From: an uncultured Acidobacteriota bacterium
GTDB lineage: Bacteria; Acidobacteriota; Terriglobia; UBA7540
Assembly: GCA_963804995.1 (NCBI GenBank)
Contig: CAWDSK010000002.1
Coordinates: forward strand, 512,001-576,000
DNA length: 64,000 nt
Direction: 5' to 3'
The position numbers and the translations under genes were made by a program. Below are positions 1 through 64,000 of the stretch, piece after piece (position 1 is the stretch's first letter; each line of letters starts with the position of its first letter). The notes beneath the pieces are model-generated. The model saw only the letters and a program-made list of their open reading frames with translations. It was not told the DNA's origin and ran no database searches.

Positions 1-241
1 GGCAAGCCAACCGCCAGCCGTTCGTCAGTTCCTCCGCGCTCAGGCGCTCGCGTTGCGCGGCGTTGACCTCCACCGATCCTTCCAGCACGTGGACGCGGCA
101 GCCGCGGCAGAGGCCCTGCCCTCCGCAGGGGAATTCTACTCCTTGTGCGAACAAAAGGTCGCGCAAAGAAGTCCCCCGGGGGGCAGTGAGCTCCGTTTGG
201 AGCGGGCGTAATGTTATTCGGAATGTTTTCTGTTTGGGCAT
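1..241 (-). CDS. N-terminal part (runs off window) of a 2Fe-2S ferredoxin-domain protein, probably an ASKHA/RACo-type reductive activator of corrinoid proteins
   Basis: Not in the ORF track. Manual translation gives MPKQKTFRITLRPLQTELTAPRGTSLRDLLFAQGVEFPCGGQGLCRGCRVHV...WRLAC, with the CGGxGxCxxC...RLAC 2Fe-2S motif. It lies next to DUF1638 and UroD-family genes. Confidence 0.8.
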   Translation of the reverse strand, partial: MPKQKTFRITLRPLQTELTAPRGTSLRDLLFAQGVEFPCGGQGLCRGCRVHVLEGSVEVNAAQRERLSAEELTNGWRLAC

Positions 242-804
242 AGCTTAGAAGCTGGGAGTTAGGAGCTAGGAGTTGTAGCGCCGGGCGTTAGCCCGGCAGG
301 TGTCCCGACAGGTTGGGACGCTACAAGTACCATTACCTGCGACGCTCCACTAGAAGCTAGGAGCTAGAAGCTAGCAGAGCTCGTGAATATGAATTCAAAA
401 GCCGGCTGACTTCGTCCAGTGCGTCCACCAGGGAATTGGTCTCAGCATAACCGAGGTCCCGCGCCAGAATCAGGTAGTAGTGACTCTCGTCCAGTGACCC
501 CTCGGCGATGTTAAAAAATCGCGCTTTGTCCGCCTTTCCGCGTTTTCGAAATCCTTCCGCAATGTTGGCAGCAATGGAAGTAGCGGCCCTCCGCATCTGA
601 CTTGAAAGCCCGTATGTCTCCGGCTTCGGGAAAAGCGCCGTCAATTTATAGACCCCCAATACGAACTCATGCGCTTTTCGCCAAACCACAAGATCCTCGA
701 AACGTTTCGCGGGCGGTAGGTTCAATGGCATTTTAGCTCCTAGCACCGAAATCCTTGCTCCTGGCTCCCGGCGCCTAACTGCTAGCTTTTAGCTCCTAAC
801 TTCT
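241..804. repeat. Degenerate heptamer arrays (TAGGAGC/TAGAAGC at ~241-274 and ~350-380; inverse GCTCCTA-like at ~733-804) bracketing the four-helix-bundle gene
   Basis: tagaagctgggagttaggagctaggag and tagaagctaggagctagaagctagc on the left; ttttagctcctagc...gctagcttttagctcctaacttct on the right. Confidence 0.75.
357..731 (-). CDS. Four helix bundle protein (23S rRNA intervening-sequence protein family)
   Basis: FEDLVVWRKAH...FPKPETYGLSSQMRRAATSIAANIAEG...FFNIAEGSLDE...LARDLGY family signature. Confidence 0.92.
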   Translation of the reverse strand: MPLNLPPAKRFEDLVVWRKAHEFVLGVYKLTALFPKPETYGLSSQMRRAATSIAANIAEGFRKRGKADKARFFNIAEGSLDESHYYLILARDLGYAETNSLVDALDEVSRLLNSYSRALLASSS

Positions 805-1807
805 GTTCCCTCGCGTACCGCAACAAGGCCCGCAAATTTTCATCCGGGGTATCGCGCGGCACTTCACACCCGGCGCTTACGATGAAGTTGTCGCCCGTTT
901 GCCGATGGCATTCGGCCATGGCGGTGTAGACCTCTTCTGCCGTCCCGTTGCGCAGCACGCGCACGGGGTCGATATTCCCCAGCAACACCTGCTTCGGCCC
1001 CATGGCCGCACGCCCCTCGGCCAGCGGCGCAAGCGAGTCGAGATCGACCACATCGCACCCGAGTTCACCCATGAGACCGAGAATCGGGCGCGTGTTACCG
1101 CAGATATGCAACCGCGAGCGCACACGCATAGCGCGCAGTCTCGCCATCATACGCTTTTCGTATGGCCACACGAATTCCTTATAAAGCTTTGGACCCACCA
1201 GCGACGCGGCCGCATCGCCCACGCCGATCAATTCAGCGCCTTCCGCCACCTGCGCCTTTGCAAAGGTGAGTTCAAGCTCTACGACGAATGCGAACAAGTC
1301 GTTGATGAAAGGCGGGTCGTCAAAGAAATCCGTCATCAAGGTATTTACGCCCCGCAGGTCAGCGGCCTGCGCCATGGGCCCTTCGATCCACCCCTCAATC
1401 AGCTTTTCTTTGCCCACCCGTTGGCGGTAGAGGCGGAGAGCCTCTAGCCGATTGCTCATGCGGGGGCCGGTGGCGGGATCTGGAACCTTCAAATTGCGCA
1501 ACTTGCTTTTGTCAGCCAGCAAGGCGTTGGCCTCGTCGAGTGCGGGCGGTTGATCGGGAAAGAACTTCACGGACGCGCCGCAGTCAGCGGCTTCACAGGC
1601 GGGGTCCGACATGGTGTTGACGTAATCGAAATCAAACTGTTCCGCCGTGCGGATTTGCCCTTCGACCAACACACGGTAGTCGGTTGAGTAATCACGATAC
1701 TGCGCGCCGATGCGGTCGCACGCAAACATCATGGTCATGGGCATGAAGGGGAGGCTGTCTGCTGGCTTCCCCTCCAGTCTGGCAAGAATGCGTTCGCGTC
1801 CGGTCAT
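782..1807 (-). CDS. Uroporphyrinogen decarboxylase-family / MtaA-CmuA-like corrinoid methyltransferase
   Basis: MTGRERILA start, EGP...A.LRG, LHICGNT (HxC Zn site), LLGNIDPV, SAGCEVP. Confidence 0.88.
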   Translation of the reverse strand: MTGRERILARLEGKPADSLPFMPMTMMFACDRIGAQYRDYSTDYRVLVEGQIRTAEQFDFDYVNTMSDPACEAADCGASVKFFPDQPPALDEANALLADKSKLRNLKVPDPATGPRMSNRLEALRLYRQRVGKEKLIEGWIEGPMAQAADLRGVNTLMTDFFDDPPFINDLFAFVVELELTFAKAQVAEGAELIGVGDAAASLVGPKLYKEFVWPYEKRMMARLRAMRVRSRLHICGNTRPILGLMGELGCDVVDLDSLAPLAEGRAAMGPKQVLLGNIDPVRVLRNGTAEEVYTAMAECHRQTGDNFIVSAGCEVPRDTPDENLRALLRYAREQKLGAKS

Positions 1808-2556
1808 GGCGCAACTGCCTCCGTGGAGATGATGCCGTCATCGTAGCTCGCCACGATGCGGTGGCCGGGTTCGACCACCAGGAATTCCTTCGCGTCCCAC
1901 TGGCCATTTACCAGGCGCTCGATCATTCCTATGTCACCTGCGACCTTCTCGTAGGTCCACCCGCGCTCCTTCGCTTCGTCGCGGGCTCGCTGCTCAAAGC
2001 TCGCGTCGGGCTCGACGCCCATTTCGATGAAGGTGAATTGGGCGTAGTGTCGGGCCAGATTCTTGCCGAACTCCTCCCACAGATAGCGGGCATTGTCCTC
2101 GCCGTACTTGGCGACCATCTCTTCATAGCTTTGCTTCAAGCCCAGCTTTTTGCCTAAAGCGAGTTGGCCCAGTTCGCCGTCCGCCTCGCCGCGCTCAATC
2201 CAACCGGTGGTCTTGAAATACACGCCGGGATGACTCTCAAAGTAGTCCATGTAGCGGGCCGCACTGCCCAGGAAGAGCGTGATGCAGTCGTGCGCGCGGG
2301 GAACCACCAAAGGAATTTCTTTGGCGGCGAGCCCCACGATGCCGTTGTTGCAGAGCCCGTAGCCAAGCAGCAGGGCGTCGTACTGGCGCTGGTCCACACG
2401 GTCGACGGCCGCCTGTAGCCGCGCTTGCATGTCTTCACACCCGATGTCATGCAATCCTTTGGGGAGAAACTCAATATCCACGGTGTGCGGCGAGCGCGCC
2501 ACGCAGGCACAAAATTCACGAAAGAAAATTTCGCAACTTAGAAGTTTTAGACGCAT
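1804..2556 (-). CDS. DUF1638 domain protein
   Basis: MRLKLLSCEIF, LPKGLHD, YDALLLGYGLCNNG, PRAHDCITLFLGS motifs. Start trimmed to the ATG at 2556; overlaps the next gene by 4 nt. Confidence 0.85.
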   Translation of the reverse strand: MRLKLLSCEIFFREFCACVARSPHTVDIEFLPKGLHDIGCEDMQARLQAAVDRVDQRQYDALLLGYGLCNNGIVGLAAKEIPLVVPRAHDCITLFLGSAARYMDYFESHPGVYFKTTGWIERGEADGELGQLALGKKLGLKQSYEEMVAKYGEDNARYLWEEFGKNLARHYAQFTFIEMGVEPDASFEQRARDEAKERGWTYEKVAGDIGMIERLVNGQWDAKEFLVVEPGHRIVASYDDGIISTEAVAP

Positions 2557-2687
2557 AGGTTTTCTGCGACGACGCTTCGCAATATATCCTGCGGAATTGC
2601 ACAGGACCTTTTCGCGGCTGGCAGCGTGGCTGTTTAAACACACCCCTGTCTGTCGCCTGCTCGGACCCATGACGGGGCATTCGCCGC

Positions 2688-3335
2688 GCCCTGCAGGGGC
2701 ACGATACAATAGCCGGGGGCAACGCCCCCGGAACAGCGTCCAGAACATGCGCCGACCCTGACGGGGTCGATAGGTTGTGCTTCACAACCACAGATAACGC
2801 TCATCAAAGGGAACCCGGTATTTCTTCAGCAGCAGCAATAACTCTTGCTCGAAGGTTTGCCTTTTGTGTCGTTCCTTCTGACCCGTTATGTAGATCTTCA
2901 ACGCCTCCACTTGGGACTCGCCGACGGTAAAAGCTCCGTACCCGTCCTGCCAACTGAATGACCGAAACGCGTTGCCCTTCGTTTTGATCCACTTGGAGGA
3001 GCTTTTCTTCAGTTCCTCCATCAAATGGCAAAGGGCAATTTTCTTGGACTGCGAGACCAAGAGGTGGACGTGATTTTCTGTCCCGCCGGCAGCAAGGCAA
3101 CGTGACTCTAAGTTCTTCGCCGTCCCCCCCCATATATGCATAGAGCTCAGGCTCGACCTCGGGGGTGATCAACGATTGGCGGTTCTTGGTCGAAAAAACC
3201 ACATGTACCATCAGGCTTACTAGCGTCTGAGCCATGGTTGTCCTGCTGCTGAATTGACCCTTTCAGGGTCAGTAAGTAGGCGCCCACTTTCCGGGGGCTT
3301 TGCCCCCGGCTATTCAATTCATCCCCTGCGGGGAT
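2688..3335. mobile_element. IS200/IS605-like (RAYT-like) element with ~80-bp inverted multi-hairpin ends
   Basis: The left end (2688-2770, gccctgcaggggc..aatagccgggggcaacgcccccggaa..gaccctgacggggtc) closely matches the reverse complement of the right end (3255-3335). The two ends enclose a transposase gene. Confidence 0.8.
2782..3235 (-). CDS. tnpA: IS200/IS605-family Y1 HUH transposase, split by a +1 frameshift in a G8 run at 3124-3131
   Basis: Two overlapping ORFs: VHVVFSTKNR...LYAYMGG and TENHVHLL (HUH)...WQDGYGAFTV...YITGQKERH. Confidence 0.88.
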
Positions 3336-3417
3336 TCAATTGGTACCGGTCCGTAGCTTTCACGCTCGGCACGCCCCCAACTGTTAAATGCATCCCGTAC
3401 GGGGATTCACCGCGCTT

Positions 3418-3460
3418 GCTGCCTTCCGCCTTCTGCCTACTGCTTACTGCCTATTGCCTG
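3418..3460. repeat. CTGCCTA/CTGCCTT heptamer array
   Basis: gctgccttccgccttctgcctactgcttactgcctattgcctg. Confidence 0.75.
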
Positions 3461-4316
3461 CCCCAGGGCGCGAATGAATTCCGGGTTGGTTCCGCAGCAC
3501 CCACCCAGGAAGTTCGCACCCGCGGCGAGTAAGGCTGGCGCATGCCGGGCGAACTCCTCCGCACTCGTCCGGTATTGCGTTTGACCCTCTACGAGCTGCG
3601 GCAACCCTGCATTGGGCTTAATCCAAATCGGGAGTGGAGTTGAGTCGTGGAGCCGCTTCGTAAGGGGAGCATAGCTTTCGATGCCTTGCCCGCAGTTAGC
3701 TCCGATGACATCCGCGCCCGCGGCGGTGAGCTCGGCGGCTGCCTCCTCCGGCGTCGTACCCATCATGGTCCGGTCGTAGTTCTTTCCGGAATCAAAGGCC
3801 ATGGAGACAATCACCGGGAGGCCCACACCTCGCGCCGCCTGAACCCCGACCTTCGCTTCCGCCAGGTCGCTCATGGTTTCGAAGATCAGGGCGTCAGCTC
3901 CAGCCTCTGCCAAGGTTTCGGCCTGCTCGGCGTAAGCCGCGCGGAGTTCCTCTTCATTGACCTCCCCCATCATCAGCAGCTTGCCGCTCGGCCCGAGCGA
4001 AGCGAACACGCGGGCTCGCCCCGCCGCGGCGCGACGGGAAATTTCCACGCCCAGGCGGTTGATTTCCTTCAGGTGCTCGACTCGCCCATGACGCTTCGAG
4101 CGCCAGGCGATTGGCGCGGAAAGTGTTGGTCAGGATGACTTGGCTGCCCGCCTCCACATAAGCGCGCGCGACTTCTTCCACGCGGTCAGGGTGCGTCAGA
4201 TTCCAGACGTTGGGGCATTCACCGGCTTCGAGCCCACGCGCCTGGAACTCCGTTCCCCAAGCGCCGTCGGTAAGAATGGGTCCGTGCGAAATAAGCTGTT
4301 GTATCAAGGCGTGCAT
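3437..4316 (-). CDS. Stand-alone homocysteine S-methyltransferase domain protein (MetH N-terminal-like), +1 frameshift at ~4096
   Basis: LTDGAWGTE, WNLTHPD, AGSQVILTNTF in the first ORF; FETMSD, GANC, PNAGLP, GGCCGT (Zn ligands) in the second. Confidence 0.9.
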
Positions 4317-4330
4317 CTATTCCTTCTTAA

Positions 4331-4412
4331 CGATTGACGATTGAGGATTTACGATTGCCAGTTGAAATCCGTCCTTCTTCAATCGTCAATCGACCATCGA
4401 CAATCATCAATC
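4331..4412. repeat. Inverted CGATTGA-type heptamer arrays
   Basis: cgattgacgattgaggatttacgattg ... aatcgtcaatcgaccatcgacaatcatcaatc. Confidence 0.65.
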
Positions 4413-4416
4413 CTAT

Positions 4417-5224
4417 CTACGCGGCCTTTGGGGCCTCGAGCTTTTCCTTCACGGAAGGCACGCAAATAAGTGGCGCAATACTCGTCGCGTCCCAGCAAAG
4501 CTTCCGCCGCGCGGATATTGGCCATGAGTTGCGGGTCGCAGGGGTCGACGATACCGGCATCCAGGCCCCGCGCCATCAGCAGGACTGCAAAGGTCTCATT
4601 GAGCAGCTTGCGGACGGGCAGTCCAAACGAAACGTTACTGACCCCCGCGCTGATATGCACTCCGGGGTAACGCGCGGCGATCTGCCCGACGCCGTCCAGG
4701 ATGGCTTTGCCATGTTCGGGGGCGGTCGAGACTGGGATCACGCAGGGGTCAACGTAGATGTCGTCGAGCCCGAAGCCCTCCGCAAGCAGCCGGTCCACCA
4801 GGTGGCACGCGGTCGCAACCCGCTCCTCGGCGGTCGAGGGTGGACCTGCCTCTCCCATGCACAGCGCGATCACCTTGGGGCGGAATTCTTTCAGGACGGG
4901 GAGCAGAGCTTCGATGCGGGTCCGCTCATCCGTGATGGAATTGATCATGGCGCGTTGCTTGCACAGCGGCAGAGCGCGGCGCAGGGCTTCGGGATCGGCG
5001 CTGTCGAGGCAAAGCGGCACGGGAACGGCTTCCTGCACGATGTTCACGAGCCACGGCAGAACCTCCAGTTCCTGGCCGGGCAGACCGCCGTTGACGTTGA
5101 GCATATCGGCCCCGGCGGCCACTTGCCGGCGAGCGATTTCCTGGAAGAACTGCACGTCCCTTTTGGCAGCCGCTTCCCCGACCTTCTTTCGCGTGCAATT
5201 GATCAATTCACCGATGATGAGCAT
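4417..5224 (-). CDS. Methyltetrahydrofolate:corrinoid methyltransferase, AcsE-like pterin-binding protein; probable +1 frameshift at ~4443, true stop likely TAG at 4417-4419
   Basis: IIGELIN, PLCLDS, AMINSIT, IYVDP, GVSNVSFGLP.R..LN, GLDAGIVDP, EALLGRDEYC..YL.AFR motifs. Confidence 0.88.
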
Positions 5225-5256
5225 GGAATCTAATTTCCCTCCTAACGGTAGATAGT

Positions 5257-5504
5257 GGGCAGAAGGCAGTAGGCAGTAGGCAGAAAGCAGAGAACCACAT
5301 GTTGCCCTATTCCGCCGTCCGGTCTACGTTCCTGCTTTCTGCCCCGAAGGGGCAAACCGTGAGATGCGATCCGCAGGTTGAAACCTGCGGCTATTCATGG
5401 ACGGCCCCTTCAGGGCCTGCCTACTGCTTACTGCCTACCGCATACCGCCTACTGCTTTCCGCCTTCCGCCTTCTGCTTTCTGCCTACTGCTTTCTGCCTA
5501 CTGT
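5257..5504. repeat. Inverted CTGCCTA heptamer arrays (5257-5291 and 5417-5504) enclosing a hairpin cluster (5340-5417) resembling the tnpA element ends
   Basis: ggcagaaggcagtaggcagtaggcagaaagcag versus ~12 ctgccta/ctgcttt units; internal gccccgaaggggc and ccgcaggttgaaacctgcggctatt. Confidence 0.8.
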
Positions 5505-7052
5505 CAACTCGATTCGCTTACCAAGGTTATCCAAGTGAACGAAACGATTGGCCAGGGCGTTGGTGCCATCCAGGCGCCAGTCGCGCGGGGGGATGAGCGT
5601 GCGAGCGAATTTTCGTGGATCGTCTCCCATCGCCAGCGCGCCGTGGTAAATCGTGTTCCAGATGCACGGTTGCTCGGGATGGACCTCACAAGTGCCGTCG
5701 ATTCGCGAGCCACCGCAGGGGCCGTTGCGCAGCTCCTTGTAGCACCAGCGCATGGAGCAGCCGGCGTAATCAAGGTGGTCTTGCAGGCAATCGCCGCAAC
5801 TCTTGCAACCCAGCGTGGCTTTGCGGTACAGGGTGGAGGGCTCAAGCAGCCAATACCACAGGCCGTGGCGCCAGGAATCCGTTTTGCCATTCGTCTTGAG
5901 GTGAGAACCAAAAAAGCGCGCGCCCAGCGAACCCTCGGCAATCAGGTGACGGTGCACCAGCTTCGAGAGCCACTGCGTGAAGGTGGCGTGGGGCTTCCGG
6001 TGGCTAAGTTGGTAGTTGCCCGTGGCGTCGCTCAAGCCCTCAGCAGCCGGGGGCAGCAGATAGAATTCGTTCGCGGTGGGGATCACCAACTCGTCCAGGC
6101 GCTTTCGCCAATCGCTTCCGATCGCCGCGGCGCGCTCCGCAATGGTCATAAAATCGCGATGCGCAAGGCCGAAGCCGCCCACGTGCGCTCCGGCAAAGCC
6201 CAGGTCCTTCACGGCCGCCACCATCAGCGCGGCCCGTTCCAGGCGTTCGGGTTTCTTCTCTTTTTCCAACCGCCTGATGAGCTCGTCGGGAATGACGCAG
6301 CCCGCCACTTCCCCGGCCTGCATCATCTGCGCGATTTTGGCCGTGGGAACATAGACGTTGGCGAGCACCGGGATGTGACCCAATCCCTCGCGCTCCAGGT
6401 ATTGCTTCAGCTCGTAAAGCTTGCGCAGGTTGTATCCCAGTTGGGTGATGATGAATCGGGCTCCAACCGCGATTTTCAATTGCAGCTTGTAGAGCTGCAT
6501 CATCAGGTCAGACTCGTGGACCTTGTAAGGGTTCACTACGGCGCCGCTGAAGAAATCAAAAGGGGTGCTGTGGATGGTGCGCGGGCCCAGGTTGTACTCA
6601 ATGCCCTTGCGCATGGCCTCGATCAACCAAAGGATGAGGACGGAGTCCAGGTCATAGACGGGTTTCGACCTGCCCGCGAAGCCCTCTTTTTGTGCGTCGC
6701 CCGTCAGGGCCAGAATGTTTTCGACACCCAGGCGGGCTAGACTGTGCAGGCGGCCTTCGAGGGACGACCGGTTCCCATCCTTGCCCGTCAGGTGGGCAAT
6801 CGGAGTCAGCCCCAGGTCTTTGATTCCTGCCACGAATGCTTCGGGGGGCAGCGCAGGGTTGCCGCCCGGCAGGTCTGTCACGCTGATGACCTTGATGCCA
6901 TTGGCCTCGGCGGCGGCTTCCTTGACGAAAGTCTCCGCCTCCACGACGTTGTGGTCCCGCCCCAGCACGAGCTCCGCCGTGCAGAAGAATTGCTTCTTCT
7001 TGAGCGCCAGCTTCAAATGGTTTCCCGTTCCCGCTTCTTCGCCTGCAGTCAT
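5484..7052 (-). CDS. metF: Methylenetetrahydrofolate reductase with fused C-terminal Cys-rich MetV-like domain
   Basis: [40 protein letters not shown]-terminus CKSCGDC...[21 protein letters not shown]. Confidence 0.88.
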
Positions 7053-7165
7053 TCGTATTTCCTTTGGCCCGTCACGCTCGCCTTGCATTTCTCCGGCGCG
7101 AAGGCGGGGGTTCTGTCTGTGATGTAGCGGTCCCGATGCTCCCTAGCGGGTGCCGCGTGCCGAGC

Positions 7166-7621
7166 TTATCCCCCTGTCATCGGCTCTCGTTCTCCGTGTA
7201 AGGAGAGCGCCGCCTTATGGCTCTTGATCAGACGGCGGCCGATCAACGCCGCCAGGTGTTTGTAGAAAACCAGCCCGCTCGCACAATCTGCACGCAGAAT
7301 TTGATCCAGGTGGTGGTTTTCGATCTTCAGGACCTTGACGGGAACCAGGCATTCCGCGGACGCCGTGTACGTCTCGTTGTCCACCAGACTCGACCAGCCG
7401 AGGGCGTCGCCCGGGTCGCTGGATACGTAGGCCAGGAGTTCTTTGTGCCCCACACTCAGCCGCACGCGTCCCTCACTCAGTATGTAGAAATCCGTGGCGG
7501 GCTCGCCCTCACGAAAAATGAACGCGCCCGCCGCGTACGATTCTTCAGTTGCGGCATCCAGAATCTTCCCGCGAGTTTCCTCGCTCATTCCCTGAAAAAG
7601 GTAAGCTGTTTCCAGGTACAT
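7166..7621 (-). CDS. Cyclic nucleotide-binding domain protein (no HTH)
   Basis: LFQGMS, IFREGEPATDFYILSEGRVRL, PGDALGWSSL..YTASAEC. Confidence 0.85.
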   Translation of the reverse strand: MYLETAYLFQGMSEETRGKILDAATEESYAAGAFIFREGEPATDFYILSEGRVRLSVGHKELLAYVSSDPGDALGWSSLVDNETYTASAECLVPVKVLKIENHHLDQILRADCASGLVFYKHLAALIGRRLIKSHKAALSLHGEREPMTGG

Positions 7622-7635
7622 TGTTCGCTCCTATC

Positions 7636-9400
7636 CTAAAACAATCCTGAAACCTTCCCGGTCTTCACATCCACATCCACCCGGCGGAATCCCGGGTTGG
7701 ACGACGTGCCGGGCATCAAGCTGATGGTGCCCGCGCAGGGGCAAAGGAATTTGGCGCCCGAGTAAACCAGCACGTCGCGAATCGGCAGCACCCAGCCTTC
7801 GGGAACTCCCTTGAGCGCCGGATCGTGGCTCAGGCTCAGGTGGGTCTTCACCATCATGGTGGCATAGTCGGCGTACTTGGGGTCGGACTTCGAGCGCTTT
7901 GGATTTGGCTTCCGCTTCGGGCGTCCAGACAACTCCATCGGCGCCGTAAACTTCCTTGGCAATGTGCTCAACCCGATCGCGCAACTTCATCTCAAGCGGG
8001 TAGAGGTACTGAAATTTGACTTCGTCCCGGCAGGCGTCCAGTACCGCGTCCGCGAGCTCCAGCGCCCCCTCGCCGCCTTTGGCCCAGTGCTCGGAAGAGG
8101 CACAGCGTGCGCCCGTGGCTTCCACGGCCCGCCGCACCAGGGTGATTTCTTCTTTCGTATCGGTATTAAAACAGTTAATACAGACCACCGGATTGATTCC
8201 CGACCGGCGAATGATGCCCAGATGGTGCAGCAGGTTGGGAAGTCCCTTTTCGACGAGCCGCAGATTCTCGCGAGTGTATTCCTCTGCCAGCGGTAATCCG
8301 GGTGCGACGCGTGGACCGCCGCCGTGCATCTTGAGGGCGCGGATAGTGGTGGTCAGCACGGAGACGTTGGGCTTAAGCCCGCTGCACCGGCACTTGACGT
8401 TCCAGAACTTTTCGAAGCCGATGTCCGCTGCAAAGCCGCTCTCCGTGACGTGAAAGTCAAACATCTTCAGGCCCAGGCGGTCGCCGATAATCGACGACTG
8501 CCCCACGGCGATGTTGGCGAAGGGCCCGGCGTGCACCATGCAAGGCTGGTATTCAGCCGTGCTGCACAAGGTGGGGTTGATTGTGTTGCGCATCCAGGCG
8601 GCCATGGCGCCCGCAACTTCGAGATCCTGCGTGGTGACGGCATTCCCCTGCTTGTCGTAGGCGACGGTGATCTCCCCCAGGCGCTTCCGCAAGTCGGCCA
8701 GGTCCGTGACAATGGCGAGAATCGCCATCAGCTCAGAGCTGACCGTGATGGCGAACTTCGATTGCACCATGAAACCGTCTTGCTTGCCGCCGATACCGAT
8801 GATGATGTTGCGCAGCGCCTGCGCGCAGAAATCGATGACCCAACCCATTTCGAGGCGCGTGGGGTCGATATCCAGGCGGCGCGTCACGCCGTGCTGCTGC
8901 AACTGCTGGTCGCTGTAATTCCGTTCGTGCTGTAAGCGCGCGGTGAGCGCCACCATGGCCAGATTGTGGGCATTGGCAATGTCGTTGATGTCGCCCGTAA
9001 GCCCCAGGGAGAACTCCGTCATGGGGATCAGCAGGGCGTTTCCACCCCCCGCCGCCGTGCCTTTCACGTTCATCGTCGGGCCGCCGGAGGGCTGGCGCAG
9101 GCAGCCGCCCACGTTTTTGCCCCGTTTCCCCAGACCTTCGATCAAACCCAGGGAAGTTGTGCTTTTTCCCTCACCTAGAGGAGTGGGTGTAATGGCTGTA
9201 ACTTCAACGTATTTCCCGTCCGGGCGGTCTTTTAGTCTTTCGATGATCTTAAGGAAATCCAGCTTCGCCAGCCGCCCCATGGGGATGACTTCATCTTGTT
9301 GCAGGCCCAATCTTTCCTGCCATTCGTGAGGGCTGGGCATCTGGCGTTCTGCCGCCTCGGAAATTTCCCAGTCCTGCATCTTCGTCGCGTCGTACGCCAT
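7636..9400 (-). CDS. fhs: Formate-tetrahydrofolate ligase, +1 frameshift at ~7890
   Basis: [62 protein letters not shown]. The C-terminus [13 protein letters not shown] is in the second ORF. Confidence 0.95.
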
Positions 9401-9440
9401 TCGAAAGACCCCCGATTTCCCGGTACGATTAAGTCTTCAA

Positions 9441-9456
9441 AGCACTTGCGGTGCCA
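9441..9456 (-). promoter_or_regulatory. sigma54 (-24/-12) promoter upstream of the fhs operon
   Basis: Minus strand reads TGGCACC-GCAA-GTGCT versus consensus TGGCACG-N4-TTGCW, ~40 bp upstream of the fhs ATG. Confidence 0.6.
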
Positions 9457-9726
9457 TTCCAAGGGGAGTGTGGAGAAATTCAACGCCCCTCAGGGTTATG
9501 TGACCTGGTCCTCTGGGGGGGGCCTGAGGTGGCAAAACAGGGAGTCGCGCGCCCCCACAATCGAAAACTCGTGCCTCCGCGCCCCCGAATCTCTATTCAA
9601 CATGAGAGATTAACTAACACATTATAACCTTCCGGAAATCAGAATTCCCAATTCGTCATTACGATTTTGGCCTGCTTGCCTTTTTGGGGTGCGTCAAGTA
9701 GGATGGCGGGAATTTCAGGTCACCCT

Positions 9727-10557
9727 ATGTCATCGAACGCTTCGATCAAGTTAGATGTGTGGCTGACCGTGGGTTTTGGCGCGGGACTGTATTATTTCTA
9801 CAAAGGCTTTCGCATTTTTCGAGAGTACCGCGTGCTGATGGATACTCCTGAAATCCCGATTCGCAGTGTCGCCATGGGCCTAGTGGAAATCCACGGTAAG
9901 GCCACGGGTATTCCGCCCATACCCAGTCCTGTTACCCGAACTCCGTGCTACTTCTATAAAGTGGAGATCGAGCATTGGGTTCATGATAAGAATGGCGGAC
10001 ATTGGTCTCACATTGCCACTGATGCCGACGGAAAGAGATTTTATCTCGCGGACGCAACCGGCAAGGTGCTGGTGGACGCGCACAATGCGGAATACGATTT
10101 GATCCAAACCGCCAAGGTTGAAACGGGAGGCAGTTCCGGATTGAGCTTCGGGCGCCTCTTCTCGGGCATCGGTGGTTCCACGCCCGCGGTGACCCCTGGG
10201 CTTGACACTGACCTCTGGTCCTATGCTTCCGCGGCAGTCTCCCGCCGGAAAGGCAGCGGCATTTTTGGGGGCGGTGCGAGTGCGGGGGAGCGCTATCGGC
10301 TGACTGAGCATTTGGTGTTGCCCGATCATTGGTACGACCTCACGGGGACCTGCGTGGAGAATCCCGAACCTCAGGACGAACACGACCGCAATTTGATCAC
10401 GAAGGGAACGAACGAGCCAACCTTCTTGATCACCTGGCGAAGCGAAAAGGAAATCAGACAGACATTGCGCAATCGGGCCGCCAAGTATATTTTCGGCGGC
10501 GGGGTTCTGGCTGTGGCCTGCCTGGGAATCCTACTCTTAAAATTGGGATGGTTATGA
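9727..10557 (+). CDS. GIDE-domain membrane protein (LemA-associated)
   Basis: N- and C-terminal TM helices; DTP..IRSVAMGLVEIHG, SPVTRTPCYFY, FYLADATGKVLVD. Confidence 0.75.
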   Translation: MSSNASIKLDVWLTVGFGAGLYYFYKGFRIFREYRVLMDTPEIPIRSVAMGLVEIHGKATGIPPIPSPVTRTPCYFYKVEIEHWVHDKNGGHWSHIATDADGKRFYLADATGKVLVDAHNAEYDLIQTAKVETGGSSGLSFGRLFSGIGGSTPAVTPGLDTDLWSYASAAVSRRKGSGIFGGGASAGERYRLTEHLVLPDHWYDLTGTCVENPEPQDEHDRNLITKGTNEPTFLITWRSEKEIRQTLRNRAAKYIFGGGVLAVACLGILLLKLGWL

Positions 10558-10578
10558 CACGGAAGGAGACATACAACG

Positions 10579-11145
10579 ATGGGTCTAGCGATTCTCGTGG
10601 GATTAGTGGTCGTCCTGGTGGTGGTAGGGGTCTTCGTCTACCTGATCACGATTTACAACAGCCTGGTGCGCCTCAAGAACGACATCGATAAGGCCTGGGC
10701 GAATATCGATGTGCTGCTCAAGCAGCGGCACGACGAACTTCCCAAGCTGATTGAAACCTGCAAAGGCTATATGCAGTACGAGCAGAAGACGTTTCAGCTC
10801 ATTACCGAAGCGCGCACGGCGTTCATGAAAGCCGGTACCGTGAGCGAAAAGGCTCAGGCTGACAACATGATTACCGGCGCGCTCAAAAGCCTGTTTGCCG
10901 TGTCGGAGAACTATCCGGAACTGAAGGCCAACAACAACTTCATGCAATTGCAGAAACGCATCTCGGAGTTGGAAGAGAAGATCGCCGACCGGCGCGAATT
11001 CTTCAACGACGATGTGAATACTTACAACATTCGCATTCAGCAACTTCCCGATGTGTTCCTGGCGCGTATGATGAACCTGCAACACCATGACCTGTTCAAG
11101 GTTGCGGAGGAGGATCGCCAGGACGTTGAGGTGAAGATGAGCTAA
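10579..11145 (+). CDS. lemA: LemA family protein
   Basis: YNSLVRL..AWANIDVLLKQRHDELPKL..AVSENYPELKA..LEEKIA.RR.FN. Confidence 0.93.
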   Translation: MGLAILVGLVVVLVVVGVFVYLITIYNSLVRLKNDIDKAWANIDVLLKQRHDELPKLIETCKGYMQYEQKTFQLITEARTAFMKAGTVSEKAQADNMITGALKSLFAVSENYPELKANNNFMQLQKRISELEEKIADRREFFNDDVNTYNIRIQQLPDVFLARMMNLQHHDLFKVAEEDRQDVEVKMS

Positions 11146-11213
11146 GCCCCTGCGGGCAGATTTCCGGGCAAGCGGTTTGCACGCTTTACGCTTCCGCCCG
11201 AAAGGAGCCGGAT

Positions 11214-11807
11214 ATGATGCTAGCCATGATCGGCCTGGGGCTTGTGGTGGGACTGGCCATCCTCGTGTTTTTGGTCGTGATTGTTATCGCCGTGGTTGGG
11301 TACTTCGTGGGCATTTACAACAGTCTGGTCACGCTCAAAAACGACATCGATCGCTCCTTCTCCAATATTGACGTGCTGCTGAAGCAGCGGCACGACGAAC
11401 TGCCCAAGCTCATCGACACCTGCAAAGGGTACATGCAATACGAACAGAAGACTCTCCAGGCGGTTACCGAAGCCCGCACCGCTTACCTGCGCGCCTCCAC
11501 GCCCGCCGAGAAGACTCAAGCCGATAACATGGTCACCGGCGCGCTCAAAAGCCTGTTTGCCGTAGCCGAAAAATATCCGGACCTCAAGGCCGATGCAAAT
11601 TTCATGCAACTGCAAGGGCGCATCACGGAACTCGAGGAAAAGATTGCCGGGCAGCGCGGCCGCTATAATGAAGACGTCAACGATTTCAATATCCGCATTG
11701 CTCAGATTCCCGCCAACTTCGTCGCGGGCTTCATGGGACTCCAGCCCCACGCCCTCTTCCAGGTTGCGGAAACCGACCGCGAAGACGTGAAAGTCAGCTT
11801 CACTTAG
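11214..11807 (+). CDS. lemA: LemA family protein (tandem paralogue)
   Basis: Same motifs; highly similar to the upstream copy. Confidence 0.93.
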   Translation: MMLAMIGLGLVVGLAILVFLVVIVIAVVGYFVGIYNSLVTLKNDIDRSFSNIDVLLKQRHDELPKLIDTCKGYMQYEQKTLQAVTEARTAYLRASTPAEKTQADNMVTGALKSLFAVAEKYPDLKADANFMQLQGRITELEEKIAGQRGRYNEDVNDFNIRIAQIPANFVAGFMGLQPHALFQVAETDREDVKVSFT

Positions 11808-11814
11808 TGCCAAC

Positions 11815-11843
11815 AAAAAAGGCCCGCTTGGGGGAGCGGGCCT
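11815..11843 (-). terminator. Intrinsic terminator with U-tract on the minus strand
   Basis: Stem AGGCCCGCT/AGCGGGCCT with a 6-nt loop; A6 on the + strand 5' side, i.e. a U-tract for a minus-strand transcript. Confidence 0.75.
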
Positions 11844-11881
11844 GGGGAAAGGAGGAAACCTGAAACGGTTTCAGTCCTATC

Positions 11882-11917
11882 TTATCTCTTCTTTTTCTTT
11901 GCCTTCTTCGCTGCCAT
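11882..11917 (-). CDS. Putative 11-aa lysine-rich micropeptide MAAKKAKKKKR
   Basis: ATG GCA GCG AAG AAG GCA AAG AAA AAG AAG AGA TAA; AAGGAGG Shine-Dalgarno 8 nt upstream; matching-strand terminator downstream. Confidence 0.65.
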   Translation of the reverse strand: MAAKKAKKKKR

Positions 11918-11960
11918 ATTGTTCCCCTCCTTTGTTGGAATTTTTTGGGGCCTACGCGAG

Positions 11961-12007
11961 AGACCAGTATTTGTGGTCTGGCGCGCTCTTACCACTATAT
12001 GTAGTAT
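11961..12007. promoter_or_regulatory. Tandem NrdR-box-like operators (11961-11976 and 11992-12007), with TTGACA on the minus strand at 12021-12026
   Basis: CCACTATATGTAGTAT matches acaCwAtATaTwGtg; a weaker AGACCAGTATTTGTGG lies 31 bp away. Confidence 0.55.
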
Positions 12008-12112
12008 GCTTCGAACAACTTGTCAAGCAAAATGTTGGGCAATATGTTCGGCGACGATGCGCCGCTATCTTCCGGACGGTTTCGGTTCGCCTTTTTGTCA
12101 CGAGGGACTTGT

Positions 12113-12461
12113 GTAGCGCTGCCCTTATGGATTTTGAATTTAGTAACTTGTTTCGATGCCGTGCGGGTGTAAGTAACCCCTCATCCGGCCTCCTACGTCA
12201 GCCACCTTCTCCCCTCGGGAGAAGGCTATTATCCGGTTCCGGCCAGGGGAAGGTTATATCGAAGCGCCCGCTGGCCAAATTGAAGACCCATTCTCTGCGT
12301 ATGCCGATGGAGCACCCCCTTGAATAACCGCCCTCTCCGAGGGGAGAGGGTGGACCGCCGCCGGCGTTTTCATCAGCCGGGGCGGGACGGGTGAGGGGTC
12401 ACTTGGGGGCTCGGGGCGTTTGAGAATTCCAGGAATTCAAAAACCATAAGGTCGGCGCTAC
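12113..12461. repeat. Composite REP/MITE-like element with ~28-bp terminal inverted repeats and internal hairpins
   Basis: gtagcgctgcccttatggattttgaatt ... gaattcaaaaaccataaggtcggcgctac; internal ccttctcccctcgggagaagg and ccctctccgaggggagaggg. Confidence 0.7.
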
Positions 12462-12626
12462 GCTTGTCTGGATTGCCTCAGTGAGAGGGTAGGAGTAGAA
12501 TCACCGCGCTTGCGGCCGCCAAGTGCGGAGTCCATGCGCACACCCGACCTGATGCTCTTAGCTGAGCCGATGAACCGATGGCCAGATCACCGGATCACCC
12601 GATCTCCCGATTCCCCCAGGTGCCCT

Positions 12627-13997
12627 ATGAAACTCCACTTCCTCATCTTGGTTCTGTTGCTCGCCGTTGTCACTCAGCCCGCTCTGCCGCAGGAAGCCAA
12701 CGTGCCACTGGGGAAGGACCAGGTCCTGGATCTGGTGAAGTTCGGGTTAGACAGTGGTGAATTGGCGAAGCGCATCAAGGAGCGGGGCATTGACTTCGAG
12801 CCGACCGACGATTACCTCGCAACATTGAGCCAGGCGGGCGCGCAGGAGGCGGTCATTCACGCCTTGCGCGAAGCCAGGCCGAAACCCCTGACCCGCGAGC
12901 AAGTGGGCAAATTAGTGGCAGGCGGAGTGCCCAGCCAGCGCGCCGTGATGCTGGTGAAGCAACACGGTATCGATTTCGTGGCGGATGAGCGGTATCTCCA
13001 GACCCTGCGAGTGGCGGGCGGGGACGACGCCTTGATCGCGGCTCTCCGTCAGGCGAGCGCCGCCGTGACGGCGGAACTGGTGGTTTCAACTTCCCCGAAT
13101 GCCCAGGTCTTTCTGGATGGAGAACTCCAGGGGCACGCCAACGCGCAAGGTGATCTGACGATAAAATCAAAGCCCGGGGCCCACGCGCTGAAAGTTACTC
13201 TGGCAGGCAAGAATGATTTCGAGCAGAGCGTCACACTCGCCGCGCAGCAAGCAACCAAGATCCAGGCGCGGCTGGAGGATATCGTTTCACCGCCGCCGCC
13301 CGGTACCGTCCGGGAGAACCCAAAAGACGGGTTGAAGTACGTCTGGATTCCCCCTGGGACATTCATGATGGGGTGCTCGCCGGGGGACGATGAATGCTTC
13401 GACAACGAGAAGCCGGCACACCAGGTGACCCTGAGCAAGGGCTTTTGGATCGGGCAGACGGAAGTTACGGTGGCCGCCTACAAACGCTTCGCAGCAGCCA
13501 CAGTACGGCAACCGACTTTCAACGGCAGTCGGGCGAATGACGCCATGCCGATCGCGCATGTGGACTGGAATGACGCACACGACTACTGCACTTGGGCGGG
13601 AGGGCGACTGCCCACGGAAGCAGAGTGGGAGTATGCGGCGCGGGCCGGGAGGGCGGAGGCGCGCTATGGGGCGCTCAACGAAGCCGCTTGGTATGATGCT
13701 AACAGCGGAGGGCAGGCCCACGAGGTCGCACAAAAGCGCGCGAACGGGTTCGGATTGTTCGACATGCTCGGAAATGTGTGGGAATGGGTCAACGACTGGT
13801 TTGGAGAGAACTATTATGCCGCCAGCCCGGAGCGGGATCCGCAAGGTCCGGACAGTGGTCAACATCACGCTCTGCGAGGCGGGTCGTGGTACTTCAGGGC
13901 CAATGTCATTCGTTTTTCGTGCCGTGCCAAGGGGGATCCAGCCGGTCCGATCCCTGGGCTCGGTCTTCGTTGTGCGCGGGAAGTTAATATTCCTTGA
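12627..13997 (+). CDS. Secreted SUMF1/FGE-sulfatase domain protein with two N-terminal helical repeats and a PEGA-like domain
   Basis: Signal peptide; IPPGTFMMG, PAHQV, TEVT, RLPTEAEWEYAARAG, NGFGLFDMLGNVWEW, RGGSW. Confidence 0.9.
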   Translation: MKLHFLILVLLLAVVTQPALPQEANVPLGKDQVLDLVKFGLDSGELAKRIKERGIDFEPTDDYLATLSQAGAQEAVIHALREARPKPLTREQVGKLVAGGVPSQRAVMLVKQHGIDFVADERYLQTLRVAGGDDALIAALRQASAAVTAELVVSTSPNAQVFLDGELQGHANAQGDLTIKSKPGAHALKVTLAGKNDFEQSVTLAAQQATKIQARLEDIVSPPPPGTVRENPKDGLKYVWIPPGTFMMGCSPGDDECFDNEKPAHQVTLSKGFWIGQTEVTVAAYKRFAAATVRQPTFNGSRANDAMPIAHVDWNDAHDYCTWAGGRLPTEAEWEYAARAGRAEARYGALNEAAWYDANSGGQAHEVAQKRANGFGLFDMLGNVWEWVNDWFGENYYAASPERDPQGPDSGQHHALRGGSWYFRANVIRFSCRAKGDPAGPIPGLGLRCAREVNIP

Positions 13998-14556
13998 TTC
14001 TTTTTTCTTTTCCCTTAACGTCTTTTTGAGGGGGTTCCGGGGCTCTACCCCGAACGAAAATTCTTGGGGATGACCCATGCCCTCTGGTGGCGCGGGCAGG
14101 TCGGCAATGCCACGGTCAGCGCTACATCTCATTAACCCTCGCCCCCTGGGGGTTCGACGTAGCGCCGAGCCCGCACGGTAGCACAGGCACTCCTGCCTGT
14201 GAATGCGGCTCGATGTTCGAGCATATCGACACAGCCAGGAGTGGCTGTCCCACTTTACTCGGACAATTCGTTGCCCGCTTTGCATTTTTGGGCTACCGGT
14301 AGCCCAAACCTCAACATTGCCTATTGACATAGCCCAGTCGATGAAGCGCACAATAGAGGTGAGGAAGCGTTGCGTCCTGATGTGTCCAGGCAGTCCTCCA
14401 AGAACCACGGACCCCTTGGTGGGCTTCCAGCCCGTGAAAGGTCACGGCCAAGACCCCGATGCATCGGGGCAGGTCGGCCGTGCCACGCTTGGGTTGCGGC
14501 TCTGCCGCGCTGTAGCACTAAGCGCCAACGTCTTCGAGTGCCGCGCAGAAAAGATT

Positions 14557-14687
14557 CACCACAGAGGGCACAGAGGTCACGGAGAGTAGACGGAGAAAAA
14601 ATTGCGGGTTAACAACCAAGGAAGCGGGATCTCTACCCGCGCCATCAGAAGCGCTTTTCTCTGTGGTCTCTGTGCCCTCTGTGGTGA
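14557..14687. repeat. Inverted pair of CACAGAG-type 9-mer arrays
   Basis: caccacagagggcacagaggtcacggagag ... ttctctgtggtctctgtgccctctgtggtga. Confidence 0.7.
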
Positions 14688-15240
14688 ATCTTTTCTGCGC
14701 AGGTCCTTGCTCAAGCGGCCTAGGGTGAGTCTGGCAGCACGCGAGGCGTTCCAAATGGATTTGCTATTACACCCGACGAACACGCCGACCAACGTCCGGG
14801 AAGGGGCGCTGACTCGTAGAAATGTTAAAAATGAGGGAACCTCCGGGGATGTGTATGAAAACACAGGAGAGGGAACAAAATGTCAGGTTATTGTTCGAGC
14901 TTTTTGCAGAAAATTCCGGAGTTTTGTGACAATGGACGGCAATCGAACGGGATTGTGGGCCGACAATGCACAGGTTATACGGAAATTCGGGGCGAACCAG
15001 CGCCGACCTTCAGAGCCCTCCCCGAACACTTCCGGTTATCGGCGGGTTGGGACACGAATCTGAGCTCACCAATCGGCCTGGAGTTGGGCAATCCCGCACC
15101 CTCGATCAGGCGTCGCAGACGGGCGGAAGGTGGTGGGTCAAATGGAGAACGTAGCGGCGAGTTCACCTCTCCAAAGGTGGGCGTCCCGATAGGATCGAGA
15201 TCGATTCCGTCCCGTCGGCATCCGGTTGGCTCACCACCCT

Positions 15241-15626
15241 ATCCCACGATGTTTCAGATAACAAAAGGAGTTAGCGAAGAGGAGCAAAAACTCTCAAAAT
15301 GTAACTCATTGAAACAACAAGACTAATTCAATCTGCGGAAATTTACTCAAGCCCATAAGCCACTATGTTATAGAAAGCAAAAGGGGTTAGCGAAGAGGAG
15401 AAGAAACTTGGCAAAATTCTATCTCATTGAAATAAGGCGAGTTAATCGATTCTGTTGCAAATGGGGTGAGGGAAAAAGGGGGAACTAAAAATGAAGGTTA
15501 AACCCACGATGTTGTTGAAAACAAAGAAAGAAGGAAGTGACATTTTGACTAATGCCACGATGTTTATGAAAAATAAGCTAGTTATAGTCGCTAACCCACG
15601 ATGTTTATGAAAATAAAGGGGGTTAT
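15241..15626. repeat. AT-rich array of CCACGATGTT-N3-GAAAA-N-AAA-N3-GTTA motifs, including a ~117-bp degenerate tandem duplication
   Basis: Copies at ~15243, 15359, 15503, 15555 and 15595; TAACTCATTGAAA variants at ~15302 and 15420; an outlier at ~14843. Confidence 0.7.
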
Positions 15627-16556
15627 TGAAAGTGCGGAGGAAAGAGAAAAGAGGGACCCTCCATCGGAGACGGGGCTGGCAAGAGCAGGCGACGCGATGA
15701 TTGGGGCGAAGCCGGAAGGCGCGACAGGCGTTGGACGGGAGGTCAAAGGCGGTGAGGCCCGCTGCCCTAACCGACCCGCCGCAGCCCCCTACGACGGCCA
15801 CCAGTTTTCACCACGGCAACAGAAGACCGCAACGGCCCGACAGACTCGCGGCGAGCGACCAACGCCGCCGACTGAATGCCATGCGCCCGTGACACACTCA
15901 CCCACATCGGTAATCGGATGGATGGCACAGGAACATGAGCCCAATTCGGCCGACCGGAGATTTGCAGCAATTCGCCTGTCCAAAGATTCGATCACCCGAT
16001 GGCCCGATCACCCGATCTCCCGATCGCTCGCCCCCGCCGGCACACACTCCCCCATATCGGTTATCGGCGGGTTCGACGCCAGGGATGAGGCAAATTCAGT
16101 GGCCCGTGACAAGCGGCTTGACCCCTCACCCGCCTGCGGGCCGAAGCCGAAATTGTTTACAGTTTCCAGGTGCCCCTTCGGTGGGCGTAGGCCCGTCCCG
16201 CCTCCCGATAGAATGCATCGGGACGGCGGTCCACCCTCTTCCGCCACGGCGGATCTACGACCCCTCGGAGAGGGCTATGAATTTTCGCCTTGGGCTGATG
16301 AAGCGATCGCCCGATCTCCGGATCAACCGATCGCTAGCCCCCGCCGGCCCACACTCCCCCGCTTCGGTTATCGGCGGCCTCAGGTGAGAAGATGAATCAA
16401 ATGTGGACATCGAATATCGCCAATCACAAATCGCCATTCACAAATGACCCGATTCCCGATCACCCAATGATTCAATGGCCCGATGATTCGATGAACCAAT
16501 CCGCCAGTGCCATACTCCTCCCTAATCGAAGAAGTCTGGTCACACTGCGGGTGCCA

Positions 16557-17723
16557 TTATTTTTCAATGGAAGCCACGACCGCGTTCGAGACGAGCCGCA
16601 GGAAGAGGCCGTTGTCCACAACCAGTGGGCGACTGGTCAAGACAACGCAGATTACTTGAGTTTCAGGGTCGGCCCACTCCATGGTTCCGGGCGAGCCGTT
16701 GTGGCCAAAAGCGCGGGGCGACAAGAGATCGCCAAGATTTTTGCCAGGGGAATCGCCCAGCCGCCAGCCCAGCCCCCACGGCGCGTTGAGATGCGCATTC
16801 TGATTGGAGAGCATGGCCTTCACGGTCATCGGACTGAGCAGTCGTTTTCGGCCATCGGTGCCGCCGTTCAAGAAGGTTTGGAGCAGGATGGCCAAGTCCG
16901 TGGTCGTCGTGTGCAGCGTGCCCCAGGGGCATCCCAGATTCCGCCAGTAGGTGCTGTTGGGCCCCCAGTCGCGAAAAGCTTGCAGGTCTGTTTCCGTGCC
17001 TACCTGAACTTGCACTGTATCGGCGAGCCGGAATTTCCCCGTCCCCAGCGACGTGTGCAGCATGCCCAGCGGTTCGAAGATCTCTTTGCGTTCGAAATCC
17101 TGAATCGACATGCCGGAGAGCTTCTCGACGATCGTCGCCGCCAGCAGAATTCCCATGCTCTGGTAGCTGTAGGCCGTGCCCGGCGTGAACAGCAGTGGCG
17201 TCGCATACGTGTGCTTCACGAATTCGCTGAGCGGCGCATGGGCCTGGCGCAATTGGTTGTTTTCCGGCAACTGATCGGGGAGCCCGGAAGTATGCGTGAG
17301 CAGATTAATCACGCGCACCTTATTCCTTTCGCCTCCAGTGAATTCGGGCAGGTAAGTCGACACCGGTTCATTCAGAGAAACCTTGCCGCGCTCGACCAGT
17401 ATCATCAGCGCCGTGGCGGTCACGGTCTTGGTGATCGAACCGACAACGTAGACGGAGTCGGGTCCGACCGCGGGCGAACCGGTCTCAGAGGAAAGATGAC
17501 CAAAGCCTTTGTGCAAGACGATCATCCCATGCCGCGCTACCAGGATCGAGGCAGCGTCCACACCTCGCCCGTGAACTTCCGCATCCAACATTGCGGTTAC
17601 ACGGTCAAGCCCGGCGCGCGACATGCCCGCAGCCGCAGGGTCTCCAGTCCGAAGCTGTGCGAGTGCCGGCAGGGCGGCGAGACTCAGAACAACCAAGCCG
17701 CAGCAAACACTTCTCAGCACCAT
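16557..17723 (-). CDS. Serine hydrolase, beta-lactamase class C-like
   Basis: Signal peptide, GSITK (SxxK), LLTHTSGL, PGT..SYQS, GHNG. Confidence 0.92.
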   Translation of the reverse strand: MVLRSVCCGLVVLSLAALPALAQLRTGDPAAAGMSRAGLDRVTAMLDAEVHGRGVDAASILVARHGMIVLHKGFGHLSSETGSPAVGPDSVYVVGSITKTVTATALMILVERGKVSLNEPVSTYLPEFTGGERNKVRVINLLTHTSGLPDQLPENNQLRQAHAPLSEFVKHTYATPLLFTPGTAYSYQSMGILLAATIVEKLSGMSIQDFERKEIFEPLGMLHTSLGTGKFRLADTVQVQVGTETDLQAFRDWGPNSTYWRNLGCPWGTLHTTTTDLAILLQTFLNGGTDGRKRLLSPMTVKAMLSNQNAHLNAPWGLGWRLGDSPGKNLGDLLSPRAFGHNGSPGTMEWADPETQVICVVLTSRPLVVDNGLFLRLVSNAVVASIEK

Positions 17724-17771
17724 GGTGTTAATACCTCGGTGGATTATCAGCTATTTGTGACGGTAACGCAT

Positions 17772-18944
17772 TCACTTCTCCACGGCCGCCACGACCGCGT
17801 TCGAGACGAGCCGCAAGAACAGCCCGTTGTCCACGATCATCGGGCGGTTCGTCAACAAGCCACAAATGACCTGGGTTTCCGGGTCAGCCCAGGCCAGGGT
17901 GCCGGCCGCGCCATTGTGACCAAAAGTTTCTGGCGAAACCAGATCACCGAGCTGGCCTCCCTCGGAATTGCCCAGCTTCCAGCCGAGCCCCCAGGGAGCT
18001 TTCAAGCTTACGTTCTGGTCGGAGGTCATGGCCTTCACGGTAGCCGGACTGAGCAGGCGTCTTCCCCCATAGACGCCGCCATTCAAAAACGTCTGGAGCA
18101 GGATGGCCAGATCCATTGTCGTTGTGTGCAGGCCGCCCCAAGGGTGACCGATGTTGCGCCAATACTCGCTGTTGTCTCCCACGCTTGCCAAACCCTTTGC
18201 ATCCGTCGCTCCGGAGGAGTCGCCGGACGCCTGGATTTGGACCGTGTCTTGAATCCGCATATTTCCCAATCCCAGCGAGCTGCCTTTCATCCCCAACGGC
18301 ACAAAAATCTCCTGCCGCTCGAAGTCGCGAATCGGCAATCCCGAAACCTTTCCGACGATCTCCGCGGCCAGCAGGATTCCCATGCTCTGATAATGAAACG
18401 CCGTGCCGGGAGTGAACAGCAGCGGAGTCGTGTAGGTGTGCTTGACGAACTCACTGAGCGGCGCTTGCGACTGGCGCAACTCGTCGACCTCGGGCAACTG
18501 ATCCGGCAACCCCGAGGTGTGCGTCAGCAAATCGCGCACGCGCACCTTGTTCCGTTCGCCTCCCGTGAACTGGGGCAAGTAGGTGGACACCGGTTCTTCG
18601 AGCGAGACCTTACCGCGCTCGACCAAAAGCATCAGCGCCGTGGCGGTCACGGGTTTGGAAATCGAAGCGACAATGTACACGGAATCAGGTTCGACGGCGG
18701 GCGCCCCGCTCTGCGCGGATAGATGGCCATATCCCTTGTGCAGAACGACGGTCCCATGCCGTGCCACCAGGATGGAGGCGGCGCCAAGCCCTCGCAGGCG
18801 AACTTCTGATTCCAGCAGCGCGCTTACACGGTCAAGCCCGGCACGCGACATGCCCACGGCCGCCGGATCTCCAGGTCGAAGCTGTGCGAGCGCCGGCAGG
18901 GCGGAGAGGAGGAGAACAACCAAGCTGGCAGAGATTTTCACCAT
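17772..18944 (-). CDS. Serine hydrolase, beta-lactamase class C-like (tandem paralogue)
   Basis: ASISK, LLTHTSGL, HYQS, GHNG; strongly similar to its neighbour. Confidence 0.92.
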   Translation of the reverse strand: MVKISASLVVLLLSALPALAQLRPGDPAAVGMSRAGLDRVSALLESEVRLRGLGAASILVARHGTVVLHKGYGHLSAQSGAPAVEPDSVYIVASISKPVTATALMLLVERGKVSLEEPVSTYLPQFTGGERNKVRVRDLLTHTSGLPDQLPEVDELRQSQAPLSEFVKHTYTTPLLFTPGTAFHYQSMGILLAAEIVGKVSGLPIRDFERQEIFVPLGMKGSSLGLGNMRIQDTVQIQASGDSSGATDAKGLASVGDNSEYWRNIGHPWGGLHTTTMDLAILLQTFLNGGVYGGRRLLSPATVKAMTSDQNVSLKAPWGLGWKLGNSEGGQLGDLVSPETFGHNGAAGTLAWADPETQVICGLLTNRPMIVDNGLFLRLVSNAVVAAVEK

Positions 18945-19140
18945 AGGTTTGATATCCCCCCGGGTCATATGAGCCGTCCCACGGTACCGAGACCCGGAAG
19001 GTTTGTCAACGAACCCAAATGCGACGAGCTTGAGCCCGCTTTGGGCGGCAATAACCTTGCTTGTGAATTATCTCAGCCTTGAGTTCACAGTGCTGCTGAC
19101 TTATGATTCTCCATCTGAAAAAATCCACGGGGAGACCTCT

Positions 19141-20052
19141 ATGAATTCACGCATTCATCGCCGCAAGTTTATGCAATCCGCTGGACTGGGGGCCCTGGCA
19201 GGGGCAGGGCTGGCGCTACCCCAGAAAACCGCCGAGGGTCAAACCCCAGCGACGCAGAAGCCCCGGCTGCTGGTGGGCTTGTGCGCCTACTCCTACCTCA
19301 AGTACCTCGACGCTGGAAAAATGACCATGGAGGAATTTATCCTCAAGGGCGTGGAGTTGGGCGTGAATGCCTTGGACATGACCACCTACTGGCTGAGGTC
19401 AACGGACTCTGATTACCTCTTATCCTTGCGCCATCTTGCCTTCAAGAACGGCTTGCCTTTTACGGGCGTGGCGTGCGGCCCTGACCTGCTCCAAGCCGAC
19501 AAAGACCTGCGCCGCCAAAATCTGGAGGAAGTCAAGACTTGGGTCGATCGCACGGACTTGCTGGGCGCCTCGCACTTGCGTGTCTTCGCGGGATTGCTTC
19601 CCGCCGGAGTAACTACGGCCCAGGGAATAGAGTGGACCGTGGAGTCCATGAAGGCGGCCTGCGACTACGCAGCCAAGAAGGGAATCACGCTCGGTGTTGA
19701 GACCCATGCGGGAGTCACGCAGAAAGCTGATGCCGCGCTCGAGATCATTCACCGTGTCGACTCCCCGTACGCGGGCATTACTCTCGACATCACCCATTTC
19801 CTTGGCGACTCCGACGAAGATATGTACAAACAAATCGAGGCCTGCATTCCTTACGCTACTCAAACGCACATTCGCGAGATTTTCGACAACGGGCATCCCA
19901 TCGACTTCGACCGCGTCTGGCAAATGTTCGCCAAGGCCGGCTACAAGGGATACATGTCGTTGGAGTACCAGGGCCGGGAAGACGTTATGGTCGCCGCACC
20001 CAGAATAGTTGAGCGGATGAAAACGTTGGGTAGGAAGTACTCGTCGGTTTAG
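19141..20052 (+). CDS. Tat-exported sugar phosphate isomerase/epimerase (xylose isomerase-like TIM barrel)
   Basis: HRRKFMQ twin-arginine signal; LGVETH, LDITH, SLEY metal motifs. Confidence 0.85.
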   Translation: MNSRIHRRKFMQSAGLGALAGAGLALPQKTAEGQTPATQKPRLLVGLCAYSYLKYLDAGKMTMEEFILKGVELGVNALDMTTYWLRSTDSDYLLSLRHLAFKNGLPFTGVACGPDLLQADKDLRRQNLEEVKTWVDRTDLLGASHLRVFAGLLPAGVTTAQGIEWTVESMKAACDYAAKKGITLGVETHAGVTQKADAALEIIHRVDSPYAGITLDITHFLGDSDEDMYKQIEACIPYATQTHIREIFDNGHPIDFDRVWQMFAKAGYKGYMSLEYQGREDVMVAAPRIVERMKTLGRKYSSV

Positions 20053-20079
20053 TGTTGACTGGCCGTGCGGGTATGACGA

Positions 20080-21321
20080 TCAACCCTGGCGGGCCTCAGA
20101 CAAAGCCGGTGTTTTGCGGTCTCTGAGCATCCTGCTCCCAAAGAAGGGCAAGCCCGAGAGCAAAACTGCTACTGCTACGACAAATCCGGGATAGTAAGAG
20201 TGCGTCGTGGCGATGAGCAGGCCGGTGGCGATGGGTGCAACGATGCCTGAGAGGTTTCCGCCAAAATTCATGAAGCCCGTCCACAACCCAACCTTATCGG
20301 ACGGCGCCACGCGCTGCAGCAAGGCGAGCATATTGCCGGTGGCAAGGCCCACCAACGCTGCCCCGCCTATCAACAGGATTGCACCCGTATCGTTCTCGAC
20401 GAGTCCGACCGGCAAGAACATCAGGCTGCTGAGAAATGCAGCCGTGATGACTACTTTGCGGCTGCGCATTTCGCTCCAGCCGAAGTGCACCAGGCGGTCC
20501 GCGATCCAGCCGCCCACAGGTTCAGCGGTCCCGTAAATCAGATAAGGGATGGCGGCGAAAGCGCCGGCTTTGCGCAGCGGCATGTGCCGCGACACCACCA
20601 AGTAGTCGGGCAGCCAAGTCACCAGGAGGTACCAGTAATAGCCGTAACAGAAATTCGCGCTGGATAACGCGAGAAGATTGCGGTCCATCCAATCGAAGGA
20701 TCGGCCGGGGTTGTGCCTGGTTGCCGGGGAAGGGGACTTGGTGTGCACGGGATAAACAAGCAGCCAGGGGACAATCCAGATCAGGCTCGCAAAACCCACC
20801 CAAAGGAAGGTGTTCTTCCAACCCAGGGCCACGACCAGCATGGCAATCAGCGGCGCCCCTATGGCCAGTCCGGTGCGGGTGCCGCAGTTGACCAGTCCGG
20901 AAGCCAGGCCGCGGTCCTTGGCATCGAAGAACAAGCTGACCGCCTTCATGCCGCCGGGCAAGTAGACCGACTCACCCACGCCCAGAATGACGCGCAGGAC
21001 GATCAAGATGCCCAGTGTGGAGGCAAACGCGGTAAAACCGCAAGCCAGTGACCATAGCGCGAACGCGCCCGCATAGAGCCAGCGCAGGTTGTAGCGATCG
21101 GATAACAACCCCATAGGCACTTGCATAAATGCGTATGACCAGAAAAAAGCAGAGAGCAACACCCCTTTGGCCGCCGGGCCCAGGTGCAGATCAAAGGCAA
21201 TCACAGGCAAGGCCACCGAGATGATGGCGCGGTCCAGATAGTTGATGAACCCGGATATGAACAACAGCCCCGTAATCGCCCAGCGCCGCGCGTTCGATAC
21301 CCCTGCACTGACACTGGTCAT
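20080..21321 (-). CDS. MFS transporter (ACS/hexuronate-like)
   Basis: INYLDR, LSAFFWSYA.MQ.P.G...DR, R..LGVGES, TWLP.YL; about 12 TM segments. Confidence 0.92.
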   Translation of the reverse strand: MTSVSAGVSNARRWAITGLLFISGFINYLDRAIISVALPVIAFDLHLGPAAKGVLLSAFFWSYAFMQVPMGLLSDRYNLRWLYAGAFALWSLACGFTAFASTLGILIVLRVILGVGESVYLPGGMKAVSLFFDAKDRGLASGLVNCGTRTGLAIGAPLIAMLVVALGWKNTFLWVGFASLIWIVPWLLVYPVHTKSPSPATRHNPGRSFDWMDRNLLALSSANFCYGYYWYLLVTWLPDYLVVSRHMPLRKAGAFAAIPYLIYGTAEPVGGWIADRLVHFGWSEMRSRKVVITAAFLSSLMFLPVGLVENDTGAILLIGGAALVGLATGNMLALLQRVAPSDKVGLWTGFMNFGGNLSGIVAPIATGLLIATTHSYYPGFVVAVAVLLSGLPFFGSRMLRDRKTPALSEARQG

Positions 21322-21589
21322 TCCCACACTCCGTGAACCCCCACACCACCGCCTGTCACGCGTGGGTCAGGCCTTCCCGTCACACTGGTTAAGGTGTTCC
21401 CCTTGCCATAGTGCCATGTTTAGCGCCGTCATGTTAGCTGAATCCCAGGTTACTCCGGAACATTTTCTCTTGCCCTGCTGGTCTTTTGGTTGTCGCAAGC
21501 CCCGGGCTTTTGATTGACCGCTCTCCCGCCGCCCATTTAACATTGTCGGTCCATACCATCTTTCAAGGGGCGCCACCAGGAGAGGACAT

Positions 21590-23686
21590 ATGCACCTCCG
21601 ATTTGCGGGAAGAATTCCGATTCCGTTCGTTGCTTTGATTGCGAGCCTGGCGGTGGCCGCTCCCCTCCTGGCGCAAGGACTCGTAACCAGCGACCTCTAC
21701 CTCTTCCGCTCGGTGAAAGAAGTGGCACTATCTCCCAACAATCAGCGGGTCGCTTACACCGTGACCATGTTCGATCGCCCCGGGCGGCCCTATTCGCAGG
21801 TTTGGATTATGGACCTCGCGAGCCACCGGAGCACACGCCTTGGTGAGGAGAAAGGGGCAAGCTCGGAACCGGTGTGGTCGCGGGATGCCAACTGGCTGGC
21901 CTACCTGGGCGGCGAGGGCGATCAGGCCGGGCTTTGGGTGGCGCGCGCGGATGGCTCCGGCGGCACATTTCTCGCGCCGTTGATGGGCTCGAACTCTCCT
22001 CTTCCCGACCAAGGCGCGGTGATCACCTGGTCACCCGACAGCAAGCAGATTGCCTTCGTCTCTTCGACCCCGGGGCCTGAGACGGCCGACGCCCAGGCCG
22101 ACCCTATGGTGATCACGCGCTATCTCTACAAGCCCACCGCGACGGAAGGCTTGACGCATTTCAATGACAATCGCCGATTGCACATCTTCGTGGCCGACGT
22201 TGCCACGCGGCAGGTTCGCCAGATCACTCGGGGGAGCACCGATGAACATTCCATCGACTGGTCGCCGGACGGCAGGGAGATCCTCTTCGTCTCCAACCAC
22301 GACCCTAACTCCGACGAATTCTTCAATTACGACGTTTTTGCCTTGAAGGTCGCGGATGGCAGTGTCCGACGCCTGACCGCCACGGAGAGTTGCGAGTATG
22401 CACCGCGTTGGTCGCCGGATGGAAAAAGCATCGTCTACGCCGGCACCAAGCGCGGGCTGACCGACCGCGAAACTACCATGGAAGATACGCACGTCTGGCT
22501 GATGGATTCTGACGGAAGCCATCGCCGCGAGATCGGCGCGGGGATCGATAACCGCCAGGGGCAGCCGCAGTGGTCACCGGAAGGCGATGCCGTCTATTTC
22601 ACGATGGAGGAACGCGGCAGTGTTCACTTGGTCCGCCTACCAATTTCGGAGTCCGCCTCAACGGGCGCGCCGCAGGTTGTGGTGGCTGCGCCTGGAACGG
22701 TCGGCGGGTGGTCGGCCGGCAAAGCAGGCTTGGTGGCCTATGCCCTCACCACTCCGCGGGACATGGCGGAGCTATATCTTCAGACGGGAGGCGTGCCTGC
22801 GCATAAGTTAACCGACTTGAACGCCGCGATTCTCGCGAACCAGAAAATCGCTGAGGTCGAGCCCTTCACGTTCATCAGTAACGATAACAAATACGAGGTT
22901 GAGGCGTTTCTGACCAAGCCGCAGGGTATCACCGAAGGGCTGCCGGATATGGCGCTCGCTGCCAAGCATCCACTCATTGTGAGCCTGCACGGCGGCCCTC
23001 ACGCGCAGAGCGGGCCGGCCTTCAACATCAAGAATCAGATTTATGCGGCACACGGTTGGGCGGTGTTGCAAGTGAACTATCGGGGGTCTACGGGCTATGG
23101 CCAAAAGTATGCGGACCCGGTTTTTGGCGACCAGGACGGAAACGAAGCCCAGGACGTCCTTTACGGGGTCAGTGCCGCCCTGCGCCGCTATCTGTGGCTC
23201 GACCGGGAGCGCATGGGCCTGGAAGGCACGAGCTACGGCGGCCAGTTGACCGAGTGGCTCATCACCCAGACGAATGAGTTCAAAGCTGCGGTGCCCATCC
23301 GAGCGATCGCCAATATCGTCAGTTATAACTACATGACCTATTACAACCAATATGAAGAGATGGAATTCGGCCAGTTCCTGCATCAGGGGAATTGGATGGA
23401 CTTCGCCTGGGAGCGCTCCGCTCTGAAGCACGTGGCGAACGTCCACACCCCCACTCTGATCCTGCACGGGGAGAGCGACGCGGACGTGCCGATTGCGGAG
23501 TCCGAGCAGTTCTTCATCGCGCTCAAGGACGTGGGTGTGGAAACCGTCTTCGTCCGCTATCCCCGCGAAGGGCACGGATTAAACGAGACCCGGCACTTGG
23601 CTGACTCGATCGACCGCAGCATGGCGTGGTATGAGAAGCATTTCCCCCACCCCGGCCAGGAAGGCGTGACCAACGTCCAACCGTGA
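21590..23686 (+). CDS. S9 family peptidase (acylaminoacyl/dipeptidyl peptidase) with WD40-like propeller
   Basis: Repeated WSPDG, HGGP, NYRGSTGYG, GTSYGG nucleophile, HGESD.DV, EGH. Confidence 0.93.
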   Translation: MHLRFAGRIPIPFVALIASLAVAAPLLAQGLVTSDLYLFRSVKEVALSPNNQRVAYTVTMFDRPGRPYSQVWIMDLASHRSTRLGEEKGASSEPVWSRDANWLAYLGGEGDQAGLWVARADGSGGTFLAPLMGSNSPLPDQGAVITWSPDSKQIAFVSSTPGPETADAQADPMVITRYLYKPTATEGLTHFNDNRRLHIFVADVATRQVRQITRGSTDEHSIDWSPDGREILFVSNHDPNSDEFFNYDVFALKVADGSVRRLTATESCEYAPRWSPDGKSIVYAGTKRGLTDRETTMEDTHVWLMDSDGSHRREIGAGIDNRQGQPQWSPEGDAVYFTMEERGSVHLVRLPISESASTGAPQVVVAAPGTVGGWSAGKAGLVAYALTTPRDMAELYLQTGGVPAHKLTDLNAAILANQKIAEVEPFTFISNDNKYEVEAFLTKPQGITEGLPDMALAAKHPLIVSLHGGPHAQSGPAFNIKNQIYAAHGWAVLQVNYRGSTGYGQKYADPVFGDQDGNEAQDVLYGVSAALRRYLWLDRERMGLEGTSYGGQLTEWLITQTNEFKAAVPIRAIANIVSYNYMTYYNQYEEMEFGQFLHQGNWMDFAWERSALKHVANVHTPTLILHGESDADVPIAESEQFFIALKDVGVETVFVRYPREGHGLNETRHLADSIDRSMAWYEKHFPHPGQEGVTNVQP

Positions 23687-23868
23687 AGGCGCGGAGGAGG
23701 TTGATGAGGCACATGCACCATGGAAAGGCGCAGCCTTTGTCACCGCGGCGACCAGAGCCGCAGGTCGCTACATGTCCATATGAGAGTGGTTTGGACAACC
23801 CTGTTCCGGAACCGCCCCTACAATACATGAAATACCGGCCCGCTAGCCGCGCCCCCAGGCACCGACCC

Positions 23869-24999
23869 TCAGTAACCCGTAACCCCGGCTTTGTGGTAGA
23901 ACTCTCTGACGCCCTGGTATTCCTCGTGCAGCTCCACCAGGCCCAGGCCGCGCAGCATCTGGCGGATCGTCATATGCGGGTCATTCGACCAGAACATCCC
24001 GCATTCTTCGTCCTGGTAATAACGGTAGCCCACTTTATCGCCGTAAAGCTTCGTGAGGGCTTCACCCCTTTGCAGGGTCCGACTGTACCCGACGATGGCG
24101 TAGCTCAGGTTGAGCTCCTGCACCAGGATGTTGTCTTCAGGAGGGTTGATGTTACCCACCTTGACTTTATCATCCCGCATGGCCCAGGTTACTTGAGAGA
24201 CGATTTTGCCGGTGGGTTCGAAGATGGAAGCGTTGTTGTGCCAGGTGCTGGAGACGATGTAGTAGTGATTATGTTTGGCACGACAGGCCGGCTGGGAAGT
24301 CTGGGGAGATTGGCTTGGCCAGGCCACAATCTCAGCCCCTTTGCGGGCCAGTTCCCCCCAACCGTAATCAAAATCCATGTCGTAGCAAATCTGCATCCCC
24401 AGCTTGCCGAAATCACACTGGAAGACGGGTACTTCCTTCCCGGAAGTGCAGCCATGTTCCATGGAGCCGGTTTTGGTATCGACCACGAGCTGCACCTTGC
24501 GATAAATGCCCACGACCTTTCCCGTCCGGTCAAAAAGAATCGCGGCATTGGAATATCGGTTGGCAGCCCGATCCTCCTGGAGGTAAGTGGTCGCGATAAT
24601 GTAGCAATGGCACTTGCGCGCCTCGCGAGCGAAGGTGTCCTGGAGTTGACCTTCCAGTGGATACGACCAACTCGCCACGGTCCCTTTGTCCTCGCCTTGA
24701 CCGGTGACGGCTACTTCCGGCAGCACCGCCAGATCCAAACCGCGGCCATACTTCTTCTCGGACTGCGCCTGCATGCGGTCGACGATTGCCATCAGTTGCT
24801 CCAGGCGTTTTTCGAGGCCCGGATATTTCCCCCAGAAGGGTTGCATGACGGTGCCGACGATGACCTTGCGGGGCGGTTGGTCCGAGGTGCTCTTCACGGG
24901 AATGTCTGCCCCCGCGGCGCAGAGTGTCAGCAAGCACCCCAGGAACCCCATCACTAACTTGACGAGTATGCGTGTTGGAATTAGGCGTTTTGTTATCAC
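23869..24999 (-). CDS. Secreted carbon-nitrogen hydrolase (nitrilase superfamily)
   Basis: DLAVLPE, YRK, QICYD catalytic E-K-C triad; GTG start with GGAGG (start uncertain). Confidence 0.87.
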   Translation of the reverse strand: MITKRLIPTRILVKLVMGFLGCLLTLCAAGADIPVKSTSDQPPRKVIVGTVMQPFWGKYPGLEKRLEQLMAIVDRMQAQSEKKYGRGLDLAVLPEVAVTGQGEDKGTVASWSYPLEGQLQDTFAREARKCHCYIIATTYLQEDRAANRYSNAAILFDRTGKVVGIYRKVQLVVDTKTGSMEHGCTSGKEVPVFQCDFGKLGMQICYDMDFDYGWGELARKGAEIVAWPSQSPQTSQPACRAKHNHYYIVSSTWHNNASIFEPTGKIVSQVTWAMRDDKVKVGNINPPEDNILVQELNLSYAIVGYSRTLQRGEALTKLYGDKVGYRYYQDEECGMFWSNDPHMTIRQMLRGLGLVELHEEYQGVREFYHKAGVTGY

Positions 25000-25145
25000 A
25001 ATCCCTCCGTTGCGGAATGATCCGGCAGGTAGCCACGATATCGCCAAGCCCGAACATCCGCCAGTTTTAACGGTACCAGTCCTGACCGTGCGATTTTCTC
25101 ATGCCTGGGGTCCGGCAGCAACACGCCGTCGTTAATCAGTGGGCG

Positions 25146-25174
25146 TTGACAATGCAGCAGTGTTAAGGTAGCGT
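25146..25174 (+). promoter_or_regulatory. sigma70-like promoter of the TonB receptor gene
   Basis: TTGACA-17 nt-TAGCGT, ~50 bp before the ATG, which is preceded by AAGGAG. Confidence 0.55.
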
Positions 25175-25224
25175 CATCTGCGAATTTGGTAAGGGCCGAA
25201 GGCCATAGACGTAAGGAGATTATC

Positions 25225-28200
25225 ATGCGACGAATTCTATATCTAGTGTGTGTAGCCTTCCTCTGCGCCCTGAGCGCGCACGGCCAGGAGGCGGCGCTCA
25301 CCGGCTTAATCACTGACGCCTCAGGCGCCGTGGTACCGCAGGCTACGGTCTTGCTGCGCAACCAGGATACTAGTGCCCAATATCAGACGGACTCCAATGG
25401 CGCCGGCGTCTACACTTTCCCGTTCGTGAAGCCCGGGCCCTACGAGATTAACGTCGAGAAATCCGGGTTCAAGAAGGCAACCCGAACAGGTATCAAGCTG
25501 GAACGTCTCGCAGAATGCCCGAATTGACATTGCCTTGGAAGTAGGGCAGACAACCCAGGTCGTGGAGGTAACGGGGAGCGCTCCTGTGGTTAACACGACG
25601 GACGCGACCGTTTCGCAGGTCATTACCGGAAAGCAGATTGTGGACCTCAACCTGAACGGCCGGAACTACGAAGCCCTGGTCATCCTGACCCCCGGTTCCT
25701 CTCCTGATAATCCCTCAGGTTCGCAAGTGAGGAGCGGCATTGGGTTTAACCCTACTGAAGCTGGTGGGAACTCCGTTGTTTCGGTATCGTTCAATGGCAA
25801 TCGGTTAGGAGCCAACACTTTCGCCATTGACGGCATGGACACGGCCGATGATAGTGGGGGAGGCTGGTCAACGGTGGTCGTTCCGGACGTTGACTCCATC
25901 TCCGAGTTCCGAATCTCCACTTCGAACTATGGCGCTGACGTTGGGAAACGCGGCTCCGCCTTCACCGAGATCGCAACTAAATCCGGGACCAAGGACTTTC
26001 ATGGCACCGCCTTCGAATTCGCACGCAACGAAGCCATGAACGCCAACCCTTGGTTTGCCAACCAGGTGCCCTGGAGCGGCTTACCGGCATCGGACTGCGG
26101 CGGGAATCCTGCCGGACCCTGTAATGCTCCCAAAGCCGCCCTGAAATTAAATGATTTCGGCTACAACTTTGGTGGGCCCTTCTACATTCCCGGCCACTAC
26201 AACACCGACAAATCCAAGACCTTCTTTTTCTGGACGCAGAGTTGGGGCCGGTATCGAACCGGGACCGTCTTGAACGCGACTGCGCCCACAGTCCGCATGC
26301 GCAGCGGCGACTTCAGCGAGTGCGACCCCGCGTCAAACAACTTCAACGCCATTGCTGCCTCCAACTGCACGTTGCCGATTAACAATGCTACCGGACTGAC
26401 TTTCCCTGGGGACATGGTCCCCGTTAACCCCAACGCGGCGACGCTGCTCAATGCGTTCGTGCCTTTGCCCAATAGTGGCCCGGTGGGCTGGGAGTCCGCC
26501 CCGGACCTGCCCTCGAACTCCCGCCAGGAGAGTCTGCGCGTCGACCAGAACATTAGCGACAAGACCACCCTCTTTGTCCGCTTGACTCAGGAGGCTTGGA
26601 ACCAAGAGATTATTCCCACGCTATGGTCATCCTCCGTTTTTGACACGGTCCAGACCCATCACGCGCTTCCTGCCAAAAACGCTGTGATACACCTGACCCA
26701 CAACTTCAAGCCCAACCTGATGAACGAGTTTGTCATGGGGTTCGTGAATGACATTCAGAGTGAAAGCGACTCGGTCGGTCCAGGATCCATATCCGGCTCA
26801 ATCACCAAGCCCTCTTCGTGGACCGGCGGTACGATTTTTGCCGTGAATCGGAAATACTCGGCTCTCCCCGGCATCACAGTTGGCGGCGGTACGCCATTTA
26901 GCTTTTCGGAGGATCCTGCTCCTTGGGGAGTTCCCGGCCTCGGCAATTTCTCCTCTACATTCTCTGCGGCTGATACGCTGGTCTACATGGTGAGGAAGCA
27001 CACCTTAAAAATGGGGCTCTCCTTCGTGGACACTCACGCTGACGGCGCACTCGCGTCGGCCAACCCGGAGGGCAAATACACGTTCCAAGCCCATTCACCG
27101 ACCTCCACGGGTAATGCCCTGGCTGACATGTACCTAGGCATCATCGACAGCTATCAAGAGGGCGCGTATGGTCCGGGTGGTGCGCCGATTAATGGGGTGG
27201 GTTGGAATCGCTCGCGACGACATGACTTCGAACCCTTTATTCAGGATGACTGGAAGGTGGACCGGAGATTAACCCTGAATCTCGGTCTGCGCTACTATTA
27301 CTATACGCCCCAAAGCGATGTATCGAAACCTTCCAACGACGCCGACTTCTTCCCGCAACTTTACAATCCCGCGGCGCAAGCCCAGCTCAATTCCGCCGGC
27401 AACATTGTCGCCGGCACGGGCTACAACTACTCTGAGATTGGGAATGGGCTGGTGAGATGCGCGTCAGGGGGGATCCCGCGGGGATGCCGAAACCAGCCTG
27501 CCGACTTGTTCGCCCCGCGATTTGGGTTTGCTTATGATCCCACGGGGAGCGGTAAGACCTCGATCCGTGGCGGGTACGGCATCTTCTACGATCTCGGCAA
27601 CGGCGAGGGCCAGTCTCAGAACGCTGCGGGGAGCCCTCCGAATACCTTCAACACCACCGGCTACAACATCGTGGGATACCAGAACGTTGTTCCCGGTCCG
27701 CTGCCACCCGGCTCCCTGACGGCTTGGCCCGAAAATGGTCCGTGGATGGGTGTTCAGCAGTACAACCTGACCCTCGAACACGAGTTCCCAGCCCATAACT
27801 TTGTGAGCATTGGATATGTGGGGACTTTGGGACGCCACTTGAGCCGCAATCATGGCCTCAATCAGGTTCCCAACGGGGAAGGGATCGTCAACGTTCCCGA
27901 GTTGGCCGGGGCCCCGGGCTGCGACGCCTTCGGCAACTGCAATGTCCAAAACGCCCTGATCAATTCGGAAGAGCCGGCCCTCTTCTTTGCCCCGTATCGC
28001 GGATATAACGGGATTACCACCAACGAGCTCTCCGGATCCTCACACTACAACTCGCTGCAAGCGACGTACCGGCATCCCGTCGGGCATGGCCTCAATTACC
28101 AGCTTGCTTACACGTATGCGCATGCCATTGACAACGCGAGCCTATCAGCCTCCTATGGCGTGGACGACACCAACCTGGATCGCTGGACCGGCAATTCGGA

Positions 28201-28834
28201 CTTTAACCGCACCCAAAGCTTGCAGGCGAGTTACATCTACGACTTGCCTTTTTTCAAGAACAATCCCAATCACCTCGTGAAGAACGCCTTGGGGGGATGG
28301 CAGTTAAGTGGAATAACCAGCTTCTACACCGGATTACCTGTGGACTTCAATTGCGGAGGGACGGGCCTGGCGAGCGGCATCGGTCAGGGCATGCGCTGCA
28401 ACACGAGTGGGCCGCTCAAAATCCAGAAAGGCGTCACGAACGACCCTGTGTACGGGCCGGTGCCCACATGGTTTAACCCGGCGGCGCTTCAGCAGCCTTT
28501 GGCGTCGCAGTATTTTTCCAATGGGGAAGCGGGGATGTTCGGCTATATGGGACGGAACGTTCTGATTGGGCCGGGCCGGAATAACTGGGACTTGGGCTTG
28601 CACAAGAATTTTCAGACGCCCTGGTTCGGAGGCGAACACGCTTCTCTTCAAGTTCGCCTCGAAACCTACAATACCTTCAACCATCCGCAGTGGGATTCCG
28701 TTATCGCCTACTGCGGGGGTAATACCCCGGCGGGAACTGCGTGCAGCGGCACCGCCAACAACCTTGGGAATGGTGAGGTTAATGGCACTTGGAACCCCCG
28801 TAACATCCAATTGGGTATGAAGTTCCTCTTCTAG
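25225..28834 (+). CDS. TonB-dependent receptor (Oar-like, carboxypeptidase regulatory-like N-domain), +1 frameshift at ~25502
   Basis: LTGLITDASGAVVPQATV, LNGRNY..L, TKSGT..FHG, QDDWKV..LTLNLGLRY, FAPRFGFAYD, C-terminal PRNIQLGMKFLF. Confidence 0.92.
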
Positions 28835-29071
28835 ACCGATGGCTCTTGCTTCAGCCCTTTAGCGCAACGCCGGTGGCACCCGCCACCGGCGTTTTCATCA
28901 GCCGGGGCGGGCCGGGCCTACGCCCACCGAAGGGTTACCTGGGAGCCGTAAACAACTTCGGCTTCGGCCCGCAGGCGGGTGAGGGGGTTACCCAGTAAGG
29001 AATCGAGGATCAAGTAAGGGCGCTTCGCGAACCGCCCCTACAGTACGTAAACCCCCCGCCGGCCCCTACCC

Positions 29072-30133
29072 TCACTTTGAATCCGGCGGGAGAGTGTAAT
29101 ACTGGTACGACACCTCCCAGGTAAATTCACGGCCGGGTTCGATGGTCATCGCGACGAAAGGCTCTATGGCCAGCACGCTGCGAATCGACCACAGATTCAG
29201 GTGCGAGAGCGGACGATTTCCGCGGATGAGCATGCCGGCGCCCACGTGGCGGTTCTCGATGCGGATCTCGTTGTCTTTGGGACTGTTGCCATACCCCAGC
29301 ATGGGAGTGCTCACCACATCCTTATTCGCGAGCGTCTGCAAGTAGACCACCTGGTTGCCACGAATCTCCGCCAGGTCTTTGTGGGGCGGCTCCGGGGAAT
29401 GAATCTGGAAGGGAACCGTGAGGGAGAAATCGGGACCGGGCGGCTGGTGGTCAAGCACCAGGAAATTGTGATTGTAGACGCTGCTGTGGATGGTGAGGCG
29501 GCCGGTGTTCTTCAAGGTGTGCTCCAACACCATCTCCGGCTTGCCGGGAATGAGGCGCACGGTCTTGTGATAAACGTAACCGTAGCCAGTGGCCGGGTCG
29601 GTCAACTCCTGGGTGAAGTCAACGGAATCCGGATGCGTTTTGACGCTCCATTTGCCCGGGTCAACAATCTCGTACTGCTTGACGTAATCGTATTTTGCGC
29701 TGACTTTGCGCAGCACTCCCACTCCGATCTTGATGAAAGTGCCGCCCACCTTGGCCTCGTCGAATCCGAGTGCGCTCTGGTTGGTATCAAACTCTTCGAC
29801 AGGACCGGGGATACCGGAACAAGTTGAGGCGACGATTTCCGCACCCTCGTACTCGAAGTCATTGACCCGTGGATCGACGCGGCTATACCAGGGCCCGTAA
29901 TAGTTGTGACCCTTGTACTCGAGTGCGGCAACGACTCCTGACCAATCGAAGCGCGTTCCTCGATAGTATCCCTTACGGGCATCGGGCAGATAAAGTTTAG
30001 CCCGAAGCGGGCCGTTAGTAATTTCCGCCTGCGGCACGTCCGCTTCCGGCGCGTCCCAACTAGCCGCCAAGCCCAATACCACGGTCAGGGCCAGCACCGC
30101 CGTCGATCCGATTGCAAAAAGTGAGTTCATCAT
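29072..30133 (-). CDS. Secreted hypothetical protein, probably galactose mutarotase-like fold
   Basis: Signal peptide; YYRGTRFDWSG, YNHNF, IEPF motifs. Confidence 0.65.
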   Translation of the reverse strand: MMNSLFAIGSTAVLALTVVLGLAASWDAPEADVPQAEITNGPLRAKLYLPDARKGYYRGTRFDWSGVVAALEYKGHNYYGPWYSRVDPRVNDFEYEGAEIVASTCSGIPGPVEEFDTNQSALGFDEAKVGGTFIKIGVGVLRKVSAKYDYVKQYEIVDPGKWSVKTHPDSVDFTQELTDPATGYGYVYHKTVRLIPGKPEMVLEHTLKNTGRLTIHSSVYNHNFLVLDHQPPGPDFSLTVPFQIHSPEPPHKDLAEIRGNQVVYLQTLANKDVVSTPMLGYGNSPKDNEIRIENRHVGAGMLIRGNRPLSHLNLWSIRSVLAIEPFVAMTIEPGREFTWEVSYQYYTLPPDSK

Positions 30134-30514
30134 TTTTGACCTTCCGTTCTTGAGGGTTGATTGCCACTTGCCAATCATTGTCTCCTGGCAGCCAGTGTTT
30201 TAACACAAGTTGCGGGTACTTTTATAGCTGGGACTTCGCACCATGCCCAACCTCTTCGTAGCGCGGTCCCCCGGTTTTGGGGTCCGCGGTTCTTAGTTTG
30301 GAAAACCCAACAATCACTATCCCCGGCGGTTGTGCCATGCCACCCTACGTGCGCAGAACCTTGGAGCCTCATTGAAACTCCTGTAATATGACTCCGCAAG
30401 GGGCGGGTTGGGAATCGCAAATAATGAGTTGCACCAAGACGACAAAGCCCCAGGACTCCGGCCGGCCTGTGCCGGGATAGCCTGCCCTGCTCATCCCGAT
30501 TGCCAGGGGAAAGG

Positions 30515-32995
30515 ATGGAACTCATGGAAAAAGAGCGTAAACCGATTGCCGGGTCAAACCGAGGGAACGGAGTTTCGCGTCGGCGGTGGCTGCAAGGCAT
30601 GGGGTTGGGCGCCACAACTGGCTTTGCGCAGAGGCTTTTTGCGGTTGGAAATTCCCACGCGATAGATGGCGATGCGTCGGGGGCGGTCGGCGGAGACGAA
30701 GCGGAACCAGCGCAACTTCTTCCGGGAACCCGGGCACTGACCGCTACCGGCGATTTCTCCGTGGAAATGCGCAAAGGTTTCGACCTGTTCCTGAGCCGCG
30801 AATTGGACCGTTCCATCGAAGCCCGGCAAAAGTTTTGGCAGAGGAACACATCCTCAGCCGCGGCATACATCGACTCCGTTGAGCCGAACCGGGCACGCTT
30901 TCGAACCATCATCGGATTGGTCGACACGCGAGTTCCGGTCACTGCACTCATGTACCAACACACGACGGAGTCTCCCGCGCGGGTTGCCGAAACGGCTGAC
31001 TTTACGATCGACGCAGTATCCTGGCCCGTGCTGGAAGGAGTCTCCGCAGAGGGCTTGCTGCTCAGACCAAAAACTAAACCTGCCGCCCGCGTCGTAGTCA
31101 TTCCCGATGCCGACCAGACCCCGGAAATGCTGGCGGGACTCGCAGCGGGAACCCCACCCGAGCAGTGGCTGGGCCTGGCGCTTGTCATGCGCGGCTGCCT
31201 CGTGCTGATTCCCACCTTGATTGACCGCAGCGATACCTGGTCAGGCAATCCTGCTGTCTTCTTCACCAACCAGCCACACCGCGAATGGATATACAAACAG
31301 TCGTATAGCTTGGGACGGCACATCATTGGATACGAAGTTCAAAAAGTTTTGGCGGCCATCGATTGGTTCGCCAAGGATAGAGGGAACGACCCGCAGAGAA
31401 TCGGCGTGGCGGGTTACGGCGAAGGTGGGCTCATCGCTCTCTATGCGGGCGCGGTGGACGGCCGGATTGACGCCACTCTGGTCAGCGGCTATTTCAATTC
31501 GCGCCAGCAGGTGTGGCAGGAGCCGATCTACCGCAATGTTTTTGGCCTGCTGCGTGAATTCGGGGATGCGGAGATTGCCAGCCTGATTGCTCCGCGTAAG
31601 CTCATCATCGAGCACAGCCCGGGGCCACAGATCGACGGTCCTCCCAAGCCTGAGGCGGGTCATCACGCAGGCGCGGCCCCGGGGATTTTGAGGACGCCGG
31701 AGGATTCCTCCGTCGCGGCGGAAGTCAAGCGAGCCGCCGAACTCGTGCCAAAAACCGGAGCCTTCGAGGGCTGGATCACCCTCGTGGCGGGGCCCAACGG
31801 AACCCCGGTTAGTCCCACTTCCCCCCGCGCCCTGGCACGGCTGTGCGAGGCTGCGGGGGTCTCAGCGGGCGTCGTCCCACCAAAGAATTCCCTCCTGCCG
31901 GATGCCCGCCGGAATTTTCAACCTTCAGAACGCCTGCATCGTCAAGTACAAGAACTCGTCGCCTACAACCAAAAGTTGTGTCATCAGTCGCAGGGCTGCA
32001 TCGATCACGGCAATTCTTGCGAGCAGTTTTGGAAGAAAGCCCAGCCTACCAACGCGAATGAATGGAGAGCAGCAACCCAAGCTTACCGTGACTACTATCG
32101 CGACGAAATTGTCGGCAGCTTCACCGAGCAAATGGTTCCAGCCGATACGCAGAGTCGCAAGACTTTCGAAAGACCTTCATGGATTGCTTACGAGGTAATG
32201 CTTAACGTTCTGCCGGATGTTTTTCTGTGGGCCTACGTGCTCGTCCCCAAGAACCTTCGTCCGGGTGAGCGCCGCCCCGTGGTCGTCTGCCAGCACGGCT
32301 CTGATGGCCTTCCCAAGCATGTGTTCGACGAGGACCCGAAGTCCCGCAGCTACGGATACTACAAAAATTTCGGAGCCCGCTTGGCCGAGGAGGGCTTCGT
32401 TGTCTGCGCCCCGCACAGTTTTTATCGAGGTGACGACGCCTTTCAAGTTCTCCAACGCAAAGCGAATCCCTTGAAAAAGACGCTGTGGGCCCTGGCCGTG
32501 GCGCAAAAACAAAACCTGGTGGAGTGGCTCGCGACCTTACCCTTTGTCGATGCCAGCCGGATCGGGTTTTACGGTGTTTCTTATGGCGGCGCAGAGGCCA
32601 TGTACGTTCCACCGCTGGTGGAGCAGTTTTCGGCAGTGGTGTGCGCAGCCAACTTTTCGGAAGCGATTCGTAGGGCTATAGCAACGGACATTCCCTGTAG
32701 CTCGGTCTTCTACGATATGTACGAGTGGGGTGAATTCAACATTGCCAACACCTTTGGGTACGCGGAACTTGTGGCCTTGATGGCTCCGCGCGCCTTCATG
32801 GTTGAGCGCGCCCACGGCGACCCCGTCTCTCCCGATGAGTGGGTCGCATACGAATATGCCCGCGTGCAGCGCTTGTACAACGCCTTGGGTATTCCAGAAC
32901 GGACGCGCATCGAGTATTTCAATGGCGGTCATACCACTAATTGCGTGGGTACCTTTGAATTCCTCCGCCAACAGTTGAAATGGAACGTTACGTAG
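30515..32995 (+). CDS. Tat-exported tandem alpha/beta-hydrolase (dienelactone hydrolase-like)
   Basis: SRRRWLQ signal; two hydrolase domains, RIGVAGYGEGG and RIGFYGVSYGG; VVCQHG; FNGGH. Confidence 0.8.
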   Translation: MELMEKERKPIAGSNRGNGVSRRRWLQGMGLGATTGFAQRLFAVGNSHAIDGDASGAVGGDEAEPAQLLPGTRALTATGDFSVEMRKGFDLFLSRELDRSIEARQKFWQRNTSSAAAYIDSVEPNRARFRTIIGLVDTRVPVTALMYQHTTESPARVAETADFTIDAVSWPVLEGVSAEGLLLRPKTKPAARVVVIPDADQTPEMLAGLAAGTPPEQWLGLALVMRGCLVLIPTLIDRSDTWSGNPAVFFTNQPHREWIYKQSYSLGRHIIGYEVQKVLAAIDWFAKDRGNDPQRIGVAGYGEGGLIALYAGAVDGRIDATLVSGYFNSRQQVWQEPIYRNVFGLLREFGDAEIASLIAPRKLIIEHSPGPQIDGPPKPEAGHHAGAAPGILRTPEDSSVAAEVKRAAELVPKTGAFEGWITLVAGPNGTPVSPTSPRALARLCEAAGVSAGVVPPKNSLLPDARRNFQPSERLHRQVQELVAYNQKLCHQSQGCIDHGNSCEQFWKKAQPTNANEWRAATQAYRDYYRDEIVGSFTEQMVPADTQSRKTFERPSWIAYEVMLNVLPDVFLWAYVLVPKNLRPGERRPVVVCQHGSDGLPKHVFDEDPKSRSYGYYKNFGARLAEEGFVVCAPHSFYRGDDAFQVLQRKANPLKKTLWALAVAQKQNLVEWLATLPFVDASRIGFYGVSYGGAEAMYVPPLVEQFSAVVCAANFSEAIRRAIATDIPCSSVFYDMYEWGEFNIANTFGYAELVALMAPRAFMVERAHGDPVSPDEWVAYEYARVQRLYNALGIPERTRIEYFNGGHTTNCVGTFEFLRQQLKWNVT

Positions 32996-33081
32996 GCCAC
33001 GGCGGGTCCATTAATTGCGGGAATGGGCACAAAAGATAAAATCGACATGCGGTTTGTCGAGCCAGTAATGTGGAGCGCCAC

Positions 33082-34329
33082 ATGAGCACATTTTCTTCGA
33101 TCCAAGGCCTGCGGTGTCTAACTTGTGGCCGCAACTATCCGGTCGCCCCGATGCAGGAAGGCTGCCCCGACTGCATTGCCGCCGGACGGCCTGCCATCCT
33201 CAACGCGGTATATGGGCTGGGAGTTGAGGAAGCCGGCGCCCTCAGGAAGGCGGAGCGCTTTTGGGATCACCATCGATTGCTCCCTGTTCCTGAGCCCGCA
33301 TCAGTGGTGACTCTGGGGGAGGGCAACACGCCGCTCCTGGCTCTCCCGCAGGCAGCAGAGGAGACGGGTGCTGATCAGGTCTGGGTGAAGTATGAAGCCG
33401 TTAACCCCACGCACTCCTGGAAGGATCGAACCAACGCCATCGCCGTGGCCATGGCCAAGCATTTCGGGTTCTCCAAAGTGATGTGCGCTTCAACGGGCAA
33501 CCACGGCGTTTCCTTGGCCGCTTACGCCGCGCGGGCCGGTCTGCGCTGTTTGGTAATCCTACCTGCTGCCGCGCCTCCGGCTGCCGCACAAGAACTCGGA
33601 TTCTTCGGGGCCACCCGGGTCGCGGTGGAAGGAAACGTCCTTCCGCTCATGCACGAACTGTTGCGTGAGCACGGCTGGTACGTCTCCCAACGAAACTCGC
33701 CGGGCACGTGGGGGCGCCCTTTTGGCAATCCATATGGGACTGACGGCTACAAGACGATGGCATACGAAATCTTTCATCAGCTCGGGGAGCGCGTGCCGGA
33801 TTTGGTTTTTGTGCCGGTCGGAGGAGGGGACGGAGCGTGGGGGCTTTACAAGGGGTTCGTAGAGCTCACAAACCTGAACTTGGCCTCAAAGGTACCCCAA
33901 ATCGTTGCATGCCAGTCGGCAGCGGGAGCATCTCTAGCCTACGCTTGGCGCGAGCAACTCCCCCAAATTGAGCCAGTTACGACTTCACCCACCATCGCGT
34001 TTTCGATTGTGGACGGCCTTTCGGGCGATCATGCGCTCCTGGCGGTCCGGCGATCGGAGGGTTGAGCGGTTGCTGTCGAAGAGGCCGAACTGGTGGCAGC
34101 GGAAGACATGTTTCGCAAGACCGGCATTTGCGTGGAACCGTCTTCGGCCGCATCGCTTGCCAGTCTACGCAGGCTTGGCCGGGAGAAGTGGGGAGTAGCG
34201 GGGAAGTCGGTAGTACTCATCGCCACCGGGACCGGCCTGCGCTGGCCAGCCACGTTTGAGGGAATCAGCACCACGCCACCGAAAGTCGAGGCATCGATTT
34301 CGGCGCTCAGCCGTGTTGTCGAAATTTAA
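33082..34329 (+). pseudogene. Threonine synthase-like PLP enzyme interrupted by an in-frame TGA at 34063-34065
   Basis: CLTC..C.DC, LGEGNTPL, NPTHSWKDR, ASTGNHG, PVGGGDG. The frame continues after the TGA into EPSSAAS..VVLIATGTG. Confidence 0.75.
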
Positions 34330-34448
34330 GCATCGTAAGCCGCGCCACGCGATTTCCCGGAAAAGAGAACTCAGACCGTGGAGGGGCGCGTAACTCTAAC
34401 CCGCGACGATGGCGGGTAGTGATGGATCGCGTTCCACCTGGCGAGCGG

Positions 34449-35808
34449 CTACGGCGCGCGCAAACGCTTCACGAGATCGTCCACCTTTTCGGCGATAGTC
34501 TCTTCCACGGCCCAAGTGAAGGGAGCGGGCTGACCGTAGACCAGCATCGCGCCGCCGCCTTCATAGCCGCCTTCGAGCAGCACTCGGCGAGAGGGAATGT
34601 ACGCAAAGACGTTCATTCGAGTAGCCCGCCACCCAGACATTGTCATAGCCGTACTGGCGTTTGAAGCGCAACGAGTAATCCACCACCACCTCGCCGCCGA
34701 GCACGATCAGGGTCAGGTCATTGCCGAACTGCCAGACTTCAATCGGGTAAGGATAGTGGTCCGGCAGTTTACCGTCGCGATCCATTATTTGCAGCATGAG
34801 CTTGGCATGGCGGCGCAAGTAAACATCCGGGCCGCTCAAGTGGCTTTGCAGTTCCTCCCGCGAGGGCGGAGGCTCGAAGGCGACATCCACGCGCACAAAA
34901 GCGGCGCGGAGGGGGCCGTTAATCGGCCGCATCTTGCCGTTCAAAACTTCCTCGGTGGCCTCGGCGATTGTCTCACCATACCTTTGGGAAAGCTCCACGG
35001 AGTGGCGCGGCAAGGGGTTGGCATCCGCACCGCAACCTTCGATGAACATGGCCATGGCCTCGGGGTGCGTCTTCTCGATCGCAGCTTGCGCAAAGCCAGC
35101 CCAATCACCGTTGACCTGGTAGTCGTCCAAAGAGGTGTTGTGGCAGGCATAGCCAAAAACGACGGCGCGCAACGAGCCGTCTCGCCCGCGCACGGCGAGC
35201 ACGGGGACGTCCTGATCGACCGGCCCGGGATACTCGCGATGGCCCACGCGGCGGCGGTTGACGGCCACCCCGGCCAGCCCCTGCTCGAAGGAGATCTCCG
35301 CCGGCGACATATCGTGGAGGGAACGGCCAATCACGTCCACGACCTGGCCCTCCAGCCAGTCGGTGTAGCGCGCAATGACTGCCAACTCAGCGTCACCGAA
35401 AGGGTACGCCGGAAGAAGCATGTGACCGATCACGGGAGCGCTGTGGGTGTGGGAGGAGTTCAAGAACAACCGCTCACGAGGCAGGCCGAATTGCTTCTCG
35501 ACGCGCGCGGCGATGGGGTCTGAGACCTCGCGGGGGAAACCGAGCAGGTCCGAGCTGACCAGGACCGACACCGTGCCCTGGTCGTCCTTGAGGGCCAGCG
35601 CCTTCACGAAGATGTGCATTCGAACCCCTTCGGAAGGATGCGTGCGAGCACCATAGCCTGCCAGCCAGATGGGTTGGGTGGGCGTGATATCCACGCGCGC
35701 AACGCCCGCCTGCCACGCGGCCGAGGCAGGAAGACTCACGGCCAACAACGCCCACAAGACAAAAAAGGTACGCAAACAGTTTGACTGCGAGTTTATGGGG
35801 TTTGACAT
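34449..35808 (-). CDS. Neutral/alkaline ceramidase N-terminal-domain family protein, +1 frameshift at ~34611
   Basis: AGVARVDITP, LAGYGAR, SHTHSAP, YACHNT, GCGADANP, GEVVVDY; GYSN|DVFAYIPS restored across the shift. Confidence 0.87.
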
Positions 35809-36136
35809 GGCGCTATCCTAGGCCAAGGTGAGAACAACGTTCGAGCGGATTTTCAGTCCTATCCTGCCGCCGAAAGATTAGTACGCGGTTGATGTGGCCC
35901 CACACTTCACCGCATTGTTGAATCTTGGCCGACACGCAAGACACGGTGAACAATCGACAGGCGACTGGAAGGGGAGATGGTCCGGTAGCGTGGAGTTGTG
36001 TGCATCTCAGCACTACCCCGCAGATTGAATTCCTGTTGCGGGGAGGGAAGGCAGTTTATAATCCCCTCAGGTGCTCCTGACGGACCCGGGGAACCTAACC
36101 GAGAGAAGTCTTTGGTTTGGCTGAGGAGAACTCGCT

Positions 36137-36364
36137 ATGGACCCTTCGATAACCCAAGAAATCGTTGAACGCCTGCACGAGTTGCCGGCGTCGCAACAAC
36201 AACTCGTGCTGGAGGTTGTCAGGTCACTGGCAAGCCCTAGACCGCAAGGAGTTCCCGCCAAAGACCTGTTGCCGCTCACCGGAGCCATAACTGCCGAAGA
36301 CGCTCGCCAGATGATGAACGCGATCGAGGAAGGCTGCGAAAGAGTCGACTCGAATGCCTGGTAG
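36137..36364 (+). CDS. Small antitoxin-like protein (VapB/DUF2281-like)
   Basis: GAGGAG RBS; 75 aa; overlaps a PIN-toxin remnant. Confidence 0.65.
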   Translation: MDPSITQEIVERLHELPASQQQLVLEVVRSLASPRPQGVPAKDLLPLTGAITAEDARQMMNAIEEGCERVDSNAW

Positions 36365-36475
36365 CTTTCTTCTTGCATTTGGATTGCCGCCCACGCCCAA
36401 CAGTACGATCTCACGCTGGTTACCCGCGACGCGCACTTCAACGCCGTCGAGGGTATCAGAATCGAAGCATGGTGA
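36354..36475 (+). pseudogene. Internally deleted VapC/PIN toxin
   Basis: N-terminus MPGSFLL joined out of frame to the PIN C-terminus IWIAAHAQQYDLTLVTRDAHFNAVEGIRIEAW*. Confidence 0.75.
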
Positions 36476-36690
36476 AGCAGGTAACGCCGAGCTGGGCGTA
36501 TGCGGCCCTGCGATTCTAGTGCGGTCTGATGACGTGAATCGTAGACCTGGGCTCGCTCTGCGCCAATCGGCTACTCTATGATCGTACCGAAGGCAGCGCG
36601 TGCCCGCGCTACAGCCGATGGGCGAGACTTTAAAGATGAGCCATCTTCACCCCCCGCGGCGAGCCGGAGGATCCTGCCAGGAGGGAACTT

Positions 36691-38067
36691 CTAGCCTCCG
36701 CCTTTCGCCACCTTCACCTCTCCCAACGAGCCGCGGTCCAGACCTCGCGCATCGAGGAGATGCACGGAAATTCTATCCGTCGCGGGAGGCGCCGGAATGG
36801 TCGTGTCCAAAGCGACGGGTTCCGTTGGCTCGGCACGGATTATCTCCACTTTTTTGAGCTCCACGCCCTGAGCGTCGTACAAGTGGGCCAGCAGTCGACC
36901 GGCATAAAAGACTCCGAAGAAACCCGTAAGCCGCAGCCCGCCGCCGGTGGGGACGGCACCAAGTTCCTGACCGATCACCCCGGCATCGGTTACATCAGTG
37001 AGCCGCGGGGTCATGCGTGTGGGGAACCACTCACTTTCGAAAGCGTACTTCTCGCCGGGAGACAAGGTCACCAGCGGGCTATTCAGTTCCGCCTCCATGT
37101 AATAGGGCGCGTCCTCCCGCTTTTTCGGCGAGATCTCCGGCATTCCTTTGCTGTTGAGGCGCAGGCTGGGCCCATCAATGTAAAAAATCACCGACGCGCG
37201 CTCAGGATAAGCTGCGCCGGGGAGAACATGGAAGCGCTCTACCATAGCGAAATTCGAAGAGCCGTCCACCACCGCAACCCACCCCGCCGTTGAGTCCACC
37301 CCCACTTCGCCTTCCATATAGCGCCAGTGCAGCGCGAATAAATTGTTGTCCTGGATGTTATAAGAAGGATGGTCGATCGGACCCGCATGAGCATCGAATT
37401 TGCGGTTAAAAACGCTCGCGGAGTTGGCGGGTGTGAAGGCCCAGAAATTGCGATTGTAATTCTCCGGATCACCTGGCGCCGCAGTGTTGTACTGGGATAC
37501 GGATTGCACTGACCAGCGAATTCGGTGTCCGGTAATATTCTGCATTTCCGCATGGAAGCCGATCTTCGGCGTGTCGCCATCCATGCTTATTTCCCGGGAG
37601 TACTCGAGGCCGGTTTTTTCGTCCGGTGGGCCTTGCAACCGTACGGTGCAAGTATGGCCGGTAGAGAGAACTTGAAACTGATAAATCCCGTCATCCAAAA
37701 TATCCGAGCCGCCCGACCAGTGCTGTTCATCCTCCGAGCCTTCGGGGAGAGGCCAGATCTTGTCACCTCCGTAATTGAACCATTTTCCCTGCGCCGCGCC
37801 CTGCGAAGGGGGGAAGTACTTCCCGAGGTACAGAGGATTTACAAATAAGTAGTCGTGCGAGCCAAACGTGACTTGCATCAGCCGGCCGCCGAGCATCGGA
37901 ACGATAATTAGGCTCACCCATCGATTCGCCATGCGCTGGGCATCCCATCCCTGAAAGGTAACGGGTTCCACAGTGCAAGTTGAGGGAGTCTGATCAGTTT
38001 GCGCCTGCGTGCTGGCGGGGATGAGCGTGAAAATGACAGTTAAGACTGCGAAAAGCGCCGTCCCCAC
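36691..38067 (-). CDS. Secreted hypothetical protein (galactose mutarotase-like/DUF4380-like)
   Basis: Signal peptide; VP.LGGRLMQ, WFNYGGDKIWPLP, YMEAEL.SP. Confidence 0.65.
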   Translation of the reverse strand: MGTALFAVLTVIFTLIPASTQAQTDQTPSTCTVEPVTFQGWDAQRMANRWVSLIIVPMLGGRLMQVTFGSHDYLFVNPLYLGKYFPPSQGAAQGKWFNYGGDKIWPLPEGSEDEQHWSGGSDILDDGIYQFQVLSTGHTCTVRLQGPPDEKTGLEYSREISMDGDTPKIGFHAEMQNITGHRIRWSVQSVSQYNTAAPGDPENYNRNFWAFTPANSASVFNRKFDAHAGPIDHPSYNIQDNNLFALHWRYMEGEVGVDSTAGWVAVVDGSSNFAMVERFHVLPGAAYPERASVIFYIDGPSLRLNSKGMPEISPKKREDAPYYMEAELNSPLVTLSPGEKYAFESEWFPTRMTPRLTDVTDAGVIGQELGAVPTGGGLRLTGFFGVFYAGRLLAHLYDAQGVELKKVEIIRAEPTEPVALDTTIPAPPATDRISVHLLDARGLDRGSLGEVKVAKGGG

Positions 38068-38351
38068 TCTGAGAATGGCATTTGGTTTGTCCTCTTCGTC
38101 GCCTATTTGAACCGGAGAAGTCAGATATTTCTATCCAAAACGATGCCGATGCTTGCAATAGCCCGCAGATGCCTTTGCAATGAGGCCGGCTGGCGCAGGG
38201 CGAGCGCAGCCCTGCGGTTCTAGCGCGACGAGATGGGGTGAATCGCCCCGACTGGTCGGGGCGCCAACCTGCCCATCCCGCCGTCTGCGCCTGTCGCTCC
38301 AGTCAATTATAGACCACTGATTAATTTGTCGGCGCAGATGAATCCCGAGTT

Positions 38352-38500
38352 GGTAGCCACGGTCAACGCTTTATTGACCGTGGGCTTTTCTCATGCCAAT
38401 TACGGCAATCATAATTACGCCCGCCGTCACGGCAGCGATTCAACAATCGTTCGAAACGAAGGAAGGACCCACGGTCAGAAAAACGCTGACCGTGGCTACC
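38352..38500. repeat. REPIN-like element, copy 1 (GGTAGCCACGGTCA..TGACCGTGG doublet)
   Basis: Two inverted GTAG-REP hairpins. Confidence 0.85.
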
Positions 38501-38586
38501 CACTGCGGAAACTTTCAATAGTAGGAAATCAATAGTAGACTCGGTGCGAACGGGAGACACCAGTTCATATCAAGGAGACCTTCATA

Positions 38587-39948
38587 ATGAGTATTCCGAA
38601 AACCCCTGGGAATCCCAGCGAAACTACGCGCCGAAAATTTCTTCAAGCAGGCAGCATGGCTTTTGTTGGTATGGCGATGCCTGCGGGTAGAGGCTTGACC
38701 CCGACGTCCGAAACCCTGGCCATAGCCGGAGGTTCCCAAGCTGTCTCGGTTCCAAAGGAGAGGATCGAAAGCCTCATTCGCTGGCCTCGCTATGGAGACA
38801 ATGAAAAGCGGGCGCTCCATGACCTGATCGACAAAGCCACACTCCTTAACAATGAGTACTATAGCGAGGCGCCGGCTCTCGAAACCGAGTGGAAGGCTTA
38901 CATGGGAGCGCCGTACGCCAAGGCCCACATGAATGGCTCCAGCGCGATCACCAGCATGTTTTTTGCGCTCAACCTCCCCCCCGGCAGCGAGGTCCTGGTG
39001 ACCTCGTGGAACCATTTTTCGGACTGCCTCACGGAGCGCTTCTTCGGCTACGTTCCGGTTTTTGTCGACATTGACCCGCACACGGCCTGCTTCGACCTGG
39101 ATGATGCCAAGCGCAAGCTGACCAAGAACACCCGGGTGCTTTTCCCCATGCATTGTTTTGGTCTGCCCTGTGAAATGGATCACATTATGGGCTTTGCCAA
39201 GGAGAAGGGCCTGCTGGTGATCGAGGATGCGGCCCATGCGCATGGGGCTTCGATGCAGGGTAAGAACATGGGGAACTGGGGTGTGATGGGCATCTTCAGC
39301 TTTCAGGTAAGCAAGGTCATGCCGGCCGTCGAGGGCGGAATGGGTGTTTACTCGACGCGTGAATACTATGAGCGTGCCGCCGCGTTCGGGCACTTCGAAG
39401 CTCCTGCCAAGTTCCCCGTAGATAGCCCGGTTCATGGCTATGCGGGAACCGGCTTTGGGCAGAAGTACCGCATGCATCCTTTCGGTGCGGTCGTCGCTCG
39501 CCAGCAATTACGCGTGCTTGACGAGCAGAATGCCATGGTTCAGGCCAACGTCCGGAAGCTGAACGATCGGCTGATTCAGCTTCCTGGCTTAAGTGAGCCC
39601 CGCCTCCGTAAAGACCAGAAGCGCGTGTACTATGAGGGGAATCTGCTGCTGCTCGATCCCGCCAAAGCCGGCTTCTCGCGCAACGCGCTGCTGAAAGCGC
39701 TGCGCGCGGAAGGGGTGCGTGCCTTCGTGTGGCATTTTCCCCAGAACCATAAAATGAAGATTTATTCCGAGGCCAAGTGGTGGCACCACCCGCCGCCGAT
39801 CGCACCCTCCTTCCCGGGCAATGATGAGGTGGACAACAATCATATCTTTGTCTCGCATCTCTACGCCGAAGCGGATGAGGTGATCGATCAGTACGTGAAG
39901 GCGTTCGAGAAAATATGGGCGCACAAGGAAGAGGTCGCCAAGCTTTGA
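38587..39948 (+). CDS. DegT/DnrJ/EryC1/StrS PLP aminotransferase with Tat signal
   Basis: TTRRKFLQ; NGSSA, PVFVDID, IEDAAHAHGA, FSFQVSK, EGGM. Confidence 0.9.
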   Translation: MSIPKTPGNPSETTRRKFLQAGSMAFVGMAMPAGRGLTPTSETLAIAGGSQAVSVPKERIESLIRWPRYGDNEKRALHDLIDKATLLNNEYYSEAPALETEWKAYMGAPYAKAHMNGSSAITSMFFALNLPPGSEVLVTSWNHFSDCLTERFFGYVPVFVDIDPHTACFDLDDAKRKLTKNTRVLFPMHCFGLPCEMDHIMGFAKEKGLLVIEDAAHAHGASMQGKNMGNWGVMGIFSFQVSKVMPAVEGGMGVYSTREYYERAAAFGHFEAPAKFPVDSPVHGYAGTGFGQKYRMHPFGAVVARQQLRVLDEQNAMVQANVRKLNDRLIQLPGLSEPRLRKDQKRVYYEGNLLLLDPAKAGFSRNALLKALRAEGVRAFVWHFPQNHKMKIYSEAKWWHHPPPIAPSFPGNDEVDNNHIFVSHLYAEADEVIDQYVKAFEKIWAHKEEVAKL

Positions 39949-40064
39949 GCAGTACGAGTGACTGAGCTGGACGCGGAAAAATGCAGAAACTTGGCCACCC
40001 CACGTTCAGCCGTCTCACGTCAAATCACATCTCGCCAAGAGTCATCAGAGGAGGGAACGGTTAA

Positions 40065-41444
40065 ATGTTGAGGAAAATCCAGTTGCCACGCCGCAATTTT
40101 CTAGCTTTGACAACGGCAGCCGTAGCGGAGCCTTTTACCAGGATGTCAGCGCAACCGGGGGGGCTCTCCCCGTCGAGCGAAGGCCCCGCCCCTGCCTTCA
40201 AGCTCGCGGGGATGAGCTTGCCGGAACTGCGCAAGCGTTACCAGGCGGAACTCTTTGATGCCTACCTCCCGTTCTGGGATCGGTATGGGATCGATCATAA
40301 GTATGGTGGCTTCATGTGCGCGCTCGATCACGATGGAACGCTGGTGAACGACACCAAGTTCCATTGGTTCCAGGGGCGCGGTGTCTGGGTCTACAGCTTC
40401 CTCTATAACCATTTCCGCAAGGACCCGCATTACCTGGAGATCGCGAAAAAGACCAAGGATTTCATGCTCGCCCATTTTCCACAGAAAGACGGGACGTGGG
40501 CGAAACTGGTTTCGCGCGAAGGGAAGATGCTCAAGCCGTTTAACGGCGACCTGTTTGGAATGTTTTTTGCCGCCGAGGGCTTGCAGGAGTATGCCTTCGC
40601 CACGGGGGACAACGAGGCTCGGGAGATGGCCACCCGTCTCATGAAGCAGCTCTTCGCCAAGCTGATGGATCCCGCCGTTCCGGACCCCGAAACCGGATTG
40701 ATGGGCGTGCGCTCGCAGGGCGTGTGGATGGTAACGGTTCGAACCGCCACGCAGATGTTGAGAAGATGGCCCGATAGCGAGATCGCCGCCATGGCCGACC
40801 ACAGCGTCGATGCGGTGATGAACAAGCATTACAATCCTGAATTCGGTCTCGACACGGAGACGTTGAATCTGGACAACAGCCGCCCCAAAGATTTGGCCAA
40901 TGTAACCGTCTGTGGCCACTCCGTTGAAACCTTATGGATGATCCTGGATGAAGCTCTCCGTCGCAAAGACCAGGCCCTTTATGATCTGTGTGCCGCGCGG
41001 CTGCGTCATCACCTTGAAGTGTGTTGGGATTATATCTTCGGAGGTCTGGCCGATTCCATTAATGTTAACCAGGGAGCGTATCAATGGCCGGTGGATACGC
41101 CCGTGGGCACTAACTACGCATTCCGCGAGGTGGGCGAGTACAAATGGGTGAAGACTTCCTGGTCGTTTGATGAAGTTCTCATTTCGACACTGAACGTCAT
41201 TGAGCACAAGAGAAGCGAGTGGGCGACCCGCTATTTCAATTCTGCCTACGAAACCTTCGACAAAAAGATGTCCCTAAAATCGCACGGCCTGCCGCTCTTC
41301 AATGGTTTTGCCGAACGCGAGATGGCTTTCCAGCCCCACGTGGTGCGCCAGGAGAACTACCACCACGCGCGGCAACTTATGCTCAATCTGCTGGCCCTGG
41401 ACTGGATGATCAAGGGGGAGGAATCTGCTGCGAAGGCAGGATGA
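40065..41444 (+). CDS. AGE-family (N-acylglucosamine 2-epimerase-like) epimerase with Tat signal
   Basis: PRRNFLAL; PFW...ID..YGGF.C.LD.DG, K..WFQGR..W, GHSVETLW, YHH.R. Confidence 0.88.
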   Translation: MLRKIQLPRRNFLALTTAAVAEPFTRMSAQPGGLSPSSEGPAPAFKLAGMSLPELRKRYQAELFDAYLPFWDRYGIDHKYGGFMCALDHDGTLVNDTKFHWFQGRGVWVYSFLYNHFRKDPHYLEIAKKTKDFMLAHFPQKDGTWAKLVSREGKMLKPFNGDLFGMFFAAEGLQEYAFATGDNEAREMATRLMKQLFAKLMDPAVPDPETGLMGVRSQGVWMVTVRTATQMLRRWPDSEIAAMADHSVDAVMNKHYNPEFGLDTETLNLDNSRPKDLANVTVCGHSVETLWMILDEALRRKDQALYDLCAARLRHHLEVCWDYIFGGLADSINVNQGAYQWPVDTPVGTNYAFREVGEYKWVKTSWSFDEVLISTLNVIEHKRSEWATRYFNSAYETFDKKMSLKSHGLPLFNGFAEREMAFQPHVVRQENYHHARQLMLNLLALDWMIKGEESAAKAG

Positions 41445-41476
41445 ATCAAGGCTTGCCTTACGAACAATGACGAACG

Positions 41477-41832
41477 GGTAGCCACGGTCAGCGATTTTCT
41501 GACCGTGGGCTCTTCTCATGCCAATAATGGCGATCAAAGCTAGACGTGCCGTCGCGGCGATAGTTCCACGTTCGTTCAAGATCGGAGAAAGAACCCACGG
41601 TCACAACAGCGGTGACCGTGGCTACCAGCTATGATTCTCGTTGGGTTGCGGCTCGGCGGCGCTGCTTACGAAACATGACGAACGGGTAGCCACGGTCAGC
41701 GATTTTCTGACCGTGGGCTCTTCTCATGCCAATAATGGCTCAAAGCTAGAGGTGCCGTCGTGGCGATACTTCCACGGTCGTTCGAGATCGGAGAAAGAAC
41801 CCACGGTCACAACGGCGGTGACCGTGGCTACC
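41477..41832. repeat. REPIN-like element, tandem copies 2 (41477-41626) and 3 (41685-41832)
   Basis: Near-identical ~150-bp units with GGTAGCCACGGTCA termini. Confidence 0.9.
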
Positions 41833-41868
41833 ACTGCGCAACCTGCTGCATCCCAGGTCCAGGCGATA

Positions 41869-42678
41869 CTACGCCGCGGCTTGAGTCCCGCGGAATTCGC
41901 GATAGCTCACCAGCTTGATCCCCCGCTCTTCCACCAAGCGTTTAATACGAGGGCTCGTGTAGGCCAGGGTTTCGGCGGCACGAAGCTTGCCCACGCCCAA
42001 GAGCATCACATCTTTCGGCTCGAAGTGCACCAGGGCTTCGTTCTCGAGCGCCGGGTAGCCGGGATGCCCGATCAACAAATGAACTCCCGGTTCCAGATCG
42101 CGCAGAATCTGGGCGAGCGCTTTTTCCTTTTCTTCGGGAGGGAGCGAATAGACGCCGAAATCGTCAAGGGGGACTTCGCCAAGCAGGGATGAAACCGGCA
42201 CCTGGTAGTCTTTGCCAATGCGCTCCACCATGGGCCGGAGCCTGGGATCATAGGGCATATGATAATGGGTATCGACGTACTCCACCTTCACGCCCTTCTT
42301 CCTGGTAAGGTCAACCTGGGCGCGGAATTCCTTCTCCAGTTCGGCCATGTCGGGTTTGTGCCCCCAAAACTCCGCGGGGGACCCCCAAAGGAATCCATCT
42401 TCGTCGACCAGGGTGCGAATTTCGGAATAAGGCAGAACGGGACGCCACCGGTAGCCCCGCCACTCCCCGATGATGCCAAGGTGAACGCCAAAGCAAAGGT
42501 CGGAGTTCTCCCGAGCGAGCTTCGCGGCCTCTTCAAACCAGGGCGCGACCGCCAAAATCGCGGCGGATCTCAAGATGCCATTGCGGAGACAATCTATTAT
42601 GGCGAGGTTTCCCGTATGGGTATAGCCCATGTCATCAGCTCGCGCCACTAATATGATTTCCTTCTTGTCGGTCTGCAT
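41869..42678 (-). CDS. ChbG/HpnK (YdjC) family carbohydrate deacetylase
   Basis: RADDMG, GVHL, E.RAQ, YVDTH, GHPG. Confidence 0.9.
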   Translation of the reverse strand: MQTDKKEIILVARADDMGYTHTGNLAIIDCLRNGILRSAAILAVAPWFEEAAKLARENSDLCFGVHLGIIGEWRGYRWRPVLPYSEIRTLVDEDGFLWGSPAEFWGHKPDMAELEKEFRAQVDLTRKKGVKVEYVDTHYHMPYDPRLRPMVERIGKDYQVPVSSLLGEVPLDDFGVYSLPPEEKEKALAQILRDLEPGVHLLIGHPGYPALENEALVHFEPKDVMLLGVGKLRAAETLAYTSPRIKRLVEERGIKLVSYREFRGTQAAA

Positions 42679-42786
42679 GGTTTTCTCCTGAACGTTTAGT
42701 ATTCGAACGATGCCGGGACGCCAAGCCTAAATCAAGAAGGCCTCCCCGCCCGTCGTTTCTCTATCACTTCGTCAAATATTCGTAAA

Positions 42787-43206
42787 TTAGCTTATGCCTA
42801 ACAGAATAACGGCGACAAATCCTATGCCAACCCCGAAGAGGGTCAAGCGGTTCATTCGCTCGTGGAAAAACACGCGGCCGGACAAAGCCACCACGAAGAT
42901 TGATCCGCCGATGGCGATGGGAAACACTACGTGCCCGGGCACGTTCGCGTCCAGGGCAACCGCCATGGCCACTTGCCCCGCCAGGCTGAGGGCAGCCATC
43001 ACGGCGCCGAAAATGAGTTCTTTCCGTCCCAGCTTCAAGCCTTTGAGGAGCATCGGCACCAGGATGCTGGCCATTCCCCCCGCATACCATATGCATAGGT
43101 AGGGAAACTTCAAGGTAGCGGGATCCGCCCATCCGGCAATGACCTTCAAGCCGTAGGCGCTCATGCCGTTGGTAATCAGTATGACAAGCATCAAGAGGAA
43201 CCACAT
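42787..43206 (-). CDS. EamA/DMT half-size membrane transporter subunit
   Basis: About 5 TM helices, VVFPI..GG, FFHERM. Confidence 0.75.
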   Translation of the reverse strand: MWFLLMLVILITNGMSAYGLKVIAGWADPATLKFPYLCIWYAGGMASILVPMLLKGLKLGRKELIFGAVMAALSLAGQVAMAVALDANVPGHVVFPIAIGGSIFVVALSGRVFFHERMNRLTLFGVGIGFVAVILLGIS

Positions 43207-43212
43207 GAGTGC

Positions 43213-43671
43213 TTACTCCTTCCCTGCGCTCGAATTCGCCGCGGCGCGGGCATCAATCCTCTGGCCCTGAAAAAGGCACAAAACTGAGATCAGGCCCAGC
43301 GCGAAAGCGATGATTTTTATCGGAGTCAGTTTTTCGTCATAAACCCAGATGGACACTACGGCGGGCACGCCCGCAGAGAGATTCATCATCAACCAGCCGA
43401 CGGTGACTTTTCCCACTTTGATGGACGTTTGGTAAGCGAAGTAAGCCACTGCGGCGCAAACCCCGCAGGCGACCGCGACCGGAACCACTTTTAGAGGTAT
43501 GTGAAATCCAGTCGGGAGCATAAAAGTTCGGACCAACATGGCCAGGGCCGCCCATCCACACATACCGACAACCAGCCCGGAGGCGGCGCATTGACGTCGC
43601 TCAGCTACCTTTGAGACGGACCCCAACACCCCAAATGCCAGAGCGCCTAAGAAACAGAAAAGTAGACCCAC
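43213..43671 (-). CDS. EamA/DMT half-size membrane transporter subunit
   Basis: About 5 TM helices, GKVTVGW..NLS, YDEKLT; GTG start with GGAGG. Confidence 0.75.
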   Translation of the reverse strand: MGLLFCFLGALAFGVLGSVSKVAERRQCAASGLVVGMCGWAALAMLVRTFMLPTGFHIPLKVVPVAVACGVCAAVAYFAYQTSIKVGKVTVGWLMMNLSAGVPAVVSIWVYDEKLTPIKIIAFALGLISVLCLFQGQRIDARAAANSSAGKE

Positions 43672-43960
43672 AGGATTCCCTCCCCAACATATCTTTGGTC
43701 GATGTCGTAACCACGCCCAGGCAGGGCGCTGCTTCCGGTGCCGAACTTCCCTCTGGTCTTGGATGCAAAGCGTGAGTGGCTTGCTTCCCATCCTGAGCAA
43801 GACCACGGAAGCAGTTCGACTGATCGTGCTTAGCGAATAGGCCGAGCCGGGAAACATGCTCCCGCTTGACCGGCCATCACTCTATCCCCATCGCCCACAA
43901 CTTACCAGTGCCAACTCTCGGAGAGCCGTACCCTCCGCCCGCCGTCACCCTGAATCTCGT

Positions 43961-44749
43961 TTATTTCAATGCCCGCTCAATAGCCGCTTCCGCCACCGGA
44001 GCCATCGCGGAGTAGCTACGATCGTTGGCGTGCGCACCATCTTCTGAGTAACCTTCCTTCAGCATCCCTTTACTATCCACGGTCACCGAGTAGTAATCCG
44101 CAAGCTCGGCATGGATTTCAGCGGCGTAGCTGCGCAGCCAGTTATTAAGTTTGACGATGTCAGCGAGCGGATGTTTTTCAGTTTGCTTGTGAGCGGTGTA
44201 GTCGCTAACCGGGAGGATCGAGCCGAGAATGACCTTGATGCCATTGGCCCGCGCCACCTGGGACATAGCCCGGATATTGTCTTCGATCATTTCGGCAGTC
44301 TCAGGACCCGTGTTGCCCGCGATGTCGTTAACCCCTCCCAGGATTACCACCGCCGCAGGGTGGAGATTAATCACGTCGGGATAGAACCGCACCAACATCT
44401 GAGGAGTGGTCTGCCCAGGAATGCCCCGGTTCAGATAGGGCTTGCCGGGGAAGAATTTGGCCAGATCCCACGGCTCCGTGATCGCATCTCCAATAAAAAC
44501 CACGCGTCCCTTCTCCACGGGCTGCGCTTGGAGTTTTGCATTCTCTGCGTGGTAGTAGCTGAGTTCGGCCCAGTCCTCCGCCTGCCTGGCAACAGCCTCC
44601 ACGCGCTCCGCCAGGGCTTGCACCTGAATGGTCGGGCAGCAGGTGGACGATTTAGGGTGTGTGAAATCCGGCACGAGCTGTGCCCGGGCCGGCGCAGCAA
44701 TCCAAAGTCCAGCTATCAATAGAAAAAAGAGTTGCACATAACGATTCAT
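43961..44749 (-). CDS. SGNH/GDSL hydrolase-fold protein (nucleophile Ser replaced by Ala)
   Basis: VFIGDAITE, NRGI.GQTT.QML.RF, GG.ND, DGAH. Confidence 0.88.
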   Translation of the reverse strand: MNRYVQLFFLLIAGLWIAAPARAQLVPDFTHPKSSTCCPTIQVQALAERVEAVARQAEDWAELSYYHAENAKLQAQPVEKGRVVFIGDAITEPWDLAKFFPGKPYLNRGIPGQTTPQMLVRFYPDVINLHPAAVVILGGVNDIAGNTGPETAEMIEDNIRAMSQVARANGIKVILGSILPVSDYTAHKQTEKHPLADIVKLNNWLRSYAAEIHAELADYYSVTVDSKGMLKEGYSEDGAHANDRSYSAMAPVAEAAIERALK

Positions 44750-44821
44750 GGTTTCCTCCACAACAGAATAATTCCCAGTTCCCGCTGGCACGGGCCAAGG
44801 TGGAATGCGGGGATGGGCGCG

Positions 44822-45817
44822 TTAGATATTGAACCCGAGCTTTTCGAGAGCCGCTTTGTTGATGCGGGCAGACTCTGTCGGTCCACCAGGTGGCGGCACG
44901 TAGCGATCGAGTTCGACAATCACCCAACCCTTGAACTTGACATCGCGAATCGCCGCCATGATGGATGGGAAGTCGACAACTCCCTGGCCGATTTCGCAAA
45001 AACGGAGTCGCGCCCTTGCGCCTTTCTCATAATTTTCACGGACGAGGTCAGACGTATCCTTGCGACAGTCTTTAAAATGGAAAAAGGCCAAGCGCTCGTG
45101 GTAGGTCCGGATTACCTCCGCGGGATCCGATCCGCCCAGAGCCAGGTGGGCAACGTCTACGATGAGCTTGACGTATTCCGGCCGGGTGGCATCCATCACC
45201 CGCGTCACTCCCTCGCGCGTCTCGCCCAACGTTCCGAAATGCGGGTGGTAGCCGAGGGTCATGCCGGAATCCTGGGCAATCTTTCCTAACTCGTTCATGG
45301 AAGCGCACAAGGTTTTAACGTCGTCAGCGGAATACTTTACCTTCGGGTGACCCCCATCCGTCACCTGGAAGAAAATCCCGCCCAAGGTTTTCATGAAGTC
45401 CACGTCCAGGCGAAAGTTCGCATAAGAAACGTCGGATTTTCCCGGCGCAAGGGGCACATTGTGGCACGACAGAGCGGTCGCCACGAGATTCAACTTCTTC
45501 AATCGATCCCTTAGGGCGAGGGCTTTCTCGCCGGGGTAGTTCGCCACGACCTCTCCCATAAGTTGAACGCCCTTGTAACCCACGGATGAAATTCCCTCCA
45601 AGGCTTGGTCGAACTGATCCTCGGGCCAGGAGATTACCGAATACCCCGCGGGATTCGAGAGCCCGCCTGGGAAAGCGCTGGAAAATCGTGAGGCGGCGCC
45701 CCAACCTAGCGCCAGGGCACCTATCTTTTTTAAGAACTGCCTGCGCGCCACACAGGCCGCCGGCATCGATGCTGCCTCCCTTCCACTTTCTGAAAGCTGT
45801 AAGGATTTCCTATTCAT
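44822..45817 (-). CDS. Tat-exported sugar phosphate isomerase/epimerase (IolE-like)
   Basis: ARRQFLK; YHPH, D.AHL..GG.DP, HFKD, E.G.G.VDF, WVIVELD. Confidence 0.87.
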   Translation of the reverse strand: MNRKSLQLSESGREAASMPAACVARRQFLKKIGALALGWGAASRFSSAFPGGLSNPAGYSVISWPEDQFDQALEGISSVGYKGVQLMGEVVANYPGEKALALRDRLKKLNLVATALSCHNVPLAPGKSDVSYANFRLDVDFMKTLGGIFFQVTDGGHPKVKYSADDVKTLCASMNELGKIAQDSGMTLGYHPHFGTLGETREGVTRVMDATRPEYVKLIVDVAHLALGGSDPAEVIRTYHERLAFFHFKDCRKDTSDLVRENYEKGARARLRFCEIGQGVVDFPSIMAAIRDVKFKGWVIVELDRYVPPPGGPTESARINKAALEKLGFNI

Positions 45818-46111
45818 CTCCACCTCCAACCCCCCCAGCGAACTCCTCGCGCGGCGATGCAAGCTTGGATTCTCAGTCTGGACGCACCCTATAAATGGGC
45901 GCGGATAATATAGCCGCTCCCGGGGGCTTTCGGTAGCCGAAATCGCGTGAGCAATCTCCAGCCTAGGATGGTCACCGAGCGAGGGCTTGGTGCTTGCATA
46001 CCGGGCTCGGTTTGCAATCTTGACTCGCGCCATGATGAACCACCCCCCCCGCCAACCGCCCCGAGTTACAATGCGCACTGAACCTGACCGGGCAGAATCC
46101 TTGGAGGCGTG

Positions 46112-47491
46112 ATGCGCATGGCTAAGTTTCTCGGGATCTCGGTACTTGGATTGTGGCTGGCGGCCTCCGGTTGGGCAGCATCGAATCCACCACAGATCAT
46201 CACGTTCAACGATGACGGAGGATGGTGCTGGTTTCAGGATGAGCGCATGCTGGTGAAGAACGGGAAGATCTACATCGTCTCTACAGCCTCGGGGGTGCAC
46301 GACGCGCAGCGCCAGGGAAATGTGGAAGTCGTAACCTACGAGATCGCCACAGGCTCCACGCAACGAGCTGTGTTGCACTCGCAGTTCTATAACCATCCCG
46401 GCAAGGGCGATTACGATGACCACAACACGCCCGCTCTCCTATCCTTGCCGGATGGACGGTTCCTTGCGGTCTATGCAACGCACGGGACTGAAGCACGCTT
46501 CCACTACCGGCTCTCTACTACCCCAGGCGACGCCGTTCACTGGGGCGTAGAAAGCACGGTCGACGGCGCAGCGAATTCGCGGATCACCTATTCGAACCTC
46601 CACCTGCTGAGGGATGAGAACGGGGGCAAGGGGCGGATCAACAATTTCTTCCGCGGATACCAGGACTCAAAACCGTCTTACGCCTTCTCCGACAACGGCG
46701 GTGAATCGTGGAAGATGGGGGGCGTCTACATCCGGTCGATGGATCCCCGGAAAGAGCGTCCCTATGTGCGCTACGCCTCGGACGGGCGCTCAACCGTGCA
46801 TATGTTCTACTCCGACGGTCACCCAAACCTATTCGACAACAGCGTTTGGCACATCTTCTACCGCGATGGGCAACTGCACCGCTCCGACGGCACCGTGATC
46901 GCGCCCTTAAGCCAAGGCCTTTCCGAGCCGACGGACGGGACCGAGGTCTTCCATGGTGACGCGAACAACGTCGCCTGGACTAGTGATATTCATTTGGACG
47001 CGCGCGGGCGGCCGTACGTGGTCTATTCGGTGCAGAAGAATGCCGCCGCTGTTCCACACGGTCATCGCGGGCAGGATCTTCGTTACCGGTACGCGTTCTG
47101 GAACGGCTCGCGCTGGGTGGACCACGAAGTTGGGCACGCCGGCACTTGCCTCTATCCACAAGAAGACAACTACACGGGTAACATCGCGCTCAACCCGAGT
47201 CACCTTGATACGGTTTATATCTCGACCAACGCTGACCCCGTGACCGGCACGCCGCTCATCAGCCAGACCGATCATCGGCGACACTACGAGATCCTCAGAG
47301 GCGTGACACCAGATGGGGGCGCCACCTGGATCTGGAAGGCCATCACCAGCAATTCCACGGCGGACAACATCCGGCCAGTCGTTCGCGCCACGGATGGGAA
47401 ACACATCGCCGTGCTCTGGTTGCAGGGACGTTACACGGCTTACACGGACTACGACCTCTCGGTGGTCGGGCTGATTATCTCCGGAAAGTGA
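46112..47491 (+). CDS. BNR-4 repeat secreted protein (beta-propeller, possible lyase/sialidase-like)
   Basis: DGGWCWFQD, DDHNTP, TYSN, SDNGGESW and TPDGGATW Asp boxes. Confidence 0.8.
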   Translation: MRMAKFLGISVLGLWLAASGWAASNPPQIITFNDDGGWCWFQDERMLVKNGKIYIVSTASGVHDAQRQGNVEVVTYEIATGSTQRAVLHSQFYNHPGKGDYDDHNTPALLSLPDGRFLAVYATHGTEARFHYRLSTTPGDAVHWGVESTVDGAANSRITYSNLHLLRDENGGKGRINNFFRGYQDSKPSYAFSDNGGESWKMGGVYIRSMDPRKERPYVRYASDGRSTVHMFYSDGHPNLFDNSVWHIFYRDGQLHRSDGTVIAPLSQGLSEPTDGTEVFHGDANNVAWTSDIHLDARGRPYVVYSVQKNAAAVPHGHRGQDLRYRYAFWNGSRWVDHEVGHAGTCLYPQEDNYTGNIALNPSHLDTVYISTNADPVTGTPLISQTDHRRHYEILRGVTPDGGATWIWKAITSNSTADNIRPVVRATDGKHIAVLWLQGRYTAYTDYDLSVVGLIISGK

Positions 47492-47657
47492 GATCGGGGG
47501 AGGGGGGTTCCAATCCCGGCTTGTTCCGGCGTGGCGTAAGTTGGTCAACGGAAGTGAAGTGCCACGGGCGTCCCGCCCGTGTCCAGTCACGGCCAGGATG
47601 GCCGTGGCACCTCAGGCCAGTCATGGGCGGGACGCCTGTGGCACCTCGAACTGCACC

Positions 47658-48884
47658 CTAGGTTGAGGCCTCGGATGAGGTTTGCAGTTGAGGCCGAAAG
47701 CTACGCCAGGTAGCTACGAGAAACAAAATGGCTGAAAGCACGGTGACCACGGCGGAGATTGCCATCAGTCCGCTCAGGCCCAAGCTTTGTTTCCAAACCC
47801 CTGCGAGCCACATGGCGAGGGCAGCGGAAACACCTCCCGCCATGTTATACACGCCGCCAGAGAAGCTGTAATTCTTGTCCGTCACCGTGTCATAAGCTGC
47901 CGCTATCCCATTCCCCACGTTGAGGCCGGAAATCAACCCAAAGAGCAATGCGAAGAACCGAAATTCTCCTATCGAGGTGACCGCAAACATAAGGTAAGCA
48001 CACGGCGCGCTCAGCAAAAAGCCAAAGCCCGTCAGGTACAACCGGCCGGCCGGTATGCGGCGAACAATTCGGTCAGCCAACCAGGCGCCCCCTACCACAC
48101 CCGCGAGGCAAGTGAACTGGATAAAAACGGTCGCGTTGAACCCGCTGGCTGTGAGCGAATATCGAAACCGCTCGTAGAGATGGTCGGGGAGCCAAGCGTA
48201 GACAATCCACTGGATTGCGCAAAAGCATCCGTAAACAAGGAGCAGTAGCCAGAACAAGAGAGAGCGAGGGAGCCGGCTTGGTAAGCGCTCGGCTTTAGGC
48301 GCCTTGCTGCCCTCTGCCGGTCGTATCCGGAACGCCACCAGCAGAGCCGCTGCGTATGCGATTCCGATCAGGAAGAGAAACCCGAATCCCTGTCGCCACC
48401 CGATGTGATCACCCGCCCAGCCGCCAAACCACCCTCCTGCCACGACCCCCATCATTTGGGCGGACTGATGAATCCCCAACGCCCGCGAGCGCGTGGGGCC
48501 GGCATGTGCCGCTGCGAGCAGACCCACCGCCGCGGGGTAGTACAGTGCCTCAGTCACCCCCATCGCCGCCCGCCAGGTCAAGAAGGAGGCAGGTGTGTGA
48601 CTGAGGGCCGTCCCCAGCGTGCAGACGCTCCACAGGACCATGCTTGCCACAATCAAGAGATCGCGCCGGGTTGCATCCGCTATGTACCCCGCCAGCGGCA
48701 TGCACAGTGCGTAAACCCAGATGAACATGCTCCCCACCAAACCGAGCTGGGCGTATGAAAACCCAAGTTCCTTCTGCAATACGGGGAAGACCGAGAAGGC
48801 TGCCTGGCGGTCGATATAGTTCAGCGCGAATGCGACCCAGAGGCAGGCGACGACCCACCACCGGGAGCTGAATCGTTTCATCAT
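47658..48884 (-). CDS. MFS transporter
   Basis: LNYIDRQ, G.IAD, RAAMGVTEA.Y.P, TRSRALGIHQS; about 12 TM segments. Confidence 0.92.
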   Translation of the reverse strand: MMKRFSSRWWVVACLWVAFALNYIDRQAAFSVFPVLQKELGFSYAQLGLVGSMFIWVYALCMPLAGYIADATRRDLLIVASMVLWSVCTLGTALSHTPASFLTWRAAMGVTEALYYPAAVGLLAAAHAGPTRSRALGIHQSAQMMGVVAGGWFGGWAGDHIGWRQGFGFLFLIGIAYAAALLVAFRIRPAEGSKAPKAERLPSRLPRSLLFWLLLLVYGCFCAIQWIVYAWLPDHLYERFRYSLTASGFNATVFIQFTCLAGVVGGAWLADRIVRRIPAGRLYLTGFGFLLSAPCAYLMFAVTSIGEFRFFALLFGLISGLNVGNGIAAAYDTVTDKNYSFSGGVYNMAGGVSAALAMWLAGVWKQSLGLSGLMAISAVVTVLSAILFLVATWRSFRPQLQTSSEAST

Positions 48885-48956
48885 GTGCCCCAGTTCAAGC
48901 GAGGAAATTCTCTACGCCTGTGTAGCGCGCCACTGCGTCCAATCAGATCCTGAGTC

Positions 48957-49716
48957 TCAGCCACGCCCCACAAACGGCATTTGGGTTGCCATCACAGTCA
49001 TGAACTGCACGTTGGCGTCGAGCGGCAGATTCGCCATAAACAAAACCGCCTCGGCCACGTGGCTGACGTTCCATCCGGGCCTCGACCATGATGGTTCCGT
49101 TCGCCTGAAGTATTCCGGCCGCCATGCGCTCAGTCCTCTCGGTGGCGGCGTTGCCGATGTCGATCTGGCCGCAGGCGATGTTGTGCATTCGGCCGTCCAG
49201 TGAAATCGATTTGGTCAGGCCGGTGATGGCGTGCTTGGTCGAGGTATAAGGCGCCGAGTTGGGACGCGGTGCGTAGGCGGAAATCGAGCCGTTATTGATG
49301 ATGCGCCCGCCCTGCGGCTGCTGCGATTTCATGAGCCTGATCGCCTCCTGCGCGCAGAGGAATGATCCCGTCAGGTTGACGTTTACGACGGAGCTCCACT
49401 GCTCGAAGGTCAGGTCTTCTGTGGGAATGCCGGGGACGGTGATCCCCGCGTTGTTGAACAGAACGTCCAACCGGCCGAAAGCTTCCCTGGTTTTCGCGAA
49501 AAGATTGTGCACCGAATCGGGCTTGCTGACGTCCGTGGGTACGGCCAGCATCCTGCCGCCCGAGGGCGTGGCGAGTGCCGCGGTCTTCTCCAGTTCCGCG
49601 GCGCGCCGCCCGGCCAGAACTACGGAATAGCCTGCCCCTTGCAAAGCAAGGCTGGCCGCCCGGCCGATTCCACTGCCTGCACCGGTTACCAGCGCGATCT
49701 TATCTTTGGTCATCAT
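48957..49716 (-). CDS. SDR family oxidoreductase, +1 frameshift at ~49069
   Basis: [17 protein letters not shown]. The restored C-terminus reads [30 protein letters not shown]. Confidence 0.9.
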
Positions 49717-49739
49717 ATTACCTTTGATGAGTGGGTAAG

Positions 49740-49916
49740 GGTAGCCACGGTCAGTGCATTTCTGACCGTGGGCCCTTCTGGCCGTGGTCGATTTACAGCA
49801 AACTTACTTTGGACAGGGCAACGGTAGCGGCGTGTTCCATCCAGATTGACAACCTGCCGCTGGAGCATCGGGCATGAGAAAAGCCCACGGTCAGAAAAAC
49901 ACTGACCGTGGCTATC
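49740..49916. repeat. REPIN-like element, copy 4 (reverse orientation)
   Basis: GGTAGCCACGGTCA..TGACCGTGG and CCACGGTCA..TGACCGTGGCTATC. Confidence 0.85.
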
Positions 49917-49924
49917 CCGCTGAG

Positions 49925-50872
49925 TTAAGACCCCGATTTCCTTTGTCTGCGCAGGAAATCGATGAGGAACGCGTCCCGACGAGACTTAACGGCATCCATA
50001 CTGCGGACCGTCCAATCATAGAACCCCCGCCCCGAGGCGGCTCCAACGTCTCCTCGCTCAACTTTTTCATTCAGCAATGCTCCCGCATGTGTCTCCCCGC
50101 ACAAGTCCGGCGTTACAGAATCCTGAATCGCTTTTACCAGCCTCAATCCCACATTATCAGCATGCTCAAAGATTCCGTAAGCCGGCATCCTGAGTCCGAA
50201 ACCGGTCATGGCGGCGAGGTCGACATCTTCGGCACTGGCAATCCCCTCTTGCACGATGTATACGGCCTCCCGGATCAAGGCGTGTTGCAGACGATTTCCC
50301 AGCATGCCGGGCCGGTCCTTGCGCACCAGGACGGGCGCCTTGCCACACTGCCTGAGTATTTTTAAAGCTCTCTCGGCCTGCTCTTCGCCCGTCCGGTCGG
50401 TCATCACGACCTCAACTAAGGGCATCAAATGAGGAGGAAACCAGAAGTGCGCCGAAAGAATGCGCTCCGGGAAGCGGTGGGATTTGGCGGCAATGGCGGT
50501 GACACTCAGGCCGGAAGTATTGGTGGCAAGCAGTGTCTCACGGTCGGCTATCTTGTCCATCCGGGCGAACAACTCCTGTTTTATGCCAAGGTCTTCTTTA
50601 ATTGCCTCAATAACGATCTGCGCAGATCGAACGCTGCCATCCAGGTCGGTAGTGGATATGAGCAGCGGCTTGGCGGACGCTGCCGCACCCGGGTCAATCA
50701 GTTCGTTGGCTTCGAGTTGGTCCAGAAGTTGATGGGCTTGCGAAATCCCACTTTCGGCCAATTCTGAGGTGAGATCGGACAAACGTGTTTCGATTCCCCC
50801 CAGGGCCAGCGTTATGGCAATTCCCGGCCCCATCATTCCCGCCCCCACCACTACCGCTTTCATCTCAGCCAT
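49925..50872 (-). CDS. 3-hydroxyacyl-CoA dehydrogenase family protein
   Basis: GAGMMG, VIEAIKE...K, LATNTS, HFW.PP..MPLVEV, G..GNRL. Confidence 0.92.
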   Translation of the reverse strand: MAEMKAVVVGAGMMGPGIAITLALGGIETRLSDLTSELAESGISQAHQLLDQLEANELIDPGAAASAKPLLISTTDLDGSVRSAQIVIEAIKEDLGIKQELFARMDKIADRETLLATNTSGLSVTAIAAKSHRFPERILSAHFWFPPHLMPLVEVVMTDRTGEEQAERALKILRQCGKAPVLVRKDRPGMLGNRLQHALIREAVYIVQEGIASAEDVDLAAMTGFGLRMPAYGIFEHADNVGLRLVKAIQDSVTPDLCGETHAGALLNEKVERGDVGAASGRGFYDWTVRSMDAVKSRRDAFLIDFLRRQRKSGS

Positions 50873-51114
50873 TTATTTCCTCCTTTGCGTATATATCGCA
50901 TCTCTATCCATCGGAATTTCCGCTTCTGGAATGCTCGCTCACGCACTGCAAATGTATATTTCGCCTTCGAGACAACCCGGAATTCGCCTAGGGGTGTTCC
51001 AGCCCCGAACAGTATACAACCGGTTGTCTCCAACCGTTCCCTTTCGGTGTATTTTCACTACCGGCTACCTGCTGACTGCAAGCCCGTGTTCCGCGGGTTC
51101 CGTCGAGCGCGAAT

Positions 51115-51546
51115 TCACGTGGTTCGTCGGCCGCGGTTGGGGTTGGCGGGATCAACGAGGGGGAGTGTTCGAAAGATTTCTTTGTAAAATCCGCGGTCGC
51201 GCGAAAGGAGTTGCGACGCTTGGATCTGGGCGTGGGCGCCCACCAGGAAGTCCGTCAGAATCCGGCTCCGCTTGCCGCCTTCCTGACGATAGGTTCTCCA
51301 CAGCCTGCTGGCCAGGAAACTCGCCTCGCGGGTCAAGGGCTCAACCCGAATGTCGTTTTCCTCGAGAAACTGATCGCAGTCGGCCCGGCGTTGAAAGTGA
51401 ACGCACAACTCAGCGTAGACCAGATTACATACGACCAGTGAGCCGGCGCGAGCGGCTTCCTCCAGGGCCTGAACGGAGCGCTCGAAGTATTCAGGATTGG
51501 GAGCAAGGACATCGAGGAGAACGTTGGTATCGATGGCGGTGATCAT
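51115..51546 (-). CDS. PIN-domain toxin (VapC family)
   Basis: IDTNVLLD, VYAEL, DFLVGAHA, LLSRD. Confidence 0.9.
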   Translation of the reverse strand: MITAIDTNVLLDVLAPNPEYFERSVQALEEAARAGSLVVCNLVYAELCVHFQRRADCDQFLEENDIRVEPLTREASFLASRLWRTYRQEGGKRSRILTDFLVGAHAQIQASQLLSRDRGFYKEIFRTLPLVDPANPNRGRRTT

Positions 51547-51773
51547 CGTCCCCGAACATCCTCGATAAAATCGTCCACCTGCCGATAGCCCAGCGCTTCA
51601 AAACTCTTCTTGCACCGTCCCTTCCAACGGGTCAGGGCAAGCTTGCGCGGCTTCTTACGCAGAAGGATAGTGTTTTTGACAACCTGGAATTCCACTTCCG
51701 TTGCAGGCTTCAGTCCGAGCTTCTCCCGAAGCTCCTTGGGAATGGTAACCTGACCGCGTTCACCTATTTTCAT
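51543..51773 (-). CDS. AbrB/MazE/SpoVT-type antitoxin
   Basis: MKIGERGQVTIPKELREKLGLKP; 4-nt overlap with the toxin. Confidence 0.9.
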   Translation of the reverse strand: MKIGERGQVTIPKELREKLGLKPATEVEFQVVKNTILLRKKPRKLALTRWKGRCKKSFEALGYRQVDDFIEDVRGR

Positions 51774-51926
51774 ACTTCCGAGTATGAATGAGATTACATA
51801 CCAATACAAGACTGAAAACCGTAAAACAGGGGACAGAGACCAGGCTCACTGGTTCTTCCTTCGCCCAACCTCAGTGCTAGCGGGTAGCGTACGCGATCTT
51901 TGCGTTCTCCTGCGTCTCGCCTGCCA

Positions 51927-52070
51927 TCAAAAGCGCGCATTTTCATCGGCGGGCAACCGCACTCGATCGATCGCGAGGCCGCTCGGGGTTGCCCGCCGGT
52001 CGTTGAGATTGCCGGTGTAATCCTGCACGCTTGACCAAGGCCAATCCTCCGCACTGCCTTTCCGCTTGAC
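51927..52070 (-). pseudogene. C-terminal remnant of a REP-associated tyrosine transposase-like gene
   Basis: AEDWPWSSVQDY...PSGLAIDRVRLPAD; similar tail at 55956-56030. Confidence 0.55.
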
Positions 52071-52160
52071 TCTCTTTTTGTTTTTCGTTACCGTTTTCGT
52101 TTCCGCGTGAAGGAGGGCAGGGCACACGCCGGGGATTAGTGTCGAATTTTTAATATAAGG

Positions 52161-53537
52161 ATGAGTGCAACCATGAGTACAACGACGACCGCAACAAGCG
52201 CCGCAAATCGATACGCCGTCCATCGCGATTGGCAGTTGGAATTTCCGGTTATGGAGCGTGCGGAAGGAATTTACCTGTGGGACACGGATGGCAACCGCTA
52301 CATTGACGGCTCCGGCGGCTCCTCCGTGGTGATCACCATTGGCCACGGTGTCAAAGAAGTGCCGGAAGCGATGTATCGCCAGGCAGAAAAATTCTCTTTT
52401 GCTCCGGCTCATTTATTCAGCAGTGCTCCAACGCTGGAACTGGCAAAAAAAGTAGTCGAACTGCTTCCCGAGGGGATGCGCGGAGAATCCAAGGTCTGGT
52501 TCTCCTTAACCGGCACGGATGCCACCGACGAGGCGGTGCGCTTGGCCCGCCAGCATTGGGTGGATAAGGGCGTAACTTCAAAATACTTGATCATCACCCG
52601 ATGGCAGGCGTTCCACGGGAATGCCATTTCCACGGCGGGATTCCACGGCCATAGCTGGAGGCGGAAGGTATTAACGCCCATGTTTGTGGACCACCCCCAT
52701 ATTCCACCCGCCTTTTGCTACCGCTGCCCATTTGACCGCACGCTCCCCGAGTGCGGTTTGCGATGCGCCCAGGAACTGGAATACACCATTATGCAGTACG
52801 GAGCAGAGAACGTCGCCGCCTTTATCGCGGAACCCGTGGTCGGAGCGGCGCTGGGCGCGGTTCCCGGCCCCGAAGGGTATTTCCAGGAAGTCCGGCGGAT
52901 TTGTGACAAATACAATGTGCTTTTTATCGTCGATGAGGTGATGACCGCCTGGGGGCGAACCGGGAAAATGTTCGGCATCGAGCACTGGGGAGTTAACCCT
53001 GACATCATCGCCACCGCCAAAGGCCTGACTTCGGGCTACATTCCGCTGGCCGCCATTATTGCGCATAACCGCGTCTGGGAGCCGCTGATCGCCCACAATT
53101 CTCCGTTCCGCGCGGGCCACACGTACAGTGCCAATGCCATCTCCAGTGCGGGCGCCCTGGCCGTGGTCGATTATCTCCTCAAGCACAACCTGGTGGAGAA
53201 TAGCGCGCGCATGGGCGAATATTTTCTTGAACAAATGAAACAGAAGCTGCTGCCTCTCCCGATTATTGGTGATGTACGCGGATTAGGATTAATGCTGGGA
53301 TATGAAATCGTCAAGGATAAAGCCACCAAGACTCCTTTCCCGGCCGCGATGAAAATGGCCAGCAAGATGCAAACGGAAGCCTTCAAGCGGGGCTTGGTGA
53401 TTTTCTCGTGCACAGGCTCCTTCCACGGCGACAGCGGGGATATGATCCTGCTGGCACCTCCTTTGATTATTACGAAGGAACAAATTGACGAGTTCGTGGA
53501 TATTCTGGTCGCTTCGGCGCAAGCCTTGAGCCATTAA
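52161..53537 (+). CDS. Class III PLP aminotransferase
   Basis: RAEGIYLWD.DG.RYIDG, FHG, AAFIAEPVVG, IVDEVMT..GRTG, PDI...AKGL.SGY.P. Confidence 0.93.
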   Translation: MSATMSTTTTATSAANRYAVHRDWQLEFPVMERAEGIYLWDTDGNRYIDGSGGSSVVITIGHGVKEVPEAMYRQAEKFSFAPAHLFSSAPTLELAKKVVELLPEGMRGESKVWFSLTGTDATDEAVRLARQHWVDKGVTSKYLIITRWQAFHGNAISTAGFHGHSWRRKVLTPMFVDHPHIPPAFCYRCPFDRTLPECGLRCAQELEYTIMQYGAENVAAFIAEPVVGAALGAVPGPEGYFQEVRRICDKYNVLFIVDEVMTAWGRTGKMFGIEHWGVNPDIIATAKGLTSGYIPLAAIIAHNRVWEPLIAHNSPFRAGHTYSANAISSAGALAVVDYLLKHNLVENSARMGEYFLEQMKQKLLPLPIIGDVRGLGLMLGYEIVKDKATKTPFPAAMKMASKMQTEAFKRGLVIFSCTGSFHGDSGDMILLAPPLIITKEQIDEFVDILVASAQALSH

Positions 53538-53547
53538 AGACCAAACG

Positions 53548-53682
53548 GGTAGCCACGGTCAGCGCCCTTCTGACCGTGGTCTTTTCTCACGCACGATACT
53601 TCAGTGGCGGTTTCAGGTAGTCGATCTGAATGAAGCACGGAGGGAAGTACCCATGGTCAGAAGGGCGCTGACCGTGGCTACC
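53548..53682. repeat. REPIN-like element, copy 5
   Basis: GGTAGCCACGGTCAGCGCCCTTCTGACCGTGG ... CCATGGTCAGAAGGGCGCTGACCGTGGCTACC. Confidence 0.88.
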
Positions 53683-53733
53683 CGTTCGGCGAAAAATGAC
53701 TCGCGCTACCCCGCTGTCCCCATCCCCCCCACG

Positions 53734-54030
53734 CTATTCGCTTTCACCAAAACTCATGGGCCATCTTCGCGCTCCGTGGATCACTGAGAGGATTTGAATT
53801 TCATCCCGACTCTGGCGATAGACGACGATATACGGAGTCCGGGGGATGCTCAGTTCACGGGTTCCCGTGACGCGGCCCGGATGGCCTGCGGATGGGTAGC
53901 GGACCAGCATTTCTACCGCTTCGAAAACGCGCGCAACCAACCGTGCGGCGGCCTTCGCGTTGTCTTCGCAAACGTAGGCATACGCCGCCTCAAGGTCCTG
54001 CTCGGCCAGCGGCATCCATCGAATCTTCAT
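53734..54030 (-). CDS. RelE/ParE family toxin
   Basis: MKIRW...AEQDL, P..G.PGRV.GTREL, PYIVVYR, ILSVIHGARRWP. Confidence 0.9.
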   Translation of the reverse strand: MKIRWMPLAEQDLEAAYAYVCEDNAKAAARLVARVFEAVEMLVRYPSAGHPGRVTGTRELSIPRTPYIVVYRQSRDEIQILSVIHGARRWPMSFGESE

Positions 54031-54047
54031 GGGAGGGTCTTACCGGC

Positions 54048-54299
54048 TCACTTCAGGCGGCGCGCCCATTTGGCGCGTATTGCCGCGTGGTCCGAGCCCA
54101 GGCCCGCGTCCGCCTGGCGTATACCTTCCTGGATATGCTCGAGCTGCCAGTGCTGCACATCCAGATACGCGTCCACGGCTTCATTGAGCAGGAAAGTGCG
54201 CTCGCGTTTTTGAGTCCGGGCAAGTTTGTCCAGAGTGGTCACTTTATCCAGATCGATCCGGAAAGAGATAGTCCTCTTGTTGGAAGTGCGTCTCTGCAT
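54048..54299 (-). CDS. CopG/RHH antitoxin
   Basis: TISFRI...LDKLA....RERTFLLNEAV..YL...WQ..HI.EG..QAD.G. Confidence 0.88.
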   Translation of the reverse strand: MQRRTSNKRTISFRIDLDKVTTLDKLARTQKRERTFLLNEAVDAYLDVQHWQLEHIQEGIRQADAGLGSDHAAIRAKWARRLK

Positions 54300-54584
54300 G
54301 AGAAAATAATACGCTGTATCATTTGGTAATGCAACTGAGCGGCACGGGGCGCCCCGTGCGAAACCGGCGAAACCGGGTCGGGGTAGAGACGACCCTTGCT
54401 GGAAACCGGGGGCAGACGGGTTTCTCGCAACTATTCATCGCGGGCTGGCGCAGACACCTGTCTTTTGGTGTCTGCGATCCCGAAGGGACGTTCTCCTCCG
54501 GCCCCGCACCGTAGAGAGCGGCGTAGCTAAAGCCCCGCCCTTCCACCGCAATGAAAACAGATCGCTAACTTCTGCAACTAAGCA

Positions 54585-55799
54585 CTAGTTCGATAGCGAA
54601 GCAGCCAGCGTCACCTGTTTGTTGGCTTTTCGGTCTTCGATCGTGATTTTGCCATTCTCCAATCGCACGTCGTCAATTTCGCGCATGCCTTCCGGCGTAT
54701 GCGTGTAGAACATGAGGAAGCGCGATTCAATGGTGGTCAGTGCGAGCAGCCAGCGATACACGGGGGCGCCGAACATCGAGTTCAGTTGCACCACCTCGCG
54801 CCGGGGGACATCGAACGGCTGGGTGGAAAACTCCAATCCGTGGGCCGACTGCTGGTTCGGCGGATAGTATTCCCAGTTCTGTGTCCACGGATATTCCTGC
54901 GGGTTGAACAAGTATCCCAGCAGCAGCCGCTTGCGTGGGTTGAGCATGGTCACGAATACCCAGTGGCGTGCCTCATCCATCAGACAGGTGGAGTGGTCGA
55001 GTGAGCCCGGTTCCGCCGGCGTGTGGCGCAGATTGACCGTGGGCGTGTTCACCCCGGGAGCTTCCGGCCAATTAAAATCCTTACCCGAGGGCATGCGGTG
55101 CGGCAGGCCATCGTTATCACCCTCGTAAGGCCGCGTCATCCCGCGCCGCGCCGACATATCCACCACGGTCACTCCCGGCTCGAGAAAGGGCGGGCCGATG
55201 GTCGCGTGCTCAGCCCAAAACGCCGGCCGATCGAATCCCAGCAGGCTCTTCAGTTCGCTCCGCACGTAGATGACGTTTTCTCCATCGACCATGCGCACCG
55301 TTCGCGTGAAGAGTTCCTGCGTCATCGGCAGTTGGGTGGTAAGGCTTAGCGTGGTGGTGCTGCCGTCTTTGGCATAGGCCTTTACCGCAAACGTGGAACC
55401 GTGCGCTTCTCCGTGGCCCGGCAAGCCTGCGGCTTTCTCCTGGGGTGACACCTCACCAAACCCGTCCACACAGATGAAGTGGCCTTGCGCGGAATCCGGC
55501 TGGGGCTTCTCGCCAGCCTCGCGCGCCATGCGGACGGGATCCCACAGCGGGCTGAGTTTTCCCGGATCGTCCGTCAGCGTCACGCGTGCAAATGTGCTTC
55601 CCCGTTCAAGGACCGTCAGCTCCACGGTTCCATTCGACAGCAGAAACGCCGCTTGGTCTTCAAAAGACGTTCTCGGGGGGCCGCTGGTTTGCCCGAATGC
55701 CGGCGAGAGCGTGAAAAGAGTGCTGGTAAGAAGTATGAGGCCGAACCCGCTCTTCAGGTTCCGGCCTCTTGTCGCTACACTAGGTTGTTTACTGACCAT
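54585..55799 (-). CDS. Secreted hypothetical protein (galactose mutarotase-like fold)
   Basis: Signal peptide; GHF.C.DGFG, HGEA, EHATIG.PFL, GLEF.TQP. Confidence 0.7.
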   Translation of the reverse strand: MVSKQPSVATRGRNLKSGFGLILLTSTLFTLSPAFGQTSGPPRTSFEDQAAFLLSNGTVELTVLERGSTFARVTLTDDPGKLSPLWDPVRMAREAGEKPQPDSAQGHFICVDGFGEVSPQEKAAGLPGHGEAHGSTFAVKAYAKDGSTTTLSLTTQLPMTQELFTRTVRMVDGENVIYVRSELKSLLGFDRPAFWAEHATIGPPFLEPGVTVVDMSARRGMTRPYEGDNDGLPHRMPSGKDFNWPEAPGVNTPTVNLRHTPAEPGSLDHSTCLMDEARHWVFVTMLNPRKRLLLGYLFNPQEYPWTQNWEYYPPNQQSAHGLEFSTQPFDVPRREVVQLNSMFGAPVYRWLLALTTIESRFLMFYTHTPEGMREIDDVRLENGKITIEDRKANKQVTLAASLSN

Positions 55800-55955
55800 A
55801 TGTGTGGGCTCCTTGACTTCCGAAAGGTGTGGTCCGCTCAGGCCGCACTGGCCGCGAAAAGAGAACCTGGAAGCTCTGAAAAAATTGACAATTTCACGCA
55901 GAGACTCACGGTAATTACGGAAATGGCTCGCCGTGTTGCCTTTTGCATAACTTTG

Positions 55956-56072
55956 AATGCGAGTGCGTGGGTCGGCGGGTAACAACACGCGATCCACCGA
56001 CAGGCCGCTCGGGGCTACCGGCGTATCGTGAAACCATCGGTCCGAAACGTCCAGGCGTCGAAGCCGCGACAT
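55956..56072 (-). pseudogene. Internally deleted transposase remnant (N-terminus fused to C-terminus)
   Basis: MSRLRRLDVSDRWF joined to TPVAPSGLSVDRVLLPADPRTRI; the tail matches the 51927 remnant. Confidence 0.5.
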
Positions 56073-56188
56073 GCCGCGCATTATACGCCTCGAATCCACG
56101 GCGGCAATGCGTCATTGAATGGTGCATTGAATTTTCCGAGGCGGAGGCGTTCCGCTACGCCCCGCTGCAAAGGTGTCAGGGGAGTGGA

Positions 56189-56446
56189 TCAATCTTGTTC
56201 AAGGGGTTTGACTGCCGCGGTCAACTTCAGATAGATCGCATCGGGACATAGCTCGATCTCATCGTTCCATCGGATTTGCCTGGCGGGGCCCAAGTGGACC
56301 TGGGCAAAGAACTTCTCATCCTCCCACGCCTTGAAGACGCCCTGCCCCGCCAGCTCCGACAGGTCCACGGGGCCTTCCGTGCCATCCGAAAATACGACCC
56401 TGATTCGCAAGTTCGGCAACGCGCTTACCGAAATCGGTTTCACCAT
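56189..56446 (-). CDS. DUF2442 domain protein (antitoxin-like)
   Basis: V.FSDGTEG.VDLS..G.GVF.AW.D..FF..V......I.W...IELCPDA.Y. Confidence 0.8.
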   Translation of the reverse strand: MVKPISVSALPNLRIRVVFSDGTEGPVDLSELAGQGVFKAWEDEKFFAQVHLGPARQIRWNDEIELCPDAIYLKLTAAVKPLEQD

Positions 56447-56623
56447 AGCTTGTCCTTTCACCTCACCTCGCATTATTGTATCAAACCAAGGGTAAAACGC
56501 GGCAGGTGATAAAAAACCACAAACTGCATGGCTAAGGCGTACACTAGCGCCTTTCCGCGGCCGTATAATGGCAAACCGGGTTGAACCGAGGGCCAGTTGA
56601 CGAGCCATCAGAGAGGAAATCCA

Positions 56624-57451
56624 ATGAAAAGCTGGAAGCGTCTCCTCGTTCTCATCGCGCCATTCATTACTGTCGGCATTCTCCTGCCGGGTCCGGGGCA
56701 GAGCGCGCAACACGAATCCGGAATGGGCTATGAGGATACGCCCATGTTGCCCGGCGGCAAGTGGCACGTGCACGATGCCGAGCGTCCACAACCCGCCAAG
56801 GTCACGGCAGGAACGAGCAGCACGCCGGAGCGCGCGGGACTTCCGCCTTCCGATGCGGAAGTTCTCTTCGACGGCAAGGATCTTTCCAAGTGGAAAAGCG
56901 CCAAAGACGGTCCCGCCCCCTGGACGGTGCGTGACGGCTACCTGGAGGTGGCGCCCAAAACCGGCGACATCTATACGCGCGAGGAGTTCGGCGACATTCA
57001 ACTTCACGTCGAGTGGAGGACTCCTGCCCCGCTCAAGCCGGGTAACGTGTGGCAAGGGAACAGCGGAGTTTTCCTTTTTGGCGTTTACGAGCTTCAGGTC
57101 TTCGAAAGCAGCCGGAATCTGATCTATGCTGACGGCCAGGCGGGGGCGATTTACGGCCAATACCCGCCGCTCGTGAACCCTTCCTGTGACCCCGGCCAGT
57201 GGCAGGTTTATGACATCATCTTCAACCCCGCGCGGTTTAAGGAGGGAAAACTTGAAGCCCCCGCGTACGTCACGGTCTTTCAGAACGGCGTGGTGATCCA
57301 CAACCACACCGCCATCCTGGGTGAAACCGGACACCGCATTTTCCCGCGGTATACCGATCGCGGCAAGCTGGGTCCGATCCGGCTTCAGGACCATGGCGAC
57401 CTGGTGCGCTATCGAAATATTTGGGTGCGGGCATTGAAAGACCAGGACTGA
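56624..57451 (+). CDS. DUF1080 (3-keto-disaccharide hydrolase-like) secreted protein
   Basis: PPSDAEVLFDGKDL..W, FGD.QLHVEW, GNSGVF, YELQV, WQ.YDI, LQDHG..V.YRNIW. Confidence 0.9.
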   Translation: MKSWKRLLVLIAPFITVGILLPGPGQSAQHESGMGYEDTPMLPGGKWHVHDAERPQPAKVTAGTSSTPERAGLPPSDAEVLFDGKDLSKWKSAKDGPAPWTVRDGYLEVAPKTGDIYTREEFGDIQLHVEWRTPAPLKPGNVWQGNSGVFLFGVYELQVFESSRNLIYADGQAGAIYGQYPPLVNPSCDPGQWQVYDIIFNPARFKEGKLEAPAYVTVFQNGVVIHNHTAILGETGHRIFPRYTDRGKLGPIRLQDHGDLVRYRNIWVRALKDQD

Positions 57452-57911
57452 AGTTGGGGACACGGGAGACGGGCCTGGCGCCCCGGCCGCCTCGCTGTCA
57501 ACCTGCGTAGCGGTTCAAGGCCCAGTGTATCGGACAGTGGCAATGAGAATGCCTCCTGAACCGGCCCCACTGCGGACGAGGCATGGCCCAAAGGCTATCC
57601 CGACCCTCTCCTGGTTTAGAAGGGGGGCCGAGGCAGCCTGGCATTCTGTCTGTAACCGCTCCCTCACCGTGGACGTCAATGACTGTGCTGAATCCGGGCG
57701 AATCTGGTTTCTTCACTGGGCGAAAATCGGTAGAAGCGGATTACGAACCTGCCAGTGGATGTTGACCCCAGCAGAAGGACAGCTTTCGAGTAGTGGTCGC
57801 GGCCCCGAAGGTGGTGGAGTCGGATAGCGCCGAGTGACTGCACGGGATCATCTGATTCGCTGTCCAAGAGTCCGCGAGCATATCTAAGACAGTTATGGAG
57901 GAGAAGCTTTT

Positions 57912-58301
57912 ATGAAAAGAATAACCTATTCCTTGGTGTTGGCATTCGCATGTGGAATGTTATTGATGTGGACGGGCAAAGTTTTGGCCGTCGACGAAGC
58001 CGCAAAGGTTGCGGGGACATGGGAAATGACCTCCGAGGGCCCCAACGGAACCATGACCCAAACCCTGGTGATCACGCAAGACGGCGGCACGATTAAAGGC
58101 ACGCTAACCGGGCGACGCGGTGAGGCGCCGCTGGAAGGTACGGTCAACGGAAACAAGGTAAGCTTCACCGTGAAGCGCCAGACCCAAAGTGGCGACACAA
58201 TGGTATTCCAATACACCGCCACGGCTGACGGGGATTCCATGAAGGGGAGTGTGCACAGCGAACGCGGTGACCGCGACTTTACGGCCAAGCGCACAAAGTA
58301 A
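57912..58301 (+). CDS. Secreted hypothetical beta-rich protein
   Basis: GGAGGAG RBS, signal peptide, VAGTW..L..DG..I.G. Confidence 0.75.
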   Translation: MKRITYSLVLAFACGMLLMWTGKVLAVDEAAKVAGTWEMTSEGPNGTMTQTLVITQDGGTIKGTLTGRRGEAPLEGTVNGNKVSFTVKRQTQSGDTMVFQYTATADGDSMKGSVHSERGDRDFTAKRTK

Positions 58302-58485
58302 CGATGGCCGTGCGCGCGGCTCAGACTAAAAGAGGCTTGCTTGCATTAGGCCTTGGTTTACAAAACTGACCCCAAGGGTGAACGCCTTGCTGATATTCCG
58401 ACCGGACATGCTCGGCGGCCGTCATCAGCAAGGCTTTCGCCTTTCTGGGAGGGATCCCAGGGCCGGTGATCTTGCCTTCCCAACC

Positions 58486-59493
58486 CTACGGCTTTTCCCA
58501 CCGGCCTGATTCAGCCGACCGGAAAATGGCATCGATCACAGCCATATTCCGGATCGCATCTTCGACCGAAACCGGAACCTCGCCTCCTTCACGAATCGCC
58601 CTTGAGAAGACGTTACCCTGAATCGTGTACTGATCGCACGTCGGGAAAGTCTCCGTGCTTACGCCTCCGCCCAAAAGGTCCCGTCCGTCGTCGATGAAGA
58701 GCCGGCAGGGCCGGTCGTTTGGTGGATTAAACGGGACCTCGATCTCGATGCGCCCCTGGGTACCCATAAACTGCATCATCTGGTGGAGAACCAGTTGAGT
58801 GCTGCACGTGAGAATCGACTGCCCCGAGGGAAAATCGAGGAGGGCGGACGTCAGCCGGTCAGTCTTCATCTCCGGGTCGCGCTCGATCAAACCCATCACT
58901 CGGGAAGGCTCCTCTCCAAAGGCAAACCGCGACATCGTAATGGGATAGCAGCCGATGTCCATCAACCCACCGCCGCCGCACGCGGGGATATTGCGGATAT
59001 TAGCGGGGTCGCGAAGGAAGTAACTGAAGAAGCCCACAATGGAGCGCAACTTGCCGATGCGGCCTGAGGCAATCAGCTCACGCAAACGGAGCCACTGCGG
59101 ATGCGTGCGCACCATGAAAGCCTCACCGATCTTCATGCCTGTCCGGTCGCGTGCCGCCAAAAGCGATTTGGCCTCCTCCGCGGTCATACTAAGAGGCTTT
59201 TCGCAGAGAACATGCTTCCCAGCCTCCATCGCCTTAAGGGTCCACGGGACGTGAAGGTGATTGGGAAGCGGATTGTAAATCGCTTCAATCTCAGCATCCT
59301 GCAAAAGCTCCTCGTACAATCCGTAGGCCTTGGCAATGCCGAGTGCGCGCGCCGCACCCTCGGCCTTGCGCCGGTCACGTGAGGCGATGGCAGTGACCTC
59401 ACTCCACTCCCCTCGCTGCATCGCCGGTATCACTTTCTCAACTGCTATCAGGGCCACACCCAGAACACCCCATCGAACTTTGTTTTGCGCCAC
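58486..59493 (-). CDS. Gfo/Idh/MocA family oxidoreductase
   Basis: VRWGVLG, IYNPLPN.LH, GKHVLCEKP, GGG.LMDIGCY. Confidence 0.93.
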   Translation of the reverse strand: MAQNKVRWGVLGVALIAVEKVIPAMQRGEWSEVTAIASRDRRKAEGAARALGIAKAYGLYEELLQDAEIEAIYNPLPNHLHVPWTLKAMEAGKHVLCEKPLSMTAEEAKSLLAARDRTGMKIGEAFMVRTHPQWLRLRELIASGRIGKLRSIVGFFSYFLRDPANIRNIPACGGGGLMDIGCYPITMSRFAFGEEPSRVMGLIERDPEMKTDRLTSALLDFPSGQSILTCSTQLVLHQMMQFMGTQGRIEIEVPFNPPNDRPCRLFIDDGRDLLGGGVSTETFPTCDQYTIQGNVFSRAIREGGEVPVSVEDAIRNMAVIDAIFRSAESGRWEKP

Positions 59494-59590
59494 GGCGTCT
59501 CCTTCCCGAAACTCGGCGCCCGATTCTATCGCGAACCAACCACCCAGGTCCATTTGTTCATCAGGAGGGTAGTGGGTCGATTTGGATTGT

Positions 59591-59658
59591 TGTAGCGGCG
59601 GTCTCCGACCGCCGGCTTTGGATTCGATAGATTCCGGCAGTCGGAGACCGCCGCTACA
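59591..59658. repeat. GTAG-type REP doublet
   Basis: tgtagcggcggtctccgaccgccg ... cggcagtcggagaccgccgctaca. Confidence 0.8.
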
Positions 59659-59832
59659 GCAAATTGATCCACCACCATCAGGAGGGGTGGTCGCTCTATG
59701 AGAACCGGTCGGGCTAGTGAGAAATCGGAGCTAGAGGATACAGAAGGCGATGGTTGAGTGGGTAGTTCTAATGCCGCTCACCTCGGTTATGCTACGACGC
59801 CAGCGGGGCACGAGGTGGCTGCCTTCGGTGCA

Positions 59833-61125
59833 TTAAGCGGCGAGGGTATCGCGGCCAGGGGGTGGGCCGAGCTCTTTTGCAGAGGGCGGCGGAGAATATC
59901 GGCGGTAGACATAGCGCAGCACATGAATGGAGCAACCGATTGCTATCGCCATTACGGCGTTGATCATCAGGACCGCGCATGCCGTAGCGACGAAAGCCGC
60001 GGCATCCGCGCGGCGCATCTTGCGCAGACGCTTCCAGGTACTCCAATCGAGCAACCGGGCGCCCATCCAGGCCGTGACCCCAGCCAATGCCGCAAGTGGA
60101 ATCTGGGAAAGGAAGTGCGTCCCCAACGTGATGAAGCCCACCAGAAACACGGCATGGGTGATATTGGAAACGGCCGTGGTGGCGCCGCACTGTACGTTGG
60201 CCAGACTGCGCGCCGGGATTCCCACACTCGTAGGCGCGCCAAAGGTCCCGCCGATGAGATTCCCGATCCCGTACGCTCCTAGTTCCATGTCAGCGTCGTG
60301 CTTCTTCATCAGCTTATGACGGCCGCGGAAGTGTTCCACCACGCGCGAGGTCATGAGCAGATCGACCGACGACACAAAGGCCAAACCGAAAGCAGCCGGG
60401 AGCACAGTCCACACATCCGACGACTCCCAGTGGAATCCCACCGGCGAGGGCAGGCCGGAGAATAAGGCGCCGACTTCCTTCTCGTGCCAGCCAAAAATCT
60501 TGCCCACGATCAGGGCCACCACGACTCCGAACAAGGGCGCGGGGCTCCGGGGAAGCCGATAGATCACAATCGTGGCAACCACTATGACGGTTAGGGCCAC
60601 GAGGAAGGGTTGGATGCGCATTTGACCCAGGTTTTGGATGACCTGCACCAACTGCCCGAGCATGTGTTCTTTCCACCCGCCCGCCGGGGGACGTAGAGCA
60701 AAAATCGTCCGCAACTGCGAGATGATCATCATGCCGCCAATCCCGCAGGAGAACCCGGCCACGACCGAGTGCGGTACTTTGGCCACGTAGCGCCCCAGGC
60801 GCAGGACGCAGAAGATCATCATGATGATGGAGGCGGAAATACAGACTTTCGCCGCCCCAGGGATTCCCTGCGCCAGGACCGCCGCGGCGATGAAGGGAAC
60901 GGTCACACTGGAAGTGCCGCCAATGAGGACGGGATTACGGCCCAATATCACGCAGAAGGGAGCGGTGATGATGGACGTATATACACCCAGGATGGGGGGG
61001 AGTCCCATCAACGACGCGAGCGCCAAACCATAAGGGAGTGCAATCAGCGAGGCGATTGCCCCACCTGACAGGTCGCCCAGAAAGCGCCTCAAGGTGTAAT
61101 CCCGAAAAGTGTTTCGCCAGAGCAA
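59833..61125 (-). CDS. SulP family anion transporter (no STAS domain)
   Basis: GDLSGG...ALP..LA, G.YTS, LRLG, VVAGF..GIG, EL.A.GIGN, ARS..N..GA. Confidence 0.88.
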   Translation of the reverse strand: MLWRNTFRDYTLRRFLGDLSGGAIASLIALPYGLALASLMGLPPILGVYTSIITAPFCVILGRNPVLIGGTSSVTVPFIAAAVLAQGIPGAAKVCISASIIMMIFCVLRLGRYVAKVPHSVVAGFSCGIGGMMIISQLRTIFALRPPAGGWKEHMLGQLVQVIQNLGQMRIQPFLVALTVIVVATIVIYRLPRSPAPLFGVVVALIVGKIFGWHEKEVGALFSGLPSPVGFHWESSDVWTVLPAAFGLAFVSSVDLLMTSRVVEHFRGRHKLMKKHDADMELGAYGIGNLIGGTFGAPTSVGIPARSLANVQCGATTAVSNITHAVFLVGFITLGTHFLSQIPLAALAGVTAWMGARLLDWSTWKRLRKMRRADAAAFVATACAVLMINAVMAIAIGCSIHVLRYVYRRYSPPPSAKELGPPPGRDTLAA

Positions 61126-61211
61126 ACCTTTCTCCTGCGGCCGCTGCCTGCGCCCCTTCGGGGGGACGCAGGCGCGCAGCCTTCGTCAAATCATCCGCGG
61201 TTCCGTCCGCC

Positions 61212-62606
61212 TTAAGAGATCACCAGAGCCTGATACACCTTGCTGATGGCGGCAACGATGTCATCCAGATCGCGGTCGGTATACTTGGGGCCCACCGTCA
61301 ACGTAGCAGTGCGGTTGAAGATATCCATGGTGCGCGGAACGCTCTCTGCGCCATAACGCATTTCCTTGCCGCGCGGTGAATTGAATGACGGCCACATCGG
61401 ATGGGGGACGGCTTTGTTGGCAATGGGGGGTTGGGCTGGCAGGACCACCGCCGCGCTGGGCCGCTCCATGGGAACCATCTCCGCTTTCATGGCTTTCAGG
61501 AATTGGTCCCGCAGCTCCTGGCTCGACAGGATCAAATCCACCGTCAAGTGGAGTTCGCCGTTCGGATCGTTGCTCCGCCGCATTTTGATTCCCGGTATGC
61601 GGCTCACCCGGTCAATGACAGACCCGCCCCGACGGCGCTGTTCGCCCAGGATGTAGTCGAGCTTCCGCATTTGGGCCAGCATGACGGCTCCCGTCATTTC
61701 GTTCATGCGATAGTTGACGCCCATGAAATAAGGCATGGCGCCTTTGCCGATCTGGGCCACGCTGGGCGGCCTCAGCAGGCCGAGATCATGGAACCGCACC
61801 GCGCGTTCATACAACAGCGGGTCGTTGGTAACTACCGCTCCGCCCTCGCCCGCGGTGATCATCTTGTGGAGCTGGAAGCTGAAGATTCCAATGTCGCCGA
61901 TGGTCGAAGTGCGCTTGCCTTTATACGAGCCGCCGGCGTTCTGCGCGGAGTCTTCCAACACCTTGATGTTGTGCCGGCGCGCCACCGCCATGATGGCGTC
62001 CATGTTGCAGGGCGATCCAAACAGGTGTACGACCATGATCGCCTTGGTTTGCGGAGTAATCTTTTTTTCTACATCCTCTGGGTCGATGGTGAAGGAATCG
62101 TCATCCTCCGCGAATACCGGCAGAGCACCGGTCATGAGGATGGCGTAGTAACAGGAATACCAGGTCCAAGCGGGAAGGATCACTTCATCGCCAGGGCCTA
62201 CACCCAGGGCCGTCAGGGCCACATGCAATGCCGCCGTCCCTGAGGTGATGCCGAGCACGTATTTGACATCCAGGAGTTTGGAAAATTCCTTTTCGAAAGT
62301 TGCCACTTTATTGGGCTGTGGTTGGCCCTCCGGGCCGTACCAGCGAAACAAACCATGCGTTGAAATCGCCTCGTCGGTCAGGTCCTGTTCGTGATTGTCG
62401 TAGAATTGAGATCCGGGGCACGAGGTGTTGAGAATCGAAGTGCGCACCGGTGTCCCCCCCTTCAAGGCCAGCGCCGGGTCAACCGGAGTTGCCGGATCCG
62501 ATACGGTTGCATGCGCGGTGCCCCGCAGCATGGGCACGGACGCGGCGACGGGAACAGAAGCGAGAAAAGTGCGACGACTTATCTTTCCGAAATCATTTGG
62601 TTTCAT
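61212..62606 (-). CDS. DegT/DnrJ/EryC1/StrS PLP aminotransferase with Tat signal
   Basis: ISRRTFLA; SGTAALH.AL.ALGVGPGDEVI, LEDSAQ, FSFQLHK..TAGEGG. Confidence 0.92.
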   Translation of the reverse strand: MKPNDFGKISRRTFLASVPVAASVPMLRGTAHATVSDPATPVDPALALKGGTPVRTSILNTSCPGSQFYDNHEQDLTDEAISTHGLFRWYGPEGQPQPNKVATFEKEFSKLLDVKYVLGITSGTAALHVALTALGVGPGDEVILPAWTWYSCYYAILMTGALPVFAEDDDSFTIDPEDVEKKITPQTKAIMVVHLFGSPCNMDAIMAVARRHNIKVLEDSAQNAGGSYKGKRTSTIGDIGIFSFQLHKMITAGEGGAVVTNDPLLYERAVRFHDLGLLRPPSVAQIGKGAMPYFMGVNYRMNEMTGAVMLAQMRKLDYILGEQRRRGGSVIDRVSRIPGIKMRRSNDPNGELHLTVDLILSSQELRDQFLKAMKAEMVPMERPSAAVVLPAQPPIANKAVPHPMWPSFNSPRGKEMRYGAESVPRTMDIFNRTATLTVGPKYTDRDLDDIVAAISKVYQALVIS

Positions 62607-63219
62607 AATGCTCCTCTCTTGCAGGCCATCGAATGCTCACCCCCGGGGCACACACCAGCGAATGAAACTCTGGGAGCACGCCTCCCGGTCCGGTGACCAA
62701 GTCACGCTCGCGCCTCCGTAAATCCAAACAATTCAACCGTGATGGGGGCCAACTGATTGTGCGTGATGCTGGTTCTCTGGGCGGCCAAACTTGGTGCAGC
62801 CTCGCCTTCCTGCTTACGCGACCTAAATCTAATACAGACATGCTGCCTTTACAATCAATCTTTCCACTTCTACGAAGTGGGCAACAGGATGCGGACAATT
62901 CCGCACTCCCTTGGGTCAGACGCAATTTCTTGACCTCTTTTCACATTAATAGTGCCAAAAGGTCAACCTTCAGGCTGAACCAAGACCCCGCCGACCTTTT
63001 GAAGGCTTTAGATTCGGCTTGTATTAACATTCTAAAGGAGTTGGACGTGCAAGCTGTTTTCAGCCTTTTAGCGACTTCGTACCTCTTAGAACTTTGATGT
63101 GACGTAAGTTGACATTCCTGACCGCACCGGCCAGCCCCAAACTTAGTTCTCAGGCAGAAGTATCGACCACTTCAGGGCACATTCTCACGGTCCCGAAGGT
63201 GAAATCAGTGTAAAGTGTG

Positions 63220-63237
63220 TGATAATTGTGATTATCA
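63220..63237. promoter_or_regulatory. Perfect operator-like inverted repeat TGATAAT-N4-ATTATCA
   Basis: Lies in the AT-rich divergent intergenic region, ~65 bp upstream of the ROK gene. Confidence 0.5.
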
Positions 63238-63302
63238 TTCAGGTTCTGGTGTGCGCGTTGGCAGTTGAGATTTGTCGTATCCAAAGCAAAAAAGGTTGAG
63301 GC

Positions 63303-64000
63303 ATGAGGAAATCCGAACTTGCCCGTCTCTTGAAGCTCATTTATTCCGAGGGCGAGATATCCCGTGTGGATTTGGCCCGAAAAACCAATCTAGTTCCCAG
63401 CTATGTTTCCTCCATGGTGCAACGCTTGCGCCAGAGGAAGTGGATTCTCGAGGGAGGTCGAGTTCCCTCCGGTCGCGGTCGGCGGAAAGTGCTTTTGCAC
63501 ATCAATCCCGACTTGGCGCATGTGATGGGGGTGGAATTCGGTCGGGTCAACACGCGCCTAGTGGTTTCAGATCTCCTGGGTAACGTCTTGAATTACCAGA
63601 AACTTCCGCTGGACGTTTCCCACGGTGAGCAGTTTGTATTGGATCACGTCCATCAGGAAATCAAGAACTGTTTCAAGCGCGACCCCAAGATTCAAGGCAT
63701 GGGCCTCGCCCATTCGGGATTCATTGACCGCGCCAGCGGGACGGTGCTTTTTTGGCCCAAGGTTTCTGGATGGCGGGACGTTCAACTGAAACGGATTTTC
63801 GCGGAGGAGTACGGCTTGACCACGGTGGTTGAAGACAGCGCGCGCACCACGGCCATCGCCGAACAACGTTTTGGTTTTGGGAAAGGGCAAAAAAACTTTG
63901 TCTTTGTGCACGCCGGAGTCGGCATCGGTGCGGCTATCTTTGTAGACGGGCGCCTTTACACCGGGCAGGATGGAATGGCCGGTGAATTGGGGCACACCAC
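63303..64000 (+). CDS. ROK family transcriptional repressor (NagC/XylR-like), runs off window
   Basis: Not in the ORF track. Manual translation gives MRKSELARLLKLIYSEGEISRVDLARKTNL (wHTH), GRGRR, GVEFG, G.GIGA, G..GMAGELGH. Confidence 0.9.
   Translation, partial: MRKSELARLLKLIYSEGEISRVDLARKTNLVPSYVSSMVQRLRQRKWILEGGRVPSGRGRRKVLLHINPDLAHVMGVEFGRVNTRLVVSDLLGNVLNYQKLPLDVSHGEQFVLDHVHQEIKNCFKRDPKIQGMGLAHSGFIDRASGTVLFWPKVSGWRDVQLKRIFAEEYGLTTVVEDSARTTAIAEQRFGFGKGQKNFVFVHAGVGIGAAIFVDGRLYTGQDGMAGELGHT

Follow-up and report, generated by a model that had tools for sequence, protein, structure and literature searches.

A conserved 11-codon lysine-rich peptide gene with a candidate NrdR operator in an uncultured Acidobacteriota bacterium

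NrdR is described as a repressor specific to ribonucleotide reductase (RNR) genes. What, then, could a pair of NrdR-like boxes be doing in front of an open reading frame (ORF) of 11 codons? The question is raised by a locus in a 64,000-nucleotide stretch (hereafter the window) of the genome of an uncultured Acidobacteriota bacterium (contig CAWDSK010000002.1, positions 512,001 to 576,000). The original prediction described here a self-contained minus-strand unit for a poly-lysine micropeptide, in a window devoid of RNR genes. Indeed, the single RNR match of the genome is on contig C6, and nrdR is on contig C3.

The unit sits between a convergent lemA gene (11214-11807, plus strand, Pfam LemA), a neighbour outside the unit, and a repeat element. 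Read along the minus strand, it begins with a -35 element, TTGACA (12026-12021), found at the same place in aligned loci. After a spacing of 17 bp comes the likely -10 element TACATA (12003-11998), which lacks the final T and lies inside box 1 in a register shared across loci. The two boxes, themselves strand-neutral, are supported by an RNR-trained matrix and by conservation. Box 1 (ATACTACATATAGTGG, 12007-11992) has six of six key bases, and box 2 (CCACAAATACTGGTCT, 11976-11961), 31 bp away start to start, has C4, A6, T11 and G13 with a middle TA. Folds of the loci predict a 5' leader hairpin (11986-11955) enclosing box 2. It is followed by the ribosome-binding site (RBS) AAAGGAGGGG (11933-11924), with AAGGAGG at 11932-11926; a Shine-Dalgarno (SD)-like motif precedes the ORF in 30 aligned loci. 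The ORF, MAAKKAKKKKR* (11917-11882), encodes six K, one R, three A and one M, hence seven basic residues and no acidic one. Behind it lie a near-invariant CU-rich, anti-SD-like element, TTTCCTCCTTTCCCCAGG (11858-11841), which is a candidate sRNA seed, and a conserved intrinsic terminator (11843-11813), with a 9-bp stem (11843-11820), a C-rich loop and a U-tract on the minus side only.

Every element named in the original prediction is thus at its place on the minus strand. The small hairpin that it also listed (11874-11860) forms in the predicted fold of this genome, but other genera do not share its sequence. Absent from it were the CU-rich element, which is the most conserved part of the unit, the box-2 hairpin, and a possible third box (12040-12025, strand-neutral) with six of six key bases, 33 bp upstream of box 1. 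As this third box has all six in only 4 of 42 loci, it was ruled out as a conserved part of the operator. Also outside the unit, a MITE-like element at 12106-12468 has 35-nt terminal inverted repeats and internal hairpins, and gives 362 BLAST pieces in the genome, 14 of them of at least 250 nt.

Is the ORF a gene? In relatives, the ORF, the RBS and the boxes are all kept. When 60 relatives were searched at the DNA level, the unit turned up in 27 of 28 congeners and in one other genus, with a conserved stretch running from just before TTGACA to the U-tract; in congener G010 (85% complete), only the paralog described below was recovered. Targeted retrieval added six more genera, which gave 42 distinct boxed-type loci from 8 genera. 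These loci are related by kinship and not independent of one another. The frame is intact in 42 of 42, at 11 to 14 codons, and its length varies by whole codons only, while the flanks vary by indels of 1-4 bases. Among 26 eleven-codon ORFs, the variant codon types comprise 10 synonymous and 4 non-synonymous ones, as compared to 17 and 73 possible single changes, and 8 of the 11 variable columns are third positions. Judged from these patterns, purifying selection acts on the peptide frame and the ORF is a selected gene; we consider it highly likely to be translated. Throughout the genome, only three SD-preceded ORFs of at most 40 codons contain at least 35% Lys: the studied ORF, its paralog and one unrelated frame. 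Lysine is encoded by 203 AAG and 60 AAA codons in the boxed ORFs, with an AAA-AAA pair in 1 of 42, a bias that would fit clean read-through better than stalling.

A short Lys-rich ORF followed by a hairpin and a terminator could also be the lysine-sensing leader peptide of an attenuator, and a same-strand MerR-type HTH gene does follow the Terriglobales boxed copy (L045-L050). Genes of this kind follow ihfA in Proteobacteria. Nevertheless, the downstream gene is the convergent lemA in 32 of the 42 boxed loci rather than a cognate same-strand operon, no lysine pathway gene is found among the identified neighbours, the alanine positions are conserved, and the boxes are of NrdR type. We therefore regard an attenuator as extremely improbable. 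On the other side of the unit, the upstream neighbour of the boxed copy is highly variable within the window's genus; thrS lies divergently upstream in several genera (L031, L235, L251, L252, L253).

We then come to the boxes. A single RNR, whose sequence is class II-like, and a single nrdR (TIGR00244, 200 bits) are encoded in the genome, and the RNR promoter carries two boxes 31 bp apart in 19 aligned congeners. From the RNR promoters of these 19 congeners, 38 boxes were taken to build an NrdR matrix, with the studied genome excluded. Scored in this way against the genome's own RNR boxes, a comparison that had been proposed for the locus, the peptide-gene boxes rank with them: among 7.55 million positions, box 1 (14.3 bits) is at rank 10 and box 2 (4.8 bits) at rank 695. 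In the whole 7.55 Mb, the only 31-bp pairs with a summed score of at least 14 are those of the RNR, which has the same motif at its promoter (40.3), and of the peptide gene (19.0).

Mutagenesis reported in PMC13584703 identified C4, A6, T11 and G13 as the critical bases of the NrdR box, with both boxes needed and a tolerant middle, and linkers of 14-17 bp are bound according to PMC12051234. At the studied locus, both boxes have the four bases. Box 1 keeps them in 42 of 42 loci, and box 2 keeps C4, A6 and T11 in 42 and G13 in 41 of the 42. The linker is 15 bp in all family loci, within the usual 15-16 bp; the Terriglobales boxed type has 14 bp, and most Binatia pairs have 17 bp. The middle AT is present in box 1; at that place box 2 has TA, and A8 is found in 15 of 42 loci. 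Box 2 is weak in the window's genus (negative score in 7 of 29 loci) and has six of six key bases in 7 of 14 loci outside it. In its critical bases and linker, the pair passes as an NrdR operator, and NrdR very probably binds it.

The locus resembles the NrdR operators of E. coli nrdAB, nrdHIEF and nrdDG and of S. coelicolor nrdRJ, as described in PMC13584703 and PMC12051234, in having two 16-bp boxes with C4, A6, T11 and G13. The 15-bp linker is likewise shared with RNR promoters, as may be the overlap with the promoter, where box 1 covers the predicted non-canonical -10, and the motif is that of the nrdJ boxes of its own lineage. In contrast, the gene controlled here would be an 11-codon peptide gene distant from any RNR. 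One direct NrdR target other than RNR has been described: topA of P. aeruginosa, where the box is single and the effect is activation (PMC4409342).

Other box pairs of the genome were also recorded. Two 32-bp pairs with scores similar to that of the peptide gene (19.8 and 19.5) precede DNA methyltransferases. In all, three 32-bp pairs (G000:C3:1235557, G000:C6:379895 and G000:C6:1011354), noted as the genome's best after the RNR and the peptide gene, stand before unrelated DNA methyltransferases: an N6/N4 enzyme (PF01555), a Dam-like D12 enzyme (PF02086) and an MT-A70 enzyme, the last adjoining a BglII-family endonuclease. The regulon thus seems to include enzymes acting on DNA here, and NrdR control of DNA methylation is possible in this genome. 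Listed together for the sites G000:C2:342346 and G000:C1:630788 are a 30-bp box pair near a GTCAA motif, alongside which no long ORF was found, and the genome's top NrdR-type box (24.5 bits), which has no partner. At the RNR locus itself (G000:C6:2005870-2006800), carD is directly upstream of the RNR gene, the first NrdR box overlaps TTTTCCACA, which we take to be DnaA-box-like, and the leader has a GCCGTTGCGGWGCCGG stretch conserved in congeners.

A matched control for the box pair is available in the same genome. A second gene (G000:C2:775788-775823, minus strand) encodes a near-identical peptide, MAAKKKAKKKR*, between a convergent rmuC and a divergent VWA protein gene. It has its own TTGACA-17-TATACAT promoter, leader hairpin and conserved terminator, and its promoter is free of boxes (best matrix score -11). 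This unboxed type is the commoner one across the family. Since it adjoins rmuC or a UvrD-like helicase in Terriglobales-type genomes also, the unboxed copy is probably older. Of seven retrieved family genomes with two matches, six combine one boxed and one unboxed copy; in the seventh, the same unboxed copy is found on two contig ends.

When loci were typed by their 3' end and terminator alone, independently of the boxes, both boxes with the four critical bases and the linker were found in 41 of 42 boxed-type loci versus 0 of 44 paralog-type loci in the same register. At the box-1 register, the unboxed paralogs also have C4 (38/44), A6 (42/44), A8 (43/44) and T11 (39/44). Because box 1 overlaps the -10 element and four of its six key bases are common to unboxed promoters, its conservation reflects in part promoter constraint. 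The features that discriminate the two types are T9 (41/42 versus 1/44), G13 (42/42 versus 7/44) and box 2.

Does the association recur elsewhere? In the Terriglobales boxed type, both boxes have the four critical bases in 14 of 15 loci. Among the Binatia relatives, a pair precedes 17 of 22 matches (16 at 33 bp and 1 at 31 bp), a denominator that includes L313, which is not a lysine ORF, and a count for which the pair rule was extended to 33 bp only after Binatia had been seen; these pairs mostly flank a canonical TATAAT. Among the ANGP1 relatives, a pair (31-32 bp) precedes 6 of 19, and several genomes carry two or three copies, boxed and unboxed. The background of the pair rule is about 1% (36 of 4000 random windows and 18 of 1385 TTGACA windows). 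All 5 genomes checked for nrdR and RNR have both. The RNR promoters of five genomes from other lineages show a pair in two (both Binatia), a single box in one, and no box within 1500 bases in the remaining two, one of which has nrdR just upstream, outside that stretch. As the boxes are placed differently relative to the promoter in each lineage, repeated gain or re-tuning is suggested, and we claim no order of events.

The peptide itself extends further than its boxes. Narrow patterns matched 50 of 401 class genomes (control 1) and, in a stricter RBS-anchored form, 6 of 301 phylum genomes. Among the GTDB matches listed (at least 120), the cousins are SD-led K/A/R frames of 10-100 residues, many with a visible promoter and terminator of their own and most without boxes. 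Their lengths form a continuum up to H1-like repeat proteins. The lineages among these matches are SAR11, Steroidobacteraceae, Xanthobacteraceae, Betaproteobacteria, Binatia, ANGP1, Planctomycetota, Patescibacteria, Bacteroidota and DPANN archaea. Of 149 pattern matches (L037-L186), we excluded 19 streptococcal protein ends along with 21 frames that were short or non-basic; L037-L040 either belong to longer genes or have no RBS. Box pairs were found in none of the 10 viral cousins evaluated out of 11 viral loci.

Some of these cousins have features of their own. In the Binatia relatives (L294-L315), an 8-bp 5'-3' stem that does not vary, CGCCUGAG/CUCAGGCG, encloses the ORF in the peptide RNA, and the CCCUCCU element of this RNA could pair with the RBS or with a 5' GGGAGGG, with no covariation. 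Two ANGP1 relatives (L323, L331) have tandem lysine micro-genes, the second K-rich short ORF lying within about 100 nt. On viral contigs (L340, L343, L346, L348), Lys/Arg ORFs of 21-23 aa directly precede a conserved gene beginning MKK.DRYNYVRVPRSDDEG, which we take to resemble a Cas4-type exonuclease.

Is the unit transcribed? The -10 register reads TACATAT in 37 of 42 boxed loci and TATACAT in 31 of 44 unboxed loci. A promoter scan did not call the peptide-gene promoter, since TACATA, the hexamer at 17 bp from TTGACA, lacks the last T. T-less promoters are common in alphaproteobacteria and rare elsewhere (PMC7703639). A general class of T-less -10 elements was considered and is not supported in this genome, where hexamers without the T show no enrichment at 17 bp. 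The fold predicted for the RNA is better than those of 200 out of 200 shuffles (z -2.83). A stem forms around box 2 in most folded loci with differing sequence, and box 2 thus doubles as an RNA hairpin.

The original prediction called for a minus-strand transcript. RNA-library contigs of relatives do cover the unit, but they show neither strand, start nor level, and so hint only weakly at an RNA. Three metatranscriptomes contain relatives of the unit; as 0.04 of words matched, they represent relatives and not this strain. The contigs were aligned to a congener, and none spans the promoter, which carries no weight. In run X2, four contigs of different alleles all start at L010:1565 (window 11975) with the library adapter attached, and one contig of run X1 seems, by eye from its loose end, to start at the same base. 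One contig of run X3 extends 68 bases beyond the terminator. Relative to the start that TTGACA-17-TACATA predicts, the shared end lies about 16 nt downstream; it could be a processing site, a library effect or the sign of a wrong start prediction.

The CU-rich element raises a second question, that of the RNA itself. The exact 18-mer TTTCCTCCTTTCCCCAGG occurs in 39 of 133 family genomes from 7 genera (control 0), with one copy per genome except for two in G006, and directly 3' of the ORF in every inspected locus. Two loci of one further genus retain only TTTCCTC. In the fold of this genome the element can pair with the unit's own RBS, and a cis lock of the RBS was considered; the pairing is predicted here but not conserved (mean probability 0.00-0.99 over 29 loci). 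The element stays unchanged where the RBS changes, with duplexes of -5.9 to -16.7 kcal/mol, and the own RBS is only at rank 1451 of 4525 candidate start regions as its partner. This unconserved and unremarkable pairing points to a role in trans or to a protein-binding site, and a near-invariant anti-SD element behind the stop codon means that the RNA may also be an sRNA.

Could the RNA then be the main agent, namely an sRNA of the Hfq type under NrdR control that silences mRNAs through its 3' anti-SD seed, while the ORF mainly stabilises or tunes it? The 18-mer is more conserved than the ORF and does not track changes of its own RBS, Hfq is encoded in the genome, and a CCCTCCT element is retained 3' of the ORF in the Binatia copies as well. 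Moreover, the RNA weakly matches Rfam MmgR/SuhB (RF00519; 24.7 bits, E 0.024), a score below the gathering score of 41 and hence outside the family; 20 cousin loci gave sub-threshold Rfam matches only. Both this sRNA and the unit have a CU-rich anti-SD stretch directly before an intrinsic terminator, but the unit carries a selected ORF and belongs to a different phylum. On the other hand, no conserved target emerged: a duplex ranking over start regions gave unrelated genes and repeats as top partners, and a genus-wide complement pattern matched 16 of 29 genomes with no shared gene beyond one protein pair and one recurring short frame. In addition, the element is missing, and the peptide kept, in the unboxed paralog as well as in the boxed copies of Terriglobales and ANGP1, and it is the peptide, not the RNA sequence, that recurs under NrdR boxes across phyla. 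An RNA acting as the main agent is therefore fairly unlikely. Nonetheless, the peptide and sRNA readings are not exclusive; as judged from conservation, the ORF and the 3' anti-SD element are both under selection.

The pairing of the RBS with the 3' element in some folds would also suit a type I toxin or antimicrobial peptide silenced by RBS sequestration. MR-22, a 22-aa peptide whose sequence follows the pattern of the SAR11-type cousins, kills E. coli externally at 16-32 ug/mL (PMC10847306); the accessible text of that study treats it only as a synthetic antibiotic and gives neither its genomic source nor a native role. Since the pairing is not conserved across loci, the unboxed copy has no such element, and no hydrophobic segment, signal, exporter or antisense partner is seen, a toxin is very unlikely.

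What, then, might the peptide bind? The preferred reading, to which we give somewhat better than even chances, is that of an NrdR-repressed, minimal histone-H1-tail-like polycation. Like the H1-like Lys/Ala proteins, i.e., Chlamydia Hc2 (PF07382), Pseudomonas AlgP and the C-terminal domain of PhaF, the peptide is acid-free, of Lys/Ala composition and built of KKAKKK units, of which its longer cousins are repeats. It differs by its 11 residues, as compared to tens to hundreds, and by its stand-alone gene in boxed and unboxed versions. The peptide has the Lys/Ala-rich, acid-free composition of HC2; the HC2 profile found no match in the genome, the 11-mer being below the length limit of the scan, and Pfam gave no family for four cousins of 21-43 aa. 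By profile the peptide gene is outside HC2, RF00519 and PF08213, yet by analogy it likely works like an H1 tail.

With seven basic residues out of 11, no fold and a continuum to H1-like repeats, charge-driven binding is indicated. Lys/Ala repeats bind nucleic acid in PhaF, where RNA binding is Lys-dependent (PMC12818456), and, in vitro, oligolysines of five residues affect how DNA condenses (PMC12019750). The sequence is compatible with DNA, RNA, the ribosome, polyphosphate or a nucleotide as the partner and cannot tell them apart; we prefer DNA to the ribosome or polyphosphate because of the link to NrdR boxes. The genome has three HU/IHF genes, so that it does not lack nucleoid proteins, which counts against the polycation reading.

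Among the other partners, the ribosome has precedents: bS22/mS38, bTHX and eL41 are tiny basic ribosomal proteins, and the peptide could be one of this kind. All are very small, very basic and missed by gene callers, and the peptide gene is in addition strongly conserved behind a strong RBS, in a 92%-complete genome in which PF08213 (bS22/COX24_C) has no match at E 1. However, the peptide is shorter and lacks a family motif, its length is variable, and there are at least two paralogs per genome. Besides, its NrdR boxes suit the supply of DNA precursors rather than ribosome synthesis, and no ribosomal operon is found among the identified neighbours. Cousins of 21 and 24 aa have no PDB match, in a test that is weak for low-complexity queries. 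Overall, we find a ribosomal role unlikely.

The box match, which would couple the peptide to RNR, also suits a peptide that binds NTP/dNTP or polyphosphate, or else an acidic surface on NrdJ or NrdR, and thereby tunes nucleotide metabolism instead of DNA packing. The H1-like AlgP associates with polyphosphate granules (PMC12818456, PMC9239181). But in the examined loci the gene is never beside nrdJ or nrdR, the viral cousins lie in unrelated gene runs without boxes, and a Lys/Ala 11-mer offers little specificity. We consider such a role distinctly unlikely.

Returning to the polycation, dATP/ATP-loaded NrdR would bind boxes 1 and 2, over the -10 element and the start site, and block transcription. 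NrdR leaves DNA at low dATP (PMC13584703), and the peptide would thus appear with RNR, during dNTP build-up: as dATP falls, its gene would be released together with nrdJ. An mRNA of about 175 nt would then be translated from the strong RBS, and the peptide, in the manner of a polyamine encoded by a gene, would bind the phosphates of nucleic acids irrespective of their sequence. A baseline amount would come from the unboxed copy, with the boxed copy adding more ahead of new DNA. The RNA itself probably has a second role, base pairing through its 3' CU element. As the peptide gene is paired with RNR-type boxes in three phyla, the peptide likely coats nucleic acid during DNA build-up. NrdR proteins also bind heterologous boxes (PMC13584703).

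A broader version is rather doubtful, and we put it forward tentatively: unannotated oligolysines of 10-16 residues might be minimal chromatin polycations of many bacteria, in at least three phyla, in two tiers, one constitutive and one NrdR-gated with dNTP synthesis, the gated mRNA being also an anti-SD sRNA in this family. If true, prokaryotes would have an equivalent of replication-dependent versus replacement histones. The box pair over the peptide gene in four lineages and three phyla, together with the methyltransferase pairs, would widen NrdR to a regulator of what accompanies new DNA. Few conserved genes that stand alone are as short as the peptide gene, which escapes both gene callers and tryptic proteomics and whose product belongs to a class found from SAR11 to DPANN archaea. 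In the literature, we found no description of the gene, nor of an NrdR-controlled peptide or sRNA, although RegPrecise, smORF supplements or subscription papers may list it; the accessible text of PMC4989314 mentions NrdR and Hc1 with no link between them.

Elsewhere in the window, a long ORF at 7631-9400 seems to shift frame near its end, its remainder being found in the overlapping ORF 7636-7971. Its product is presumably formate-tetrahydrofolate-ligase-like.
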